Assembly (NCBI GenBank): GCA_963817525.1
Contig: CAWFOU010000001.1
Span: 256,001 to 320,000 of the forward strand
Source of the DNA: an uncultured archaeon
GTDB taxonomy: Archaea; Thermoproteota; Nitrososphaeria; Nitrososphaerales; Gagatemarchaeaceae
Length of the DNA stretch: 64,000 bases
Direction of reading: 5' to 3'
The stretch's first letter is position 1, and each line of letters opens with the position of its first letter. Under the pieces are notes generated by a model. That model saw only the letters and a program-made list of their open reading frames with translations. It was not told the origin of the DNA and did not search any database. A program made the translations under genes and the position numbers. This document shows positions 1 through 64,000 of this stretch, piece by piece.

Positions 1-922
1 GACGATAAGCATCGACGGGAAGCCTGTGACAGACCTGCCCCCTAGGGAAAGGGACCTCGCGATGGTCTTCCAGAGCTACGCGCTCTTCCCTCTGATGACG
101 ATACACGACAACATCGGCTTTCCTCTGAAGGTCCGCAACGTCCCAAAGGCCGAGATCGACGCGAGGGTGAACCAGGTCGCCGACCTCCTTGTCATCAAGC
201 ACCTCCTCGAGAAGAAGCCGGGTCAGCTCAGCGGAGGCGAGCAGCAAAGGGCGGCCCTGGGCAGGGCGATAGTGCGCCAGCCAAACGCACTCCTCATGGA
301 CGAGCCGCTCACCAGCCTCGACGCGCCGCTGAGGGCGCAGATGAGGACCGAGCTGAAAAGGATCAGGAGGGAGACCCAGATGACCGCAATCTACGTAACC
401 CACGACCAGGCGGAGGCGATGGCGCTCGCGGACATGATTGCCATCATGAGCGACGGGCACCTGATGCAGTACGGTCCCCCCCTTGAGGTCTACTCGAAAC
501 CCAATAACTCGTTCGTGGCCGGATTCGTGGGGAACCCGCCTACCAACATACTCAACGGGCGGTTCTCCGTGGCGGGCGGTGGAGGGACCATCAAGGTCGA
601 CCAGGCCGCCATCAATGTCGACGCCCCTTCAGCAAAGGTCATCACCGACAAGGTGGGCGACGGCGCAGAGGTGCTCGTGGGAGTGCGTCCTGAGGACATC
701 GACGTGCTCGCGTCAAAGAAGTCTGATTCAAGTCTGGAGATCGTGGTGGAGAGCATCGAACCTCTCGGTTCCAGCATAGTCATCAGCTCCCTGGTGGACG
801 ACAAGGTCTTCAGACTAGTCCTGCCGCCGGGGCAAGCGGTAGGGCCGGGCAACCACCTGTGGCTCGAATGGGCGCCGAACAAGATGCACATCTTCGAGAA
901 GAGCGGCGCCCTCCTCCTGTAG
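1..922 (+). CDS. Sugar ABC transporter ATP-binding subunit (MalK-like), 5'-truncated by the window edge
   Basis: AMVFQSYALFP, LSGGEQQR signature, LLMDEP Walker B, YVTHDQ H-loop and TOBE-like C-terminus. Walker A lies upstream of the window. Confidence 0.93.
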   Translation, partial: TISIDGKPVTDLPPRERDLAMVFQSYALFPLMTIHDNIGFPLKVRNVPKAEIDARVNQVADLLVIKHLLEKKPGQLSGGEQQRAALGRAIVRQPNALLMDEPLTSLDAPLRAQMRTELKRIRRETQMTAIYVTHDQAEAMALADMIAIMSDGHLMQYGPPLEVYSKPNNSFVAGFVGNPPTNILNGRFSVAGGGGTIKVDQAAINVDAPSAKVITDKVGDGAEVLVGVRPEDIDVLASKKSDSSLEIVVESIEPLGSSIVISSLVDDKVFRLVLPPGQAVGPGNHLWLEWAPNKMHIFEKSGALLL

Positions 923-1187
923 ATTATCGGCCACCGAGGACGCGTGACGATTCGGCGGTCTTTCTTTTTTGGCGCGCAGAAAAAATGAAATTAATTTTCC
1001 GCCGCGAGAGGTGTCGTTCTTGCGAACACGGGCTCCCCGCGGTCGCCAAACATACATCGACTCTCCGGACATCGACGTCTTTTCTTCCTAACTATCGCCG
1101 AAGTCTTATGATGACGATTTTCGGACCTCGTCGGCGTGAAGGCTTTAAATAAGTCTGGAGTTCACATATAGACGAGGTTTCTGGTTT

Positions 1188-1706
1188 ATGGTAAAGCGAA
1201 GCGCTGTTGCAAAGGCTACCGCTATCGGCGTGTTGGCGGTTCTAATAATCGCGGGTGCGGTCGGGATCTACTACTACACCGCCGCGCCGGGAACGACCAC
1301 CACCGCAGCTAGCAGCAATTCGTCATCGACGAACACTTCGAGCAACTCCCAAACCGGGAGCACCACGTCCGAGACGGGCCCCGCCGGCGGCACCTGCCAA
1401 AGGAACGCGGCGGGACAGTGCGTCACGCCCGAGGGTGCTTGGGCCGACTACCTCGGCTACATCCCATCCGGCTACACGCTCGCGCCGCACTTCCCTAACG
1501 CGCCTACCTACCCATGCCCATCAGGAATGGACGCGACTGAGTGCGCGGTCTTCCAGCAATCGTGCGGAAACGGCGTCTGCGACCCCAACGAGTCCTGCGC
1601 GTCTTGCCCGATTGACTGCGGGATCGCCGGTCAGCTCACATGCGACCCGTACACGGGACGACCCGGAGCACCCATCAGCGTGTGCCAGGTCGGCGAAGTC
1701 GAGTAA
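1188..1706 (+). CDS. Membrane-anchored/secreted Cys-rich protein
   Basis: Basic N-terminus plus hydrophobic helix, Ser/Thr linker, 11 Cys including CGNGVCDPNESCASCPIDC. TTTAAATA box at about 1144-1151. Confidence 0.75.
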   Translation: MVKRSAVAKATAIGVLAVLIIAGAVGIYYYTAAPGTTTTAASSNSSSTNTSSNSQTGSTTSETGPAGGTCQRNAAGQCVTPEGAWADYLGYIPSGYTLAPHFPNAPTYPCPSGMDATECAVFQQSCGNGVCDPNESCASCPIDCGIAGQLTCDPYTGRPGAPISVCQVGEVE

Positions 1707-1798
1707 GCCGCCCGTAACGAGACCTTCTCGTTTGAGCCTTCTGCCCCGTCCTTCCGCCGCGTTGGCTTTTAGAGCGAGCTAACGACCGGGACGGGGCC

Positions 1799-2647
1799 TT
1801 GACCTCCACCTCATTCGCGAGCCAGTTCAAGCAGTTCCTGACCATTGTCTCGAGGTCGGGCGTTACAGACGGCCCGCGCATAGTCGTCCGCGAGCTAGGG
1901 GTCAGCACGCGCGAGTCCGTGGTCTATCCTAGGCTCGGACGGAGGTTCGTGGTCGAGTTCGACCCCGTCTGGAGGTGGATAGGCAAGGGCGTAAGGGAGC
2001 CCGGAGTCTTGAAGTTCGCTCAGGAACGCATCGGCAGGGGGAGCACCGTCTTCGACGTCGGGGCGCACGTGGGCGAGTGGACGCTCCTCTTCTCGCAGCT
2101 GGTGGGAGAGGAGGGAAAGGTCGTGGCCTTCGAGCCCGACCCGGTCGCCCGCGCCTCCCTGAAGAGGAACATCTCGATGAACGGAGTGTCGAACGTCAGG
2201 GTCGAGGACAAGTGCGTCAGCGACAAGACGGGCAAGGCGTTGCTCGGGGCGGAGAGGTTCGGGAGCGGACTTTCGTCCATCGTGCATCAGGAAGCTAGCG
2301 GCGCGCGCCACAACCAGATAGAGGTGGACTCGACGACCCTCGACGAGTACTGCGAAGAGCGTGACCTCTCCCCCGACTGGGTGAAGATAGACGCGGAGGG
2401 CGCGGAGCCTCTGATCGTGCGGGGGATGCAGCGCCTCATCGGGAGCGGGCACCCCCAGGCGATTCTGGAGTTCCACTCCGACTCCCTGACCGACGCAGAG
2501 AGGACCGCGGCCTGGGCGACCGTCACTGACGGAGCGACCAGCGTCGAGTTCCTGCAGAGCAGGCTGAAGAACCACGCCTACCTCGAGAGGCTCTACGACG
2601 GATATGTCCCCGACTGTGGGTTCTTGGTAGTCCATGTGAGGTACTGA
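1799..2647 (+). CDS. FkbM-family SAM-dependent methyltransferase
   Basis: VFDVGAHVG, VVAFEPDP and VKIDAEGAE motifs. Confidence 0.9.
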   Translation: MTSTSFASQFKQFLTIVSRSGVTDGPRIVVRELGVSTRESVVYPRLGRRFVVEFDPVWRWIGKGVREPGVLKFAQERIGRGSTVFDVGAHVGEWTLLFSQLVGEEGKVVAFEPDPVARASLKRNISMNGVSNVRVEDKCVSDKTGKALLGAERFGSGLSSIVHQEASGARHNQIEVDSTTLDEYCEERDLSPDWVKIDAEGAEPLIVRGMQRLIGSGHPQAILEFHSDSLTDAERTAAWATVTDGATSVEFLQSRLKNHAYLERLYDGYVPDCGFLVVHVRY

Positions 2648-2713
2648 GAGGGAATACTTTCACTCTCCCCCACGCTACGCTTTTAAGCCCGCGGACGGCC
2701 GTTTGAACTCATC

Positions 2714-3736
2714 TTGGTTGAAGCGGAGACGGAGGAAGTCGAAGAAATAAGCGAGGAGATGGACGTCACGAGCCTGCCCGGCGTGGGGCCGGCTACGAAG
2801 ACAAAGCTGAACGACGCTGGTATTTTCACGATACTCGACCTCGCGACGGCGGGGCCTGCCGACATCGCGGACGCGACCGACGTCGACATCACAAAGGCGG
2901 TCGACCTTAACAACAAGGCCAGGAAGAAGCTCGTGGAGATCGGGCGGCTAGAGCCCGACTTCATCAGCGCCTCCGACCTCCTGACCAGGCGCAGGAACAT
3001 CAGCCGCCTCTCGACGGGCTCGAAGAACTTAGACGAGCTACTCGCCGGAGGGATCGAGACTTGGGCGATGACCGAGTTCTACGGGGAGTTCGGCTCAGGC
3101 AAGACGCAGATCTGCCACACGCTCTGCGCCATGGTGCAGCTCCCCAACGACCAGGGAGGGCTCGACGGAGGGGCGGTATACATCGACACCGAGGGGACGT
3201 TCAGGCCAGAGAGGCTGGCGCAGATCGCCGAGGCGAGGGGGATGGACCCGGAGGCGGTCCTCGCGAAGGTCATGGTCGCCAGGGCGTACAACAGCGCCCA
3301 TCAGGAGCTCATCGCCAAGGACCTGGGGCGGATCATCGAGAAGAACAAGATCAAGCTCGTCATCGTGGACAGCGCGGTCGCCCACTACCGGGCGGAGTTC
3401 TTGGGGAGGGGGACGCTGGCCGAGAGGCAGCAGAGGCTCAACCGGTTCATGCACCAGCTCCTAAGGACCGCGGAGATCTACAACATCGCGATAATCCTGA
3501 CCAACCAGGTGCAGTCGGCACCCGACAGCTTCTTCGGCGACCCGACGAGGGCGACGGGAGGGCACGTCGTGGCGCACACGAGCACCTACCGCATCTACCT
3601 GCGCAAGGCCGGGAAGAACCGCATCGCGAGGATGATCGACAGCCCCTACCACCCTGAGAGGGACGCGGTCTTCATGCTCGACGAGAAGGGGGTAGACGAC
3701 CCGCCTGAGGAAGGCTCGCGCTCGAAGAGAAGCTGA
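2714..3736 (+). CDS. radA: DNA repair and recombination protein RadA
   Basis: N-terminal HhH (LPGVGP), GEFGSGKTQ Walker A, YIDTEGTFRPER, GRGTLAERQQ and GGHVVAH. Confidence 0.97.
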   Translation: MVEAETEEVEEISEEMDVTSLPGVGPATKTKLNDAGIFTILDLATAGPADIADATDVDITKAVDLNNKARKKLVEIGRLEPDFISASDLLTRRRNISRLSTGSKNLDELLAGGIETWAMTEFYGEFGSGKTQICHTLCAMVQLPNDQGGLDGGAVYIDTEGTFRPERLAQIAEARGMDPEAVLAKVMVARAYNSAHQELIAKDLGRIIEKNKIKLVIVDSAVAHYRAEFLGRGTLAERQQRLNRFMHQLLRTAEIYNIAIILTNQVQSAPDSFFGDPTRATGGHVVAHTSTYRIYLRKAGKNRIARMIDSPYHPERDAVFMLDEKGVDDPPEEGSRSKRS

Positions 3737-3784
3737 GCGCTAGCAACGGTTTAATATCGTTGGTTGTCGGCGTGGAGAGTCTTC

Positions 3785-6538
3785 ATGAAGTCACGGTCAT
3801 TGTTAATTTTCTTACTAATTCTCTCCCTAGCGGTGCTGCCGAGCTTCCAGCTCGCCTTCGCCGCGAGCTCGTCGTCGAGCTCCTCCTCCTCGTCGACAAC
3901 CACGACCAGCACTACCTCTGCCCCTAAGCCTCCCTACTCGGAGAAGCTGGCCGTGTACACCGCGGGCGGCTTCGACTATTGGCAGGTCACCCTCAGTCCC
4001 GTCAACGCCTCGAGGGCAGGGATAGTGGCCGCGGAGTCGGTGTCGGGCGTGAACGCGTACGAGCTCACGGCGATAGCAGGCTCCGCAGCGGTGACCGGGT
4101 CGTCTCTCTTCTATCCAGGGGCCTACAACGTGATCCCCCTGCCATTCATCCCGTACTCAGGCGTGTTCCTCAACGTGACGGCCACGAGCCAGTCCGCAGC
4201 CTCCTCGGCAGCCTCTGACTTTGCGTCCACCCTGGGAGTGAACTTCCAGCTGCTCGGTTCGAGCGGGAACAACTATACCTTCTACAGCACGGCCAACTTC
4301 AACACCGCGGGGGAGACCGTCTTCAGCTCCGTCCCCACGAGCAACGGAGGGATGGCGGCGATAGCCACAGAGTCCTCCCTCGCCGCCGACCCGACCCCCA
4401 CTGCGATCCTCACGGGCGTCCGCAACGGCACGTCGTTCTCCCACACGGTGTCCTTCGGCTCGACCGAGACCGGCGCTGTCAGCACCACCAACAACACCCT
4501 CCTCCTGGAGGACGCGCTGTCCCTCCAGAACGACTCGTTCGTCACGTCGCCAGACGCCACCTCCTCACACTTCATCGTCCACTCGCTCGACGGTCTGATC
4601 AAGTCACCAGACAACGCGACTGTGACCAACAACGTGGCGAACTACAGCGCGTCCTACTCGATCAGCATCCCGGCCGGGACGAAGTTCAGGCCGAACGTGA
4701 CCCTCCTCCAGAACCCGCCCGTCCTGACGGCCACCCGGACGGTGAGCACGGGCTCAGCGTCGTCGGGAGGCCTGATATCGGTGACCCTGAGCCTCGACAA
4801 CTCTGCCGACAATGGGACCATCTCCAACGTATCGGTCAACGACAGCTGGTACACCGCGTATCCCTCGCTCTTCTCGCTCAACGCAGGTAACTCGAGCTTC
4901 ACCCTTCCCTCCCCCGCCTTGGCCCCCGGGCAGAACGTCTCGAGGGCGTACGTCCTGAAGGTCGATTCCTCCGCGAGCGAGGACATCATCGTCCCCGCGG
5001 TCACCGTCTCCTACTCGTACACGTTCGGCAACGTGACGGTCAACCTCTCAACGCAGACGAACCAGGTGGAGATCCGCACCAACGACCCGGGTCCCGCCAT
5101 AGAGGTCCGCGCGGGAAGCAGCATCACATCCGGGTCCTCGGTCGGCAAGCCGGGCAACTGGGTCGTGACGGTCGAGAACACAGGCGACGACCCCGCGCTC
5201 AACCTGAACGTCATGAACTTCTCCAACCCGACCCTGACGCCCGGGGGAATCTGGAAGGTCAACATGTCGCTCCCGCTCACGAGCATCGCAAACCGGAACC
5301 TGAGCCAGATCTTCAACGTGGGCTGGACAGCCCCTGACGGCAGCAAGGCCACCATCCTCTCGAACCCGGCGACGGTCGTACTCAACCACGGGAACCTCCT
5401 AATCCCGGTGATGGAGTTCAAGCTTGCCGCGAACCTTACCGCCCAAGACGTCTCGCTGGGGAGCGTCAACGCCAGCTACACGCTCTCAAACAAGGGCTCG
5501 ACCGCCGCTCCGTTCGTCAGCGTGAGCCAAGCGCTCCCGGCAGGCATGGCCTGCAAGAGCGCGACGGGCAACGGCACCTGCAGTTCCTCCGGGTTCTCTC
5601 TCAACGCCTCCTCGATAGCGGGGTTCGCGAGCGTCAACGGGAGCGTGACCCTCACCTTCACCCACCAGAACTTCGTGCCTCCCGCCGCCATCGTCACGGC
5701 CACGGTCGGCACGCTCAGGCTCCAGACCCTCGGATCTGAGCTCCCCATCGCAGCGGGCGTGGGCGTGACCAAGGCCTTCGCGCCCACGGCCGTGTTCCAG
5801 GGGCAGGACGACAACGTGACCGTTAGGGCCACGAACCAGGGCTCCCTTCCGGTCTACAACCTGACCCTGACGACCAGCGCCGACCCGTTCGACACGGCCG
5901 TCTCCGGGTCCCTCAACCAGGAGTACCCCACCCTGACGTCGAACGCATCCCAGTCCCTGAATTACACCGTGAAGATGATCTCCCCCGGCAACCACTCGAG
6001 CTCGTCGACGACCCTCTCCTACGTCTTCGCTGGCGTAGCCGTCCAGTACCCTGTGAGCTCCGGGAGCGTCCTGGTTTACAAGGACGTCGAGGCCACGACC
6101 TACCAGGCCTCGACCCCCACAGAGGGCCACGACTTTGCCCTCGACTTGAACGTCACCAACCCGTCGCCTGTCGCCGTCACCGGCGTGTCGTACTCCCTCA
6201 CGATCCCTCAAGGCATCACCATCGTGAGCTACCCTGCGGGGGTCCAGGCGCAGGGACGGACCCTGACCTTCTCCCTCCCGTCCCTGGCGGCGGGGGCCAC
6301 TTCGACGAGCACGGTCACGCTGAGGGGCGACTTTGACGGGACCTTCAACCCAGGCGCAGCCTCGGTGACCTTCCACTATCTCGGGGCGACCCTCACGGGC
6401 GTGGTCACCGCGGCGACCATCCTCGTCGGGGTCGACGCGCTGCTCCGCTACGAGCTTCCCATAGGGCTGGCCGTCGTCCTGACCCTGCTGGTCGCGGTCT
6501 ATATGCACAGGAAGCTCGCAGTCCCACAACCAAAGTGA
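3785..6538 (+). CDS. Large secreted Ser/Thr-rich surface (S-layer-like) glycoprotein with Ig-like repeats and a C-terminal TM anchor
   Basis: Signal peptide, poly-Ser/Thr tract, many N-x-S/T sequons, repeated beta-rich 'VTVxNxG' modules, C-terminal hydrophobic helix with basic tail. Confidence 0.75.
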   Translation: MKSRSLLIFLLILSLAVLPSFQLAFAASSSSSSSSSSTTTTSTTSAPKPPYSEKLAVYTAGGFDYWQVTLSPVNASRAGIVAAESVSGVNAYELTAIAGSAAVTGSSLFYPGAYNVIPLPFIPYSGVFLNVTATSQSAASSAASDFASTLGVNFQLLGSSGNNYTFYSTANFNTAGETVFSSVPTSNGGMAAIATESSLAADPTPTAILTGVRNGTSFSHTVSFGSTETGAVSTTNNTLLLEDALSLQNDSFVTSPDATSSHFIVHSLDGLIKSPDNATVTNNVANYSASYSISIPAGTKFRPNVTLLQNPPVLTATRTVSTGSASSGGLISVTLSLDNSADNGTISNVSVNDSWYTAYPSLFSLNAGNSSFTLPSPALAPGQNVSRAYVLKVDSSASEDIIVPAVTVSYSYTFGNVTVNLSTQTNQVEIRTNDPGPAIEVRAGSSITSGSSVGKPGNWVVTVENTGDDPALNLNVMNFSNPTLTPGGIWKVNMSLPLTSIANRNLSQIFNVGWTAPDGSKATILSNPATVVLNHGNLLIPVMEFKLAANLTAQDVSLGSVNASYTLSNKGSTAAPFVSVSQALPAGMACKSATGNGTCSSSGFSLNASSIAGFASVNGSVTLTFTHQNFVPPAAIVTATVGTLRLQTLGSELPIAAGVGVTKAFAPTAVFQGQDDNVTVRATNQGSLPVYNLTLTTSADPFDTAVSGSLNQEYPTLTSNASQSLNYTVKMISPGNHSSSSTTLSYVFAGVAVQYPVSSGSVLVYKDVEATTYQASTPTEGHDFALDLNVTNPSPVAVTGVSYSLTIPQGITIVSYPAGVQAQGRTLTFSLPSLAAGATSTSTVTLRGDFDGTFNPGAASVTFHYLGATLTGVVTAATILVGVDALLRYELPIGLAVVLTLLVAVYMHRKLAVPQPK

Positions 6539-6545
6539 CCAACAA

Positions 6546-7046
6546 GTGGTTGACGCGAGACCGGCTGGCCGCCAGCAGCAGCCGTCCTCCGCCAACAGGC
6601 AGCAGCGCTGGGAGGAGAGGTCGGCAGGCGCAGTCGTCTTCAGGCTAGAGTCGGGTTCTCCGCGCTACCTGCTGCTGAAGTACCCCGCAGGCCACTGGGA
6701 CCTCCCAAAGGGGAACATAGAGCAGGGCGAGGAGCCCCTCCAGACCATGGTAAGGGAGGTCAGGGAGGAGACCGGGATAACCGACCTCAGCGTGATACCC
6801 GGCTACGAGAAGAAGATAGAGTATTTTTACAGGAGGGACGGGAAGAAGGTGCACAAGACCGTGGTCTTCTTCCTCGCCCAGACCTCGACCGAGAAGGTGA
6901 CCATATCCTTCGAGCACCAGAGCTATGGCTGGTTCGACCTTCCCGAAGCCCTGAAGAGGGTGACCTATCCCAACGCGAGGCGGCTCATCAAGGAGAGCGA
7001 GGCCTTGACGGGCCTAAAGGGGCCTGACCCTAAGCGGGCCGCTTGA
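6546..7046 (+). CDS. NUDIX hydrolase (Ap4A hydrolase-like)
   Basis: SAGAVVF, HWDLPKG and Nudix box GEEPLQTMVREVREETG. Confidence 0.9.
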   Translation: MVDARPAGRQQQPSSANRQQRWEERSAGAVVFRLESGSPRYLLLKYPAGHWDLPKGNIEQGEEPLQTMVREVREETGITDLSVIPGYEKKIEYFYRRDGKKVHKTVVFFLAQTSTEKVTISFEHQSYGWFDLPEALKRVTYPNARRLIKESEALTGLKGPDPKRAA

Positions 7047-8115
7047 CCCACTGGGCGACCCTGTCCATCGCCACTTCGTCGGGGAAGGACACGGGGGGGT
7101 GCTTCATCAGCCACGCGCTCGCCTCGATGAGCGGTCCTCCCACCTTCCTGTCCATGGCCGTCTTGCAGTACCTGATGGCGTCGACGACGACCCCCGCAGA
7201 GTTCGCCTTGTCGTCCACCTCCAGGCGCATCTCCATGTTGAACGGGATTCCCGGGAACATGGTCCCCTCTATCCTGATGAACGCGAGCTTGGTGTTCCCG
7301 AGGTACGGGATGAAGTCGCTCGGCCCAACGTAGATCCTGTCGCTGGGGAGGCGGTGCGCCAGCTGGCTCTGGACCGCCTCGGTCTTCGAGATCCTCTTGG
7401 ACTCTAGGCGCTGCTGCTCCTTCATGTTGAGGAAGTCTGTGTTGCCCCCCACGTTGATCTGGTACGTCTTGTCGACCCTGACCGACCTGTCCGAGCAGAG
7501 CCTCGCGAGCGTCCTGTGGACTATGGTCGCCCCGACTACCCCCTTCACGTCGTCCCCGATTATCGGGACCTTGGCCTTTGAGAACCTGTCCGCCCACCCC
7601 TTGGTAGAGGCTATGAAAACCGGTATGCAGTTGACGAAACCGACCCCGGCCTCGAGCGCCACCTCCGCCCAGAACTCGGTCGCCTTCTGGCTCCCCACGG
7701 GCAGGTAGTTCACCAGCAGCTGGGTCTGCGTCCTCTTTAGCTCGTCCAGCGCGTCCTCCTTGATCTTGGAGATCGATTTGCTGGCCTTCATCGGCTTGAT
7801 CTTCTGCTCCACGTATAGCCCCACGCCGTCGAGGGTGGGCGACTCCCTCACGATTTCGTCGCAGCCGGTGACCTTGTCGGTCCACCTCACCATGTTGGGC
7901 TCGAGGTAGATCGCCTTGGAGAGGGGCTTCCCGACCTTGTTCGCCCCTACGTCGAAGGCACTCACAAAGTCGATGTCCTCGATCCTGTACGCCCCCACCT
8001 TGGCGTTCCCGAGGGCCTTCGCGTCCTTGTCCCCGCTCTTGCAGAGCTCGATCCCCTGGATTATCCCGGAGGCGCAGTTCCCCACTCCCACGATTCCCGC
8101 GCGTATCTTCGGCAA
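7030..8115 (-). CDS. ino1: Myo-inositol-1-phosphate synthase
   Basis: IVGVGNCAS, NYLPVGS, IIGDDVK, GGNTDFLN, SKRISKT and DKANSAG motifs. Confidence 0.95.
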   Translation of the reverse strand: MPKIRAGIVGVGNCASGIIQGIELCKSGDKDAKALGNAKVGAYRIEDIDFVSAFDVGANKVGKPLSKAIYLEPNMVRWTDKVTGCDEIVRESPTLDGVGLYVEQKIKPMKASKSISKIKEDALDELKRTQTQLLVNYLPVGSQKATEFWAEVALEAGVGFVNCIPVFIASTKGWADRFSKAKVPIIGDDVKGVVGATIVHRTLARLCSDRSVRVDKTYQINVGGNTDFLNMKEQQRLESKRISKTEAVQSQLAHRLPSDRIYVGPSDFIPYLGNTKLAFIRIEGTMFPGIPFNMEMRLEVDDKANSAGVVVDAIRYCKTAMDRKVGGPLIEASAWLMKHPPVSFPDEVAMDRVAQWVKRPA

Positions 8116-8180
8116 ATCTGATTCGTCCAGCCGACCTGACGCGTGATTATAAACTGCTTCTTCGCGCGCGAACCCAGGGG

Positions 8181-8924
8181 CTACCCGCGCCGCCGCCCGA
8201 GCTCGAGGTTCATCGCCTCGACCGCCCTCACCGGGTCCTTGGCCTCGACTATCGACCTCCCCACTATGAGGTAGTCGGACCCGGCCCGGACGGCCTTCCT
8301 CGCGTCCCCGCCCTGGAATCCCACACCCGGGCTTAGTATCGCCTGCTCCTTTCGGAGGATGGACCGCACCTCACGGATGATCGACGGGGACTTTGACGAG
8401 ACCACAACCCCGTCCGCGCCCCACCTCCTGGCCTTCCTCGCGAACCCGAGGTACATGGGCTCGCTTCGGACCCTTAGGCCGTACCCTTCCCGGGCGCCGG
8501 CGTGGCTCATGTAGACGAGCAGGATGACGCCCTTCCCCATCTCTCGGCTCTTGTTCATCAGGTCCTCGATCCCCTCCCTGTACCCGACGAAGGGGTTGGC
8601 GATGAGCGCGTCGAACCCATTGGAGAACAGCGTCCCGGCCGCCTCGACGTTGGTCGAGCCTATGTCGTTGAGCTTCATGTCCGCGATCACCGGGAGCCGT
8701 GCGTCTCGGCAGGCTCCGACGAGCTCACCGAGGCCGAGCACGCCGAAAGGGAGGAGCAGGTGCCAGTTGACCTTGACCGCGACGACCCTCTCCCGCAGCG
8801 CGCGGACTAGCGATGCGGCCCTTCTCTGTCTGCCTTCGTATGCGCCGCCGACGTCGGCCGCTAGGATGATTCTGCTGCCTGACTTGCGGGAGTTTGACTC
8901 GAGCCAATCCCGCAGGTGGCTCAC
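8181..8924 (-). CDS. pyrF: Orotidine 5'-phosphate decarboxylase
   Basis: IILAAD, VIADMKLNDIGST (DxKxxDIxxT), SPGVGFQGG and IVGRSI. Confidence 0.93.
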   Translation of the reverse strand: MSHLRDWLESNSRKSGSRIILAADVGGAYEGRQRRAASLVRALRERVVAVKVNWHLLLPFGVLGLGELVGACRDARLPVIADMKLNDIGSTNVEAAGTLFSNGFDALIANPFVGYREGIEDLMNKSREMGKGVILLVYMSHAGAREGYGLRVRSEPMYLGFARKARRWGADGVVVSSKSPSIIREVRSILRKEQAILSPGVGFQGGDARKAVRAGSDYLIVGRSIVEAKDPVRAVEAMNLELGRRRG

Positions 8925-9622
8925 TTGAACTCCACCAGGGGGTGCTTTTCCTTCAACTTGACGACCTTCACGTATATCGAGCCGTGCTCGTCTATCCTCT
9001 TGCTGAAGTCCGTGTCCCCGAGCTTGGCGGCGGAGTACCTGACGAACCCCGACGGCGGCTCCTTGTCCAGCCTGGCGTAGAAGAACAGGGAGGCCTCCTC
9101 AAAGTCGTCGAGCCTTGCGAAGCACCCCGCGATCCAGCTGGCCCCGTTCTTGAAGGTGTAGAGCGGGAGGGGGGGCTCCTCATAGAGCATCTTGTACGAG
9201 GCTATCTTCATCAGGTTCGCGAGGTCTGACACCTGCGCAGCGAGGAACCTCGCCTTGAAGCCGTGCCGCTTCTCCAGGACACGCGGGAGCTTCAAGACGT
9301 GGACTACGGGGGCGTACATGTAGGACGGGTTGAGCGCGGCGTCCACAAGGTGCGCCTCCTCGACCTCCCCGGAGCTCTTGTAGGCGAGGAACTCGCCCCC
9401 CTTCTCTACCTCGACGTGGTAGAATATGGGTATCCCCATGAAGAGGTCGGTCTGGACGGCCAGCCTATACTTGGTCCCCTCCTTCGACATGAATATCGGG
9501 AAGGGCGCCCTTTCGAACGCGCAGGAGAGTCGCGCAAGGTCTGTGAGGCTCTCAAGCTCGACGAAGCACGCACCCACGATCCTTCTGGGCGCAACGCCCT
9601 CGCCTCTAGGCTTTGCAGACAA
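8921..9622 (-). CDS. Conserved hypothetical protein with an apparent internal two-domain repeat
   Basis: Coding-like composition, 4-bp overlap with pyrF, internal similarity (ESLTDLARL / SDLANLMKI). TTG start at 9622 is inferred. Confidence 0.7.
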   Translation of the reverse strand: MSAKPRGEGVAPRRIVGACFVELESLTDLARLSCAFERAPFPIFMSKEGTKYRLAVQTDLFMGIPIFYHVEVEKGGEFLAYKSSGEVEEAHLVDAALNPSYMYAPVVHVLKLPRVLEKRHGFKARFLAAQVSDLANLMKIASYKMLYEEPPLPLYTFKNGASWIAGCFARLDDFEEASLFFYARLDKEPPSGFVRYSAAKLGDTDFSKRIDEHGSIYVKVVKLKEKHPLVEFK

Positions 9623-9720
9623 ACTTAGCGCTCGCAAATCCTGCTCTTTAATAATGTTCGCAATTCCGAGGCGCTCGGTATTCGAGTCTGCGCACCGACG
9701 CCGCCGATAGGGACGAGAGG

Positions 9721-10098
9721 GTGGGGGAGGCCGACCGCGAAAGATATCGGCGCGAGGTGCTCTCCCTCGCGGGGAGGCTCGAAGCGCCTGACGCCGAGAC
9801 GGAGGACACCGTCTGGCAGGTGTACGCGGCCACAGAGAAGCTGATCGCAGTCCTGAAGTTTCGGCTGGACTATGAGACCCCCGGGGTCTTCGCGAAGCTT
9901 CCTGACGCCGGTCCCCCGGCAAAGCTCGTTGAGGATGCCAGAGGGCTCCTTTCAAAGGCAGCCGAAGAGATCGGGCAGGGAAGCCTGGTCAGGTCCATCG
10001 AGACCCTCAGGAAGGCCAGGAACAACCTCAGGCGCTACCTGGTCGACAAGAAGAGACCGAGGTCCAGGACGGGCCCTCGAGGCGACGCTCCCGCTTGA
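9721..10098 (+). CDS. Hypothetical helical protein
   Basis: 125-aa ORF with genome-typical codon use, divergent from the 9622 gene. Confidence 0.65.
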   Translation: MGEADRERYRREVLSLAGRLEAPDAETEDTVWQVYAATEKLIAVLKFRLDYETPGVFAKLPDAGPPAKLVEDARGLLSKAAEEIGQGSLVRSIETLRKARNNLRRYLVDKKRPRSRTGPRGDAPA

Positions 10099-10102
10099 AT
10101 CG

Positions 10103-10480
10103 TCACTGGGCAGGGGCGTCTTGCGTTGCCGTGGAGGGGACCTCCGCCGCCTTCGCCGCTTCCTTCTCGGCGTGGCTCTCCGTCTTCTTCTTGGCCTCCT
10201 CCTTCTCCAGCTCCTCCTCGACCTCCTCGTCGGTCTCGATCTCGACGAGCCTCAACTCGCTTCCCTCGACCAAGACCCTGTAGCGGTCCCTCACCTTCTC
10301 GATGCTGAGAAAGCGCTTGATGTACGTCTTGACGTGCCTAGACCGTATCCCCTTCTTGATAGACTTTTCCTCGATGTCGAGCTCCCCACCGCTCACCTCG
10401 CCCTTGACGCCTATCCTGGGCTCGAGGAATTCGGCTAGATCGTCCCCCTTTTCCTTCAAGGTGCCCAGGAGTATCTTCAT
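10103..10480 (-). CDS. Ribosomal protein eL22 (L22e)-like
   Basis: LAEFLEPRI...SRHVKTYIKRFL...VRDRYRVL...LRLVEI followed by an acidic tract parallels eukaryotic eL22 (FLQERI...KRYLKYLTKKYL...LRDWLRVV...acidic tail). Confidence 0.65.
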   Translation of the reverse strand: MKILLGTLKEKGDDLAEFLEPRIGVKGEVSGGELDIEEKSIKKGIRSRHVKTYIKRFLSIEKVRDRYRVLVEGSELRLVEIETDEEVEEELEKEEAKKKTESHAEKEAAKAAEVPSTATQDAPAQ

Positions 10481-10761
10481 TAGTGTTCAGCGCACCTCCT
10501 TCAGGATGTCATTATAACGGTTACGTGCTTGTCAGTCAATCGAAAAGCGGGCGGCATCAACCCCACTCTTGTCGTAGTGTAACTTCAAAGCACGCCATCG
10601 GGGTGGGCGGAGAAGTTCGTCACAATGAGGGCGCGATGTCTGTGGTGGTCCTCATCTTCGTAGGAGTTCGTCGTGAGCGTCCCGCTCGCCCAACGCCGAG
10701 TTTCAAGACTACCAATTCACTTTATATGAGATTGCGCGACTTGTGCAAGCGCTAGCCCGCG

Positions 10762-11949
10762 TTGGCAACGATAAGGGTCGAGGACGTGGAGAAGACCTAC
10801 GGTGACTCAAAGGTCCTGAACCGCGTCTCCTTCAGCGTCTCCGACGGTGAGTTCAGCGTCCTGCTGGGGCCCTCAGGCTGCGGCAAGACCACGCTACTAA
10901 GGTGCATAGCTGGCCTCGAGCGCCCCGACTCGGGTCACATCTACATCGGGGAAGAGAATGTCGACGCCTTCCCACCCGGCCGGAGAGACATCGCAATGGT
11001 CTTTCAGACCGTCTCGCTCTTCCCTCACATGACCGTCGCCGAGAACATCTCCTTCCCTCTCAAGATGAGGGGCTCCAGCGTCCAAGCCATGGCCGAAAAG
11101 GTCAGGGAGGTCGCGAAGCTCCTATCCATCGAAGGTCTCCTCGACAAGGCGCCGAGGGAGCTGAGCGGCGGAGAGCAGCAGCGGGTCGAGCTCGGGAGGG
11201 CGATCGCGCGGGAACCGAAAGCCTTTCTCATGGACGAGCCCTTGAGCAGCCTCGACTCCCCTCTGAGGGCTCAACTCAGGGCCGAGTTGAAGAGAATCCA
11301 GCGCGAGGTCGGTGCGACGACTCTGTACGTCACCCACGATCAGGCGGAGGCACTCGCTATGGCGGACAGGATAGGCGTGATGAACGGGGGGACCTTGCTC
11401 CAGTATGACAGCGCCCAAGACGTGTTTGGGAGGCCATCCAGCGCCTTCGTCGCGAGGTTCGTGGGCGACCCTCAGGCCAACATCTTGAACGTCAAGGTCA
11501 TCAGGGCGGATGGTCCCGCTGACTCCCCGCAGCAATCTCAAGGATACGCCATCGTTGGCGAAGGCTTCTCGTCACCTATACCCAGTACCACCGCTCGCGA
11601 GATCTTGGAGAAAGTAAGAACCCTCCAGCGTGGGGGGCCTCAAGCCGATGAGGCGATCCAGGTCTCGATCAGACCGGAGGACATCCACGTCGCGACCTCT
11701 CCTGGAGAATCCGGGGGCGAAATCAAGGGCAGGGTCGTCCTGGACGAGACGCTCACCCTCTACAGGTTGCTTACCGTCGAGCTCGATAGCGACCGGGGCC
11801 TGGCCTCGAGCGACTCGCCTGGCCGGACGAGCATCAAGGTCCTATCCGAAAAGGAATCCAAGTTCCGCCCCGGGGATGAGGTCTGGCTCCGGCCCGACCT
11901 GGGAAAAGCGCACTACTTCGAGAAGACCACAGGGGCCGCCATCCTTTGA
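10762..11949 (+). CDS. Sugar ABC transporter ATP-binding subunit
   Basis: GPSGCGKTT, LSGGEQQR, FLMDEP and YVTHDQ. Confidence 0.95.
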   Translation: MATIRVEDVEKTYGDSKVLNRVSFSVSDGEFSVLLGPSGCGKTTLLRCIAGLERPDSGHIYIGEENVDAFPPGRRDIAMVFQTVSLFPHMTVAENISFPLKMRGSSVQAMAEKVREVAKLLSIEGLLDKAPRELSGGEQQRVELGRAIAREPKAFLMDEPLSSLDSPLRAQLRAELKRIQREVGATTLYVTHDQAEALAMADRIGVMNGGTLLQYDSAQDVFGRPSSAFVARFVGDPQANILNVKVIRADGPADSPQQSQGYAIVGEGFSSPIPSTTAREILEKVRTLQRGGPQADEAIQVSIRPEDIHVATSPGESGGEIKGRVVLDETLTLYRLLTVELDSDRGLASSDSPGRTSIKVLSEKESKFRPGDEVWLRPDLGKAHYFEKTTGAAIL

Positions 11950-12254
11950 CAGGGAGCGCTGCAACCCGGATTCCGGTCGTACGAACGGAGCGCACTTCTT
12001 ATTTCACCCCGAACAACGTCACGGTCTCTCAGCATCATCACGCCTCGTCGGTGAAGTTCTACTACGGTGATAGCCCCAGATCCTCGCCCATCAAGGCATT
12101 CAGCGTGACGGCGGATGAGATAGCGTCGGGATCGACCGCGCTCGCGGACTTGGTCGCGAGTAGGGTCGGGGGATTCCCGTTCCGTCCGCCCCTGACCGCC
12201 CACCAGGCGCAAAGTGCGAGCCACATCAACTGCATTCCGCCAGTGGGACCATGA
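11946..12254 (+). CDS. Small hypothetical protein inside the ABC operon
   Basis: Overlaps both neighbours by 4 bp (TTGA and ATGA); no recognisable motif. Confidence 0.45.
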   Translation: MTGSAATRIPVVRTERTSYFTPNNVTVSQHHHASSVKFYYGDSPRSSPIKAFSVTADEIASGSTALADLVASRVGGFPFRPPLTAHQAQSASHINCIPPVGP

Positions 12255-13141
12255 ACGGGTCGAAGACGAGGGGGAGAGTGGTCGAGAGGTATTGGTACCT
12301 GCTTCTCGTCCCCATTTTCGTCGTTCTTTCCGTTGTCGAATTCTACCCGCTTCTGTATGGGGTCTACCTGAGCCTGACAGGGCCCAACGGGAGCGCCACG
12401 CTGGCCAACTACTCGCAGGTGGCCTCGGATGTTGACTTTTGGGACTCTTTCGTTGCGTCTCTTACATTTTCCGTCCTGAGCACGATTCTCGCTTTTTGCT
12501 TCGGGCTCGCCCTCACGTTCCTCATCCTGCAGGCGACCAAGTGGAGGGGTCTCCTCGAAGCCGTCTTCTTGGCGCCCCTCGCGATGGCTCCCATCGCCGT
12601 CGGCGTCGTGTGGGCCCCGTCCACCGTCTGGGACGACTTCCAGACATTCACGCACCTCACGATAGGGCTGCCCTTCTTCAATGAGTTGTCGGTCACGTTC
12701 TATGTCCCGGTGATGTCTCTCTCCGAGGCGTGGGAATGGGCCCCGCTCATCATGCTCGTCTCCATAAGCATCATAAACTTGACCCGGAAGTCGATCTACG
12801 AGGCGGCCAGGCTCAACGGCGCCTCGGCATGGCAAGTCTTCAGGGAGATCACGATCCCTTCGATAGTGCGCTCCCCGGTGATGCAGTTTGTGATCGTCCT
12901 CCAGTTCATCGACGCGATGTGGGCATTCGAGATCCCACTGGAGTGGTCCAGATGGCTCGGGTTCTCGACGTCGGTCGGGTCTCCCGCTGACACCCTGAGC
13001 CTGTTCCTCTACAAGCTCCTGTTCATCCCCGGCTTCGGCGACCCAATCCGGCTCGTGTCCGCCATGGCAGTCTCTTTGCTCGTCCTCACACTCGTGGGAA
13101 CCACAGCGATGGTACGCCTCCTCGGGAAAATGGGAAATTAG
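12251..13141 (+). CDS. Carbohydrate ABC transporter permease (MalF-like)
   Basis: Multiple TM helices; EAA loop IYEAARLNGASAWQVFREITIP. Confidence 0.92.
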   Translation: MNGSKTRGRVVERYWYLLLVPIFVVLSVVEFYPLLYGVYLSLTGPNGSATLANYSQVASDVDFWDSFVASLTFSVLSTILAFCFGLALTFLILQATKWRGLLEAVFLAPLAMAPIAVGVVWAPSTVWDDFQTFTHLTIGLPFFNELSVTFYVPVMSLSEAWEWAPLIMLVSISIINLTRKSIYEAARLNGASAWQVFREITIPSIVRSPVMQFVIVLQFIDAMWAFEIPLEWSRWLGFSTSVGSPADTLSLFLYKLLFIPGFGDPIRLVSAMAVSLLVLTLVGTTAMVRLLGKMGN

Positions 13142-13150
13142 TGGAAGACC

Positions 13151-14047
13151 ATGTCGATCGACGAAACAAGACAGCCTGAAAAGAAGGCGCGGCCGGTGGC
13201 AGGCATCAGGAGCTGGGGTGGGAGGGCGCTCTTCTACGTCGCTTTGCTGGTCGCGATACTCTATTCCATATTTCCTCCGATCGCCATGGCGGCCGACACG
13301 GTCGGGGCGAACATCGCTGCCCTGTTCGCCATGATGGGCGGGGCTCCCATCGGCCCGCATGCCTTCTACTTCACGCCGGTCTACTACCAGAACGCCCTCA
13401 GTTTTGCCGCCTTCCCGAGCCGGGCTTTGAACAGCCTCGCTATCGCGGCGTTGAGCATAGGCGCCGCCCTCGCCGTGGGGATTCCGGTGTCTTACATCCT
13501 AGCCAGGGTCGATATCAAGGGGAAGGGGGCGATCTCTTTCGTCCTCCTTGCGCTGAGGACCCTCTCACCATTCGCCGTCGTCCTCCCGCTCTACATCTTC
13601 TTCAGCAGTGTAGGCCTGTGGGACACCTACCAAGGCGTCGCCCTGGCCGAACTCCTCGTCGTCCTGACGGTCGTGGTCTGGATGGTCAAGGGGTTCTTCG
13701 CGGACATACCTCGGCAGGTGTACGACGCCGCATCGGTCTTTGCGACATCGGAGGGGCAGGTGTTCAGGCGGGTCGCCCTGCCGTTGGTCGCCGGAGGGGT
13801 TGCCGTCACTGCCATCTTCGGGATCGTCCTCATATGGAACGAATTCTTGATATCCACTATCCTCACCGGCCCTCTTACAAAATCCGTGGCAGTCGGCGTG
13901 TGGACGGGGTTGGGGGCGGGAAACAATACGCCGGCCTTCATAGGCTCCGAGACAGCCGCCACCCTCGTTTACCTCCCCGCCCTCGCTGTCATGCTGGCGA
14001 TAAGGAAGTACCTAGCCAAGGGCTTCAGCCTGGCCACGGCACGGTAA
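13151..14047 (+). CDS. Carbohydrate ABC transporter permease (MalG-like)
   Basis: TM helices; FFADIPRQVYDAA EAA-like loop and WNEFL. Confidence 0.92.
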   Translation: MSIDETRQPEKKARPVAGIRSWGGRALFYVALLVAILYSIFPPIAMAADTVGANIAALFAMMGGAPIGPHAFYFTPVYYQNALSFAAFPSRALNSLAIAALSIGAALAVGIPVSYILARVDIKGKGAISFVLLALRTLSPFAVVLPLYIFFSSVGLWDTYQGVALAELLVVLTVVVWMVKGFFADIPRQVYDAASVFATSEGQVFRRVALPLVAGGVAVTAIFGIVLIWNEFLISTILTGPLTKSVAVGVWTGLGAGNNTPAFIGSETAATLVYLPALAVMLAIRKYLAKGFSLATAR

Positions 14048-14187
14048 GTGCCTCCTTACGTTAGCATCCGGATTTTGGAACACTTGCACAGCCGCACAAC
14101 ACGTGGATGGGAACTCCTTGCCTAGCGCGGGCGGAGGCTAAGTGACCACACAACGCCATAAGCCTCGTGGGCAGCGGATGGCAACGG

Positions 14188-14979
14188 TTACCTTCCGAGC
14201 CGCCGCTGCCTCTGCTGGTAGATCCTGATAGCCCGCATGAGGTCTATCTTGCGGAAGTCGGGCCAGTAGACGTCCAGGAAGACTAGCTCGCTGTACGCCC
14301 CCTGCCACAGGAGAAAGCCGCTCATCCTCTCCTCCCCGGACGTCCTGATTATGAGGTCTGGCTCGGGGTTCGGCAAGTGCGAGGTGTACAGCCTCCGCGA
14401 GATCGTCTCTTCCGTTATCTCGTCGGGCGAGATAATGCCCTTCTTGACGTCTTCGGCGATGCCCCTCACCGAGTCCGTGATCTCCGTCCTACCGCCGTAC
14501 GCCACGGCGATGTTGAGGAAGTGGCCGTCGAAGTCCGCCGTCTTCCGCTCGACCTCGTCGAGTATCTCCCTCATCTCCTGCGGGAGGAGGTCGAACTTCC
14601 CGATCCCCTTCACCCTCACCCGATACTTGTAGATCCTCTCGTCCGTCAGGAGCCTTCTCAGCCTCTCCTCGATAAGGCGGAAGAGCTCGGCCACCTCTTC
14701 CGCGGACCTTTGGAGGTTCTCGGTGGAGAGGACGTAGAGAGTTATCGACTTTATCCCGATCTCGTGGCACCAGTCGAGCAGCCTCTCCACGACGTCGGCG
14801 CCCTGCGTATGCCCGAGGTCGATCGCAAGGTTGTGGTTCTGCGCCCACCTCCGGTTCCCGTCGAGGATTATCCCGATGTGCTGGGGGATGGGGCCTTGCT
14901 CTATCTGGGAGTTCAGGTTGCTCTCGTAGAGCCGGTAGACTCCGATTGACCGAAGGATGCCGTCAAGCACGCCAGTCAC
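14188..14979 (-). CDS. uppS: cis-prenyltransferase (polyprenyl diphosphate synthase)
   Basis: HIGIILDGNRRWA, STEN, YGGRTEI and PDLIIRTSGEERMSGFLLWQ. Confidence 0.96.
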   Translation of the reverse strand: MTGVLDGILRSIGVYRLYESNLNSQIEQGPIPQHIGIILDGNRRWAQNHNLAIDLGHTQGADVVERLLDWCHEIGIKSITLYVLSTENLQRSAEEVAELFRLIEERLRRLLTDERIYKYRVRVKGIGKFDLLPQEMREILDEVERKTADFDGHFLNIAVAYGGRTEITDSVRGIAEDVKKGIISPDEITEETISRRLYTSHLPNPEPDLIIRTSGEERMSGFLLWQGAYSELVFLDVYWPDFRKIDLMRAIRIYQQRQRRLGR

Positions 14980-16184
14980 TCCTGATGCTCTTCGGGCGCG
15001 TCCTGCTCGTCATCCTGGTGGCCGTGGGACTCTCCTGGGGGCATCGACGGTCCGGGTGTCGCTGTGGTCGGGACTGCCGGCCTGCTCCTCAAGCGCGTGT
15101 ATAGGGTCCCGACCAGACTGAACACCATCGCCAGCCCCAGGAAGACGTAGATCAGAAGGAGTATCGACGAGGTCGTACCCCCGGTGACAAGGTAGCTGCC
15201 GAACTGGTCCAGAGGGAAGAAGAGGAGTGCCAGGACCACGATGCCGGTCACGCTCCTCCACGCCCTCGGGCTCCCCCTCAGGAGCTGGCTGAGCAGGGTC
15301 CCAGCGAGGTACACCCCGATCGCGGCCCAGATGAGCAGGAGCGATCCCTGCAGATAGTATCCGACGAGGGCGCCTCCGTCCTGGAAGAAGAGCGAAGGCT
15401 TGGCGCTAACTGCCGAGATCAAGTCAGGCGCCTGCCCCGTCATGTTGGTGTATCCGCTCGAGAGCCCGACTATGAGGATCAGGATGCTCGTGGGCGCGGT
15501 GAACAGCCGGATGTAGCCGTAGGGGCGCTGGCTCAGCATCCCGGCGACGAACCTATCGATGTTGAAGCCTCGTATGAGGAAGGCGGCCCCGAGGATGAGC
15601 ACTATCGAGAGCGCCGCAAGGTACCCGGCCCCGGCGAGCGCGAGGATGCCCGCGAAGAGCAGTATCACCCCCGGGACTCCTATCGCCCACTTTGAGTACC
15701 TGGGGTCGTACACCAGCATCCGCAGGTATCTCGCGAGCACCATGTAGTTCTCCTCCACCGAGCGGCTGTGCTTCACGACCACTCGCCTCACAGAGACTAT
15801 GGGCTTCAGAGTCTGGAGTATGGGGATGACCAGCTCGTCCTCAGCCCCGTCGCTGATGAGCACTATCCCCGAATACTCCCGCTTGGAGAGGAGCGTCTCG
15901 ACCTCGCTCCTGATCTTCCTGTCTGCCTTGTACCCGCTCTCCTCGAGGCCGCAGACCGCTCCGACGTCGCAATCCACCTCCTGCCCGCGGAGCCTGTCGT
16001 ACTCCTTCACCGCGGCGAAGAGCGCGTTCGCGTCGGCCTCCTCCGGGTCGGCGACCGCCAGCCCGGTCGCGGCGGCCATCACCGCCTCCCTCCCAGAGAT
16101 CGGGGACCGGATCCCGGTCTTCCGCTCGAGGTCCCCGTCCCTGTCGACCGACAAGACCAGGACGCGCTCTTCCGGGGCCGGCAT
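14976..16184 (-). CDS. DUF373-family membrane protein
   Basis: LVLSVDRDGDL, DPEEADANA, SDGAEDE, RRVVVKHS and C-terminal TMs; adjacent to uppS. Confidence 0.85.
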   Translation of the reverse strand: MPAPEERVLVLSVDRDGDLERKTGIRSPISGREAVMAAATGLAVADPEEADANALFAAVKEYDRLRGQEVDCDVGAVCGLEESGYKADRKIRSEVETLLSKREYSGIVLISDGAEDELVIPILQTLKPIVSVRRVVVKHSRSVEENYMVLARYLRMLVYDPRYSKWAIGVPGVILLFAGILALAGAGYLAALSIVLILGAAFLIRGFNIDRFVAGMLSQRPYGYIRLFTAPTSILILIVGLSSGYTNMTGQAPDLISAVSAKPSLFFQDGGALVGYYLQGSLLLIWAAIGVYLAGTLLSQLLRGSPRAWRSVTGIVVLALLFFPLDQFGSYLVTGGTTSSILLLIYVFLGLAMVFSLVGTLYTRLRSRPAVPTTATPGPSMPPGESHGHQDDEQDAPEEHQE

Positions 16185-16293
16185 GATTTTCTCGCCCTCA
16201 AGAACGTCCCTCGCTACTTAAGGGCTACTTACCACAGCTCCATTGAGAGCGGTTCGGAAAGACAAATTAGCCGCCTGTCGAAGAACTAGGGCG

Positions 16294-18012
16294 TTGCTCG
16301 TCGAGCGTCCGTGGCGCAAGGCCTGGGCAAAGCACGTCATCGAGCTCGGGGACATCCCCCCCGAGCCGAGGCCGCTCTTCGAGCTCGTCACCGCGGCTGC
16401 CGCTCGTGGCCCGAAGAAGACCTGCATACGCTTCCAAGGCGCCAGCATGACCTATGGGCGGCTCGACGACCTCTCTTCGAGGTTCGCCTCCTCCCTCCTG
16501 TCGATGGGGGTGAAGAAGGGAGACAGGGTGGCGCTCTTCATGCCGAACATGCCGCAGTTCGTCATATCCTACTTCGGGATCCTGAAGGCCGGCGGCGTGG
16601 TGGTCCCCTGCAGCCCGCTCTACAAGGCGAGGGAGCTGGAGTTCCAGCTCCGGGACTCCGGGGCGTCAGTCCTCGTCGCGGCGAACGACGTGGTGAAGGG
16701 GAACGACCTATTCGCGAGCGTGGAGGGGTGCAGGCGGAGCGTGGGGGTCAAGGTGGTCACCGCGAGCCTCACAGACTACCTGCCGGGGGCGAAGCGCGCC
16801 CTCGCAGGGCTCGCCGGGGTCAAGAACGTCAAGAGGGAGGGGACCGCGGGCGAGTTCCGAGAGCTCGTCGCGAAGAGCCAGCCCCTCCGCGACTTTGCGA
16901 AGGTCGACCCGAAGGCCGACGTAGCCGTCCTCCAGTACACGGGAGGGACGACCGGCGTGGCAAAGGGCGCGATGCTGACTCACGCCAACCTCTACCTCAA
17001 CGCTGCGGTGATAGCAGCGTGGTTCCCTCTTACCAAGGACGACGTCGCGCTAGGGGTCCTACCGTACTTCCACATATACGGCATGACGGCGGCGATGAAC
17101 GCCCCGCTTCTCGTCGGGAGCACGATGGTGCTCCTCCCCAGGTTTGAGGTCGAGTCAGTCATGGAGACGATACAGAAGGAGAAGGTGACATCGTTCTGCG
17201 GCGTCCCTACGATGTACATCGCGGTCATCCACCACCCCGACGTCAAGAAGTTCAGCCTGAGGACGGTGCGCGGCTGCATCTCCGGCGGCGCACCGCTGCC
17301 CGCGGCCGTCATCAAGAGCTTCGGCGAGCTCACCGGCGGGTCGCTGGTGGAGGGATACGGCCTCAGCGAGGCCAGCCCGGTCACCCACTGCAACCCGATG
17401 GGGGAGGGAGCCTCGCTCAGGGAGGGCTCGATAGGAGTCCCGCTCCCCTTCACGGACGCCGAGATAGTCGACATGGGAGACCCCAGCAAGCGCCTGGGCG
17501 TAGGCGAGGCGGGCGAGCTCGCGGTAAGGGGCCCCCAGGTGATGGCGGGCTACTGGAACAACGAGGCGGAGACCAAGAACGTCCTCACAAAGGACGGTTG
17601 GCTGCTCACCGGGGACATCGCCAAGATGGACGCGGACGGCTACTTCTACATCGTCGACAGGAAGAAGGACATGATCGACGTGTCGGGCCTGAAGGTCTAC
17701 CCGCGCGAGGTCGAGGAGCTGCTCTTCACCCACCCCAGCGTGAAGGAGGCCGCCGTCGTCGGGATGCCCGACGAATATCGAGGAGAGGCGGTCAGCGCCT
17801 ACATCGTCCTCAAGCCCGAGAGCAAGGGCAAGGTCACCGCGGACGACATCATCCAGTTCTGCAGGACCAACCTCGCCACCTACAAGGCCCCGAGGAAGGT
17901 CGAGTTCGTCGATGAGCTCCCCAAGACCCTCGTGGGGAAGGTGCTGAGGCGCAAGCTCAGGGAGGGCGCCTCGGGAGGCCAGCCGCCCGCTCCGCCTAGC
18001 ACCGCTCTATGA
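16294..18012 (+). CDS. Long-chain fatty acid--CoA ligase
   Basis: LQYTGGTTGVAKGA AMP-binding motif, EGYGLSE, TGDIA, DRKKDMI and LPKTLVGK. Start is inferred. Confidence 0.93.
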   Translation: MLVERPWRKAWAKHVIELGDIPPEPRPLFELVTAAAARGPKKTCIRFQGASMTYGRLDDLSSRFASSLLSMGVKKGDRVALFMPNMPQFVISYFGILKAGGVVVPCSPLYKARELEFQLRDSGASVLVAANDVVKGNDLFASVEGCRRSVGVKVVTASLTDYLPGAKRALAGLAGVKNVKREGTAGEFRELVAKSQPLRDFAKVDPKADVAVLQYTGGTTGVAKGAMLTHANLYLNAAVIAAWFPLTKDDVALGVLPYFHIYGMTAAMNAPLLVGSTMVLLPRFEVESVMETIQKEKVTSFCGVPTMYIAVIHHPDVKKFSLRTVRGCISGGAPLPAAVIKSFGELTGGSLVEGYGLSEASPVTHCNPMGEGASLREGSIGVPLPFTDAEIVDMGDPSKRLGVGEAGELAVRGPQVMAGYWNNEAETKNVLTKDGWLLTGDIAKMDADGYFYIVDRKKDMIDVSGLKVYPREVEELLFTHPSVKEAAVVGMPDEYRGEAVSAYIVLKPESKGKVTADDIIQFCRTNLATYKAPRKVEFVDELPKTLVGKVLRRKLREGASGGQPPAPPSTAL

Positions 18013-19174
18013 TCATCGCGAGGGCGTTCCCTCCGCCCATGCATAGGGTGGCCAGCCCGCGCCTCTTGCCCGTCCTCGTCAGCTCGTAGACGAGCGTCGT
18101 GAGCATCCTCGCCCCGCTGCATCCGATGGGATGGCCGAGCGCGACGGCCCCTCCGTTCACATTGAACTTCTCTTCCGGCACGCCCAGCTCGTCCCTGACC
18201 ACTATGGAGGATGTCGAGTACGCCTCGTTGTATTCTACAAGGTCGATGTCCTCCATCGTGAGGCCGGCCTTCTTCATCAGGGCCTTCGCAGTGGGGATCG
18301 GCGCCTCCATCACGTCCTCAGGCTTGCAGCCACCCGCCGCGTAGGCGACGATCCTCGCCAGAGGCTTGAACCCCCGCTTCTTCGCCGCCATTTCGCTCGC
18401 AACTACGAGCGCGCTCGCCCCGTCGCTCAGCTGGGAGGAGTTGCCCGCCGTGAGGACGCCCTCGGGAGTGAAGGCAGGCTTGAGCTTCGCGAGCTTCTCC
18501 AAGTTGGTGTCGAGGCGTATGCACTCGTCCGAGGCGAAGCTCGCCTTCTGCCCCTCCCTCTCGAACTCCACGGCCACTATCTCTTGGTCGAAGAGGCCCG
18601 CTTTCTGGGCCCTCGCCGCCTTCATGTGGCTCTCGAAGGCGTACTCGTCCGCCCGCCTCCTCGTCACTCCGTACTTCTTGGCTATCCGCTCCCCCGTCAT
18701 CCCCATGTGGAACTCGTTGTACACGTCCCACAAGCCGTCGACTATCATCGCGTCCTCCATCTTCGCGTCCCCGTACCTGTTGCCCCAGCGCATCTGCCTC
18801 ACGAGGTACGGGGCGTCGCTCATGTTCTCCGTGCCGCCCGCGACAACGAGCTCCACGTCCCCCGCCTTTATCGCCTGCGCCGCCAGCATCACTGCCTTCA
18901 TGCCCGACCCGCAGACCATGTTGACGCTCATCGAGCCGACCTGGACGGGGACGCCCGAGTAGATCGCGACCTGCCTCGCCACGTTCTGTCCCAGCCCAGC
19001 GGAGATCACGTTCCCGAAAACGACCTCCCCCACGTCCTTCGGCCTGACGCCAGCGCGCGAGAGCGCCTCCTTTGTGACTACGGCGCCGAGCCGAGCAGCG
19101 TGCACCCCGACAAGGCTCTTCCCGAACTTTCCGATCGGCGTCCTGCACGCTGACACGATGACTGGCGACTGCAC
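17996..19174 (-). CDS. Acetyl-CoA acetyltransferase (canonical thiolase)
   Basis: NMVCGSG catalytic Cys, NEAY, GHPIG and CMGGG. Confidence 0.95.
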   Translation of the reverse strand: MQSPVIVSACRTPIGKFGKSLVGVHAARLGAVVTKEALSRAGVRPKDVGEVVFGNVISAGLGQNVARQVAIYSGVPVQVGSMSVNMVCGSGMKAVMLAAQAIKAGDVELVVAGGTENMSDAPYLVRQMRWGNRYGDAKMEDAMIVDGLWDVYNEFHMGMTGERIAKKYGVTRRRADEYAFESHMKAARAQKAGLFDQEIVAVEFEREGQKASFASDECIRLDTNLEKLAKLKPAFTPEGVLTAGNSSQLSDGASALVVASEMAAKKRGFKPLARIVAYAAGGCKPEDVMEAPIPTAKALMKKAGLTMEDIDLVEYNEAYSTSSIVVRDELGVPEEKFNVNGGAVALGHPIGCSGARMLTTLVYELTRTGKRRGLATLCMGGGNALAMIIERC

Positions 19175-19230
19175 TGCCCATCCATCATTCGGGTTCCTTT
19201 ATGAAACTGCTGGAGGAAAACGGCCGACGG

Positions 19231-19791
19231 CTAGGCCACGACGGGGACTGTGCGGGGCTTCGCGAGCCTCGACGCGTAGAAGATGATTATGGGCGCCAGG
19301 ACCGCGCCGGTGAAGAGGTCGCTCAACTCGTGCGATATCATGAACGGGACGCCCAGCGCCTCCGTCGCGAGGAGCTTCTGCGTCGTCAGCGAGGGCCAGA
19401 ACGACAGCAGCGCCGTAGCCGCGTTCGTCTCCAGGTCCCAGAGGAAAGCGCAGATGGCCAGCGTGGCACCGAAGTAGAGGTTGCGCGCCGAGAGCCTCGA
19501 GTGGTCACCCCCCCACGCCCTGGCGGCCGCCCACCCTGCGAGCGCGTAGATGACCTCGCCCGCTACGAGGAAAGGGATGATGTACCCGCCGAAGCCGTAG
19601 GGGCTGAGGGTCCCCCAGATGAGCTCAGACAGGACCCCCACGTAGACCCCCATCTCCAGCCCGAAGACGAACGCTACCGAGAACACGATAGGGTCGACTA
19701 GCTTGACGTTGGGTATGTCGGCGAGGGCGAAGTCGGAGCTAACCGCGAGGGCAGTGAAGGCGGCGACGAGCGCCAGCTCTCTGGTGTTCAT
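19231..19791 (-). CDS. ECF transporter S-component-like membrane protein
   Basis: MNTRELALVAAFTAL N-terminal AxxxA helix, PNVKL, 5-6 TM segments. Confidence 0.75.
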   Translation of the reverse strand: MNTRELALVAAFTALAVSSDFALADIPNVKLVDPIVFSVAFVFGLEMGVYVGVLSELIWGTLSPYGFGGYIIPFLVAGEVIYALAGWAAARAWGGDHSRLSARNLYFGATLAICAFLWDLETNAATALLSFWPSLTTQKLLATEALGVPFMISHELSDLFTGAVLAPIIIFYASRLAKPRTVPVVA

Positions 19792-19825
19792 CGGGGTGGC
19801 GCTGGCTGGACAAACCAGCCAGCCC

Positions 19826-20302
19826 TTAACGGTTTCCGCGCTGCGCCCTCGAGGTCGTCCTGAAACCTTCGATGTCCAGGATGGACCCCCTCCTCCCCCC
19901 CGCGGGGAGGAAGAGCGCCCGCACGACGTCGCCGACCCTGGGTGTGCCCCTTCCCCGGTGGACGATCCGGTGCAGCAAGCCTCCGCTCACCCCCTCGAAC
20001 GTCACCCACCCGAACGTCGTGCGCGAGCCGTCCTCGGCCTTCACCGCGGACAGCGAGGCGATCCGGCCGTCGTGGAAGAGCTCGACGTCGACCCTCGTCC
20101 TAGAGTAGCACTGCAGGCAGTAGGTCCTCGGCGGTAGCCTCACCTCCCCGCACCTCCCGCACTTGCTGGCCACGATCCTTCCTTCCTTTAGCCCGCGGAG
20201 GAACGCCTCGCCCGCCGCCCCGGCCGTGTGCTCGTAGTGCAGCGGGATGCGGTCCCTCCACGCCACGACCCTCCCGGTCCGGGGCTCCACGACGGAGCTC
20301 AA
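19826..20302 (-). CDS. DUF35 Zn-ribbon/OB-fold protein
   Basis: CGRCG...PPRTYCLQC followed by an OB fold ending GSILDI. TTG start overlaps the upstream stop. Confidence 0.88.
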   Translation of the reverse strand: MSSVVEPRTGRVVAWRDRIPLHYEHTAGAAGEAFLRGLKEGRIVASKCGRCGEVRLPPRTYCLQCYSRTRVDVELFHDGRIASLSAVKAEDGSRTTFGWVTFEGVSGGLLHRIVHRGRGTPRVGDVVRALFLPAGGRRGSILDIEGFRTTSRAQRGNR

Positions 20303-20832
20303 CGCCGGTCCTCCCCGGCGTCCATTGGCCTGAAGTACATGATGTCGGTGATCGCCCCCGTCCTCTTGCCCCTCGGCTTCCAGACAGCCTTCACCTTCGC
20401 CCCCACCGAGATGTCCTCCGGGGAGAACTCCCCCAGGAGATGGAGGAGCCCCATCTTCGGGGATGCCCCGTCCACCTCCACGACCGCGACGAGGATGGGC
20501 TGCTCGCCCTCCCTCCTGCTCGCGTCGGCGTTGACGTAGCTCACAGAATAGGTGGCGACCCTCCCCGTGTCCTGGAGCCTGACCCACTCGTCGGTGGGGC
20601 GGAAGCACACCTCGCAGTACATGCGCGGCGGGACCATGGTCCTCCCACAGCCCGAGCACCTCCTCCCCCAGATCTCGCCGTCCCTCAGCCCCATTAGGAA
20701 CCTCGACACCGCCTTGCCCGAGCTCCAGGCATATTTCAGCTCGGTCTCATACCGGGCAACAAGGTACCTCCCCGCCCTGGCCTCGTCCCGCGTGACCTCC
20801 GTCCCCGGATATCGCTTGACCCTGCTGCTCAA
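20299..20832 (-). CDS. DUF35 Zn-ribbon/OB-fold protein
   Basis: CSGCG...PPRMYCEVC and GAITDIMYFRP. Confidence 0.9.
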   Translation of the reverse strand: MSSRVKRYPGTEVTRDEARAGRYLVARYETELKYAWSSGKAVSRFLMGLRDGEIWGRRCSGCGRTMVPPRMYCEVCFRPTDEWVRLQDTGRVATYSVSYVNADASRREGEQPILVAVVEVDGASPKMGLLHLLGEFSPEDISVGAKVKAVWKPRGKRTGAITDIMYFRPMDAGEDRR

Positions 20833-22784
20833 CTCGAAGCCTCCGCCCTGGCGCGGTACCCGACGAAGAACTCCATCGAGGCGGGGTTCTTGAGGGAGGC
20901 CTCGCTCACGGCGTCCCGGGGATTATCTCCCATGAGAACGCGCTTCACTGGGACCTCCACCTTCTTGCCGCTCAGCGTCCTCGGGACCTCTTCGATCTGG
21001 ACGACGTCGTCGGGGACGAGCTTCGGGGAGAGGTCCTCCCCCACCTTCCGCTTTATCCTGTCGCGCATCGCCTCGTCGAGCACCTTCCCCTTCCGGAGAA
21101 CGACGAAGAGAGGCATGAACGACCTGCCCCCCGCATACTCGAGGTCGACCACGAGGGAGTCGGCCACCTCGGGGATCGACTCGACCACCCTGTAGATCTC
21201 GCTCGTCCCCGCCCTCACACCCCTGCGCTTTATCGTGGCGTCAGAGCGCCCGTAGATCACGCATGTTCCGTCCTCGTCGATCCTCACCCAGTCGCCGTGC
21301 CTCCAGACCCCGGGGAAGTAGGAGAAGTAGCTCTCGGCGTACCTCGACCCGTCCTCGTCTCCCCAGAGGTATAGCGGCATCGAGGGCATCGGACGGGTGA
21401 CCACGAGCTCCCCCACCTGCCCGACGACCGCGTCCCCGTGCTCGTCGTAGGCCTTCACCGCCGCCCCTAGGTACCTGCACTGGATCTTTCCGGAGACCAC
21501 GGGCAGCGCAGGGTTCCCGCCGACGAACGCCGTACAGACGTCCGTCCCGCCGCTGATGGACGCTACCCAGAGGTCGGCTCTCACTCTCGCGTAGAGCCAC
21601 TCGAATGTCGACCCTGAGAGGGGGGACCCGGTGGAGCCGAAGCCCTTCAGGTCGCCCAGGTCGCGCCCCCGGGGGTCGAACCCGCTCTTCGCCACGGCGT
21701 CGAAGTACGAGGCTCCCGCGCCGAAGAACGTCATTCCCGTCCTCTCGGCGAGGTCCCAAAGCGCTCCCGGACCGGGGTAGAGGGGGTCGCCGTCGTAGAG
21801 GACAACCTGGCTCCCCAGCATCAGCGCCCCGACCAGGTAGTTCCACATCATCCAGCCCGTAGACGTGTACCAGAACGTCCTGTCCCCGCGCCTGACGTCG
21901 TTGTGCAGGGAGAGGGCCTTGAGCTGCTCCAGGAGCATGCCTCCGTGGCCGTGGACGATGGGCTTCGGGAGGCCGGTCGTCCCCGAGGTGTAGAGCACCC
22001 ATAGGGGATGGTCGAAGGCGACCTTTGCGAAGCTCAGGGATTCGCTCCTCTCTCCCAGCTCGACCCAGTCCTCTGCCCCCGCGACGCCCTCCTTCTCCTT
22101 GGTGTCAGTGACTATGGTCGTTTCGATGCTCGTTATCGACTCCCTCACCTCCTCTATCACCCCCCGCCTGTCGAACCACTTGCCGCCATAGTCGTAGCCC
22201 TCGACCCCAATGAAGACCTTGGGGGTCACCTGCCTTAGGCGGTCTATCACCGCGCGCGGCCCAAAGTCGGGGGAGCAGCAGGTCCAGACCGCCCCGATGC
22301 TGGCTGCCGCGAGGAAGCCCACCACCGCCTCAGGGCAGTTGGGAAGGTACCCGGCGACCCTGTCGCCAGGCCTCACCCCCTCCTCCCTCAGGAACGCGGA
22401 GAGCGCCGCGGTCTCCGCCTTCAGCTCGCCCCACGTCACGCTCGAGTCCTCGTCCCCCTCAGCCGCGACGACGAGGGCGACGTCGCCGTCGTACCTGTTC
22501 CTGAAGACGTGCTCCGCATAGTTGAGCTGCGCCCCCTCGAACCACCTCGCCCCGGGCATCTTCCTGTCGGCGAGGATCTTGCCGTATGGCGCGGTCGACC
22601 ACACCTCGAAGTACTCCCAGACGCTCTCCCAGAACCCTTCGAGGTCCTCTATGGACCATCGCCAGAGGGAGTCGTAGCTCGGGAAGGCCCTGCCGGTCCT
22701 CTTCTCGAGCCATCGCGTGTACCTCGTGATGTTCGCGCCTTCGGCCCTTTCTTTGCTCGGGGTCCAGAGAGTCTCTCCCTCCAT
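20829..22784 (-). CDS. Acetoacetate--CoA ligase
   Basis: MPGARWFEGAQLNYAE, SPDFG, LYTSGTTGLPKPIVH, GWMMWN, SISGGTD, WRHGDW and SGKKVEVPVK. Confidence 0.93.
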   Translation of the reverse strand: MEGETLWTPSKERAEGANITRYTRWLEKRTGRAFPSYDSLWRWSIEDLEGFWESVWEYFEVWSTAPYGKILADRKMPGARWFEGAQLNYAEHVFRNRYDGDVALVVAAEGDEDSSVTWGELKAETAALSAFLREEGVRPGDRVAGYLPNCPEAVVGFLAAASIGAVWTCCSPDFGPRAVIDRLRQVTPKVFIGVEGYDYGGKWFDRRGVIEEVRESITSIETTIVTDTKEKEGVAGAEDWVELGERSESLSFAKVAFDHPLWVLYTSGTTGLPKPIVHGHGGMLLEQLKALSLHNDVRRGDRTFWYTSTGWMMWNYLVGALMLGSQVVLYDGDPLYPGPGALWDLAERTGMTFFGAGASYFDAVAKSGFDPRGRDLGDLKGFGSTGSPLSGSTFEWLYARVRADLWVASISGGTDVCTAFVGGNPALPVVSGKIQCRYLGAAVKAYDEHGDAVVGQVGELVVTRPMPSMPLYLWGDEDGSRYAESYFSYFPGVWRHGDWVRIDEDGTCVIYGRSDATIKRRGVRAGTSEIYRVVESIPEVADSLVVDLEYAGGRSFMPLFVVLRKGKVLDEAMRDRIKRKVGEDLSPKLVPDDVVQIEEVPRTLSGKKVEVPVKRVLMGDNPRDAVSEASLKNPASMEFFVGYRARAEASS

Positions 22785-22787
22785 CTC

Positions 22788-23951
22788 CTATCGCCTCATC
22801 GTGACCACGGTGCCGACCTGAAGCAAGTCCCCCCAGGCCTGGGCCAGCCCCCTGTTCACGTCCTTCTTCACCTGCCTCTTGCCGGCCTCGCCCCTCAGCT
22901 GCCAGAAGACCTCGCAGACCTTCATCAGGCCCGCAGCGGCGATGGGGTTCCCCACCCCGAGGAGCCCGCCCGACGGGTTGACTGGAAAGTCCCCGTCCCT
23001 CTGGGTCACCCCCTCTCTGGTCAACTTGGCCGCGCCGCCCCTTTCGGCGAGCAGGAGCCCCTCGAGGTGGTGCAGTTCCTTGTAGTCGAACGGGTCGTAC
23101 ACCTCGGCAAAGTCGAGCTCCTTCCGCGGGTCCTCTATCTTCGCCATCTTGTAGGCCATCCTCGCAGCGCTCTCGAGGTACTCGGGGTAGCACAGGTCCC
23201 TGTTGGTCCAGTACTGGGTGTCCACGTTCCAGCCGACGCCGTCGATCCAGACCGGGTCGTCGGTGTACTTCCTCGCGACCTCCTCCGATGCGAGCACCAT
23301 CGCGCATGCGCCGTCGGAAGGCGGCGAGACGTCAAGGCGCTTCACAGGAGAGACGATCCTCTCGCTCCTCATCACGTCGTCCACGGTGATCTTCGCCCCG
23401 AGCTGCGCGCAGGGGTGGTCGAGGGCGTTGAGCTTGTTCTTCACGGCGACTAGTGCGATGTCCTCCTCCTTGATCCCGTAGACGTGCATGTACCTCCGCA
23501 TCTCGAGGGCGAAGATCCAGAGGAGGGTCACCCCCAGCGGCCTCTCGAGCGTGTGGTCGAATATGCTCCAGAACGCGTACTGCGGGTGCGGGTGGAGCGG
23601 GGACATTTTCTCTTCCGCGACCACCATGCAGGTGTCGAACAGCCCCGAGGCCACGTGCCACCACCCGCCGATCGGGGAGAAGACCCCCGTCCCCCCGCCG
23701 ACGTAGACCCTGCTAGTGGGCGCACCTATCCCTCCCGCCCCCTCGATGAGGTACTCGCCCTTCATGTGCACCCCGTCGAAGGCGTCAGGGGCGCTGCCTA
23801 TCACCACTGACTCGACGTCCTTCCTCTCCATCCCCGCCTGCTCGAGGGCCATCGCGCTAGCCTCGTAGGAGAGCTCCCTCCCTGTCTCGAGGAGCCTCCT
23901 CCTGAAGAGCGTCATCCCCGCGCCGATGACCGCGACCCTCCGCGACGTCAT
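22788..23951 (-). CDS. Thiolase-fold (SCP2/nsLTP-type) protein
   Basis: PPSDGACA, AEVYDPF and NPSGGLLGVGNP; the usual catalytic Cys is not evident. Confidence 0.85.
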   Translation of the reverse strand: MTSRRVAVIGAGMTLFRRRLLETGRELSYEASAMALEQAGMERKDVESVVIGSAPDAFDGVHMKGEYLIEGAGGIGAPTSRVYVGGGTGVFSPIGGWWHVASGLFDTCMVVAEEKMSPLHPHPQYAFWSIFDHTLERPLGVTLLWIFALEMRRYMHVYGIKEEDIALVAVKNKLNALDHPCAQLGAKITVDDVMRSERIVSPVKRLDVSPPSDGACAMVLASEEVARKYTDDPVWIDGVGWNVDTQYWTNRDLCYPEYLESAARMAYKMAKIEDPRKELDFAEVYDPFDYKELHHLEGLLLAERGGAAKLTREGVTQRDGDFPVNPSGGLLGVGNPIAAAGLMKVCEVFWQLRGEAGKRQVKKDVNRGLAQAWGDLLQVGTVVTMRR

Positions 23952-25087
23952 GAGCCCACCGAGAGCAGCGCGACCCCACCCGTGGCCGTGGGGACGCCCC
24001 TCCAAGACTGGACGAGGGCCCTCCGGGCCCCCGGCACCTGCCTCTCTCCCGCCTCTCCCCTGAGCTGGAGGACCGCCTCGTAGAGCCTGTGGACCGCGCC
24101 GGCCTCGACGAGGTTGCCCACCGCCAGCGCCCCGCCCGACGGGTTCAGGGCCGGCCCAGCCCCTCCGAGGACGCCCAAGGCCTCCTCCCTGCCCCCGGCC
24201 AGCGACGCTACGTGCTGCAGGAGCTTGAACGAGTATGTGTCGTCGGCCTCGACGACGTCCACCGACCCGAGGCCACGCATGAGGCCCGCCTGCTTTGCCG
24301 CGCGCGCGAACGAGTCGCGCGCGTATCCCGCGAACGCAGCCTCGCCTCCGTCAAACCACGGGAGCGAGGAGCTCCACGCCACGCCGTCGACGCGCACCGA
24401 GTCCTTGCGGTTCTTCCTTGTCCAGGCCTCGGAAGCGAGGACCACCACCACTGCTGCGTCCGCATACCCTGCCTTGTCCGCCCTCCTGAGGGGCGAGGAG
24501 AGGACCTTGGAGCCGGGCGAGACGCCCCGCCTCCTCTTCGAGCCGAAGCTCGCGAGCGGGTTCGCCTTGCCCAGTCTCCTGGCGTTCTCGATGGCGACGT
24601 CGCAGTCGGCGAGGGCAAACCCCGAGGCCTCGAAGAACGCGCACATCTCCAGCGCGGCCAGGGTGTCGGCCCCCATCCCCAGCGGGCGCACTAAGGTGGG
24701 TTCCTGGGCGAGGCCCTCGACAGCCCCCTTGTCGAGCACCTCGGAGGCCTTGCTGTGCGCCTCTAGGACCACAACCTCGGCGACCCCCGACTCTATCTGC
24801 ATCACCGCGTTCCCGAGACCCGTGACCCCGTCCCCCGGAATGGTGCAGACGGGCCTGCCCGCTCCGCCCAGCTGGTCGGGGACCATCTCGTCTGTGATGC
24901 TCCAGCCCTCCCAGAGGTCCTCTCCCGTGGTGATGAAGGAGTCGACCTCCTTCCTCGGGTCGATCCCCGCGTCCGTGTACGCAAGGGCCGCTGCCTCGAA
25001 CATCAGCTCCCGCGTCGAGATCTCGGGGAGCTCCGGCCTGAACCCTACAGCGCCCACCCCGACGACACCGACCGCAGGCCTCCTCAT
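23948..25087 (-). CDS. Thiolase-fold (SCP2/nsLTP-type) partner subunit
   Basis: EDLWEGWSITDE, VVEADDTYS, NPSGGALAVGN and QLRGEAGERQV. Confidence 0.85.
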   Translation of the reverse strand: MRRPAVGVVGVGAVGFRPELPEISTRELMFEAAALAYTDAGIDPRKEVDSFITTGEDLWEGWSITDEMVPDQLGGAGRPVCTIPGDGVTGLGNAVMQIESGVAEVVVLEAHSKASEVLDKGAVEGLAQEPTLVRPLGMGADTLAALEMCAFFEASGFALADCDVAIENARRLGKANPLASFGSKRRRGVSPGSKVLSSPLRRADKAGYADAAVVVVLASEAWTRKNRKDSVRVDGVAWSSSLPWFDGGEAAFAGYARDSFARAAKQAGLMRGLGSVDVVEADDTYSFKLLQHVASLAGGREEALGVLGGAGPALNPSGGALAVGNLVEAGAVHRLYEAVLQLRGEAGERQVPGARRALVQSWRGVPTATGGVALLSVGS

Positions 25088-25171
25088 CTGGCGCGCCGAA
25101 GGCCCCCTCGATAGATAAGTTTGGCTCCGCAGGAGCAATTAATTTACCTGCGAATCCTATCCTCCGCTGTC

Positions 25172-25948
25172 ATGGAGGAGATCGAGAGCGAGCTCCGGGA
25201 CAAGTTCGGCCTCAACTCCTACGAGGCGCGCGGCTACCTCGCCCTGGTCGCCGCCCCTCTGAAGCCGAAGGACCTTGCGACCGCCGCGGACATCCCCTCG
25301 CCTCGGGTCTACGACACCCTCCACGCGCTGGAGATGAAAGGCTTCGTCCACCAGCGGGGGGAGACCTACGTCGCCGAGTCCCCGAGCGTCGCCCTCAAGA
25401 CCTACCTCCTGGGCCACCAGCGGTCCTTCGAGAAGGCGAAGGAGGCCAAGGAGGCCTCGATGCAGCGGATAGTGGAGCTCCTGCAGCCCGTCGTGGCCTC
25501 CAAGGACGAGCTCTCACAGGAGCCGGTCCTGCTCAGGGGTATAGACGCGATAGCCGGGAGGTTCTTCGAGATCCTGAGCACCTCGAGCGACATTACGCTC
25601 ATGGTAAGGAAGGCCCTCAAGGTCAAGGGCGTCTTCAGCGAGTACCTGGAGGCGTTCCCGCTCTCCGGGAAGAGGATACGCCTCCTCCTCCCGTCGAAGC
25701 CGCCCATCAACGAGCGCGACGCCAGGCTCCTCTCGCGCCTGAAGATAGCGACGCGCTACTACGACCACCCCGTCCTCGATATGATGGTCGCCGACGAGCT
25801 GGACGTCGTGCTCGGCGTCCCCGAGAGGAGCAACGACGAGCCGTTCAGCGCCGTGGCCCTGTGGGTGAGGAACCCCTCTTTCGCGAGGTCCACCCGCGCG
25901 GCGATCGACGAGATATGGGAAGAGAGCTCGAAGAAGGGGCGGGGCTAG
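25172..25948 (+). CDS. TrmB-family transcriptional regulator
   Basis: FGLNSYEARGYLAL...IPSPRVYDTLHALEMKGFV HTH; divergent from the thiolase operon. Confidence 0.9.
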   Translation: MEEIESELRDKFGLNSYEARGYLALVAAPLKPKDLATAADIPSPRVYDTLHALEMKGFVHQRGETYVAESPSVALKTYLLGHQRSFEKAKEAKEASMQRIVELLQPVVASKDELSQEPVLLRGIDAIAGRFFEILSTSSDITLMVRKALKVKGVFSEYLEAFPLSGKRIRLLLPSKPPINERDARLLSRLKIATRYYDHPVLDMMVADELDVVLGVPERSNDEPFSAVALWVRNPSFARSTRAAIDEIWEESSKKGRG

Positions 25949-26634
25949 GCACGTCGCCAAGACCCAAGGCGAGGCCGGCCTCGCTGGCCAAGAAGGAGGC
26001 CTTCAAGGCAGGTTACGCCCACATCCGGGAGCGCGACCCGAAGCTGAAGCCCCTCCTCGAGGCCAGAGGCGTGCTGGAGTTCAAGCCCGAGGGGGAGCCC
26101 TTCGAGTCGCTGGTGGAGTCGATCCTCTCACAGCAGCTCGCCGGCTCGGCAGCGTCCGCGATAATCAAGAAGGTGAGGGCTCTCTTCCCCCGAGGCGAGC
26201 TCGACGCGAAGAGGATGCACCGCATCGACCCCAAGAAGCTCCGGGCGGCCGGGGTCTCGCCGCAGAAGCTGTCGTACCTCAAGGACCTGTCCGCGCGCGT
26301 GGTGAAGGGGACGCTCGACCTCGAGTCTCTGGAGACGATGACGGACGAGGAGATCATCGAGGTGCTCGACGCGGTCAAGGGCATAGGGCCCTGGACTGTC
26401 CACATGTTCCTCATCTTCACGCTCGGGCGTCCGGACGTCCTCCCGGTCGGAGACTATGGGATCCAGACGAGCGTCCAAAGCGTCTACGGCCTCGCAGAGC
26501 TCCCAAAGAAGGCAGACATAGAGAGGCTCGCGGAGATGTGGCGCCCCTACTCCACCGTGGCCTCGCTGTATCTGTGGCACGCGAAGGACCGTCCCGACGC
26601 CAGCTCGGCCGAGACCGTAACGAAAGATAAATGA
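25915..26634 (+). CDS. DNA-3-methyladenine glycosylase (AlkA/HhH-GPD family)
   Basis: SILSQQL, VKGIGPWT HhH, DVLPVGDYG and WRPYSTVASLYLW. Start is uncertain. Confidence 0.92.
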   Translation: MGRELEEGAGLGTSPRPKARPASLAKKEAFKAGYAHIRERDPKLKPLLEARGVLEFKPEGEPFESLVESILSQQLAGSAASAIIKKVRALFPRGELDAKRMHRIDPKKLRAAGVSPQKLSYLKDLSARVVKGTLDLESLETMTDEEIIEVLDAVKGIGPWTVHMFLIFTLGRPDVLPVGDYGIQTSVQSVYGLAELPKKADIERLAEMWRPYSTVASLYLWHAKDRPDASSAETVTKDK

Positions 26635-26659
26635 GCGCCCCGCTTTCCCCGCTCCAATC

Positions 26660-27835
26660 TTGAAGCCCTTCTCGCCGGAGCACGAGCGCCTGCTGGTCTC
26701 CCTCTACGGGGCCGAGGCCGCCGAGGGCCACGCCGCCCTCCTGAGGAGCCTCTCCGTCGCGCTCGAGCAGAAGGTCGTCCCGCTCTCGCTCCCCATCGAC
26801 CAAGGGAAGGAGGAAGTCCGCAAGGCGCGGAAGGTCATGTTCGACCAAGGTCTGTGTAAGCTCCCGCACGGGGGTGAATCGGGCGGCCTCGGGGCCCCCT
26901 TCGGCGTCTTCGCGATGGCGATGGAGCTCGCGGGGGCGGCCGACTCCAGCACGGCGATGAGCCTGGGTATACACAACACGGTAGCTGAGGCGCTGGAGAG
27001 GTTCGGCTCGCCCGCGCAGAAGAAGCGCCTCCTTCCCGCGCTCCTCTCAGGGAAGAAGCTCGCGGCCTTCGCCCTGACCGAGCCGTCGTCGGGGTCAGAC
27101 GCGCGCGCGATGAAGACGACGGCCCTCAAAGGGCCTAGTCATTATGTCATCGACGGCTCGAAGGTGTTCATCACCAACGCCAGCGAGGCCGACGTATTCC
27201 TGGTCTTCGCCTCGATGGGGAGCGGGCACGGCGCGTTCCTCGTGGAGGCAGGCACGAAGGGGCTGAAGGTCGGGCAGGAGCTGAACGAGAAGCTGGGGAT
27301 GAGGGGCTCGCACACCGCGGAGGTGAGGCTCCTCACCTGCAGGGTCGACGACGACGCCCTCGTGGGGCAGGAGGGGGCGGGCTTCGACCAGGCGAAGCAG
27401 CTCCTGGACTCCAGCCGGATAGTCATGGGGATGATCTGCGTCGGGATAGCGCGGGCAGCCCACGGCAAGGCGCTTGCGTACTCCAAGCGGAGGGAGCTCT
27501 TCGGGAAGAAGCTCTCCGAAATGCAGCTGACCAGGGAAAAGCTCGCCAACGCCGCCATCGAGATCAACGCAGCGCGCCTGCTGTGCATGCACGCCGCTAG
27601 GCTCAAGGAGGCGGGAGAGCCCTACTCGTCAGAGGCCGCCCAGGCGAAGGTGCTCGCGACCGAGATGGCCGTGAGGACCTGTGACGGCGCCATCCAGCTC
27701 CTCGGGGGCTACGGGTACACCAGCGACGACATCCACAGGCACCTAAGGGACGCGAGGCTCCTCACCATCGGCGAGGGCGCCTCCGAGGTCCTGCGTATGC
27801 TCATCGCCTCGCACGAGCTTGAGCGGGAACCATGA
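26660..27835 (+). CDS. Acyl-CoA dehydrogenase
   Basis: FALTEPSSGSDA, GSKVFITN, KLGMRGS, QLLGGYGY and IGEGASE. Confidence 0.95.
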   Translation: MKPFSPEHERLLVSLYGAEAAEGHAALLRSLSVALEQKVVPLSLPIDQGKEEVRKARKVMFDQGLCKLPHGGESGGLGAPFGVFAMAMELAGAADSSTAMSLGIHNTVAEALERFGSPAQKKRLLPALLSGKKLAAFALTEPSSGSDARAMKTTALKGPSHYVIDGSKVFITNASEADVFLVFASMGSGHGAFLVEAGTKGLKVGQELNEKLGMRGSHTAEVRLLTCRVDDDALVGQEGAGFDQAKQLLDSSRIVMGMICVGIARAAHGKALAYSKRRELFGKKLSEMQLTREKLANAAIEINAARLLCMHAARLKEAGEPYSSEAAQAKVLATEMAVRTCDGAIQLLGGYGYTSDDIHRHLRDARLLTIGEGASEVLRMLIASHELEREP

Positions 27836-28599
27836 ACGTCGTAGTCCTCGTAAAGAGCGCCGTCGACGAGGCGGAGCTGCGAGCAGACGCCTCGGGACAT
27901 CCGGTCCTCAGGGGCGCAGCGACCAAGATGAGCAACTTCGACGCGATCGGGGTCGAGGAGGCGATGAAGCAGAAGGAGAAGAACGGGGGCACAATCACGG
28001 TGCTCTCGCTCGGTGGCGCGGAGGCGACGAAGGCGATCAGGGAAGCCCTTGCTATGGGAGGGATCAAGGCGGTGCACGTCCTCGTCGAGCCCTCCGAAGC
28101 GCCCGACTCCGTCGCCACCGCGTATTGCCTCGCCGAGGCGATCAGGAGGGTCGGGAGCGTGGACCTGGTGATCTGCTCCGAGGGGGCCTCCGACACCTAT
28201 CAGGGTGAGGTCGGCGCCATGGTCGCCGAGTTCCTGGACTTGCCGTTCATGGGATACGCCAGGAAGGTCGAGACTGGCGATGGCAAGGTCAGGTGCGAGC
28301 AGTTGCTCAAGGGTTCGGTAAGGGTCCTGCAAGCCGACCTCCCAGCGGTGGTCTCCATGGTGAGCGGGGGTAACGTACCGCGATACCCGACCCTGCTTCA
28401 GGTGATGGTCGCGGGGAGGAAGCCCATCGAGCAGATATCCTTCGCCTCTCTGAAGGGGCCGGACTTTCCCGACACCGGGACAGAGGTCGTCGGCGTCGCC
28501 CTCCAGGCGTCGAACAGAAAGCGGGTGCTCTTCGACGGCACCCCAGAGGAGTCAGCGAGGAAGCTCGTGGAGGCGCTGAAGGAGGAGGGAGTCCTTTGA
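27832..28599 (+). CDS. etfB: Electron transfer flavoprotein beta subunit
   Basis: NFDAIGVEEA, REALAMG, DTYQGEVG and PRYPTL. Confidence 0.92.
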   Translation: MNVVVLVKSAVDEAELRADASGHPVLRGAATKMSNFDAIGVEEAMKQKEKNGGTITVLSLGGAEATKAIREALAMGGIKAVHVLVEPSEAPDSVATAYCLAEAIRRVGSVDLVICSEGASDTYQGEVGAMVAEFLDLPFMGYARKVETGDGKVRCEQLLKGSVRVLQADLPAVVSMVSGGNVPRYPTLLQVMVAGRKPIEQISFASLKGPDFPDTGTEVVGVALQASNRKRVLFDGTPEESARKLVEALKEEGVL

Positions 28600-29528
28600 C
28601 CGGCGACGTCCTCACCTACTCCGAAAGTCCCGACCTAGCCGGGGAGGTTGCAGCTGCCGGAGCCGAGCTGGCTGGAAAACTCGGCGTGGAGGCGGTGGCG
28701 CTCGAGCTCGACGACGTGAGCCCTGGGCTGCGGACCGCTAACCAAATCGTCGTCCTCAAGGGGGAGAGGAAGTTCGAGGACATCGCCGATTCGGCCTCCG
28801 CCGCCATCTTGGAATATTCGAAGGGGAACCCATTCGCAGCGCTCCTCGTTGCCGAGACCAGGTTCGGGACGATGGTCGCCGCCAAGGTGGCGGCCCGCCT
28901 CAAGGTGGGCTCGCTAGGGAAGGGCAGGAGACTCCGTCCCGAGCAGGGCCGGCTGGTGCTGGAAAGGGACGTCTACGGAGGGAGGTTCTCGGCCACGGTC
29001 GCCTCAAGGATGCCCTGCGTCGCCTTGGTGCAGGCTGGGGCGTACAAGCCGGTGGACTTTTCTCCCGCCCCGGCCAAGACCTTCAACCTTGCCGTCGGGG
29101 CGCCGAAGGTCTCCGCTTCGGAGGCGCACGAGGGCCAAGAAGGGGCGGCCGGGATAAAGTCGGCATCGAGGATAGTCTCCGCCGGCAGGGGATTCGCGAG
29201 AAAGGAAGACTTGGCCTTGGCGCAAGGGCTCGCCGACGCGCTGGGGGCGGCGCTGGGGGGCTCGCGGCCGATGTCATCAGAATTGGGGTGGCTCGGGGAA
29301 GAATCCCAGATCGGGCTAACGGGGGCCTACGTCCGCCCGAACCTCTACGTCGCGGTGGGGATATCGGGCCAGCTCCAGCACGTCGCCGGCATCAAGGAGT
29401 CGAAGGTCATCGTCGCGATCAACAAAGACGCGCAAGCCCCTATCTTCCAGGTCGCCGACTATGGCATAGTGGGAGACCTCTACACGGTAGTGCCCGCGCT
29501 GACCAAGCTTCTCAAGAGCCTTGCATGA
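28596..29528 (+). CDS. etfA: Electron transfer flavoprotein alpha subunit
   Basis: [34 protein letters not shown] and DYGIVGD. Confidence 0.94.
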
Positions 29529-29535
29529 GTCAGCC

Positions 29536-29988
29536 ATGGCCCAGAGCATCACCAGGACGGTGGAGATCAGCGCTCCGCCTCCCCTCGTCTTCAAGGCCCT
29601 GACCAGCCCCGAGGAGATCGCAGTGTGGATGGCGGGGGAAGTTGAGTTCGACGCGCGAGTCGGCGGAGAGTACGTCCTCAGTTTCCATCTGGCCGAGAAA
29701 GGGATTGACGCCGTCGCCACGGGCAGGGTCGTCGAGCTCGTCCCGGACCAGCGGCTGTCCTACACCTTCGACTCCACCAAGTTCGGCGCCGACCCTAGCC
29801 CTGTGGACTCGGTCGTCAAGTGGACGCTGGAGGAACTCCCAGGAGCTAACACGCGCGTCACTCTCGTCCACAAAGGGACGACCAAGGAGTTGAATAAAGA
29901 CATGGACGCCGCCTGGGGGACCTTCGTCTCCCAGCTCTCGGCCCACTGCAAGGGCGCCGTCGCAAGAAGGGCCCGCGACTTGATGTAG
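29536..29988 (+). CDS. SRPBCC/AHSA1-like (START-fold) protein
   Basis: ISAPPPLVFKALT..EIAVW, DARVGG, TRVTLVH and C-terminal W-helix. Confidence 0.88.
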   Translation: MAQSITRTVEISAPPPLVFKALTSPEEIAVWMAGEVEFDARVGGEYVLSFHLAEKGIDAVATGRVVELVPDQRLSYTFDSTKFGADPSPVDSVVKWTLEELPGANTRVTLVHKGTTKELNKDMDAAWGTFVSQLSAHCKGAVARRARDLM

Positions 29989-30010
29989 CGGCGCAGCCTC
30001 AGGCCCATCT

Positions 30011-30122
30011 GTGGCCGCCCCTCCCGGGTTCCTCATCACGTGCGCCCAGGACTCCTGAAAGTCCAGAATCTTTCCGGGCCTCAGACGGATGTAGCGGCGG
30101 TGGCCTCCAGCCGCCCCGCCTG
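30011..30122 (+). repeat. ~112-bp direct repeat, copy 1
   Basis: Aligns by eye to 31087-31199 with 8 mismatches and 1 gap. Confidence 0.92.
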
Positions 30123-30269
30123 GCGTGCCGTTGTTCGGGTATCATGTAGGCACGTAGGTACGAGCGGTTAGGAGCTGGATCGAGTATTCGCGTTGACGGC
30201 TACGGACAAGAAGACCTGACCGTGGCGGTGTTCGTGAACTCGACGCTTGCCGGTAGGTGTCCGTCTTGC

Positions 30270-30865
30270 TCAAGGGCGAGAACTTGCCCGAGACGTGACG
30301 GTCGGAAACCCTTCGGCTATCGCCATCGTCGCGAAAGACCCGAACTTCTCCAGCAGGAGGGTCGTAGGCCCGTCCTTTACCTCTACCATCGACTCGTTCT
30401 CGATCTCCCACGTCTCTGGGATGCGGAAGTAGAGCATGCCGTCGCGAGGCAGTGGCAGCCCGCCTTCGCCACCCCGGACGCATCCAGCGCGCTGAGCTGC
30501 TTGCCGTCATACCAGACGCTGCACTTCTCCACGAACCTGTTGCCCCTGACCACGATCGCCCAGTTGCTGCGGAAAGGCATCGTCACCCGCTCCTTGATGA
30601 CCTGGAGATAGACCGCGGGGGCGAGCTTGTCCACGACCACAATCATGACCTGGTCGCCCACATCCACGACGTTATCGTCCCGAACCGGAGCGACTACGAA
30701 CTGCCGGCTCCCGTTAGCCTTTCGACCCCCGTCGACCACGAGGACGCCAATCTTCGATGACGTTATCCTCTCCTGTCCCGGCGTCTCCGTCCTTCCCTCC
30801 GCTTCCTGCGTTTCCGCTAGTCTCTGCTCTTCTGGTGTTTTATCAGTCTGGGTGACAATAGACAT
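30270..30865 (-). pseudogene. Hypothetical protein, frameshifted near 30472-30475 (or a sequencing indel)
   Basis: Adding one G in the GGGG run joins the 160-aa ORF to a coding-like continuation GGEGGLPLPRDGMLYFRIPETWEIENESMVEVKDG...SRP*, ending at 30270. Confidence 0.6.
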
Positions 30866-31086
30866 GATTGTAAGATAGCCGCGAGAGTATATTACACCCC
30901 GAGTAACATTTCAGGGTAAGGGTCCTAGGGCTCGAGATGTCTCGGAAATCCTTGGCTTCGAGCATGGAATGACGCAAGAACCTAGGGGGTTGTTCGTACT
31001 TCGATGGCCCTATTGCCGCCTCTCACTTGACCTCGCACAGACGCCCGGGCTTCACATCTTAGACAAACCCGCGGGTAGCGTCGTCG

Positions 31087-31199
31087 GTAGCCACTCCTCC
31101 CGCGTGCCTGATCACGTGCGCCTAGGACTCCTGAAAGTCCAGAATCTTTCCGGGCCTCAGACTGATGTAGCGGCGGTGGCCTCCAGCCCGCCCCGCCTG
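31087..31199 (+). repeat. ~113-bp direct repeat, copy 2 (overlaps the 3' end of the methyltransferase)
   Basis: Shares ATCACGTGCGCC(C/T)AGGACTCCTGAAAGTCCAGAATCTTTCCGGGCCTCAGAC(G/T)GATGTAGCGGCGGTGGCCTCCAGCC with copy 1. Confidence 0.92.
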
Positions 31200-31672
31200 A
31201 CCGCGGGGGCTAGATGGGAGCCGATCATGTACACGATGACCCTGTAGCTGCGACGGTGGTCCCTGAATGTGCAGAACTGCGTCGGATGCCATCCTGGGAT
31301 CCCGAAGTCGTGCGATACCACAGTTGTCCCTTCGGAGAGCTCCCTGAGGAGCTTCGCCTTCAGCCTCGCGTTCTCGCTGGCACTCTGGTAGAGGGTGACC
31401 ACGGTGGCCTCAGAGAGGTAAACGGCGTCGTAGTCCGCCTCGACTATGGACGCGTTCGCGAGACCCTTCGTCTTCCAGCGGGCCATGGAACATAGCTTCT
31501 TGCTCTTCTCGATCCCGACGGCCTTCCTCGCGTGGTAGTCCCGGGCCGCCGCGAACACTATGCCTCCGTCCCCGCACCCCAGATCGTAGACGACCGAGTC
31601 GGAGTTGACGCCGGCCATGTCCAGCATGTTCTTTATCGCAAATTCTGGCGAGGGGTAGAAGGGGGCGCCCAC
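31157..31672 (-). CDS. Class I SAM-dependent methyltransferase
   Basis: APFYPSP, VYDLGCGDG, AVGIE, ATVVTLY and VVSHDF. Confidence 0.9.
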   Translation of the reverse strand: MGAPFYPSPEFAIKNMLDMAGVNSDSVVYDLGCGDGGIVFAAARDYHARKAVGIEKSKKLCSMARWKTKGLANASIVEADYDAVYLSEATVVTLYQSASENARLKAKLLRELSEGTTVVSHDFGIPGWHPTQFCTFRDHRRSYRVIVYMIGSHLAPAVRRGGLEATAATSV

Positions 31673-31906
31673 GATGCGCCGGGGGCCTGCGATAGGGATA
31701 AGGATGTCCGTCCTTCTCGGGCGCGCCCCGCCAAGGGCTGCTGGGACGAAGTGGGGGCTGTCAGGTGCCTGCGCGACGGGCGACTCTCTAGGTTTATCTA
31801 TCGACGCTGCACTCGAGCAAACTGAGAGGGGAGCGACCTCGCGAGACAGGAGCGGATGGTTCAGGACGGCGTTGCACCGTCGCCGCTCTCGTGAAGGCGA
31901 CCTCGC

Positions 31907-32335
31907 ATAAGCAATCCAGACGACGAAAAGTCCCCCTACGAGGCGCTGGGCCTCCCTCCGGATGCCACGATGGACCAGGTAAAGTCACGATACAGAGAAC
32001 TCAACGACGCGTACCTCAAGATACTTCAGTCGTCAAGACGCGGCGCGAAGGCGTCCCCGCCCAGCCGACCTGCCGCGGCAGAAGACGACGCGGTCACGCC
32101 AAAGCAGGGGTCGAATCCTGACCCGAAGCAAGGGTCCTCGCCTCGGCAGCAGACGCACACCGAGCCGATATCCAGGATCAAGGCGAGACTGGCGAAGGGA
32201 GAGATTCAGAAGGCCCAGTTCGAGCGGATGGCAAAGGAGCGATACAACTACCTCAAGAACAAGCCGTTCATCGACCTGACGGATTCTGAGTTTGAGGAGA
32301 GGCTTCACGGGTTCGAGGGAATGAAGTTCCTATGA
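31907..32335 (+). CDS. Truncated J-domain-like plus SHOCT-like protein
   Basis: In-frame upstream of ATG 31970: SPYEALGLPPDATMDQVKSRYRELNDAYLKIL. C-terminal IKARLAKGEIQKAQFERM. Start may be ATA at 31907. Confidence 0.65.
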   Translation: MSNPDDEKSPYEALGLPPDATMDQVKSRYRELNDAYLKILQSSRRGAKASPPSRPAAAEDDAVTPKQGSNPDPKQGSSPRQQTHTEPISRIKARLAKGEIQKAQFERMAKERYNYLKNKPFIDLTDSEFEERLHGFEGMKFL

Positions 32336-32347
32336 CCCGTGACGCGC

Positions 32348-34285
32348 TCAAGCCGCCTTCTTGTCGACCCGCCTCCTGATTATCTTTCCTCCTCCGGCGG
32401 GGAGCATGCGCATCACATCATCGAGGCTGAGGCTGACCTTGGGGTTCGCGTAGGGCGTCAGTTCGTGGAGCACCTTCTTCGCCGTGTCGGACGGCTTCTC
32501 CCTGCTCGGGACAAGCGCCACGTGTCCCTTGGCTGCCCTCATTATCGCCTCCTCGGGTCCCGAGATCACCCTTCCGCCCTCGTCTACGCCGACCGCCAGC
32601 TCCACCGCGTTCTTCGTGACGAAGTTCTTCTTCCCGTTTATGGCGAACGAGCCGTGGGCTAGGAACTCACCGCTCGGCCCCGCCGTCCCTACCTGCCCCG
32701 GGCTGACCCAGTAGGCGTCGGCGGCTCCCAACCCCGTCTTCCACGCGCTGCTGAAGGTCGCGGTCGCCTTCGCCACCTCCCTGACCTCCTCCCCCGTCTG
32801 CTCGCTCCCGCCTTTGAGGACGAAGAACGGTGAGCCGAAGAGGTCAGCGTGGTAGACGGTGTCGCCCTCTTGGAGGTGCCTCCGTATCAGGATCGTGTTG
32901 CTCTGCGCGTCGCGCCCCCCGATAGCGAGCTTCCCGCTGGACGTGAAGAACCACCTGAACTTCTCATACCACTCCTTCTTCGCTCTCGAGAGCGGGATCG
33001 CCTTCGCGCGGGCTGTCTCTCCCTTCCCGCTCTCCCTCTTGAGCTTGGACCGCAGCCCCTTCTCCGCGGTGTCAATGTCCTGGATCTCCCGTTCCGCCCG
33101 CTTCGCCCTGTCGAAGATGGCCGATGAGATGGAGGCCTGCCCTTTCTCGGCCAGCGCGTCCAGCGAAGCGAGGAGGTCGCTCGGGAGGACCTTCGCCGCT
33201 CGGGCTATCACCAGGGCCTGCTCCGCGTCGGGGGCGGCCCTCGCCAGAGGCGCCAGCTTCCTCAGCTCGGCCGAGAGCTTGGTGAGCCCCGCCTTCTTCG
33301 ACTCGAGGTCGGCGATGGTGGCCTTGTACTCCAGGGCCCGCCTCTCGTGGGCGTCGATCTTCGCCTCCCCACCGGCTTCGGCCCTCTCTGCCCGGGCGAC
33401 GTTCTCCTCCTCCGTGGTCAGGAGGTCTGAGAAGAACAGCTCGTCCAGCAGCGGGCTCAGCGTCGGTGCGGACTGGACGACATCCCTGCTCCTGGGATTG
33501 GTCACCATCACCTCGACCGTCTTCTCGTCCGTCCTCACCAAGCAGGGTGACGGGTTGGATTCGATGCTGGCTAGCATGTCCTTGACCGTTGCCATGACTC
33601 GGTCGACTTCGGCGTCGGGGATGTCGGTCGAGTCCTCCTGACCGTGCGAGATGCGCGCCAGTATTTCGTCGACGTACCTCCTTGGGATCGATAGCCCTCT
33701 CCCGAGGGCGCGGCCCAGCGTCTTCTCTTTCGCCAGGGCGCCCGTCAGGTCTTCACGGGTGAGCGTCTCGAGGGATGCCCGCGTCTGCGGAGGCGGGACA
33801 TACGGGTAGCCCTTGGCGAGCTTCCTCGCCCCTGTCTTGACCTCGCGGAGCGCGAGGGCTATCTTCCCGTCGGGCCCTGCAAGGACTATGTTACCAGGCG
33901 GCATCAGTTCCAGTATGAGCTTTAGGCGGTCGTCTCCTTTGCCCTCGAATTCCAGGATTAAGACCCTGTCGAGGTCGAACTGAGTGACTGACTCGAGCCT
34001 AGCCCTGAGCAGGTTCGAACGGAGCGAGGTCGTGAACTCCGTGGTCTCGACCCGGGCGGGCTTCTCAGTGACCCAAGCGCCGAGCTTGGGGGAGAGAACG
34101 AGGGAGACCTCAGTCGACTCGCCCTCCGCGCCGCCTGACTTTCTCATCCTGAGCAACTGGCTCTCCCCTACGGAATAGATGTTGGAGACGTATGTCTCTG
34201 CAAGGGCCTTGGAGAGCTCCTTTGCGAGGACTCTGAACTCCAGCCCTGAAAGCGAGCCCTTTGACTTGTCTGAAATGAGCGACAT
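32348..34285 (-). CDS. NFACT-family ribosome quality control protein (Rqc2/NEMF homolog)
   Basis: QFDLDRV, LILELMPPGNIVL, KEWYEKFRWF, GGRDAQSN, YHADLFGSPF and FSSAWK. Confidence 0.92.
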   Translation of the reverse strand: MSLISDKSKGSLSGLEFRVLAKELSKALAETYVSNIYSVGESQLLRMRKSGGAEGESTEVSLVLSPKLGAWVTEKPARVETTEFTTSLRSNLLRARLESVTQFDLDRVLILEFEGKGDDRLKLILELMPPGNIVLAGPDGKIALALREVKTGARKLAKGYPYVPPPQTRASLETLTREDLTGALAKEKTLGRALGRGLSIPRRYVDEILARISHGQEDSTDIPDAEVDRVMATVKDMLASIESNPSPCLVRTDEKTVEVMVTNPRSRDVVQSAPTLSPLLDELFFSDLLTTEEENVARAERAEAGGEAKIDAHERRALEYKATIADLESKKAGLTKLSAELRKLAPLARAAPDAEQALVIARAAKVLPSDLLASLDALAEKGQASISSAIFDRAKRAEREIQDIDTAEKGLRSKLKRESGKGETARAKAIPLSRAKKEWYEKFRWFFTSSGKLAIGGRDAQSNTILIRRHLQEGDTVYHADLFGSPFFVLKGGSEQTGEEVREVAKATATFSSAWKTGLGAADAYWVSPGQVGTAGPSGEFLAHGSFAINGKKNFVTKNAVELAVGVDEGGRVISGPEEAIMRAAKGHVALVPSREKPSDTAKKVLHELTPYANPKVSLSLDDVMRMLPAGGGKIIRRRVDKKAA

Positions 34286-34348
34286 CTCCCTCGACCGCGA
34301 TTTTGGAGGCAGGCGAAGCGAGAGTCTTAATGGTTTGGCCTTTAGCGA

Positions 34349-34637
34349 TTAGAGGTCCCCGGCCGCACTAGTCCCAAACCACTTCATCGCGTCTTCGTAG
34401 GAGACCGCGACCAGCGTCTCCGCGTGTGCGTTCTCCATGCCCATCATGCTCATCCTCTTCGTTCCGCTGATGTCTGCCGCCTCCGTTATCCAGACCGCCT
34501 CGTACTTCCCGAGAGTCAGAACCCTTGGCGATGGTGACGTCCTTCTTCTTGGCGCCGTCCATCATCATCTTGTTCATGGCCTCTTCCTCTTGCGGGTTCG
34601 AGGCCTTCTTCAGCTTGATGAGTGTTATGAACCACAT
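34349..34637 (-). pseudogene. GYD-domain protein, frameshifted near 34517-34524 (or sequencing indels)
   Basis: MWFITLIKL... Restoring two Gs gives KGFWTLGKYEAVWITEAAD...AETLVAVSYEDA, matching the GYD-family 'WTLGxYD' and 'TETL' patterns. Confidence 0.7.
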
Positions 34638-34782
34638 AGCTGAGCGTATGCCTCTGCGAATATTTAAGTCGTCGCGACGGAGTTGTCGCCACGCCATGAG
34701 CCGAATATTACGACCAGAGTAGCTTTTAATAGCCTATCGGGGGTTCGGCTAAATCCGAGCTCCCGGAATCGAGTGATTTTAG

Positions 34783-35127
34783 TTGCCACTTACCCTGTTT
34801 GACAAGATTTACTGGCTCAGGGCGGGGCTGGGGGCGATTGGGGGGGTCTCGGCGGAGCTGTTCACAGGCTGCAGGGTGCTCATCCCGCCGCCCGCGAAGG
34901 GAGCGGCTTGCATAAACGGTCTCAGCCCCGACTACTCTACGGGCATCCTCATCGGGCTCTTCATCTATCTGGCCACCTTCTACTTGCTGAAGTGGACGGT
35001 CGGGAAGGGCTTGGCGAAGGACCAGGAGCGGAAGCTCTACACCACGGGCGTGGGGAGCTTCCTGATGCTCTTCATCTTCAGCTGGGTGCTGCTCTTCACG
35101 TTGGGCGTTACTTACTTGACTCTTTGA
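34783..35127 (+). CDS. Three-TM membrane protein, archaeal EMC6-like
   Basis: KIYWLRAGLGAIGG, GLFIYLATFY and KLYTTGVGSFLMLFIFSWVLLFTL resemble the EMC6/Rab5ip topology and C-terminal motif. Confidence 0.6.
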   Translation: MPLTLFDKIYWLRAGLGAIGGVSAELFTGCRVLIPPPAKGAACINGLSPDYSTGILIGLFIYLATFYLLKWTVGKGLAKDQERKLYTTGVGSFLMLFIFSWVLLFTLGVTYLTL

Positions 35128-35428
35128 CCCGCTTGGCCCACTTGCCCATCGTCTGAAGGTATCCGCGGTCGAGGTCGTCCGTCATGTGCGTCTTGGGCAA
35201 CCTGTCCACGGCTCTGAGTATCTTGTCTGCGTCCGCCATCTTGTCGGGTGTCCTGTTCTCGGTCACGTTCACGATGCCATTGAGAGCCAGCAGGGCGCCC
35301 TTCCCGTACTCGGAGGAGACCTGGGGCGCCAGGTGCGCCAGCCTCTGGCGGGCGTCCTCGAGCTTGGTGTGAGCTAGTGACTCGATAATCTCGTCGACCT
35401 CTTCCTTGATCATGCTGCTTGAGAGCAA
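35108..35428 (-). CDS. Hypothetical protein
   Basis: 106-aa helical ORF (EYGKGALLALNGI, DDLDRGY) with a TTTAAG box upstream. Confidence 0.65.
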   Translation of the reverse strand: MLSSSMIKEEVDEIIESLAHTKLEDARQRLAHLAPQVSSEYGKGALLALNGIVNVTENRTPDKMADADKILRAVDRLPKTHMTDDLDRGYLQTMGKWAKRVKESSK

Positions 35429-35522
35429 AGCCAGAGACGCATCGCTTTTCTTCGCTTAAATGCTTATGCCACATTTTCCATTCGAATGGCCGGCGTGGCT
35501 CGCCCTCGCCAGGGGGAAGGCT

Positions 35523-36695
35523 CTATGGACCCGGCGCGAAGATGCTCACGCTGGTGATCGCTTCGGGCAGGCGCTCCGCCGGCCAGAGGTAGATCGTATA
35601 CACTCCGCTACCGTGTACTGCTATCAGCGAGCTGAGGGAGAAGGTGACGTCGAAGCTCCCCGAGTTCACCTGCCAGGTCTGCGCATAGGTGTATGTGCCG
35701 TTGTCCGTCACGCAGTCCTCCCCCGTGGGGCAGGGCGGGAAGACAGTGGACACGACGGTCCCCGGCGTGTAAGCGCCCTCGTACTGGCAGGTTGCCGACT
35801 CGTTGAGCTCGCTGTTCTGCGCGCACGCGCTCAGGTCGTCGAGGGAGCTGACGCTGATGGCGGAGGGGGTGGGGTCATAGAAGACCGAAATCTCAGCCCC
35901 CGCTACCCTGCTCATCCAGCTGGAGACGTCCTGCTGAAGCGTCCCGTTGAAGGTCACGGTGCTCCCAGAGAGCTGGAGGGATTCGGAGCTCAGGTAGCTG
36001 TCCTCGAAGTCCTCGACGAAGAACACCGTCGTCGAGTTGTAGGCCACGCCGATCGACACCTTGTTGTGGAGAGCGTCCAGGATGTTATCGCGATGACCGT
36101 TGCCGCAGCACGCCGAGTCGTTGTTCATCATCACCCACTCTGAGTCGTTTATCGCGTTCTCCACCGTCTCGAGGGTGCAGGGGGCGGGGGTGCGCCCCGT
36201 CGCGTTGGTCGAGTCGCTGCAATAGTTGAGGGCGGCGTTCTCCTCCACGCTCCCGGTCCCGCCGAGGAGGGTGTAGCGCATGTACGGCTTGTAGCCCTGG
36301 TTGTCCCAGTGGCTGAAGTACCCGTAGTACGCCATAGAGTCCGCGTGCTGCTGCCCGGAAAGGACGGAGCTGACCACGACCGGGCTGAGGCCCGCGCCCA
36401 CCCTGTCGTGGTTTATCACGCCGAGCGTGAAGTTCTCGAGGGCGAGGTAGTCCGGAGGGAAGTCGATTTTGGCGGACTGCCCCACGATGATGGGGCTGTC
36501 GGTGAGCCAGTCTCCGGCGTTGGAGTCACTGGTGCTTGGCAGGCCGTCCACCGACGAGTCGGTGGCGCCGGTCGAGCTAGCCGACCCGGCTAGAGTCGAG
36601 GCGCCCGGGCCAACCGGAAAGTGCGTGGTCGCGGCCCATCCCACCGTCACGAGAAGGATCGCGACGACAATTACCCCTACGGTGAGATTTCTCAT
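35523..36695 (-). CDS. Secreted CAP/SCP-domain protein
   Basis: Signal anchor, INHDR..GLSPV, QQHADSM...YFSH, ENAA, GHRDNIL and SIGVA. Confidence 0.88.
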   Translation of the reverse strand: MRNLTVGVIVVAILLVTVGWAATTHFPVGPGASTLAGSASSTGATDSSVDGLPSTSDSNAGDWLTDSPIIVGQSAKIDFPPDYLALENFTLGVINHDRVGAGLSPVVVSSVLSGQQHADSMAYYGYFSHWDNQGYKPYMRYTLLGGTGSVEENAALNYCSDSTNATGRTPAPCTLETVENAINDSEWVMMNNDSACCGNGHRDNILDALHNKVSIGVAYNSTTVFFVEDFEDSYLSSESLQLSGSTVTFNGTLQQDVSSWMSRVAGAEISVFYDPTPSAISVSSLDDLSACAQNSELNESATCQYEGAYTPGTVVSTVFPPCPTGEDCVTDNGTYTYAQTWQVNSGSFDVTFSLSSLIAVHGSGVYTIYLWPAERLPEAITSVSIFAPGP

Positions 36696-36760
36696 CCAAG
36701 GACGACCCTGAGGAGGAAAGGATTGACGGTCCTATATTTGGCCTCCGTGAGTGCACGACG

Positions 36761-37510
36761 CTACTCTATGCCCCTCTCCGACAGGCTGCACCTCGCTTGC
36801 CCCGCGCCCTGCGGGGGCTCGAGCTCGGCCCGGACGTACCCTCCCTCCCTCCAAAGGCGGAGAGACTTGCTCACGAACCTCCCGAGCGTCAGGCCGCCCA
36901 CGTTGATGTCCCTACTCGCCCCCCTCACTGTTATCGAAGCGACCCTGTTCGTGAGGAGCACGACCCTCCGGTGGAGGTACGCGTCTATCGCGATTCTGTT
37001 GAGGTACGCCCCCAGCGCCCCCTGCCGCCTCCCCATCCTCTCCCTGCCGGGGAACTCGAGTGTGAAGTTCTTCGTGACCGTGTCGACGATGACGAGCTTT
37101 GCCGAGCTGACCCGAGGGTCGTCCGCCATCCTCCTCAGGACGTGGGTCTGGGCGTCGACGTCCCCCGCCCTCAACGAATACACGCTCTCCAGCGCCGCCT
37201 TTGGGTCGAGCCCTCTCGACTCGGCGATCTGCGCCACCCTCTCCGGCCGGAAGGTGGACTCTGTGTCGACATAGACAGACTTCCACCCCTGGACGGCCGC
37301 CATCACGGTCGCCTGCATGGCCAGCTGGGTCTTGCCCGAGTTGCTGGCCCCAAACGCCTCCGTTATCTTGCCCTCCCCGTACCCCCCGCCCAGAAGCCCG
37401 TCCAGCACGGCCGAGCCGGTGGCAAGCCTGCCCAGGCTCCTGGCGACATCCAGCGCATCCGCGAACGTGAAAGACCTCAGCGAGCCCGCGGGCGCATCGC
37501 TTTCTGGCAA
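36761..37510 (-). CDS. RadA paralog (RadB/aRadC-like RecA-fold ATPase)
   Basis: LATGSAVLDGLLGGG, GASNSGKTQ, YVDTESTFRPER; no N-terminal HhH. Start is inferred. Confidence 0.88.
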   Translation of the reverse strand: MPESDAPAGSLRSFTFADALDVARSLGRLATGSAVLDGLLGGGYGEGKITEAFGASNSGKTQLAMQATVMAAVQGWKSVYVDTESTFRPERVAQIAESRGLDPKAALESVYSLRAGDVDAQTHVLRRMADDPRVSSAKLVIVDTVTKNFTLEFPGRERMGRRQGALGAYLNRIAIDAYLHRRVVLLTNRVASITVRGASRDINVGGLTLGRFVSKSLRLWREGGYVRAELEPPQGAGQARCSLSERGIE

Positions 37511-37562
37511 GAGACACGGTCTTTGGCCCCGGGGGCGATAATAGCTTTCGCGAGCGACCACG

Positions 37563-38120
37563 TCAGGGCTGGTTTCGCTTGACGGCGCGGACCATCTCAG
37601 TTATGGTCTCCGCGTGGGGGCTCGAGCTCACCCGCCGGATGGCGTCGCCCGCTCTGATCTCGCCCTCTCTCAGGACCTGGAAGTAGATGCCCGTCCTCTC
37701 AGATTCAAGGAACGACCTGACTATCGTTGCAGTGCCGAACCTGATGGCAAGCTTGTAGCACGGGAGCCTAGGCTGGGTCGCCGCCAGCTTCGCGGTGCCC
37801 ACCTCGAACACATCCCCCGTGTGGACGTCTACCTCGAGCATCCCCTTGGTGGTGAGGTTCTCACCCAGCGAGCCCCATGGGATGTCCATGTCCGGGAACT
37901 TCTCCCTCCAGTATTCGTAGTGCTCGCACGCGTAGGCGTAGACGGACTTCCTTTCGCCCCCGTGGACTGCGGGGTCGGCCTGCCGGTCTCCCTCGAGGTT
38001 GGCCGTCCTGACCTTCACCGGGCCTTGGACCGGCCTCTTGATTATGGCCGAGAAGACGGGCTTTCCCCTCGACTTGCCTATCTCGTTGGGGGTGCTGACG
38101 TTGACCGAGAGCAATCGCAA
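37563..38120 (-). CDS. MOSC-domain protein (YiiM-like)
   Basis: LEGDRQAD..VHGG..K, GENLT, QPRLPCYKL and TGIYFQVLREG. Confidence 0.92.
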   Translation of the reverse strand: MRLLSVNVSTPNEIGKSRGKPVFSAIIKRPVQGPVKVRTANLEGDRQADPAVHGGERKSVYAYACEHYEYWREKFPDMDIPWGSLGENLTTKGMLEVDVHTGDVFEVGTAKLAATQPRLPCYKLAIRFGTATIVRSFLESERTGIYFQVLREGEIRAGDAIRRVSSSPHAETITEMVRAVKRNQP

Positions 38121-38206
38121 TGTCGAGATCGAGGACTCCCCGATTCCCTCCGTCCATTACTAAGCATATCTGCGGGCGCGTCCTAGGCTGGAGGGAGGGT
38201 CACGGG

Positions 38207-38617
38207 TTGGCTGCCAAGACCAAGTCCATCTACGAGCCTGGGGAGCCTGGGGACGGGCTCAGGGTCCTGATAACCAGGTACTACCCCCGCGGCGTGAAGA
38301 AGGACCGCTTCGACCGCCGGGTGGTCGCCCTCTCCCCCAGCCGCGAGCTCCTTTCGAGCTACAGGAGCGGGGGGATGGACTGGGAGGAGTTCAGCAAGGC
38401 GTTCCTCGCGGAGCTGCGCGCCAACCCTGAGAGCATCGATGCGATACGTTCGCTACACGAGGTGAGCAAACAGCGCGACGTCACGCTGCTCTGCTACGAG
38501 CGGCCCGGCCTTCCGTGCCACAGGTACATCGTACGCGACCTCGTCGACTCTCCGGGTCGCCTCTCGATGCCCCCCGGGCCTCGGCGCGGCAAAAGGGAGA
38601 GGCGCGCTCGGTCGTAA
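38207..38617 (+). CDS. DUF488-family protein
   Basis: KSIYEP..DGLRVLITRYYPRGVKK, LSPSRELL and TLLCYE..CHR. Confidence 0.88.
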   Translation: MAAKTKSIYEPGEPGDGLRVLITRYYPRGVKKDRFDRRVVALSPSRELLSSYRSGGMDWEEFSKAFLAELRANPESIDAIRSLHEVSKQRDVTLLCYERPGLPCHRYIVRDLVDSPGRLSMPPGPRRGKRERRARS

Positions 38618-38640
38618 GCGCGTGAGACGGACGCGTTTTA

Positions 38641-38658
38641 TCACGCTCATGAGCGTGA
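38641..38658. promoter_or_regulatory. Perfect 18-bp palindrome TCACGCTCATGAGCGTGA (candidate operator)
   Basis: Exact inverted repeat in the intergenic region upstream of lsm-mat. Confidence 0.5.
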
Positions 38659-38758
38659 AGGTCGCCTGTCGTTTAGTCTTCGCAAGAGTAGTTTATTCCC
38701 CCACTTGCGAGCGTAAAATGTTTTTATTGGCGAAAAGGCGCCGTCGGATAGCTCAAAA

Positions 38759-39007
38759 GTGAACGCTTCTCAACAGACGCCAAAGCGGCCGCTCGCAGTT
38801 CTTCAGAAGGCCATAAGCAAGAAGGCGACGATCCGCCTCAAGACAGACGTCGAATATCGCGGGCGGGTCTCGAACGTCGACGCGTTCATGAACGTGATCC
38901 TAGAGGACGCCGAGGAGTTCGAGGGCGGCAGGCTATCGGCCAACTACGGCAAGGTCATAGTCAGAGGGGACAACGTCCTCTACGTCAAGCTCGAAAGCTC
39001 CCTGTGA
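38759..39007 (+). CDS. Sm-like (Lsm/SmAP) RNA-binding protein
   Basis: RPLAVL, YRGRVSNVDAFMNVILEDAEE (Sm1) and IVRGDNVLYV (Sm2). Confidence 0.95.
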   Translation: MNASQQTPKRPLAVLQKAISKKATIRLKTDVEYRGRVSNVDAFMNVILEDAEEFEGGRLSANYGKVIVRGDNVLYVKLESSL

Positions 39008-39046
39008 GACCAGCAGCTTGAACAGATTTATCGAAGGTGGCTCTAG

Positions 39047-40255
39047 ATGACAAGGTCAGTCCATTCCGAACAGCTTCCCGACTGCGTCTCCGACCTCCAA
39101 GTCGAGATCGTCGAGAGGAAGGGCATAGGGCACCCCGACAGCATCATCGACGGGGCCTGCGAGGCGGTCTCGATCGCGCTCTCGAAATACTACCTGGACA
39201 ACTTCGACGTCATATTCCACCACAACGTGGACAAGGGGCTCCTCGTGGGCGGCAAGTCGCACGCCGTCTTCGGAGGGGGCAAGGTCATCGACCCCATCTA
39301 CATCCTCGTGGCCGGAAGGGCGACCGACGTCGTCCCGATCGGGGGCAAGACCGAGGAGGTCCCCGTCGAGATGATAGCGAAGGAGGCCATCGCCAACTAC
39401 ATCAGGGGGACGATGCGCTTCCTCGACCCGAAGAAGCACACGCGCGTCGAGACGATGATCAGGCCGGGCTCCCCCGACCTCGTCGCGGTCTTCCTCAGGA
39501 AGCAGGCCATGCCCGTCGCCAACGACACCTCGATAGGCGTCGGGTTCGCCCCGCTCTCCGCGACCGAGAAGGTCGTCTTCGAGATCGAGCAGCTCCTCAA
39601 CTCGTCCAAGCTCAAGAAGAAGTACCCCGCGGTGGGCGAGGACGTCAAGGTCATGGGGATGAGGGTGGGCAAGAAGCTCAACGTCACGGTGGCCGTGGCG
39701 ATGGTGAGCGGCCAGATCAAGGACGCCAGCGAGTACGCGAGCATAATCAGGGACGTCAGGGACGAGGTCGACGACCTGGTCGCCAAGTCCCCGCTGGACG
39801 TCAACGTCAGGCTAAACCAGGCGGACGACGCCAAGCACGGCAGCTACTACCTCACGGTCACGGGCACCTCGGCAGAGCAGGGCGACGACGGCAACACGGG
39901 CAGGGGGAACAGGGTCAACGGCCTCATCTCGCCCATGCGGCAGTACTCCATGGAGGCGACCGCGGGGAAGAACCCGGTCAACCACACGGGCAAGCTCTAC
40001 AACGCCGTTGCGCTCCACGCCGCGGAGCAGATTGCGGACGAGGTGAAGGGCGTTAGGGAGGCCTACGTCAGGATACTCAGCAGGATCGGCAGCCCCATAG
40101 ACCAGCCGCAGATAGCGAGCGCCGCTGTGGTCCTCGAGAAGGGGACGAAGATGTCCAGCGTCAAGGGCGAGGTCGAGCAGATACTCGACGACCAGCTCAG
40201 GGACATCCGAAACATCACGAACCTGATCCTCGAGAAGCGCGTCATCCTGTTCTGA
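39047..40255 (+). CDS. mat: Archaeal S-adenosylmethionine synthetase
   Basis: EIVERKGIGHPDS, HHNVDK, ANDTS, GEDVKVMG, GRGNRVNGLI and AGKNPVNHTGK. Confidence 0.96.
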   Translation: MTRSVHSEQLPDCVSDLQVEIVERKGIGHPDSIIDGACEAVSIALSKYYLDNFDVIFHHNVDKGLLVGGKSHAVFGGGKVIDPIYILVAGRATDVVPIGGKTEEVPVEMIAKEAIANYIRGTMRFLDPKKHTRVETMIRPGSPDLVAVFLRKQAMPVANDTSIGVGFAPLSATEKVVFEIEQLLNSSKLKKKYPAVGEDVKVMGMRVGKKLNVTVAVAMVSGQIKDASEYASIIRDVRDEVDDLVAKSPLDVNVRLNQADDAKHGSYYLTVTGTSAEQGDDGNTGRGNRVNGLISPMRQYSMEATAGKNPVNHTGKLYNAVALHAAEQIADEVKGVREAYVRILSRIGSPIDQPQIASAAVVLEKGTKMSSVKGEVEQILDDQLRDIRNITNLILEKRVILF

Positions 40256-41141
40256 CGGCCGGGTAGCGGCCCGTCCCTGTGACGTAGCCCGCCAGCGCGT
40301 CCGCGTCAGCAGACAGGCCGTAGCTCCTCTCGAAGAACTTGGAGACCGCGCCGACGTCCCGCCTCATCAGCTCCTTGGAGTTGGGGTGGTCCTTTCCCGC
40401 CCACTGCGGCCAGTCGATGAGCCACACTCTGGCCCCGTCGGTAAGGATGTTGTACTCGCTGAGGTCCCCATTGATCATCCCGGCCTTCACGTAGACCTCG
40501 CGCACCGTGTCCATTATGTCCCTGAGCACCTTGCGCGCGTCGACGAGCTCGGGCCTGTTGGCGAGCCTCACGCCGGGGAGCTCCTTGAGGAGCACCGTGT
40601 GCCTGTTGGTCGCCACCGCGACGGGGACGTTCTTGGTCACCTCGGCCAGCCTCGCCAGGGCGTTGAACTCCCTGTGCGCCGCCTCGTAGTTCACGTCCAG
40701 CCAGGTGTTCAGCTGCTTCGAGGAGGCGTGCCTCTTGCGCGTCACGTCCCGGAAGCTCGTCCTACCAAGCCTGAAGAGCTTCAGGGCGTAGAGCTCGCCC
40801 TTCTCGGAGAGGACCTCGTAGACGTCCGACTCCTTCCCCTTCGCGATAAGCTTCCCGAGCGCGTTGGCGTAGTCCTTGTCGGCATAGAACTTCAGAGCGA
40901 GGAGGTCGACCGCGGGTATGTAGATCTCGTAGACCCTGCCCGCCGTCCCCACCAGCTTCCTCTTGTTGAGCTCGTTGAGCCCGAAGTTGACCCGGTCGAG
41001 GGGCTGGCCAGAGACCTTCGCGATGGACTCCGCCGACGTGGTGGCCTTCCCCAAGGTGCACTTCTCTAGCGCCCTCAGCGCCTGCCACTCCTCGGGCTTG
41101 AGCTGCATTATGAGCGAGGCTGCGATGTCAGTCGACGACAA
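40242..41141 (-). CDS. rio2: RIO2-type Ser/Thr kinase
   Basis: N-terminal wHTH, GKESDVY, KLFRLGRTSFR, GDLSEYNI and IDWPQ. Confidence 0.93.
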   Translation of the reverse strand: MSSTDIAASLIMQLKPEEWQALRALEKCTLGKATTSAESIAKVSGQPLDRVNFGLNELNKRKLVGTAGRVYEIYIPAVDLLALKFYADKDYANALGKLIAKGKESDVYEVLSEKGELYALKLFRLGRTSFRDVTRKRHASSKQLNTWLDVNYEAAHREFNALARLAEVTKNVPVAVATNRHTVLLKELPGVRLANRPELVDARKVLRDIMDTVREVYVKAGMINGDLSEYNILTDGARVWLIDWPQWAGKDHPNSKELMRRDVGAVSKFFERSYGLSADADALAGYVTGTGRYPAVRTG

Positions 41142-41260
41142 GGTTCTTCTTCGCCTATGCCGCGGGCCTTTTCAGGCCTCTTGAACCTTTCAAGGGCTCC
41201 TCGCTCTTCTCGCCGCGCGAAAAGAAGACTCAAATAACGAGGCCCGGGAATGCGCGACCG

Positions 41261-41476
41261 ATGCCGCAGAAGAGGGGCGAGGTCGTGGAGAAGGCCACCC
41301 AGGCCCTGCCGGACACCTACGAGGCCTGGCTCAAGAAGCAGGTCGCGGCCAGATACGACGCGGTCTCGGAAGACCAAGACGACGAGGAGGAGGACGAGAT
41401 CGACGAGGCCGAGGACGTTCACGAAAAGGCGCACAGGCGCAAGCGCGGCAAGGGCTCCGCAGCCAGCGGCACCTGA
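41261..41476 (+). CDS. Small acidic/basic hypothetical protein
   Basis: 71-aa ORF with coding-like codon use and a D/E tract followed by a basic tail. Confidence 0.55.
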   Translation: MPQKRGEVVEKATQALPDTYEAWLKKQVAARYDAVSEDQDDEEEDEIDEAEDVHEKAHRRKRGKGSAASGT

Positions 41477-41482
41477 CCCGGG

Positions 41483-42547
41483 TTATCTCAAGCCTCTGGC
41501 GACTGCGACCGAGTAAGCCTTCCAGTATCCGTCCTGGCCGGGGACGTGGGGCTCGGGCTCCGAGCCGTCAACGGAGAGCCACAGCCCCGTCCCTTTGCCG
41601 CGCCGGCCGACCCGCCCTATCTCGTAGCTCCCGATCCTTCTCTTCTCGAGCGCGGCTTTGAGCCCGGGGGCGGCCCCGGGCCTGCACGTGATGATCAGGG
41701 TCCCCTCGCTCGTGGACGTCAGCGGGTCGATGCCGAACGCCGCGCACACCACGGCAGCCTCAGTGGGGACGTGGATTGCCTCGCGCTTCGCGACCACCGG
41801 GAGGCCGCACGCGGAAGACAGCTCGAGGAGCCCTCCCAGCACGCCTCCCTCGGTGGCGTCGTGCATCGAGGTCACGCTCTCGTGAATCCCCAGAGACGCG
41901 GCTACCTGTGCGTCCTTCACGGTGGAGCAGTCCCGGAGGCGGGACCTCGCCTTTTTCAAGACCGCGGCGCCCGCCTTGTCGCTTATCGTCTCGGGGAATG
42001 AGTGCGCTAGTACGGCCGTCGCGCCTATCGCGGCGCCCTTCGTGATCACCACTGAGTCCCCCGGCCTGGCCATCGCGGGCGTGACGTATGCCCCCCCGTC
42101 CGCCACGCTGAACATCGTCCCACCTCCGACCACGGTGTATCCCGACCCTGGATACCTCCCTGTATGCCCCCCGGCTATCGCGATCCCGAGCCTCCTGCAC
42201 TCGTCCCCCATCGCCGCGAGGTACTCGCCGACGTCTGGTAGCCCTATCTCTGGCGGGAGGTTGAGGTCGAACATCGCGAACTGGGGGCTGACCCCGCTCG
42301 TAGTCAGGTCGGATGCCAGCAGGTGCACGCTTAGCCACGCGGACTCCTTCATCCCGAGGGATGGGACGACTGAGAGCGGGTCGCTGGTGACCAACAGCAC
42401 ATTCTTCCCTCCCAGCGAGATCACCGCGTTGTCCAGGCCGTGCCCGGGCCCGACCATCAGGGCGGCGCGCTTCGCCCCAAGGTGCGAGAAGACGGCCTTC
42501 TCAAGGAACTCGCGCGGGACTTTCCCCTGCTGGTCGGCTTCCGTCAA
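41483..42547 (-). CDS. AIR synthase-related (PurM/HypE/ThiL superfamily) protein
   Basis: GPGHGLDNAV, TSDP, IAGGHTG, MHDATEGG and SEGTLI. Confidence 0.88.
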   Translation of the reverse strand: MTEADQQGKVPREFLEKAVFSHLGAKRAALMVGPGHGLDNAVISLGGKNVLLVTSDPLSVVPSLGMKESAWLSVHLLASDLTTSGVSPQFAMFDLNLPPEIGLPDVGEYLAAMGDECRRLGIAIAGGHTGRYPGSGYTVVGGGTMFSVADGGAYVTPAMARPGDSVVITKGAAIGATAVLAHSFPETISDKAGAAVLKKARSRLRDCSTVKDAQVAASLGIHESVTSMHDATEGGVLGGLLELSSACGLPVVAKREAIHVPTEAAVVCAAFGIDPLTSTSEGTLIITCRPGAAPGLKAALEKRRIGSYEIGRVGRRGKGTGLWLSVDGSEPEPHVPGQDGYWKAYSVAVARGLR

Positions 42548-43158
42548 TTCCGATAGCCCAGGCGCCTGAACGTCGGGCCTGCCGCCCCGATTATCGCGAA
42601 GGCGACCGGGATGAAAGCGAGGTCGAGGAGGGTCCCAAAGTCGTACGACGCCAGTCCTAGTGCTGCGTAGATGCCCTGCGGGCTGCCGTATTGGAAGAGC
42701 CCGTACGCGTAGAAGATCCAGTCAGAGAAGAAGAACGCCAGGGTCTCGTAGACGGTGGCGGCGACCATCGCCCATGCCAAAGTCTTCCTCCCCCTGGTCG
42801 CGGCCCAGGCGACGATGAGAGCCTCAGGGCCCCTGGCCCACACCATCCCGAACGGGTAGATGGGGGAGCCTCCCCTCGTGGAGATGTTGAAAAGCTCGCC
42901 CACGAAGCCGCCGATCGCGGTAGCCGAGAACGCGTCCCACCTGTCCACAAGCGCGGCGAGCGCCAGGAAGACCGCGGGCGCGAGCGTGATCTCGTAGAGG
43001 GGAGGCGGGAGAGGGACGGCGATTATCGTGCACACCGCGATGACCGAGGAGAAGACCGCGACTAGGGCCAGCCTCATGCTCTTTGTGGGCGCGGTCTTCC
43101 CGCCCGAGGTGTCCTCGTGAAACGCCGACTCTGCGTATGTCCCCAAAGAAGCTACCAA
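42544..43158 (-). CDS. ECF S-component-like membrane protein
   Basis: LALVAVFSSVIAV..IAVPLPP N-terminal pattern and about 5-6 TM segments. Confidence 0.72.
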   Translation of the reverse strand: MVASLGTYAESAFHEDTSGGKTAPTKSMRLALVAVFSSVIAVCTIIAVPLPPPLYEITLAPAVFLALAALVDRWDAFSATAIGGFVGELFNISTRGGSPIYPFGMVWARGPEALIVAWAATRGRKTLAWAMVAATVYETLAFFFSDWIFYAYGLFQYGSPQGIYAALGLASYDFGTLLDLAFIPVAFAIIGAAGPTFRRLGYRN

Positions 43159-43197
43159 GCGGGGCCTCCCAAGGGAATCTTATAAACGACCTGATAA

Positions 43198-44154
43198 ATG
43201 ACTTATAGCATGCATCCGCCCTGCGAGATGATGGTCGACTCTTTCCTGCCCTCGATGCGCGCCCTCGTCGCGAGGAGGCTCAAGGAGGACGGCCTCTCCC
43301 AGGGGAAGATCGCGAGCTTGCTGGGGCTGACCCAGGCCTCCGTGAGCACCTACCTCTCCACTCCCGTGGCGAAACAGACGCAGGCCTTGTCGAGCTTCGG
43401 TGTGAGCGCCGAAGAGGCCGAGACCTACGCTGCGCTCCTCGCGGAGGACCTCAAGAGCAACCCCACCTACGCGGTGGCGACCCTCTACTCCATCTGGAGC
43501 CGGCTCATCGGGGGAGGAGACGCGTGCTCCCTTCACAGGAGCGAGTACCCCTCCCTGGCCACCTGTGAGGTCTGCATGAAGGTCTTCGGCCCCGAGAGGG
43601 GGCACGCCGAGGGAGCGGTCGAGCACGTCGAGGGCGCCCTCAGGTCGATCGAGGGGTCGTCGCTCTTCGTGTGGGTGATGCCCGAGGTCTCCGTCAACGT
43701 GGCCTATGCTCCCCAGGGGGCCAAGTCGGCGGAGGACGTCGTCGCGATCCCTGGGAGGATAGTGAGGGTCAGGGGGCAGGCGCGCTCGTTCATGAAGCCA
43801 GAGTACGGCGCGTCGACCCACCTCGCCGCCATCCTTCTCGAGGTCGAGCGCAGGCGACCCTCCCTGCGGGCTGCGATGAACCTCAGGTACGACGAGCGGA
43901 TGTCGAAGGTCCTCGCGAGGCTGCGCGTGAAGCAGCTCACCATCGGACGCGCGTATCCTACGGGCTCCCAGGACAAGGTGCTTGGCGCCCTCAGCTCGAG
44001 GCTCTCTGCGCCGGAGGGGCCTGCCGAGTTCGAGGCCGTGGTGGACCTGGGGGGCGAGGGTGTCGAGCCCAGCCTCTACCTCTTCGCGGAGGACGCCGTC
44101 GATGTCGTGCGCAGGGCGCTCGAGATAGCCAGGGCCTACGCGACTTCAGGCTGA
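43198..44154 (+). CDS. HTH-ThiN fusion regulator (ThiR-like)
   Basis: PPCE...LPSMRALVARRL..GLSQGKIASLLGLTQASVSTYL HTH plus ThiN motifs MPEVSVN, AIPGRI, PEYGASTHLA, MNLRY and GVEP. Confidence 0.85.
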   Translation: MTYSMHPPCEMMVDSFLPSMRALVARRLKEDGLSQGKIASLLGLTQASVSTYLSTPVAKQTQALSSFGVSAEEAETYAALLAEDLKSNPTYAVATLYSIWSRLIGGGDACSLHRSEYPSLATCEVCMKVFGPERGHAEGAVEHVEGALRSIEGSSLFVWVMPEVSVNVAYAPQGAKSAEDVVAIPGRIVRVRGQARSFMKPEYGASTHLAAILLEVERRRPSLRAAMNLRYDERMSKVLARLRVKQLTIGRAYPTGSQDKVLGALSSRLSAPEGPAEFEAVVDLGGEGVEPSLYLFAEDAVDVVRRALEIARAYATSG

Positions 44155-45798
44155 GCGTGCGGCGACCTGCAGCTTCTTCCCCTTGCCTTGGTGCTGGTCT
44201 ATTGCGGCCTTCATGAACGCCAGGAACATGGGCTCTGGGTACTCGGGCCTGCTGCAGTACTCGGGGTGGTACTGCGTCCCCATGTAGAACGGGTGCTCCT
44301 TGAGCTCCAGTATCTCCGCGCGCCTCCCGCCGTCGCTGAACGCCGAGAAGTGCATCCCCGCGTCCTCCAGCCTCTGCATGTAGGACTGGTTGAGCTCGAA
44401 CCTGTGCCTGTGCCTTCCCCTGACGGTCTTGCTCTGGTAGACGTCAAATGCCTTGCTGGGCCTCTCCACCGAGATGTCGTGACCCCCGAGCCTCATCGTC
44501 CCGCCGAGCTTCGCTATCCCCTTCTGCCCAGGGAGGAGGTCGATCACGGGGTCGTGCGTGTCTGGCGCCAGCTCTGTGGAGTTTGCGTCCCTCAGGCCCA
44601 GCACGTTCCTCGCAAACGACACGATGGAGAGCTGGAAGCCGAAGCACAGGCCCAAGAGGGGCTTCATCTCCCTCCTCGCGTAGTCCGCAACCCAGATCTT
44701 CCCCTCAGTCCCCCTCTTCCCGTACCCCTGGGGCAGCACTATCCCGTCGGCGCCGTCCAGGACCGTGCGTGCCTCCTCGGCCTTGCTACCCCCCTCAAGA
44801 TCCTCGGACTCCACCCACTTGATGTCCACTCCGACCCCATTGGCGGCGGCCGCGTGCTTCAGCGCGAGGTTCACGCTCACGTAGCTGTCCATGAGGGTGA
44901 CGTACTTGCCCACCATCGCGACCGTCACAGAGCTCTTCTGGCGGACGAAGTTCGAGGCGACCTCGTTCCAGCCCAGAAGGTCGGTCTTCTTCCCCTTGAT
45001 CTGGAGATGGCCCATCAGGGGCTTCAGCACCCCCTGGCGGTAGAGCATGTCGGGCACCTGGTAGATCGACCCGACGTCCGGGTTAGAAATCACGCTGTTG
45101 ACTGGGACGCTCGTGAAAAGTGCGAGCTTCTCCTTGGCGTCCTCCGGGAGCGGCTTGGTCCCCCTCACGACGATCAGGTCGGGCTGGATGCCTATGCGCC
45201 TCAGCTCCTGGACGCTGTGCTGGGTCGGTTTGGTCTTCATCTCGCCCACCGCTCCCATCTCCGGGGCGAGAGTCACGTGGACGAAGAGGGTGTTCTCCGC
45301 GCCGTCCTCCAGCCGCATCTGGCGGAAGGCCTCGAGGAAGGGGAGGCTCTCGATGTCCCCCACGGTCCCGCCGCACTCGATGACCGCGACGCTCGAGCCG
45401 CTCTTCGCAGTCCGCTCCCTGATGCGCTTCTTGATCTCGTCTGTGACGTGCGGGATGATCTGGACGCACTTGCCGAGGTACTTGCCCTTGCGCTCGTCCT
45501 CGATCACCGCGTTGTAGACCTGCCCTGTGGTGATGTTGTCCTCTTTGCTAAGGTCCTTGTTGAGGAACCTCTCGTAGTTCCCCAGGTCCATGTCGCACTC
45601 TCCGCCGTCGTCCGTGACGAAGACCTCCCCGTGGGCGATGGGGTTCATCGTCCCCGCGTCGAAGTTGATGTATGGGTCGACCTTCATGCAGGTGACGGTG
45701 AGGTGCGAGCGCTGGAGTATCTTGGCCAGGGATGAGGTGGTGATTCCTTTGCCTAGGCCAGACATCACCCCGCCGGTGACAAAAATGTACTTCGGCAC
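44146..45798 (-). CDS. pyrG: CTP synthase
   Basis: KYIFVTGGVMSGLGKG, GGTVGDIES, KTKPTQHSV, GLCFGFQ, RHRHRFE and QYHPE. Confidence 0.98.
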   Translation of the reverse strand: MPKYIFVTGGVMSGLGKGITTSSLAKILQRSHLTVTCMKVDPYINFDAGTMNPIAHGEVFVTDDGGECDMDLGNYERFLNKDLSKEDNITTGQVYNAVIEDERKGKYLGKCVQIIPHVTDEIKKRIRERTAKSGSSVAVIECGGTVGDIESLPFLEAFRQMRLEDGAENTLFVHVTLAPEMGAVGEMKTKPTQHSVQELRRIGIQPDLIVVRGTKPLPEDAKEKLALFTSVPVNSVISNPDVGSIYQVPDMLYRQGVLKPLMGHLQIKGKKTDLLGWNEVASNFVRQKSSVTVAMVGKYVTLMDSYVSVNLALKHAAAANGVGVDIKWVESEDLEGGSKAEEARTVLDGADGIVLPQGYGKRGTEGKIWVADYARREMKPLLGLCFGFQLSIVSFARNVLGLRDANSTELAPDTHDPVIDLLPGQKGIAKLGGTMRLGGHDISVERPSKAFDVYQSKTVRGRHRHRFELNQSYMQRLEDAGMHFSAFSDGGRRAEILELKEHPFYMGTQYHPEYCSRPEYPEPMFLAFMKAAIDQHQGKGKKLQVAARSA

Positions 45799-45882
45799 AG
45801 GGCAGTTGGGCGCTCGTTCGTAATTAAGTTTTTGCGGCCCGAAATCCCGTTTATTACGACGTCAGGAGGCTCCTGGCTTGAC

Positions 45883-46407
45883 ATGGCCAGTCCGTTGATG
45901 GATATCCACATCGCCGCCGCCGTGACTCTCATCGCTGTGGGAATATTCGTGGCAGAGGAGGTCCTTAGCTTCGTCATCAGGGGCGTGGCAAGGAGGGCCG
46001 GCGCTGCGGCGACGGTGACCCGGGACATAGGGGCCTCCTTGCGGATAATCGCGCTGGCACTGGTGCTATCGGACATACTTAGCTTCTCAGGCCTCTCCTC
46101 CCTCTTCACGGGCCTCACCGTGTCCGCGGTCTTGGCGGTCGCCGTCTCGCTCGCCCTGCAGACGACGCTCTCGAACGTGATCGCGGGGATTCTCCTCCTC
46201 AGCGACGGCGTGGTGCGCCTCCACGACACGATAGAGTACAGCGGGGCCAAGGGGGAGGTTGTGCGCATCGGCCTGAGGAACACGTGGATCAAGACCGCGG
46301 ACGGCTACATCACCGTCATCGGGAACTCGTCCCTTGCGGGCGGGCCTCTCATCAACCACACCGCCACGGAGCGCCTCTCTAGGAAGTACGACCTGGACGC
46401 ACCCTAG
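45883..46407 (+). CDS. Small MscS-family mechanosensitive channel protein
   Basis: Three TMs, SLALQTTLSNVIAGILL and GEVVRIGLRNTWIKT. Confidence 0.88.
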   Translation: MASPLMDIHIAAAVTLIAVGIFVAEEVLSFVIRGVARRAGAAATVTRDIGASLRIIALALVLSDILSFSGLSSLFTGLTVSAVLAVAVSLALQTTLSNVIAGILLLSDGVVRLHDTIEYSGAKGEVVRIGLRNTWIKTADGYITVIGNSSLAGGPLINHTATERLSRKYDLDAP

Positions 46408-46414
46408 GATGCCT

Positions 46415-46550
46415 TCACTCGGGCCTGAACTGATGCGTCGCGAGCGCGATATCCGAGATGTCCACGAAGATGCTCGCTACGCTCTCGAGAAGTGCGAGCA
46501 GGTCGACCATTGCGCGGGTTGACGTCCGCTTCATCCCCACCGTCCCCTCT
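46415..46550 (-). pseudogene. Diverged remnant of the 3' end of phoU
   Basis: Minus strand encodes EGTVGMKRTSTRAMVDLLALLESVASIFVDISDIALATHQFRPE*, compared with the PhoU C-terminus KGIVGLRGGYSGTTVDLLAHLERIANLLVDVSDLALPTYQFRPE*. Confidence 0.85.
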
Positions 46551-46778
46551 TCTCGGGCGGAACACCACGCTTCCCGAGGCAGACCTCGCAGGTGACGTGC
46601 GAGCCCCTGGAGATGTTGGTTTACCGCCTCTTGGCCTGGGTGTCGTCCAAAAAGTTACTGCGGCTGTCCTTCAAGTTTCAAAGGCATGATTCCCCTTCCT
46701 TTCCAAATAAAAAGCGTAGGGGTCCCGCCCTAAAAAAGAGGTGGACCCCTCTCGTCACGGGCTCTTTTCTGGACCTGA

Positions 46779-47060
46779 CTACCCCGCTTCAACTACCGGG
46801 ATAGGCTCGTCGAGAGGGATCAGCTGGGCGATCTCATCGTATACGTGCCGAAAGCGCAGGCCCTTCTCCGTCAGTGCGAATATGTGCGTGTCGTCGTTCC
46901 TCGTGATCAGTCCGTTGGCCATGAGGAACTTCAGGTAGTCGTTGATCTGGGCGAATGAGAGGAACGAGCCGTACATCAGCCTCGTCTTGGTCGCATTTCC
47001 CGCCTGCGCGACTTCCAGAATGGTCGCTGCGATTGAGAACCTGCTCCGATACTTCCCCAT
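46779..47060 (-). CDS. Small winged-helix transcriptional regulator
   Basis: KYRSRFSIAATILE...TKTRLMYGSFLSFAQINDYLKFL...LTEKG. ATG start at 47060 is inferred. Confidence 0.88.
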   Translation of the reverse strand: MGKYRSRFSIAATILEVAQAGNATKTRLMYGSFLSFAQINDYLKFLMANGLITRNDDTHIFALTEKGLRFRHVYDEIAQLIPLDEPIPVVEAG

Positions 47061-47208
47061 CTTCTTGGGAGGGGTCCTTCCCAAGTTTGCCCGCACCGTG
47101 CCGTTGCCTTGCTCCGTAGTAGAGTCCTTTAGGATAGCAGTCATCTTCTTAGTCCAGTACATTGCTATGGACCCCATATCAATAGGCTGTGTTCAGTGCA
47201 ATCACCGG

Positions 47209-47308
47209 GGGGGATTCGCCTCATTTGCAGTGAGTTGCAATTTATTTCGAATCCTCAGTGGGGGATTCGAGCCATTTGCAGCGAGTTTGCAATTTATTTC
47301 CAACCCTC
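47209..47308. repeat. Two ~50-bp tandem imperfect repeats in a divergent promoter region
   Basis: GGGGGATTCG-N3-CATTTGCAG(T/C)GAGTT(T)GCAATTTATTTC-AA-CCTC at 47209-47256 and 47260-47308. Confidence 0.85.
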
Positions 47309-47394
47309 GGGGGTCGCTCTACCTCGCGAAAACCCCCGATTGGACCCGTGCGATAGTTAATTAACTAGAACATCGGTACGTAACGAGGCTTCAC

Positions 47395-47994
47395 TTGCCA
47401 AAACACAAGAGCGCGACTGTCTCATTAAGGATAAGCGACCTAGCGCTAAAGGCGCTGCAAGAGGAGTCGAAGAAGATGAACGTTAGCATGAACACCCTCG
47501 CCAACCAGATACTCCTGTCTTTTGCTACCTACGACAGGTACCTTAGCAGGTTCGGGATGGTGAAGGTCGGGGTCCCTACGCTCAGGAGGATAATCGCCGC
47601 CGGCACCGATTCAGAGATAGCGGAGGCCGGCAGGTACGCCGGGATGAGCTTGCCGCCAAGCTTCATCCTTAACATGAGGGGGAAGCTGACTCTCGACAGC
47701 GTCATAGAGTATCTGGAGATAATGGGGAGGTACGCGAACATGTTCGACTACAGCGAGGCATCCCAAGGGGGTCAGACTACCATCACGCTCGTCCACGACT
47801 TTGGGGAGAAAGGGAGCTTATTCTTGGAGAAGTACGTAGAGGGTATGTTCGAACGGCTAGGGGAGAAGATCAAGATACTGCGGTACCCTGACTCTATCAC
47901 GATAGAGGTCACTCAGGCCAGCCGGCTGTTGGACAAGCACCGCCTGGACGCAACGGAAAACATGAAATTCGTTGCACATGAAACGGTCCATTAA
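47395..47994 (+). CDS. Putative regulator with an N-terminal ribbon-helix-helix-like domain
   Basis: TVSLRISDLALKALQEESKKMNVSMNTLANQIL (RHH pattern); C-terminal domain with HDFGEKGSLFL. Confidence 0.75.
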   Translation: MPKHKSATVSLRISDLALKALQEESKKMNVSMNTLANQILLSFATYDRYLSRFGMVKVGVPTLRRIIAAGTDSEIAEAGRYAGMSLPPSFILNMRGKLTLDSVIEYLEIMGRYANMFDYSEASQGGQTTITLVHDFGEKGSLFLEKYVEGMFERLGEKIKILRYPDSITIEVTQASRLLDKHRLDATENMKFVAHETVH

Positions 47995-48020
47995 ATAGGC
48001 ACCGATGGCGCCCCACCGGT

Positions 48021-48239
48021 GTGCTAAGGCCCGACTCGGCCGAGGCCGTTATCACCCTGAAGGGCGAACAAGACGGCGAAAAAGTCCAGCAGCTCCTTAG
48101 GGCATTATCTGCCGTTCCCGGCGTCCTCGAGACCGACTACAACCTTTTGACGAGGAAGGTGATAGTGAAGTACGACCCCAACGTCTTGACGCATCTGCAG
48201 ATCCTCGAGAAGATAGACAGGATTCTTTTAGCAAGCTAG
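48021..48239 (+). CDS. HMA-like (ferredoxin-fold) small protein lacking CxxC
   Basis: ALSAVPGVLETDYNLLTRKVIVKYDP..LT..QILEKI matches the HMA pattern; the sequence has no Cys. Confidence 0.65.
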   Translation: MLRPDSAEAVITLKGEQDGEKVQQLLRALSAVPGVLETDYNLLTRKVIVKYDPNVLTHLQILEKIDRILLAS

Positions 48240-48377
48240 AGTCCGAAACGCGCCGACCGGCGAGTTCATAGCAAGCACCATGTTATTCGTGACGCTTCCG
48301 GTGATTCCTCGGCTCAGAGGGCGATCAGGTTGTGCACGACGGTCCGCCCATGAACAGGACTGCGCGGCCGCGTCCTC

Positions 48378-49376
48378 TCATTCGGGCCTGAACTGATACG
48401 TCGGGAGCGCGAGGTCCGAGACGTCGACCAAGAGGTTGGCAATTCTCTCAAGGTGCGCCAGAAGGTCGACCGTCGTCCCTGAATATCCGCCCCTCAGTCC
48501 CACGATCCCCTTCGAGAGCTCGGCTAGGCGTTGACGCATGGCCTCCACCTCTGTGCTCGTACGTTGGGGTTGAACGCGCCTCCTTCCAAGGAAGGAGGAA
48601 ATCGCGACCTCGCCCATCCTCTCCAGCGTCTCTAGGGACTGGGCGAGCTGGGTCGCCACTCCCTTCCCGAACTCTTCTCCCGAAGCGCGTTTCGAAAAGT
48701 CGGTCACCGCGTCTCCAAGGCTCTCCAGGTAGCTGGCGAGGACCCGATAGTCAAGGCACTCGATCGGCGCGAGCTTGTATCTCTCGGCGACCACGGGGTC
48801 GATGGTCGCGGTCCGAATCGCCCTGACCAAGAGAAAGTAAAGCCTGTCCACTTCGTCGTCCCTTTCTCCAACCTGCCCCAGCAAAGCGCGGTCGCGTCTC
48901 AGCCCCTCCGCCGAGTCCCTCAGCATGCCGCTGATGAGGCTGGACATCCTGCGCACTATCTTCTCAGGGTCCAGGACCGCCGGGTCTAGCAGGAACTGCA
49001 TGGTCATCCGTTTTGCGTCCTCGTCCACTATCTCGAGCCCGACCAGCCTGGAGATTGCTGCCTTGAGCCTCCCGCGGTCTTCCCTCGCAATAATTGACTT
49101 GCCAACTATCCTGATCGTGTTGATTCCCATCAGGTACGCTCCGGTGACGTCATTGGTCACGTAACTCAGACTCTGCCGGGGGTAGTCCAGGGAGACCTCG
49201 CTCTCAACAGGTGGACCTGCTTCATCCGTGATGGGTTTCACGATCAGCCTTCGCTCCGAGATTTCTTCGACTGCCACACTTGAGCCGCGCACCACGCCGT
49301 TATTCTGTGCCCACTTCTTCGGCAGCGAGATAAGGACGGTGCCTTTTCCCATCTCCATCACCTTCCTCGTGTCCAT
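48378..49376 (-). CDS. phoU: Phosphate uptake regulator PhoU with an N-terminal AbrB-like domain
   Basis: RKVMEMGKGTVLISLPKKWA (AbrB), ERDDEVDRLYFL and LESLGD. Confidence 0.88.
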   Translation of the reverse strand: MDTRKVMEMGKGTVLISLPKKWAQNNGVVRGSSVAVEEISERRLIVKPITDEAGPPVESEVSLDYPRQSLSYVTNDVTGAYLMGINTIRIVGKSIIAREDRGRLKAAISRLVGLEIVDEDAKRMTMQFLLDPAVLDPEKIVRRMSSLISGMLRDSAEGLRRDRALLGQVGERDDEVDRLYFLLVRAIRTATIDPVVAERYKLAPIECLDYRVLASYLESLGDAVTDFSKRASGEEFGKGVATQLAQSLETLERMGEVAISSFLGRRRVQPQRTSTEVEAMRQRLAELSKGIVGLRGGYSGTTVDLLAHLERIANLLVDVSDLALPTYQFRPE

Positions 49377-49415
49377 CGGAATCTATAGACTACTCTAGAT
49401 TATAAAGAGTTAATC

Positions 49416-50267
49416 TTGATAAATTCTGCCGGGACCGGGAGGACAGGAATGTTCGCCGACAGGGTCAGGCAGACGCCCGCGAGCAAGGTCGCGCTCATCG
49501 CCATCACGGCGGCGCTCTATGCGGTGGCGAAGGGCCTCACCGCGTTCATCCCGACCCCCTTCGGGGTGGGGCAGTTCCTGCTGTTCATCTTCGTCCCCGC
49601 CTTCTTCGCGATCACGGGGGACACGCTCTCGGCCGCCACCGGCGCGGCGATCGGCACCTTCCTCGGGGACACCATCTTCCTCACGCCCCTGGGGCAGACG
49701 AACCCCGCGCTCTCGCTCGTCTCGGGCGTACCCGGGAACTTCATCGCCTTCCTGCTCTACGGCTACCTCGTCAAGAAATACCGTTCGTGGCCCGCCTTCA
49801 TCTCGAGCACCGTCCTCTGCCTCACGCTCGGCAACCTCATCGTCTCAGTGCTCGTCGTGGAGTTCGCGGCAAAGGTCTTCCTCCCGGCCTTCGCGAGCAT
49901 AGTCGCGAAGTACGGCGTCGTCAGCCTCATCCTGGGGTACACCCTATTCTGGACGGGCACGATGGTCCCCGCCGTGGTGATCGCGATCCCCCTGCTTCTC
50001 AGGGCGCTCAAGCCGCTCTTCGGGCGCTCAAGCATCCTCAGCTACTACCCAGAGTGGTCAGACTACGAGGTCAGGCGGCTCCTCCCCTTCTCCATCGGGT
50101 ACGCGGTCGCGTTCATCGTCATAGGGGCTGGGTTCTTCGTCCTGCGCTTCAACGTGCTTCAAGGCTGGTCCGTCATCGGGACCTGGATCCTCGTCGCGGG
50201 GGTGGTCCTGGCCATCGTCGGCCCGGTCGTAGGCCTTTTAGCCGGGACCAAGCGACCGGGCACCTAG
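49416..50267 (+). CDS. ECF S-component-like membrane protein
   Basis: VALIAITAALYAV, PTPFGVGQF, GAAIGTFLGD and about 8 TMs; abuts the pantoate kinase gene. Confidence 0.72.
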   Translation: MINSAGTGRTGMFADRVRQTPASKVALIAITAALYAVAKGLTAFIPTPFGVGQFLLFIFVPAFFAITGDTLSAATGAAIGTFLGDTIFLTPLGQTNPALSLVSGVPGNFIAFLLYGYLVKKYRSWPAFISSTVLCLTLGNLIVSVLVVEFAAKVFLPAFASIVAKYGVVSLILGYTLFWTGTMVPAVVIAIPLLLRALKPLFGRSSILSYYPEWSDYEVRRLLPFSIGYAVAFIVIGAGFFVLRFNVLQGWSVIGTWILVAGVVLAIVGPVVGLLAGTKRPGT

Positions 50268-51203
50268 ATGAGGCCGCAGACCGCCCTAGCCTTCGCCCCG
50301 GCCGTAATCTCGAACTTCTTTGCGATTCAGACCGACTCCCTCTCCCTCAGGCCGCCCGACTTCGCCCACGCCGGGGCGACGGGCGGGGGGTTCACGCTCT
50401 CCAAGGGGGTGTACTCGCACGCTTGGGTCGTCAAGAGCTCGGCCCGGGCGGTATCGGTCGCTGTCAACGGGAACGCGAACTACCCTGCCGACACCACGAA
50501 GAAGGCGGTGGAGCTCCTCCTCGAGGCTGCGGGGGGCCGTCCCCATCTCGTCGAGCTCGTCCAGACGGTGGAGGTCCCCATAAAGGCGGGCTTCGGCAGC
50601 AGCTCCGCCTCCGCGCTCTCCGCGGTGATGGCGGTCGCCGCGGCCCTGAAGCTCCCCTTCAGCAGGGAGGAGGTCGCGTCCTTCGCGCACCAGGCGGAGA
50701 TCATGCGGCACACTGGGCTGGGGACCGTCTCCTCCACCTACAAGTTCTCGGGGGCGGCGGTAATAACCAAGGCGGGCGGTCCGGGGCTCGTCAGGATGAG
50801 GCGCGTCGCCGTCCCCCAGGGGGTCCGCGTCGTGACCGCGTTCCTCTCTCTGAAGAAGGGCCACCTCCTCTCGTCCACGAGGATGCGCAATAGGGTCAAC
50901 AGGCTGGGGGAGGCCGCCCTCGAGCAGGCCTCCGACCTGAGCCTCGAGAGTCTCTTGGCCGCGGGGCACGACTTTGCGGAGGGGCTTGGGCTCATGACCC
51001 AGGCGGTCAAGACCCTGGTGGCCGTCTCGCTGGAGAACGGGGCGATTGGGGCGAGCCAGAACATGTTGGGCAACGCGATGCACGCCGTCGTCCGGGACCG
51101 GGACTTTGAGAGGGTCTTCTCCGCGGTCCAGTCGGCGTCGAGGGCCGCCAAGGTGGACTACTTCCACATCGGCGGCAGGACCGCCCGCGTCCTGACCGAA
51201 TGA
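50268..51203 (+). CDS. Pantoate kinase (GHMP kinase family)
   Basis: AFAPAVISNFF, GATGGG, PIKAGFGSSSASAL, AHQAEI..TGLGTV and ASQNMLG. Confidence 0.88.
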   Translation: MRPQTALAFAPAVISNFFAIQTDSLSLRPPDFAHAGATGGGFTLSKGVYSHAWVVKSSARAVSVAVNGNANYPADTTKKAVELLLEAAGGRPHLVELVQTVEVPIKAGFGSSSASALSAVMAVAAALKLPFSREEVASFAHQAEIMRHTGLGTVSSTYKFSGAAVITKAGGPGLVRMRRVAVPQGVRVVTAFLSLKKGHLLSSTRMRNRVNRLGEAALEQASDLSLESLLAAGHDFAEGLGLMTQAVKTLVAVSLENGAIGASQNMLGNAMHAVVRDRDFERVFSAVQSASRAAKVDYFHIGGRTARVLTE

Positions 51204-51277
51204 TTCGTCGGACATCGCTCGATGCTTAGGCTTATATCGCCTTCTCGCACCAGCGTAAGCTAGTCGGAGTCCGCAGA

Positions 51278-54200
51278 ATGGGTTATATTCGAAGGCTCGA
51301 AGTAAAGGGTTTCAAGTCCTTCGGCCCTCGCCCGCTCACAATCACGTTCGAACAAGGGCTGAACGTAGTGACGGGACCCAACGGGAGCGGCAAGTCCAAT
51401 ATCGCGGACGCGATCTTGTTCGCGCTGGGGGAGAACTCGCCCAGGACGCTCAGGGCTGCTCAGGGCAGGCTCACCGGCCTCATCTACGACCCCAAGCGCG
51501 AGGCGATAGAGGCCAGGCAGCAGGGGGCTGAGGGCGAGGGGGCCGCCGCGGCCGGGGACCGGGCTTTCCCCACGGAGGAGCGCCCGACGAGCTGCAGGGT
51601 GAGCATCCAGATAGACAACCTTGACAGGAAGATACCAGTCGACGCCGACCTCGTCACGCTCACCAGGGAGCTCAGAAACAACGGCGAGAACTCCTACTAC
51701 CTCAACGGGAAAAAATCGACAAAGTCCATGATCGCCGACTTCCTCGAGGTCTCGGGTCTCTCCCCAAGCGGGCTCAACGTCATCCCGCAGGGGGCGGCGA
51801 CGAGGGTCGCCGACCTCACCCCCGACGAGAAGAGGAAGATGATCGAGGACGTCGTCGGGATATCAAAGTTCGACGACAAGAAGGCGGAGGCCCAGAAGCA
51901 GCTCTCCCATGCCGACACCAAGCTCCAGATAGAGCTCGCAAGGACGGGGGAGATGAAGTCCCAGCTCGAGAGGCTCGAGGAGCAGAGGAACGACCTCGTG
52001 AGGTTCAACCAGCTCGAGGGCCAGCTGAGCTGGCTCAAGGCGGTGCAGACCTCGAGGAGGGTGGCCGAGCTGCGCGAGAAGCTCAGCTCAAACAAACGGA
52101 TGGAGGAGGAGCTCACGCTGAAGCTCGAGGAGGTGCGCAAGAGGAAGGAGGAGTTCGAGTCCCGCGCGACCACGCAGACCACGGAGAAGGAGAAGTTCAT
52201 CGTAGAGATAGTCCAGGGGGGTGGCGAGGGGCCGACCAAACTCCGAGACGAGCTGGAGTCGGTCAGGCTCCGTCGCGACCAGCTCACAGGCGAGGTCCAG
52301 AAGCGGGAGGAGAACATCCGGCGCCTGGAGATGGATACGATGCCCACCATGCGGTCGATAGTAGCCGAACGCAAGAAGCTGGTGACCGCGGTGAGCTCTA
52401 CCGTCGACTCCCTCTCCGGGACCAACGAGAAGCTCGAGGCGAGGAGGAAAGACATGGGCGCTCAGCTTCAGGAGCTGCTCGACGCGGAGGAGACGCTCCG
52501 CGCGACCATCGAGCGCAACAGGAAGCAGGCGGAAAGGGTCAGGGCCAAGCTCCAGCAGCTGTCGGAGGAGGTCGCCCCGGTAGGACTAGAGATCAACGCG
52601 GTGCAGGCGAGCCTGGGCGCGGAGAAGAAGAGGGCGGGGGAGCTCGAGGCGAGGGTCAAGAACTTCACGGAGCTGCTTGACAGGCTGGACAACAACTCGA
52701 AGCAGCTCATGGAGCTCCAGACCAAGGAGACCGAGCAGCTCGCGGAGATAGACCAAGACCTCTCGGGGCTGGAGAAGGAGAGGAACCTCATCGAGCAGAG
52801 CATCGGCGCGGCCAGTAAGGTGTTGGACAAGGCCGCAGGAGAGGTGGCTACGCAGTCCGCCAAGGCGGAGTTCTCGGAGGAGCTGAGCTCCGACCGTGTG
52901 GGCCACGGCAGGCTGAGGGAGCTCTGCGAGGGGGGCGGGATCCCCGGCTACATCGGTATGGTCAACCAGCTGATCACCTATCCCTCCCAGTACGCGCGGG
53001 CCTGTTCGGCGGTGATGGACGTGTGGAGCAGCGCGTTCGTCGTCAGCGACGTCAGGTCCATGACCGCCCTGATCAAGGCCGGCAAGAAGCTCGACATCAG
53101 GTCGTTCGCGATAATCCCACTATCGGAGGTGTCGGAGGTCCGCCCCGTCTCCGTCAGCAAGTCGGCCGGGGTCATCGGGCCGCTCTCGACCGTGCTAAAA
53201 GCGGACAAGGAGTACAGGGGAATGATCAACTTCATTGCCGGAGACACGGTCCTGGTGGAGTCCGAGGGGATCGCGTACATCCTCGCCTCTGAGGGTTTCA
53301 AGACCGTGACGCCTGATGGCGAGATCTTCGAGCTGGGCGGGAGGGCCTTCGCCTTCGGGCTGCGCGACGCACTCTCCAAGGTGCTCGAGGCACTCGAGGA
53401 CATCGAGAACGTGGGAGAGGTCCAGGGCGCTGTGAAGGCCCTCAGGTCAGCGATAGAAAAGAGGAAGCAGCAGATGTCCTCCCTCGAGAACGACGACAAG
53501 ACACTGACCAAGGACCGCGTGAAGAAGATCGCCTCGGTGGCCGCGTTGAGGGCGGAGGCGGAGACGGTGGTGAGGCTCTCAAAGCGCTACAGGGCGATGC
53601 ACCGCTCGATCAACCAGGACTTTGAGGGCCAGCTCAGGGCGGTCGAGAGGCTGGAGAGGCGCGAGGCCTCCCTCCAGCTCAAGAAGGACGCGATGACCAC
53701 CGAGGTGACGCTCCTCAAGGAGGGGCTCGCGGAGCAAGAGTCTCTCGGCCTCGACGGACACATGGCGGAGATCGAGGGGGCGAGGAACGACCTCAACCTT
53801 CAGCTCAACGAGCTCTCGGCCAAGATATCCGAGATCCACCTCTCCTTCACCCGAGAGAGGGCGAACCTCGAGCAGATGGTCGTCCCCAACCTTGAGCGCG
53901 TGAGGCAGGACCTGGAGGCGAGCGAGATGCAGTACGAGTCCGACAGGCAGTTCGTCATCGCCTCGAGGAAGGAGCTCACCGAGCTCAACCACAGGTTCGC
54001 CGACCTCGACTCACAGCTCCTGAAGGTCCTCGACTCGTCGACCAACAGCAGGCCCGTCCTAGAGGAGTTCGACAACAAGATCAGGCGCCTAAGAGAGGAG
54101 GCCGCCGCCGCTGAGCGCTCCGCCTTCAACACAGAGAAGGAGATCTTTGCCCTCCAGCAGAGCGCGATATCGCTCCAGGACAAGGTCGCGGAGCAGCTCA

Positions 54201-54901
54201 GCAGCCTCAGGTTCTACGGCTACGAAGAGGTGCTCGAGGTCTTCGAAGGCAGCGAGCACCTGCTCTCGCAGGTGGAGTTCGAGCACGAGGGCCTCGCCAG
54301 GACCGTGAACAAGAGCTCCGAGAGGGACTATGGGGCTGTCTACGACAGCTACAGGAACCTCTCCCAGAGGATAAACGAGCTCGAGCAGGAGAGGAACTCC
54401 ATCGTGAGGTTCATCGAGAGCGTCGACGCGGAGAAGCGCAAGGTCTTTGCCAGCGCCTTCGGGACGATCAACCAGGAGTTCGCGCAGACCTTCAAGACCC
54501 TCACCAGCGGAGACGCTTGGCTCGAGCTCGAGAACAAGGACGAGATATTCACGGGCGGGATATACATGATGGCGAGCTTCAGGGGCAAGCCCGCTTGGGA
54601 GTCCTCCTCCATGTCGGGCGGAGAAAAGTCGGTCACGGCCGTCGCCCTCATCCTCGCGATACAGAAGGTCAACCCCCACCCGTTCTACCTCTTCGACGAA
54701 ATCGACCAGAACCTTGACCAGGCGAACTCCCAGAGCCTCGCCAGCTTCTTCAAGGAGAGGTCCCAGCAGTCCCAGATAATCGTGGTCTCCCTCAAGGACA
54801 CGATGGTGGCCGGGAGCGGCATCGCGTACGGGGTCTACAATGTCGCAGGCATCTCGAGGATAGTCCGCGCGAAGATGGAGGTGCAGGTCAAGAGTGGTTG
54901 A
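51278..54901 (+). CDS. smc: Chromosome partition protein SMC
   Basis: GFKSF, GPNGSGKSN, long coiled coils with hinge, MSGGEKS and FYLFDEID. Confidence 0.97.
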   Translation: MGYIRRLEVKGFKSFGPRPLTITFEQGLNVVTGPNGSGKSNIADAILFALGENSPRTLRAAQGRLTGLIYDPKREAIEARQQGAEGEGAAAAGDRAFPTEERPTSCRVSIQIDNLDRKIPVDADLVTLTRELRNNGENSYYLNGKKSTKSMIADFLEVSGLSPSGLNVIPQGAATRVADLTPDEKRKMIEDVVGISKFDDKKAEAQKQLSHADTKLQIELARTGEMKSQLERLEEQRNDLVRFNQLEGQLSWLKAVQTSRRVAELREKLSSNKRMEEELTLKLEEVRKRKEEFESRATTQTTEKEKFIVEIVQGGGEGPTKLRDELESVRLRRDQLTGEVQKREENIRRLEMDTMPTMRSIVAERKKLVTAVSSTVDSLSGTNEKLEARRKDMGAQLQELLDAEETLRATIERNRKQAERVRAKLQQLSEEVAPVGLEINAVQASLGAEKKRAGELEARVKNFTELLDRLDNNSKQLMELQTKETEQLAEIDQDLSGLEKERNLIEQSIGAASKVLDKAAGEVATQSAKAEFSEELSSDRVGHGRLRELCEGGGIPGYIGMVNQLITYPSQYARACSAVMDVWSSAFVVSDVRSMTALIKAGKKLDIRSFAIIPLSEVSEVRPVSVSKSAGVIGPLSTVLKADKEYRGMINFIAGDTVLVESEGIAYILASEGFKTVTPDGEIFELGGRAFAFGLRDALSKVLEALEDIENVGEVQGAVKALRSAIEKRKQQMSSLENDDKTLTKDRVKKIASVAALRAEAETVVRLSKRYRAMHRSINQDFEGQLRAVERLERREASLQLKKDAMTTEVTLLKEGLAEQESLGLDGHMAEIEGARNDLNLQLNELSAKISEIHLSFTRERANLEQMVVPNLERVRQDLEASEMQYESDRQFVIASRKELTELNHRFADLDSQLLKVLDSSTNSRPVLEEFDNKIRRLREEAAAAERSAFNTEKEIFALQQSAISLQDKVAEQLSSLRFYGYEEVLEVFEGSEHLLSQVEFEHEGLARTVNKSSERDYGAVYDSYRNLSQRINELEQERNSIVRFIESVDAEKRKVFASAFGTINQEFAQTFKTLTSGDAWLELENKDEIFTGGIYMMASFRGKPAWESSSMSGGEKSVTAVALILAIQKVNPHPFYLFDEIDQNLDQANSQSLASFFKERSQQSQIIVVSLKDTMVAGSGIAYGVYNVAGISRIVRAKMEVQVKSG

Positions 54902-55550
54902 CGGCGGCATCCTGGCGAGGCCACCGCTCAACCTCCTCATCGACCCCAACGCCGCGAAGAGGAAGAGCCCCTGGGAGATACACATCTCCGAGCTCCTGGA
55001 CATGTTCCTCGAGGCCATCCTAAAGTCCGAGTTCCTCGACCTCAGGGCGGCTGGCACCGCGGCTCTGACCTCCGCGACCATCTACAGGTTCAAGGTCGAG
55101 TCGCTCTTCCTCTTCGAGAAGCTCCAGCGCGAGAGGAGGATAATGGACGCGGTCGAGCCCCCGCAGATCGTCGTCATGCCGTTCAGGTACGAGGTGTACT
55201 CCACCACGGTCGACGAGCTCTTCGACGCCCTCACGAGGATCCTCGAAGAGATAGTCCACAACGACAGGGAGGAGAGCACGGTCTTGCCGTCCCTGCTCGA
55301 GGAGGGCACGCCCCCGAACCCAGAGGACTACCTCATCACGATACTCTCCAACCTCCAGGCGTTCCAGAGGGTGCTGAGGGAGCGCATCGGCGCCTTGGGA
55401 AGGATCAAGTTCTCCGACCTCATCGCCGGGATGTCTCTGATAGAGGCCTCCCGCACGTTCATCCTTCTCCTCTTCTCGGCCAGCAACGGGACCGTCGTCC
55501 TCGAGCAGGGAAGGGAGGGGGACGACCTCCTGGTAATATTGGTGGGCTGA
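54894..55550 (+). CDS. scpA: Kleisin ScpA
   Basis: PWEIHISELL, LDLRAAGTAAL and C-terminal FILLLF..LEQ; lies between smc and scpB. Confidence 0.85.
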   Translation: MVDGGILARPPLNLLIDPNAAKRKSPWEIHISELLDMFLEAILKSEFLDLRAAGTAALTSATIYRFKVESLFLFEKLQRERRIMDAVEPPQIVVMPFRYEVYSTTVDELFDALTRILEEIVHNDREESTVLPSLLEEGTPPNPEDYLITILSNLQAFQRVLRERIGALGRIKFSDLIAGMSLIEASRTFILLLFSASNGTVVLEQGREGDDLLVILVG

Positions 55551-55557
55551 CCGCCAG

Positions 55558-56142
55558 ATGAGCGAACCTCAGCAGCAGGAGCAAGGGGAGGCGCCACAGC
55601 CCGAGCAGGCGGCAAGGCCCAAGGTCAGCGACCAGGAGATAAGGGCGAGGATCGAGGCCGCGCTCTACTCCTCGGGCAGGGCCCTGGATGCCGAGCAGCT
55701 CGCGAGGGCCGCCGGCATCTCGTCCAAGAAGCGGGCGATGGACGAGGCGAAGGCGATCCAGTCGCGGATGAAATCCATGCTCTCTGCGATCGAGGTCGTA
55801 GAGTACCCAGGGCAGAGATACGCCATGCAGCTCAAGGCCGAGTACACCAGCGTCGCTAGGAAGTTCGCCACCAAGCCGCTCCTCTCCAAGGCCGCCCTCC
55901 GCACCCTATCTTTCATCGCGTACTTCCAGCCCATCACCAGCGCCGACCTGGCGCTGAGGCGGGGGTCCCAGGCCTACGACCACCTGAAGGACCTCGAGGA
56001 GGTGGGGTTCCTGGCCTGGGAGAGGAAGGGGAGGTCGAAGCTCTACAGGACCACCACGGAGTTCTCCGAGTACTTCGGCCTGAGCGTCGACCCACAGACG
56101 CTGAAGCACCAGCTCGAGAGGCGCGCCCTCATCCTCAGGTAG
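55558..56142 (+). CDS. scpB: ScpB
   Basis: IEAALYSS, LSKAALRTLSFIAYFQPIT and YRTTTEFSEYFGL. Confidence 0.92.
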   Translation: MSEPQQQEQGEAPQPEQAARPKVSDQEIRARIEAALYSSGRALDAEQLARAAGISSKKRAMDEAKAIQSRMKSMLSAIEVVEYPGQRYAMQLKAEYTSVARKFATKPLLSKAALRTLSFIAYFQPITSADLALRRGSQAYDHLKDLEEVGFLAWERKGRSKLYRTTTEFSEYFGLSVDPQTLKHQLERRALILR

Positions 56143-56196
56143 CGTTTGAAGGAAAGGCTTAACACCCTCCCCAAGCGGGAGTCGCCAGAACTCGAC

Positions 56197-56580
56197 TTGG
56201 TCAAGGCAGTGGAGAACCTAAAGAAGAGGAAGCTCACAGGCGGAAAGAGGCGCCAGTTCCGAGGCCGCAAGGCGTGCGAGACGGACGACTACGCCTTCGA
56301 GACCGCGGTCGGCGAGACCGTGAGCTCCCACAAGAGGACCAGGGGAGGCAGCTGGAACTTCGGGCTGCGATACACCAACCAGGCCAACGTCTTCGACCCG
56401 TCGACCAGCAAGACCGTGAAGACCGAGATCGTCCGCGTGACCGCGAACCCCGCCAACAGGGAGTATGAGCGCAGAGGAGTGATCACGCGCGGCGCGACCA
56501 TCGAGACCAAGCTCGGCAAGGCCAAGGTGACCTCAAAGCCGAGCGACGACGGAGTGGTCAACGGCGTCCTCATCAAGTAA
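56197..56580 (+). CDS. rps8e: 30S ribosomal protein S8e
   Basis: KRKLTGG, RTRGG, NPANREYERRGVITRGATIET.LGKAKVTSKP..DGVVNGVL. Confidence 0.96.
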   Translation: MVKAVENLKKRKLTGGKRRQFRGRKACETDDYAFETAVGETVSSHKRTRGGSWNFGLRYTNQANVFDPSTSKTVKTEIVRVTANPANREYERRGVITRGATIETKLGKAKVTSKPSDDGVVNGVLIK

Positions 56581-56643
56581 GCGATACTATATCACACGCG
56601 CCTCTCCGGGCATCGCAGTCGAGCAAGGGTTGGGCGAACCAAG

Positions 56644-56943
56644 TTGAAGGAATACGAGCGCGTGGTCGTCTGGCTCGACTACCTCGACTCCGAGAAGAAG
56701 AGGAGGGAGGGTCGGCGCGTCCCGCTAAACTCCTGCGTCCGCGCCCCCACGCTCGACGAGATGGCCCAGGCCTGCAAGAGGCTGAAGCTCGACGCCCAGC
56801 CCCAGGAGGCATTCCACCCAAAGTCCCCTAGGCGAAAGTCTGGATACGTCTCGATTAAGAAAACGGAGCGAAAACAGCAGGTTATCATGGCAATCGCCCG
56901 CGAAATGTCAAGAATCAGGGGTTCGCAGCCAAAGAAAGTTTAA
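56644..56943 (+). CDS. srp19: Signal recognition particle protein SRP19
   Basis: VVWLDYLDSEKKRREGRRVP, PTLDE and HPK. Confidence 0.93.
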   Translation: MKEYERVVVWLDYLDSEKKRREGRRVPLNSCVRAPTLDEMAQACKRLKLDAQPQEAFHPKSPRRKSGYVSIKKTERKQQVIMAIAREMSRIRGSQPKKV

Positions 56944-56972
56944 AGGCAACCTTTGGGCTCGAACCAAGCCAT

Positions 56973-57197
56973 ATGCAGGAAGTCGGCGAAGTTCTCCACA
57001 GAGCTAAGAGCGGCAGGCTGATAATCCGTCTGGCAGGTCGGGTCGACCCGGGGACGGTCCTGGTGGACTCGAAGGGTAGAAACGCGGCGAAGGTCGTCGA
57101 ACTCATAGGCCCGGTCTCGAGACCCTACGCCTCGGCGGCGCCGGCGTCCGAGCGCGCGGACTCGGGGAAGGACGGCAAGAAGCTCTTCCTCGGGTGA
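56973..57197 (+). CDS. gar1: H/ACA RNP protein Gar1
   Basis: VGEVLH..SGRLII and VVELIGPVSRPYA. Confidence 0.9.
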   Translation: MQEVGEVLHRAKSGRLIIRLAGRVDPGTVLVDSKGRNAAKVVELIGPVSRPYASAAPASERADSGKDGKKLFLG

Positions 57198-57206
57198 CGA
57201 CGCAAA

Positions 57207-58151
57207 ATGTGGGACCCAAATGCAGACAGCGAGCTCTACAGGACTTATTGCCCCAACTGCGGCGACAGGCTCATCGGCGACTCTGAAAAGGCAGAGCAGG
57301 TCTGCCAGGCCTGTGGCTACGTCGCTGCGGCGGGCGCGGACCAAGGGCCCGAGTGGAAGGCGATCGATCTAGAGGAGAAGGGCAAGCGCGTCAGGGTGGG
57401 CTCCCCGACGACGCTCACTCTCCACGACCTGGGCCTGTCCACCGACATCGGGACGGACATGCGCGACTCCCACGGCAAGTACCTCGATCCGACGATGCGC
57501 GCCACCGTGGAGAAGATGAGGAAATGGCAGAGCCGTGTCAGGACGATAAACAGCCAGGAGAGGGGCCTCTCGATAGTGCTCGCGAAGATTACCGAGGTCT
57601 CCGGCAATCTAAACCTCCCCCGCAACGTCGCGGAGACCGCGGCCCACATCTACAGGACCTCGGTCAAGCTCAAGGTCGCGAAGAGCAAGTCGATAATGGG
57701 GATGACCGCTGCCACGGTCTACCTTGCGTGTAGGAAGTGCGGCGTGAGCAGGACCCTCAAGGAGGTCGCCAGGGCGGCCGGGATAGAGAAGGGCTCGGTC
57801 GCGAAATACTACAGGCTGATACTCAAGGATGTCGAGAAGGAGTACGTCCCTCCCGCCTCCGTGGAGAAGCACATCTCGAAGCTCGTCAACCTCGCAAAGA
57901 TCGACCCGCGTGTCGAGCACCTGGCCCTGCTCCTCTCGCGCATGACCAACGACTCCAAGATCTCGAGCGGCAAGGCTCCCGCGGGGCTCGCGGCCGCCTA
58001 CGTCTACATGTCCTCGGTGATGAGAGGGGACCACCTCCCCCAGCGCGAGGTGGCGGAGTTCGCAGAAGTGACCGAGGTAACCGTCAGGAACAGGTGCAGG
58101 GAGCTCCTCGACAATTACATTATAAGGCAGAAGATAGGGTCGGCCGAATAG
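57207..58151 (+). CDS. tfb: Transcription initiation factor B
   Basis: CPNCG..CQACG Zn ribbon, DQGPEW, HDLGLST, two cyclin folds and VTEVTVRNR. Confidence 0.96.
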   Translation: MWDPNADSELYRTYCPNCGDRLIGDSEKAEQVCQACGYVAAAGADQGPEWKAIDLEEKGKRVRVGSPTTLTLHDLGLSTDIGTDMRDSHGKYLDPTMRATVEKMRKWQSRVRTINSQERGLSIVLAKITEVSGNLNLPRNVAETAAHIYRTSVKLKVAKSKSIMGMTAATVYLACRKCGVSRTLKEVARAAGIEKGSVAKYYRLILKDVEKEYVPPASVEKHISKLVNLAKIDPRVEHLALLLSRMTNDSKISSGKAPAGLAAAYVYMSSVMRGDHLPQREVAEFAEVTEVTVRNRCRELLDNYIIRQKIGSAE

Positions 58152-58667
58152 TTGGCAAAGGGCGAGAAGGGCAAGAGCGACAAAGCCGCGAAGAAGGCGG
58201 CGAAGGCTCCTCCCGCTGAGAATCCGGAAGTCAAGCCTGTCGAGAAGAAACCAAAAGTCCTCCAGAGGACAGAGAAGACCGAGGAGGAGCTGGTCGACCT
58301 GACGTCGAGGGTCTACAAGCTCGTGGTCGAGAGGGGCAAGGACGGCGTCCTTCAGAGCGAGATCTGGAAGGAGCTCGGGCTCACCAGCAGGGACGGCTCC
58401 AGGCTGGCGATCAGGCTAGAGAAGCGGGGGATGATCAGGCGGGTGAAGGTCCTAGACGACGGCAGGTGGACCTACAAGCTCACCCCGCTCCGCCTCCCCG
58501 CGAACATCTCCTCGATGGAGGCCGCGCCCTGCATCGTCTGCCCCGTTGAGGCCAAGTGCTCGGTCACCACTGACATCAACCCGCTAACCTGCCCCCTCAT
58601 CGGGCCGTGGGTGTTGAAGGAATACGCCATCTCGAAGACCATAGAAGTAGCGCCCCCGGTAGTCTAA
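58152..58667 (+). CDS. wHTH plus Cys-cluster protein (TFE-beta/RPC34-like)
   Basis: GVLQSEIWKELGLTSRDGSRLAIRLEKRGMI wHTH and PCIVCPVEAKC...P.TCP four-Cys motif. Confidence 0.8.
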   Translation: MAKGEKGKSDKAAKKAAKAPPAENPEVKPVEKKPKVLQRTEKTEEELVDLTSRVYKLVVERGKDGVLQSEIWKELGLTSRDGSRLAIRLEKRGMIRRVKVLDDGRWTYKLTPLRLPANISSMEAAPCIVCPVEAKCSVTTDINPLTCPLIGPWVLKEYAISKTIEVAPPVV

Positions 58668-58673
58668 TCCACG

Positions 58674-59267
58674 ATGAGGCTCGAGGACGCGAAGCGAGAC
58701 CAGTACAGGAGGCTCGCCAGAGAGGAGGGATACAAGAGCAGGGCCGCCTACAAGCTCCTCGAGAACGTGAGGAAGTACAAGCTCATCAAGAGCGGGGACG
58801 TGGTGCTCGACTTTGGGGCCGCCCCGGGCGGGTGGCTTCAGGTCGCCTCCGAGGCCGCGGGGGACAAGGGGCTGGTGGTGGGGGTCGACCTCGAGCCCGT
58901 CGACTTGGACGAGCCTAACATGGTGCTGATCCAGTCGGACGTGAGGTCGCCGGAGCTCCCCCTCAAGCTCGAGAAGGCGCTCCCGAGGAAGGCCGACGTC
59001 GTCCTCTCCGACCTGTCGCCTCAGGTGATGGGGACCTGGGACCTCGACCACTACAGGCAGATCGACATCACCATGGCGGCCGCGGCGTTGATGGGCGGGT
59101 TCCTCCGGAAGGGGGGCAACGCCATGTTCAAGGTCTTCGACGGCGAGAGGTTCGGCGAAGCCAGGGCCACCCTCTCCAAGCAGTTCACAAAGGTCCAGGT
59201 CACAAAGCCCAAGGCGAGCCGGAAGGGGAGCGCCGAGCTCTACCTGGTATGCCTCGGCTTTCTCTGA
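58674..59267 (+). CDS. rlmE: 23S rRNA 2'-O-methyltransferase RlmE/FtsJ
   Basis: GYKSRAAYKL, DFGAAPGGW, VLSDLSP, KVF and KPKASR..SAELY. Confidence 0.95.
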   Translation: MRLEDAKRDQYRRLAREEGYKSRAAYKLLENVRKYKLIKSGDVVLDFGAAPGGWLQVASEAAGDKGLVVGVDLEPVDLDEPNMVLIQSDVRSPELPLKLEKALPRKADVVLSDLSPQVMGTWDLDHYRQIDITMAAAALMGGFLRKGGNAMFKVFDGERFGEARATLSKQFTKVQVTKPKASRKGSAELYLVCLGFL

Positions 59268-59278
59268 CCCGCGCGGCC

Positions 59279-60421
59279 TCAGCGGGCGGACTGACTCACC
59301 GCGGCGAGCACCTCGCTATACGCAGCGTCCGTCTTCAATCCGGACGACCCGAAGGGCTGTCGCATCGCCGACCTCCCCGCCGCCTCCAGCGCGTCGACGA
59401 CCCTCTCGAACCTGACCGAGGAGATCCTCTCCCTCGAGGTTATCGCCTCCAAGGAGTATCCGAAGGGGGGGAAGGCGTCCACGCCCTCGAGCGCCCCGAG
59501 GGCCTCGGCGGCGCCCTCCCAGCCGAGCTTCGAGCTCTGCTTCGAGGCCTCCCCGACCACGTCTTCGTCGACGAGCCTCCCGATCCACTGGGGCCCGACA
59601 CACCTGGCCTTCCCGCCGCACCCCGCACAGACCGCGGTGAACTCCGCCACGACGGAGTTCTCGTGGCACGCTGTGCAGGATGCCACGTAGCCCACCTCCC
59701 TGAGGCAGCGGTCGGACTTTTCCGCGCCCCTCAGCACCCGAAAGTAGACCCGGAGGTAGTGGAGCGTGGCGTGGGCCGCGACGGGCGCCACGCCCGTGTC
59801 GACGACCCCACCGACGCGCGCGCAGAATCCGAAGAGGACGCGTATTGCCGCCTCGTGGGGAAACTCAGTCTTGACCACCTTTGCACCATATCGCCTCACG
59901 GCCACGGTGGGGAAGACCCCGCACAGGGTGGCCGTGTCCGTGGCGGTCAACGAGACCATCGCCCCGTCGTCTGCCGCGGCGAGCGCCCCCTGCACGTAGG
60001 GGGCGGGGGTCCCGAAGGGGTCGACGTCGACCGCCCCGAACCTCTCCAGCCGCCCGAACCTGGAGTGGAGGTACGCGTTAGCCTCCTCGTGGACGACCTC
60101 GCACCTGGACTCCACGCCGTTCTTCTTAGCGTTCTTCCGGGCCACCCGGAGGGACGTTTCGTTGAACTCCACCAGCGTCACCTCCGTCCGCCTCGAGCAC
60201 TCGTTGGCGATGCGCACCCCCCTCGCGCCTACCCCCGCGAGCGCGTCGAGGAAGGTGCGCGGACGGGTCGCCCTCGCGATCGCCACCGAGACGTCGCGGT
60301 TCACCCTCGCCGCCGGGTTGAAGAACGCGGGGAACGTCTTGGGCTCCTTGGCCTTGAGGCTCTCCTCGGGGACGAAGAGGTCGGTCGAGCCCTCCCGTGC
60401 GAGGGCCAGCTTCAGGGGCAC
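59279..60421 (-). CDS. trm1: tRNA (guanine-26-N2)-dimethyltransferase
   Basis: FFNP..NRDVS, DALAGVGARGVR, DVDPFGTPAPY, TATD, GPQWIG and KTDA. GTG start is inferred. Confidence 0.93.
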   Translation of the reverse strand: MPLKLALAREGSTDLFVPEESLKAKEPKTFPAFFNPAARVNRDVSVAIARATRPRTFLDALAGVGARGVRIANECSRRTEVTLVEFNETSLRVARKNAKKNGVESRCEVVHEEANAYLHSRFGRLERFGAVDVDPFGTPAPYVQGALAAADDGAMVSLTATDTATLCGVFPTVAVRRYGAKVVKTEFPHEAAIRVLFGFCARVGGVVDTGVAPVAAHATLHYLRVYFRVLRGAEKSDRCLREVGYVASCTACHENSVVAEFTAVCAGCGGKARCVGPQWIGRLVDEDVVGEASKQSSKLGWEGAAEALGALEGVDAFPPFGYSLEAITSRERISSVRFERVVDALEAAGRSAMRQPFGSSGLKTDAAYSEVLAAVSQSAR

Positions 60422-60451
60422 GGGGGCCCGACCTCGCGACGAAGCATTTAA

Positions 60452-61819
60452 CACGTCAGGGGAAATCCCAGGTGCTTCAGCCCTGGGATGAATGAAAGCG
60501 AGGCGCTTTTATACGAAAAGAGACATCTCCGGGCAGATGCCTTCCGCGCTGCGCTTCCGTCTCTATCCGTCGCGCAAGCAGGAGGAGAGGATGCTGCGCT
60601 CGCTCGCGTCGTGCCGAAGTCTCTGGAACGACGCCCTGGCGCACCGGAGAAGCAGATGGCAGGACAAGCGCATATCAACATCGTACGACCTCCAGCAATG
60701 GATCCTGACCGAGGAGCGGCACCTGGATCCCGAGCTCGGAACTCTCTACTCTCAAGTTGGTCAGGATGTCCTCCATCGCCTCGACAGGGCGTTCAAAGGC
60801 TTCTTCAATCACCAATCAGGATATCCGAAGTTTAAGAAGTTCTCGACTAGTGGCTCGTTCACGTACCCGCAGGCGTACAACGGGTCGGTCAAGCCCGACG
60901 TTCGAAGAAGCCGCTTGTACGTCTCGAAGATCGGCAACATCCCGGCTGTCTTCCATCGTCAGCTTCCCAAGGCCTCTAGGATGAAGACGTGCACGCTGAC
61001 CAGAGAGCCAGACGGCAAGTGGTTCGCGTCGATGGTCTTCGAGGAGGTCGTCCCGCTGCAGGATCTGTCGGGACAGGTTACCGTGATTCCAAGCAAGCCG
61101 GTCGGGGTGGACCTTGGCCTCCTCTCGCTCATCGTCACCTCCGACGGCGAGGGCGTCGAGCATCCGCGCTTCCTCCGCAAGTCAGAGAAGCGGCTGAAGC
61201 GCCTCCAGCGCGTCTTCTCCCACAAGAAGAAGGGCTCTAAGAACAGGTCCAAGGCACGACAGCGCGTCGCGTCCCAGCACGCGAAGGTCGGACGCCAGCG
61301 CCTCGACTTCAACCACAAGCTCTCTTCGAATCTCGTCAAACGGCACGATTTCATCGCGTTCGAGGACCTTCGCATAGAGAACATGGTCAAGAACCACAGG
61401 CTGGCCAAATCGATCCAGGACGCGGCTTGGGGTCAGCTCATTACATTGACAGAGTACAAGACCCTGAAGGTCGGCTCACGCATCGTCAAGGTCCCTCCAG
61501 CCTATACGACCCAGGAGTGCATGTACTGCGGCGCGCTCAACAAGATCTCTCTCGACGTACGAGAGTTCGGTTGCATCGGCTGCGGTCGCCACCTATATCG
61601 CGACCACAACGCCGCAAACGTGGTGCTGAAGCGCGGCCTGGCCATCGCGGGCCTTGTCGTCGCATCGAAGGTAGGGCAGGTCATGCCCGATCTCAAGCCT
61701 ATGGAGACCAGGCCCCTGTTCCTTCAGACAACTGGGAGAGCAAGCAAGGTCAATGAAGCAGGAACTATACGCCCGCAAGGGCTGGAAGCCCACGGCCTCC
61801 AGCCGTGAGAGGATGTCAC
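60452..61819 (+). mobile_element. IS200/IS605-family, tnpB-only (IS1341-like) insertion sequence
   Basis: TTTAA immediately to the left (60447-60451); left-end hairpin TCCCAGG-TGCTTCAGC-CCTGGGA; right end GAAGCCCACGGCCTCCAGCCGTGAGAGGATGTCAC ending in TCAC; no tnpA. Confidence 0.85.
60537..61808 (+). CDS. tnpB: TnpB RNA-guided endonuclease
   Basis: LRFRLYP N-terminus, GYPKFK, RuvC-I VGVDLG, RuvC-II FEDL, CMYCG/CIGCG zinc finger and RuvC-III RDHNAA. Confidence 0.96.
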   Translation: MPSALRFRLYPSRKQEERMLRSLASCRSLWNDALAHRRSRWQDKRISTSYDLQQWILTEERHLDPELGTLYSQVGQDVLHRLDRAFKGFFNHQSGYPKFKKFSTSGSFTYPQAYNGSVKPDVRRSRLYVSKIGNIPAVFHRQLPKASRMKTCTLTREPDGKWFASMVFEEVVPLQDLSGQVTVIPSKPVGVDLGLLSLIVTSDGEGVEHPRFLRKSEKRLKRLQRVFSHKKKGSKNRSKARQRVASQHAKVGRQRLDFNHKLSSNLVKRHDFIAFEDLRIENMVKNHRLAKSIQDAAWGQLITLTEYKTLKVGSRIVKVPPAYTTQECMYCGALNKISLDVREFGCIGCGRHLYRDHNAANVVLKRGLAIAGLVVASKVGQVMPDLKPMETRPLFLQTTGRASKVNEAGTIRPQGLEAHGLQP

Positions 61820-61846
61820 GCGGAGTCGGAGGGGTTCGAGTCTAAC

Positions 61847-62395
61847 TTGGCCTCACCTCGCACGCGGCTGTGGCTGGTCACCGGCCCCCCCGGGATAGGC
61901 AAGTCCACGCTCGTCTCCAAGGTGGTCTTCGCGGTCAGGTCGAAGGGGCTCGGGGTCGGGGGCTGCCTCACGCGGGAGGTGCGGAAGGGCCGGGAGCGGA
62001 CGGGCTTCCGGCTGATCGACCTGCTCAGCGGGAACGAGGCGGAGCTGGCCTCGGTCGGCGGGCTAGGCCCGCGGGTGGGCAAATACCGAGTCAACATCAC
62101 GAACCTCTCCTCGCTGGGGGCGGGGTCCCTCCTCCGCGCCGCGGAGGTAGCGGACCTCATTGTCATCGACGAGGTAGGCCCGATGGAGCTCACGAGCCCC
62201 GAGTTCAGGAAGGGGGTGAAGGCCTGCCTCGCTTCCGGCAAGCCGATGCTCGTCGTTCTGCACGAGAGCATGAAGGACCCGCTCATGACGGAGATCACCG
62301 AGCAGCCGGACAAGGAGTTCGTCGAGCTTACCCTCCACAACAGGGAGGGGGTCTCCCAGCAGCTCCCCGAGCAGATTGCCTTAAGCCTCGGATAG
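61847..62395 (+). CDS. Nucleoside-triphosphatase (NTPase_1/THEP1 family)
   Basis: VTGPPGIGKST, GGCLTREVR..RTGF, VGKYRV and IVIDEVGPME. Confidence 0.93.
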   Translation: MASPRTRLWLVTGPPGIGKSTLVSKVVFAVRSKGLGVGGCLTREVRKGRERTGFRLIDLLSGNEAELASVGGLGPRVGKYRVNITNLSSLGAGSLLRAAEVADLIVIDEVGPMELTSPEFRKGVKACLASGKPMLVVLHESMKDPLMTEITEQPDKEFVELTLHNREGVSQQLPEQIALSLG

Positions 62396-62516
62396 TAGGA
62401 GCCTAGCAGGCATGCGTCTCGGCGGCGTGGCCTTGTCTATTGTGACTTCCCGCACCTGACATCTGCGCTGAAATAGGTCTCGCCATTCTCCATTTACGAA
62501 AACCTCAGGCCAAGAC

Positions 62517-63516
62517 TTGGCGCAGACAGTAGGACTCTGGCTGGCAGAAGGTGACCACAAAACGCTCCGCGAGGTTACATTCACCAACAATGACCCGAAA
62601 CTCATTTCCTTTTTTCACCTTGTTCTTTGGAAATACTTCAGGCCACGCAACCCCGCGAGAATCTATGTGTATTGGCCGTCTGAGGACATCACTTTCCAAC
62701 GGTCTGTCCCGGGTGCGGTCTACAGGATTTATGTTGACCGTCGGGCCAACACGCCCTATTACATTTACAGAGTGTCTGGAGTTGAATTGGTGAGAGTCTG
62801 GAGAAGGACGGAGCGGGCGATATGCGCTGAACCGAGAAATTATCGAGGAATACTTCAGGGTTTTTTCGCCGGCGAGGGCAACGTCAAGGACATCGTCGGC
62901 CACCATTCCAGAGTCCTCAGAATCGCTCAAGGCAAGAGACTCGGTCTTCTTGAGCGGATTTTGCGCTCTTTCGATGTGAGCTTCACTTACGAACCTTCGG
63001 AAAGAGCCTATGTAATTTCGGGACGAGAGAATCTAGAGAAGTTATGGAGAATCAGCATAAGCGAACTGCATTCGAAGAAACAGGCAAGATTTACAGCCAT
63101 GATGTCCTCGTACCAACAGTATCATTACGGGCGTCAGTTTCTCGGTCCCCGAATTTCAGAGATTCTCTCTTCCCCGCTGACCACTACCGAAGTTGCCGAC
63201 AGAGTCGAGGTAAATCAAGGGTTAGTCAGGTCCTGACCGCGCTCAACCGGAATGGTGAGGTCGAAATGTTCAAGGTAAGAAGCTCGTGCTACTGGATTAG
63301 GAGCGACCAACGATGCGTGATAATTTCCAACGAGAAGTCCAAAATCCTCAAATTGCTTTCTTCCCCTCTCCGAACATGCGAGATCGCCCGGCGTGTTGCT
63401 CGGACGGAAAAGTCGGTTTCGAAAAGACTAGCAGAGTTGATAGGCTCGGACTGGTTGAGAGAGCAAACTCTAATTGGCGAGCAATCGAGGTATCAAAGCG
63501 GGTGATTGTCAAATAA
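62517..63516 (+). pseudogene. Free-standing double-motif LAGLIDADG endonuclease-like protein with two C-terminal wHTH domains; two frameshifts (near 63206 and 63439)
   Basis: Motifs LAQTVGLWLAEG and ILQGFFAGEG, FTNNDPKLI. Joined frames give PLTTTEVADRV..KSRVSQVLTAL and PLRTCEIARRVARTEKSVSKRLAEL.RLGLVER. Markedly more AT-rich than the flanks. Confidence 0.75.
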
Positions 63517-64000
63517 AGCTCATCGCTGGGGTCGATGAGGCCGGGAGAGAGCGCGACGAAAAGTCGCCTCCCCGCGAGGTTGTGTACTCGGCCCCCTCGC
63601 GGTCGCCGGCGTCTCGATAGAATCGTCGAGATTGGAGGAGCTCGCCGAGCTCGGCGTCAAGGACTCGAAGATGCTCTCGCCAGAGCAGCGGGAGGCGATG
63701 TACCCCGAGATCCTGAGGATCTGCGACCGCGTGGAGGTCTCTCGCATCCCGCCGAAGATGATAGACCGCTACGTCAGCAGGGGGAAGAAGTACAGGCGCC
63801 TCAACTATCTCGAGACCATCCACATGGCGAAGGTAATCGACGCGCTGGGGGTCGACGAGGTCTTCGTGGACGCCCCGGACGTCAACCCGGTGAGGTTCAA
63901 GGCGGAGCTTGAGGAGCTGCTTTCGTGCAGGCCGAGGATAGTCGCCGAGCACAAGGCGGACGTGAACTACGCCGTCGTCTCCGCCGCGTCGATCGTCGCG
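63513..64000 (+). CDS. rnhB: Ribonuclease HII, interrupted by a 29-nt intron and 3'-truncated by the window edge
   Basis: Spliced product (M)KLIAGVDEAGRGCVLGPLAVAGV...GVKDSKML...LNYLE...VFVDAPD...EHKADVNYAVVSAASIVA contains the RNase HII motifs. Confidence 0.93.
63548..63576 (+). other. Putative bulge-helix-bulge mini-intron in rnhB
   Basis: 4-bp helix CGGG(63542-45)/CCCG(63571-74) with 3-nt bulges AGA(63546-48) and CGA(63575-77) and an internal hairpin. Removal restores both the frame and DEAGRG. Confidence 0.85.

Follow-up and report, generated by a model that had tools for sequence, protein, structure and literature searches.

A probable decayed two-part selfish element, a LAGLIDADG nuclease gene paired with a predicted mini-intron, at the 5' end of an archaeal rnhB gene

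In the archaeal DNA analysed here (the window, a stretch of 64,000 nucleotides), the segment between an NTPase gene and rnhB is likely to be a two-part selfish element in decayed form, one that lives at the 5' end of archaeal rnhB (Table 1). The first part would be a free-standing LAGLIDADG-winged-helix nuclease encoded just upstream of rnhB, the 3' end of its gene also supplying the translation start and the first codons of rnhB. The second part is a putative ORF-less mini-intron of the tRNA (bulge-helix-bulge, BHB) type that interrupts the catalytic DEAGRG motif within its Arg codon, and from which the pre-mRNA would be freed by cuts of the splicing endonuclease and joining of the ends by RtcB. 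An intact nuclease may cut an rnhB that lacks the intron, at the intron site or close to it; the carrier allele would be protected by the intron together with synonymous changes, and repair of the break would copy both parts into the empty allele. The segment is apparently a decayed member of a widespread archaeal analogue of the 'collaborative homing' of phages, one that is apparently undescribed so far. Literature searches for such a pair of nuclease and intron in archaea found no description, in agreement with the initial annotation of this DNA.

Table 1. Features at the rnhB locus, with positions in the window.
Feature	Position	Strand	Basis or remark
NTPase gene (host, left flank)	61805..62395	+	Pfam NTPase_1, E 5.3e-50
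Relic of native rnhB start (ATG, RLGGV codons and G)	62412..62430	+	19 nt, 3' of the NTPase stop
Whole element: endonuclease gene, replacement rnhB 5' end and intron	62431..63576	+	GC-poor; 20 of 27 related loci lack the whole block
Endonuclease piece 1, frame 0: two-domain LAGLIDADG nuclease core	62517..63209	+	motifs, AlphaFold model
Frameshift 1: Gly codon short of one base	63210..63211	+	compared with G009 and the intact homologue P0002
Endonuclease piece 2, frame 2: winged helix 1 and the beginning of winged helix 2	63212..63439	+	weak TrmB/DUF7343/HTH_5 matches
Frameshift 2: one base missing	63440..63441	+	a relative with about 91% identity (run X9) has an additional G behind 63440
Endonuclease piece 3, frame 1, ending with TAA 63514-63516	63442..63516	+	tail present in every decayed copy
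rnhB exon 1 from the element (...KLIAGVDEAGR, ending in AG of the Arg codon)	63474..63547	+	start TTG 63474 or ATA 63513
BHB-like (HBh') motif	63542..63577	+	structure scan, covariation
Predicted mini-intron, 29 nt, splitting the DEAGR/G codons	63548..63576	+	removal gives GGG AG/A GGT TGT = ...DEAGRGCVLGPL in frame
rnhB exon 2, continuing beyond the window; 204 codons in all	63577..64000	+	Pfam RNase_HII

In relatives, too, rnhB has the NTPase gene as its left neighbour, whether or not the element is there. The GC content is 0.62-0.70 in the flanks and drops to 0.47-0.55 across about 62500-63500. A GC-poor segment separating the NTPase gene and rnhB had been claimed in the initial annotation; this holds for the composition, but a relic of the original rnhB start precedes the segment. 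The relic matches, in nearly identical letters, the uninterrupted rnhB start of G012, G022, G008 and G018 (MLVGGVDEAGRG...), and its distance from the NTPase stop is that of the uninterrupted start in the same four genomes. The left junction of the element corresponds to codon 6-7 of native rnhB. Presence of the relic indicates an insertion into a previously uninterrupted rnhB. The element is inserted within rnhB, bringing its own replacement 5' end and leaving the relic start codon behind. In G017 and G009 the ATG of the relic is changed to ACG, and in G010 and G015 the relic start is absent; a single large intron linking the relic start to DEAGR was rejected on these grounds.

The two parts of rnhB are separated by 29 nt: frame 0 gives 'KLIAGVDEAGR' as far as 63547/8, and from 63578 frame 2 gives 'GCVLGPLAVAGV...'. 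The RNase_HII model matches with an E-value of 9.7e-18 on the part within the window and of 5.3e-41 genome-wide, above the curated cut-off (141.2 bits, model positions 8-198). The gene is single-copy in this genome, and the RNase_HII search found rnhB in 391 of the 401 genomes of the class, a tally that takes in five genomes flagged as unpublished (G169, G267, G319, G361 and G399), which enter into no other result. Exon 2 is open over 204 codons in all seven carriers of the genus, and is open in the wider set, too. The endonuclease stop overlaps the rnhB start in most loci of the family. Such an overlap, proposed earlier for this locus, holds if rnhB starts with ATA 63513, which lies in the ATAA overlap; the alternative start, TTG 63474, is found 20 codons before the Asp codon. 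The stated distance of about 30 nt between stop and intron proved correct, as the TAA ends 31 nt 5' of the insert. Exon 1 of the element shows several synonymous differences from the native alleles.

The 29 nt and the adjacent exon bases can be arranged as a BHB-like motif. Its central helix comprises 4 bp (63542-63545 with 63571-63574), the two bulges of 3 nt each (63546-63548 and 63575-63577) are located on opposite strands, and 63549-63570 make up the inner hairpin. In 50 of 57 rows, a lone C-G pair makes up the outer helix beyond the second bulge. With an outer helix of only 1 bp the motif is relaxed and departs from the canonical hBHBh' form; we take it to be the form named HBh'-like. In BHB splicing the cuts fall after the second base of the bulge; this rule yields DEAGRGCVLGPL in frame and also works for the AGT bulge of the G010 type. 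The opposite register, with the 5' bases of the intron against exon 2, was discarded because no pairing results, whereas exon 1 pairs with the 3' bases of the intron. Using a strict scan based on structure only, a single candidate restoring D-E-A-G-R-G was obtained in 56 of the 65 insert-bearing loci, and likewise for the window's own intron; 97 of 11,200 shuffled introns (0.87%) passed the same scan. Nine of the 65 inserts fail the strict geometry, and those inspected were near misses.

The helix covaries with a score of 0.687, compared to 0.158 in shuffles (0 of 500 reached 0.687) and to at most 0.141 for slid partners; as the rows were picked by requiring pairing, a 'per cent paired' would be circular there. 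Third bases of the Ala and Gly codons, which are synonymous sites, co-vary with intron bases. One of the co-varying pairs occurs as CG (18), AU (12), UA (11), GU (7), GC (3) and UG (2). Furthermore, a compensatory change from G-C to A-U in the hairpin was detected between this genome (G000) and G009. RNAfold of 63525-63605 alone gave a fold no better than shuffles (z -0.65). Across the family the intron has a length of 20-52 nt and occupies three positions, all within 3 nt of the same Arg codon, suggesting a constraint at that site. Genes for the predicted processing are present, namely two tRNA_int_endo loci and RtcB. Among 18 sequencing runs considered, one was RNA (share 0.04), and four were compared over 62300-64000; no junction-spanning joints were found in these four runs over this range, and the single RNA contig maps to 63611-63782 only, outside the insert. 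Geometry, reading frame and covariation together argue for the BHB intron that the initial annotation had assumed, splicing being predicted. An intein was rejected, the insert being out of frame and containing stops; a -1 frameshift or translational bypass was rejected as well, the A-rich site not being conserved among carriers.

The upstream gene had been taken for a LAGLIDADG endonuclease gene with two motifs and retained acidic residues. Both motifs were found, GLWLAEG (62529-62552) and GFFAGEG (62859-62879), and the assignment was settled by the fold: the AlphaFold model (pLDDT 93.2, pTM 0.81) has E-DreI and I-DmoI as its best PDB matches in Foldseek (E 2e-5, TM 0.55-0.63), with WhiA (PDB 3hyi) and bI3 maturase also among the fold matches. 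At sequence level, phmmer of the nuclease against PDB sequences gave no meaningful match, and Pfam LAGLIDADG_3 remained below threshold on this copy (E 5.9e-4, 20.5 bits vs a cut-off of 22.5). LAGLIDADG_3 matches 18 and TrmB 21 of the 34 family members. The E-G pairs of the two motifs do not vary among 34 aligned sequences, nor, as E11/G12 and E120/G121, among 35. As modelled, the family is a single-chain, two-motif LAGLIDADG nuclease of pseudo-dimeric fold carrying two C-terminal winged-helix domains. There are 397 homologues at E<=1e-3, mostly of about 335-347 aa. One database protein in the nuclease alignment continues into ...CGIDEAGNE.

In this genome the gene is broken. A 239-codon ORF begins with TTG 62517 in frame 0; frameshift 1 shifts the reading to frame 2, and frameshift 2, at a site where intact homologues read ...AELSRLGLVE..., shifts it to frame 1. 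The need for a frame correction of the protein had been anticipated, and two frameshifts account for it. A contig of run X1, which may be the source sample, is identical across frameshift 1. Piece 3 contains an invariant 15-mer (63465-63479) and a Shine-Dalgarno-like word, GGTGAT (63501-63506). The nuclease had been regarded as an active cutter; the copy present here is probably inactive, with no present cutting, and because of the two frameshifts the element is probably immobile now in this genome.

Co-occurrence of the nuclease gene and the intron across related genomes had been suggested as a check and was borne out. Among 27 readable related loci, seven have both the endonuclease gene (or its wreck) and the insert, and 20 have neither. 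Of the 18 genomes of the genus that were readable, 7 carry the element and 11 have an empty site; in other genera of the order the element was detected in none of nine readable loci. In the wider family, 80 loci from many phyla (by record titles Nitrososphaerota, DPANN groups, Thermoplasmata and Altiarchaeota) were compared; in 78 of them rnhB lies directly downstream and starts within 90 nt of the nuclease gene. The insert is present in 65 of these 78 nuclease-rnhB loci. The other 13 have an apparently intact nuclease gene without intron, and in such intron-less carriers the codons at the site are mostly altered (DDSGRG, DEAGKG, CGN for Arg). Of 78 species, 58 have an uninterrupted nuclease ORF.

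A series of decayed copies comprises G017, G020 and the metagenome contigs L132/L133, L128/L135 and L134. These copies always retain the last ~150 nt of the nuclease gene and the intron. In this genome, the intron and the 3' tail of the element would have been kept because the single rnhB depends on them. In G017, G020, L128, L134 and L135 the intron stands beside only wrecks of the nuclease. A pattern scan of metagenomes returned 24 stretches, 9 of them rnhB and 15 unrelated genes sharing a 22-mer. No DNA contig joining across the empty site was found in the four runs over 62300-64000.

Co-conversion tracts, to be looked for in the flanks according to the initial annotation, are hinted at in other genomes of the genus but not in exon 2 of this genome, where sliding identity against carriers and non-carriers revealed no foreign tract. 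The carriers G019/G020 group with G010/G015 (support 92/91) when the tree is built from the 5' 400 columns of exon 2; the 3' 227 columns reject this clade (AU p 3.5e-5) and a species-like tree is not rejected by the 5' partition (p 0.296), the groups for the AU test having been named after the trees were seen.

A nuclease ORF that is mostly uninterrupted and translationally coupled to rnhB would also fit a host function. The LAGLIDADG-winged-helix protein could be a domesticated host factor, for example a counterpart of WhiA that regulates rnhB or is its partner in expression, and the intron an unrelated, old feature of these rnhB genes. We consider this unlikely: the gene is patchy within one genus, it was repeatedly broken or deleted while rnhB remained intact, both catalytic E-G pairs are invariant, the relic start indicates a secondary insertion, and the segment is GC-poor relative to the host. 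These points have to be weighed against the overlap of stop and start in most loci, the uninterrupted frame in the majority of species across phyla, the two winged-helix domains, and WhiA and bI3 maturase among the fold matches. Slightly less probable again is a true homing enzyme with another target, e.g. the extreme 5' end of rnhB at the relic junction, with the intron as a co-converted passenger providing no protection. The position of the left junction would suit such an enzyme, as would the 13 carriers that keep an intact gene without intron, and the synonymous differences in exon 1 of the element could protect alone; however, 65 of 78 loci have the intron together with the nuclease, the three positions of the intron cluster at one Arg codon, and the intron-less carriers mostly have altered codons at that site.

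That the 29 nt stay in the RNA, rnhB being dead or read by frameshifting or bypassing, seems highly improbable, given an exon 2 that is open in all carriers of the genus and in the wider set, an rnhB that is single-copy here and present in nearly all genomes of the class, a slippable A-rich stretch that is not conserved, and covariation that fits an RNA helix. The poor fold of the 81-nt region and the RNA contig lying outside the insert are the observations in its favour. The two-part selfish element is the reading we prefer, and it can be compared with several known systems.

WhiA, a transcription factor, shares with the nuclease family a LAGLIDADG scaffold fused to a C-terminal DNA-binding helix-turn-helix. 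WhiA is not known to retain the catalytic acidic residues. It is bacterial and universal in its clade, whereas the rnhB-linked family is sporadic and keeps these residues. Some archaeal rRNA BHB introns encode LAGLIDADG enzymes such as I-DmoI and I-Tsp061I, and the rnhB element resembles them in nuclease fold, predicted splicing type and archaeal hosts. In these rRNA introns, however, the ORF lies inside a long intron; in the rnhB element a minimal hairpin makes up the intron, and the ORF lies apart from it, ahead of a protein gene. A pre-mRNA intron in cbf5 of Crenarchaeota was reportedly described by Watanabe in 2002. This intron is also treated in Yokobori 2009 (PMC2738675), and according to a 2020 paper no other BHB intron has been reported from a coding region (PMC7714728). 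As proposed for rnhB, cbf5 is a protein-coding gene of archaea with a BHB-type intron, and hetero-oligomeric splicing endonucleases are associated with it; rnhB is a different gene with a far wider phyletic spread and a nuclease-linked intron.

The closest parallel for the pairing is cyanophage S-PM2, where F-CphI and the psbA group I intron constitute collaborative homing, in which the intron blocks self-cleavage and F-CphI gives the intron its mobility (Zeng, Bonocora and Shub 2009, as described in PMC6083498). In both cases a free-standing nuclease gene adjoins a conserved gene with an ORF-less intron. Unlike in S-PM2, the host is an archaeal chromosome and not a phage, the intron is of the BHB type, predicted to be protein-spliced and 20-52 nt long, and not a ribozyme, the nuclease combines LAGLIDADG with winged helices and is not Endo VII-like, and the element replaces the 5' end and start codon of its target gene; cleavage and protection, described for S-PM2, are what we infer for the archaeal case. 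T4 mobE/I-TevIII represents intron-less homing and trans homing by free-standing phage nucleases (PMC2790892). It likewise has a free-standing nuclease gene, between or beside conserved genes, that mobilises neighbouring DNA by co-conversion, which is putative in rnhB; it differs from the rnhB element in its HNH family, its phage host and a group I intron with a defunct internal ORF.

For archaea as a whole, we lean slightly towards a pan-archaeal two-part homing element consisting of nuclease, replacement rnhB start and a minimal BHB intron for removal by the tRNA-splicing enzymes of the host; the element would spread by gene conversion within and between phyla and then decay. Its nuclease target would be the DNA encoding the GRG substrate-recognition motif of RNase HII, and decay would leave 'orphan' mRNA introns. 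If this reading is true, collaborative homing would be known outside phages for the first time, and the element would provide an entry route for protein-spliced introns into archaeal protein-coding genes; a concept tied to group I introns of phages would then also cover protein-spliced introns in the chromosomes of cells. Should splicing occur, a BHB intron would be present in a second family of archaeal protein-coding genes, cbf5 being the only coding-region case reported by 2020 (PMC7714728). The rnhB intron would be the more widespread of the two by a wide margin, since species representatives carrying it number at least 65 and come from several phyla. In carrier genomes, rnhB will be truncated, given a wrong start or fused with the upstream ORF by gene callers. 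The family also provides a set of natural meganucleases with a predicted target at a very conserved coding site, and the linked nuclease offers a concrete, testable mechanism by which such introns may have spread.

Between the NTPase gene and rnhB, the GC fraction falls to 0.47-0.55 (about 62500-63500), compared to 0.62-0.70 in these two genes. This stretch encodes both LAGLIDADG-like motifs with their acidic residues, as the initial annotation had stated (see table). Judged against relatives and intact homologues, the nuclease gene lost one base at 63210-63211, which leads into frame 2, and another at 63440-63441, which leads into frame 1 and to a TAA stop at 63514-63516. In view of these two breaks the window copy is therefore probably a pseudogene. 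Alternatively, the breaks may be assembly errors; the first one is identical in a contig of sequencing run X1, which may be the source sample, and at the second a relative of about 91% identity (run X9) possesses the extra G.

Features of the nuclease-rnhB locus and of the bulge-helix-bulge (BHB) motif
Feature	Position	Details
NTPase_1 gene	61805-62395	E 5.3e-50; upstream of nuclease gene
Nuclease gene, first piece	TTG 62517	239 codons in frame 0; GLWLAEG 62529-62552, GFFAGEG 62859-62879
RNase HII gene (rnhB)		downstream of nuclease gene; one copy in genome
BHB motif, 5' strand	63546-63548, 63549-63570	3-nt bulge, then hairpin
BHB motif, 3' strand	63575-63577	3-nt bulge

Directly 5' of the NTPase gene lies a TnpB-like ORF (60492-61808, plus strand) with OrfB_IS605, Cas12f1-like TNB and HTH_OrfB_IS605 domains, the 3' end of which overlaps the first start candidate of the NTPase gene. 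In front of the nuclease start, CATCTGCGCTGAAATAGG (62461-62478) is kept in G000, the genome of the window, and in the related genomes G017 and G009. Its counterpart is GATGCTGA(A/T)ATA in G010 and G015 and the looser GATGCTAAAATA in G019. Possibly this is a TATA-like promoter of the nuclease gene.

The rnhB gene of the window reads ...KLIAGVDEAGR in frame 0 and continues with GCVLGPLAVAGV... in frame 2. A central helix pairs CGGG (63542-63545, the last base of the Ala codon and the Gly codon) with CCCG (63571-63574). The splicing endonuclease cuts after the second base of the bulge; this would place the end of exon 1 at 63547 and the start of exon 2 at 63577, and the predicted joined product GGG AG|A GGT TGT gives DEAGRGCVLGPL with the usual spacing. 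G000 and G009 differ in the hairpin by a compensatory change from G-C to A-U. Because the outer helix beyond the second bulge comprises only one C-G pair, the motif is a relaxed and not a canonical form. With geometry, restoration of the frame and covariation in agreement, the 29-nt insert is, as the annotation had proposed, a BHB-type intron, for which splicing is predicted.

A scan with the family alignment, using one genome per species, yielded 80 loci, by record title from Nitrososphaerota/Thaumarchaeota, Woese-, Pace-, Aenigmat-, Micr-, Nanohalo-, Iain- and Nanoarchaeota, Altiarchaeota and Thermoplasmata. In 78 of them, the RNase HII sequence behind GRG begins 23-115 nt past the end of the upstream frame; the contigs of the other two end too early to show RNase HII. 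An insert of about 20-70 nt was detected in 65 of the 78 loci, and the DEAGRG-type motif is uninterrupted in 13. A scan by structure only, without coding information (4-bp helix, 3-nt bulges, inner helix of at least 3 bp), returned exactly one candidate restoring D-E-A-G-R-G in frame in 56/65 insert loci, compared to 97 of 11,200 trials (0.87%) with shuffled intron interiors. Those of the nine failing loci viewed by eye were near misses with one helix mismatch or a short inner stem.

The covariation score of the window and the 56 passing loci was 0.687, compared to 0.158 after shuffling (0/500 reached 0.687); with partners slid, it did not exceed 0.141. In the 4-bp helix, the outermost and the innermost pair each involve a third base of a codon (Ala, Gly) at which changes are synonymous, and these bases co-vary with intron bases (CG 18, AU 12, UA 11, GU 7, GC 3, UG 2 for one pair; GC 16, UG 15, CG 11, AU 7, UA 2 for the other). 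The value of 96% paired is circular because the alignment rows were chosen for pairing, a choice that makes neither the shuffle test nor the range of pair types circular. Intron positions fall on three sites within 3 nt, namely AG|A (49 loci and the window), A|GA (3) and AGAG|G (4). The 4-bp helix is shifted to match both in L041, L072 and L093 (A|GA, 1 nt upstream of AG|A) and in L040, L082, L107 and L110 (AGAG|G, 2 nt downstream).

Seventeen bases past the NTPase stop, the window contains ATG CGT CTC GGC GGC GTG G (62412-62430). Uninterrupted rnhB genes, e.g. in G012, G022 and G008 (ML(V/L)GGVDEAGRG), start at the same place with nearly the same letters, so the carriers of the element descend from an uninterrupted allele. 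The relic ATG has become ACG in G017 and G009, the relic is one codon longer in G019, and none was seen in G010 and G015. The insertion 62431-63576 supplied both a start signal and ...KLIAGVDEAGR codons of its own.

The position of the nuclease stop was annotated correctly; its proposed overlap with the rnhB start holds for one of two start candidates. TTG 63474 lies 20 codons ahead of the Asp codon, and a start about 20 codons upstream also occurs in 4/8 Nitrososphaerota-type loci, with a further locus showing ATG there. Alternatively, rnhB would start at ATA within the stop/start overlap, which is ATAA in Nitrososphaerota-type loci (window 63510-63516; L033-L039, L054) and ATGA, GTGA or TTGA in most DPANN loci. 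The Nitrososphaerota-type start would thus be either AUA or TTG/ATG about 20 codons upstream. An extra A throws ATA out of frame in G010. Over its final 125 nt or so, which contain the 15-mer 63465-63479 and GGTGATTGTCAAATAA, the element shows more conservation at DNA level than coding would require. This 15-mer, AAACTCTAATTGGCG, contains TAA and TTG in the rnhB frame; it does not vary among all seven genus carriers, synonymous sites included, and is near-invariant in metagenome contigs (two differences in L134). It is a candidate start site, promoter or RNA element.

Forty relatives gave 30 loci with 27 readable junctions. The expected co-occurrence was borne out: nuclease gene (or wreck) and insert were both present in 7/27 and both absent in 20/27. 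The nuclease gene is full length and frame-broken in G000, G009, G019, G010 and G015, and mostly deleted in G017 and G020, where the insert is present. At genus level, seven carriers and 11 empty sites are mixed among close relatives (RNase HII identity to G000: G012, empty, 88%; G017, wreck, 89%). An intron-specific 22-mer matched 24 metagenome sequences, nine of them rnhB contigs: four with the nuclease gene (L116, L119, L124, L129), two with a G017-type wreck (L132, L133) and three retaining only the final 150-190 nt of the element and the intron (L128, L135, L134), with the relic ATG CTT CTC still visible in L128 and L135. Beyond the genus, 58/78 loci have both motifs in an uninterrupted frame; four others combine a long frame with a variant motif, and 16 are short, truncated by contig ends or were not resolved by the script. 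From the nuclease side, co-occurrence holds in 65 of the 78 loci, the 13 intron-less loci being exceptions (L052, L066, L076, L077, L079, L080, L081, L086, L089, L091, L101, L105, L109). Most of these have variant site codons (DDSGRG, DEAGKG, DEARRG, or CGN for the AGA Arg).

Co-conversion of the flanks was not seen in G000, the exon 2 of which is about equally identical to carriers and non-carriers throughout, with no foreign tract. Other carriers give a hint of it. Over the first 400 alignment columns of exon 2, G019/G020 group with G010/G015 (support 92/91); over the last 227, G010/G015 fall with the non-carriers G001/G003/G007 (100/99), matching NTPase identity. These last columns reject a carrier clade (AU p 3.5e-5) and the reverse test does not reach significance (p 0.296), the tested groups having been named after the trees were seen. 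Compared with the last 200 nt or so of rnhB in G019 and G020 (L008, L009), the first 400 nt or so are GC-poorer (0.47-0.58) and far less similar to close relatives, suggesting a mosaic gene.

The window copy of the nuclease gene matches LAGLIDADG_3 (Pfam) slightly below the cut-off, and phmmer found no match among PDB sequences; many of its 397 database homologues (E<=1e-3, mostly 331-347 aa) match LAGLIDADG_3 and a TrmB-type winged helix. In alignments of 34 and of 35 sequences, the Glu-Gly closing each motif never varies. For the 239-residue core, an AlphaFold model (pLDDT 93.2, pTM 0.81) matched best to E-DreI and I-DmoI (E 2e-5, TM to target 0.55-0.63), further to I-Tsp061I, PI-PfuI, bI3 maturase and WhiA. 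The protein is a single-chain LAGLIDADG nuclease scaffold with catalytic-type residues kept and two C-terminal winged helices.

The genome contains an RtcB gene and two separate tRNA_int_endo genes, which fit the two-subunit enzyme type; this type cleaves non-canonical introns, according to the abstract of PMC5829648. In the RNA run compared with 62300-64000, one contig matched, at 63611-63782 in exon 2, and no RNA read reached the splice junction. The RtcB gene (G000:C1:1102130-1104943, outside the window) looks like it contains an intein, Pfam positions 1-50 and 49-426 being about 1.4 kb apart inside one stop-free 996-codon open frame.

The best reading is that nuclease gene and intron would form a two-part element resembling the collaborative homing of phages (PMC6083498). 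An intact nuclease would cut at the GRG codons of rnhB copies that lack the intron, whose presence would shield the carrier allele. Such cutting and protection would fit the clustered intron positions, the altered codons of the 13 intron-less carriers (DDSGRG, DEAGKG, CGN Arg) and the relic junction at codon 6-7. As less likely rival explanations, the nuclease-like protein would be a domesticated regulator, the nuclease would have a different target and the intron would be a passenger, or the 29-nt insert would stay unspliced. Searches of freely available full texts revealed no report of an archaeal rnhB intron or a nuclease gene beside rnhB, in line with the annotation, which was aware of no description in archaea. 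Besides its own 5'-UTR case, PMC7714728 names only the cbf5 mRNA intron as reported by 2020, and for pre-mRNA splicing the reference list of a 2025 paper includes only the cbf5 work.

In a homing cycle, an element invades and then decays. The co-occurrence and decay observed here are what such an element would be expected to produce, namely invasion, then decay, with retention of the parts on which the host gene depends.
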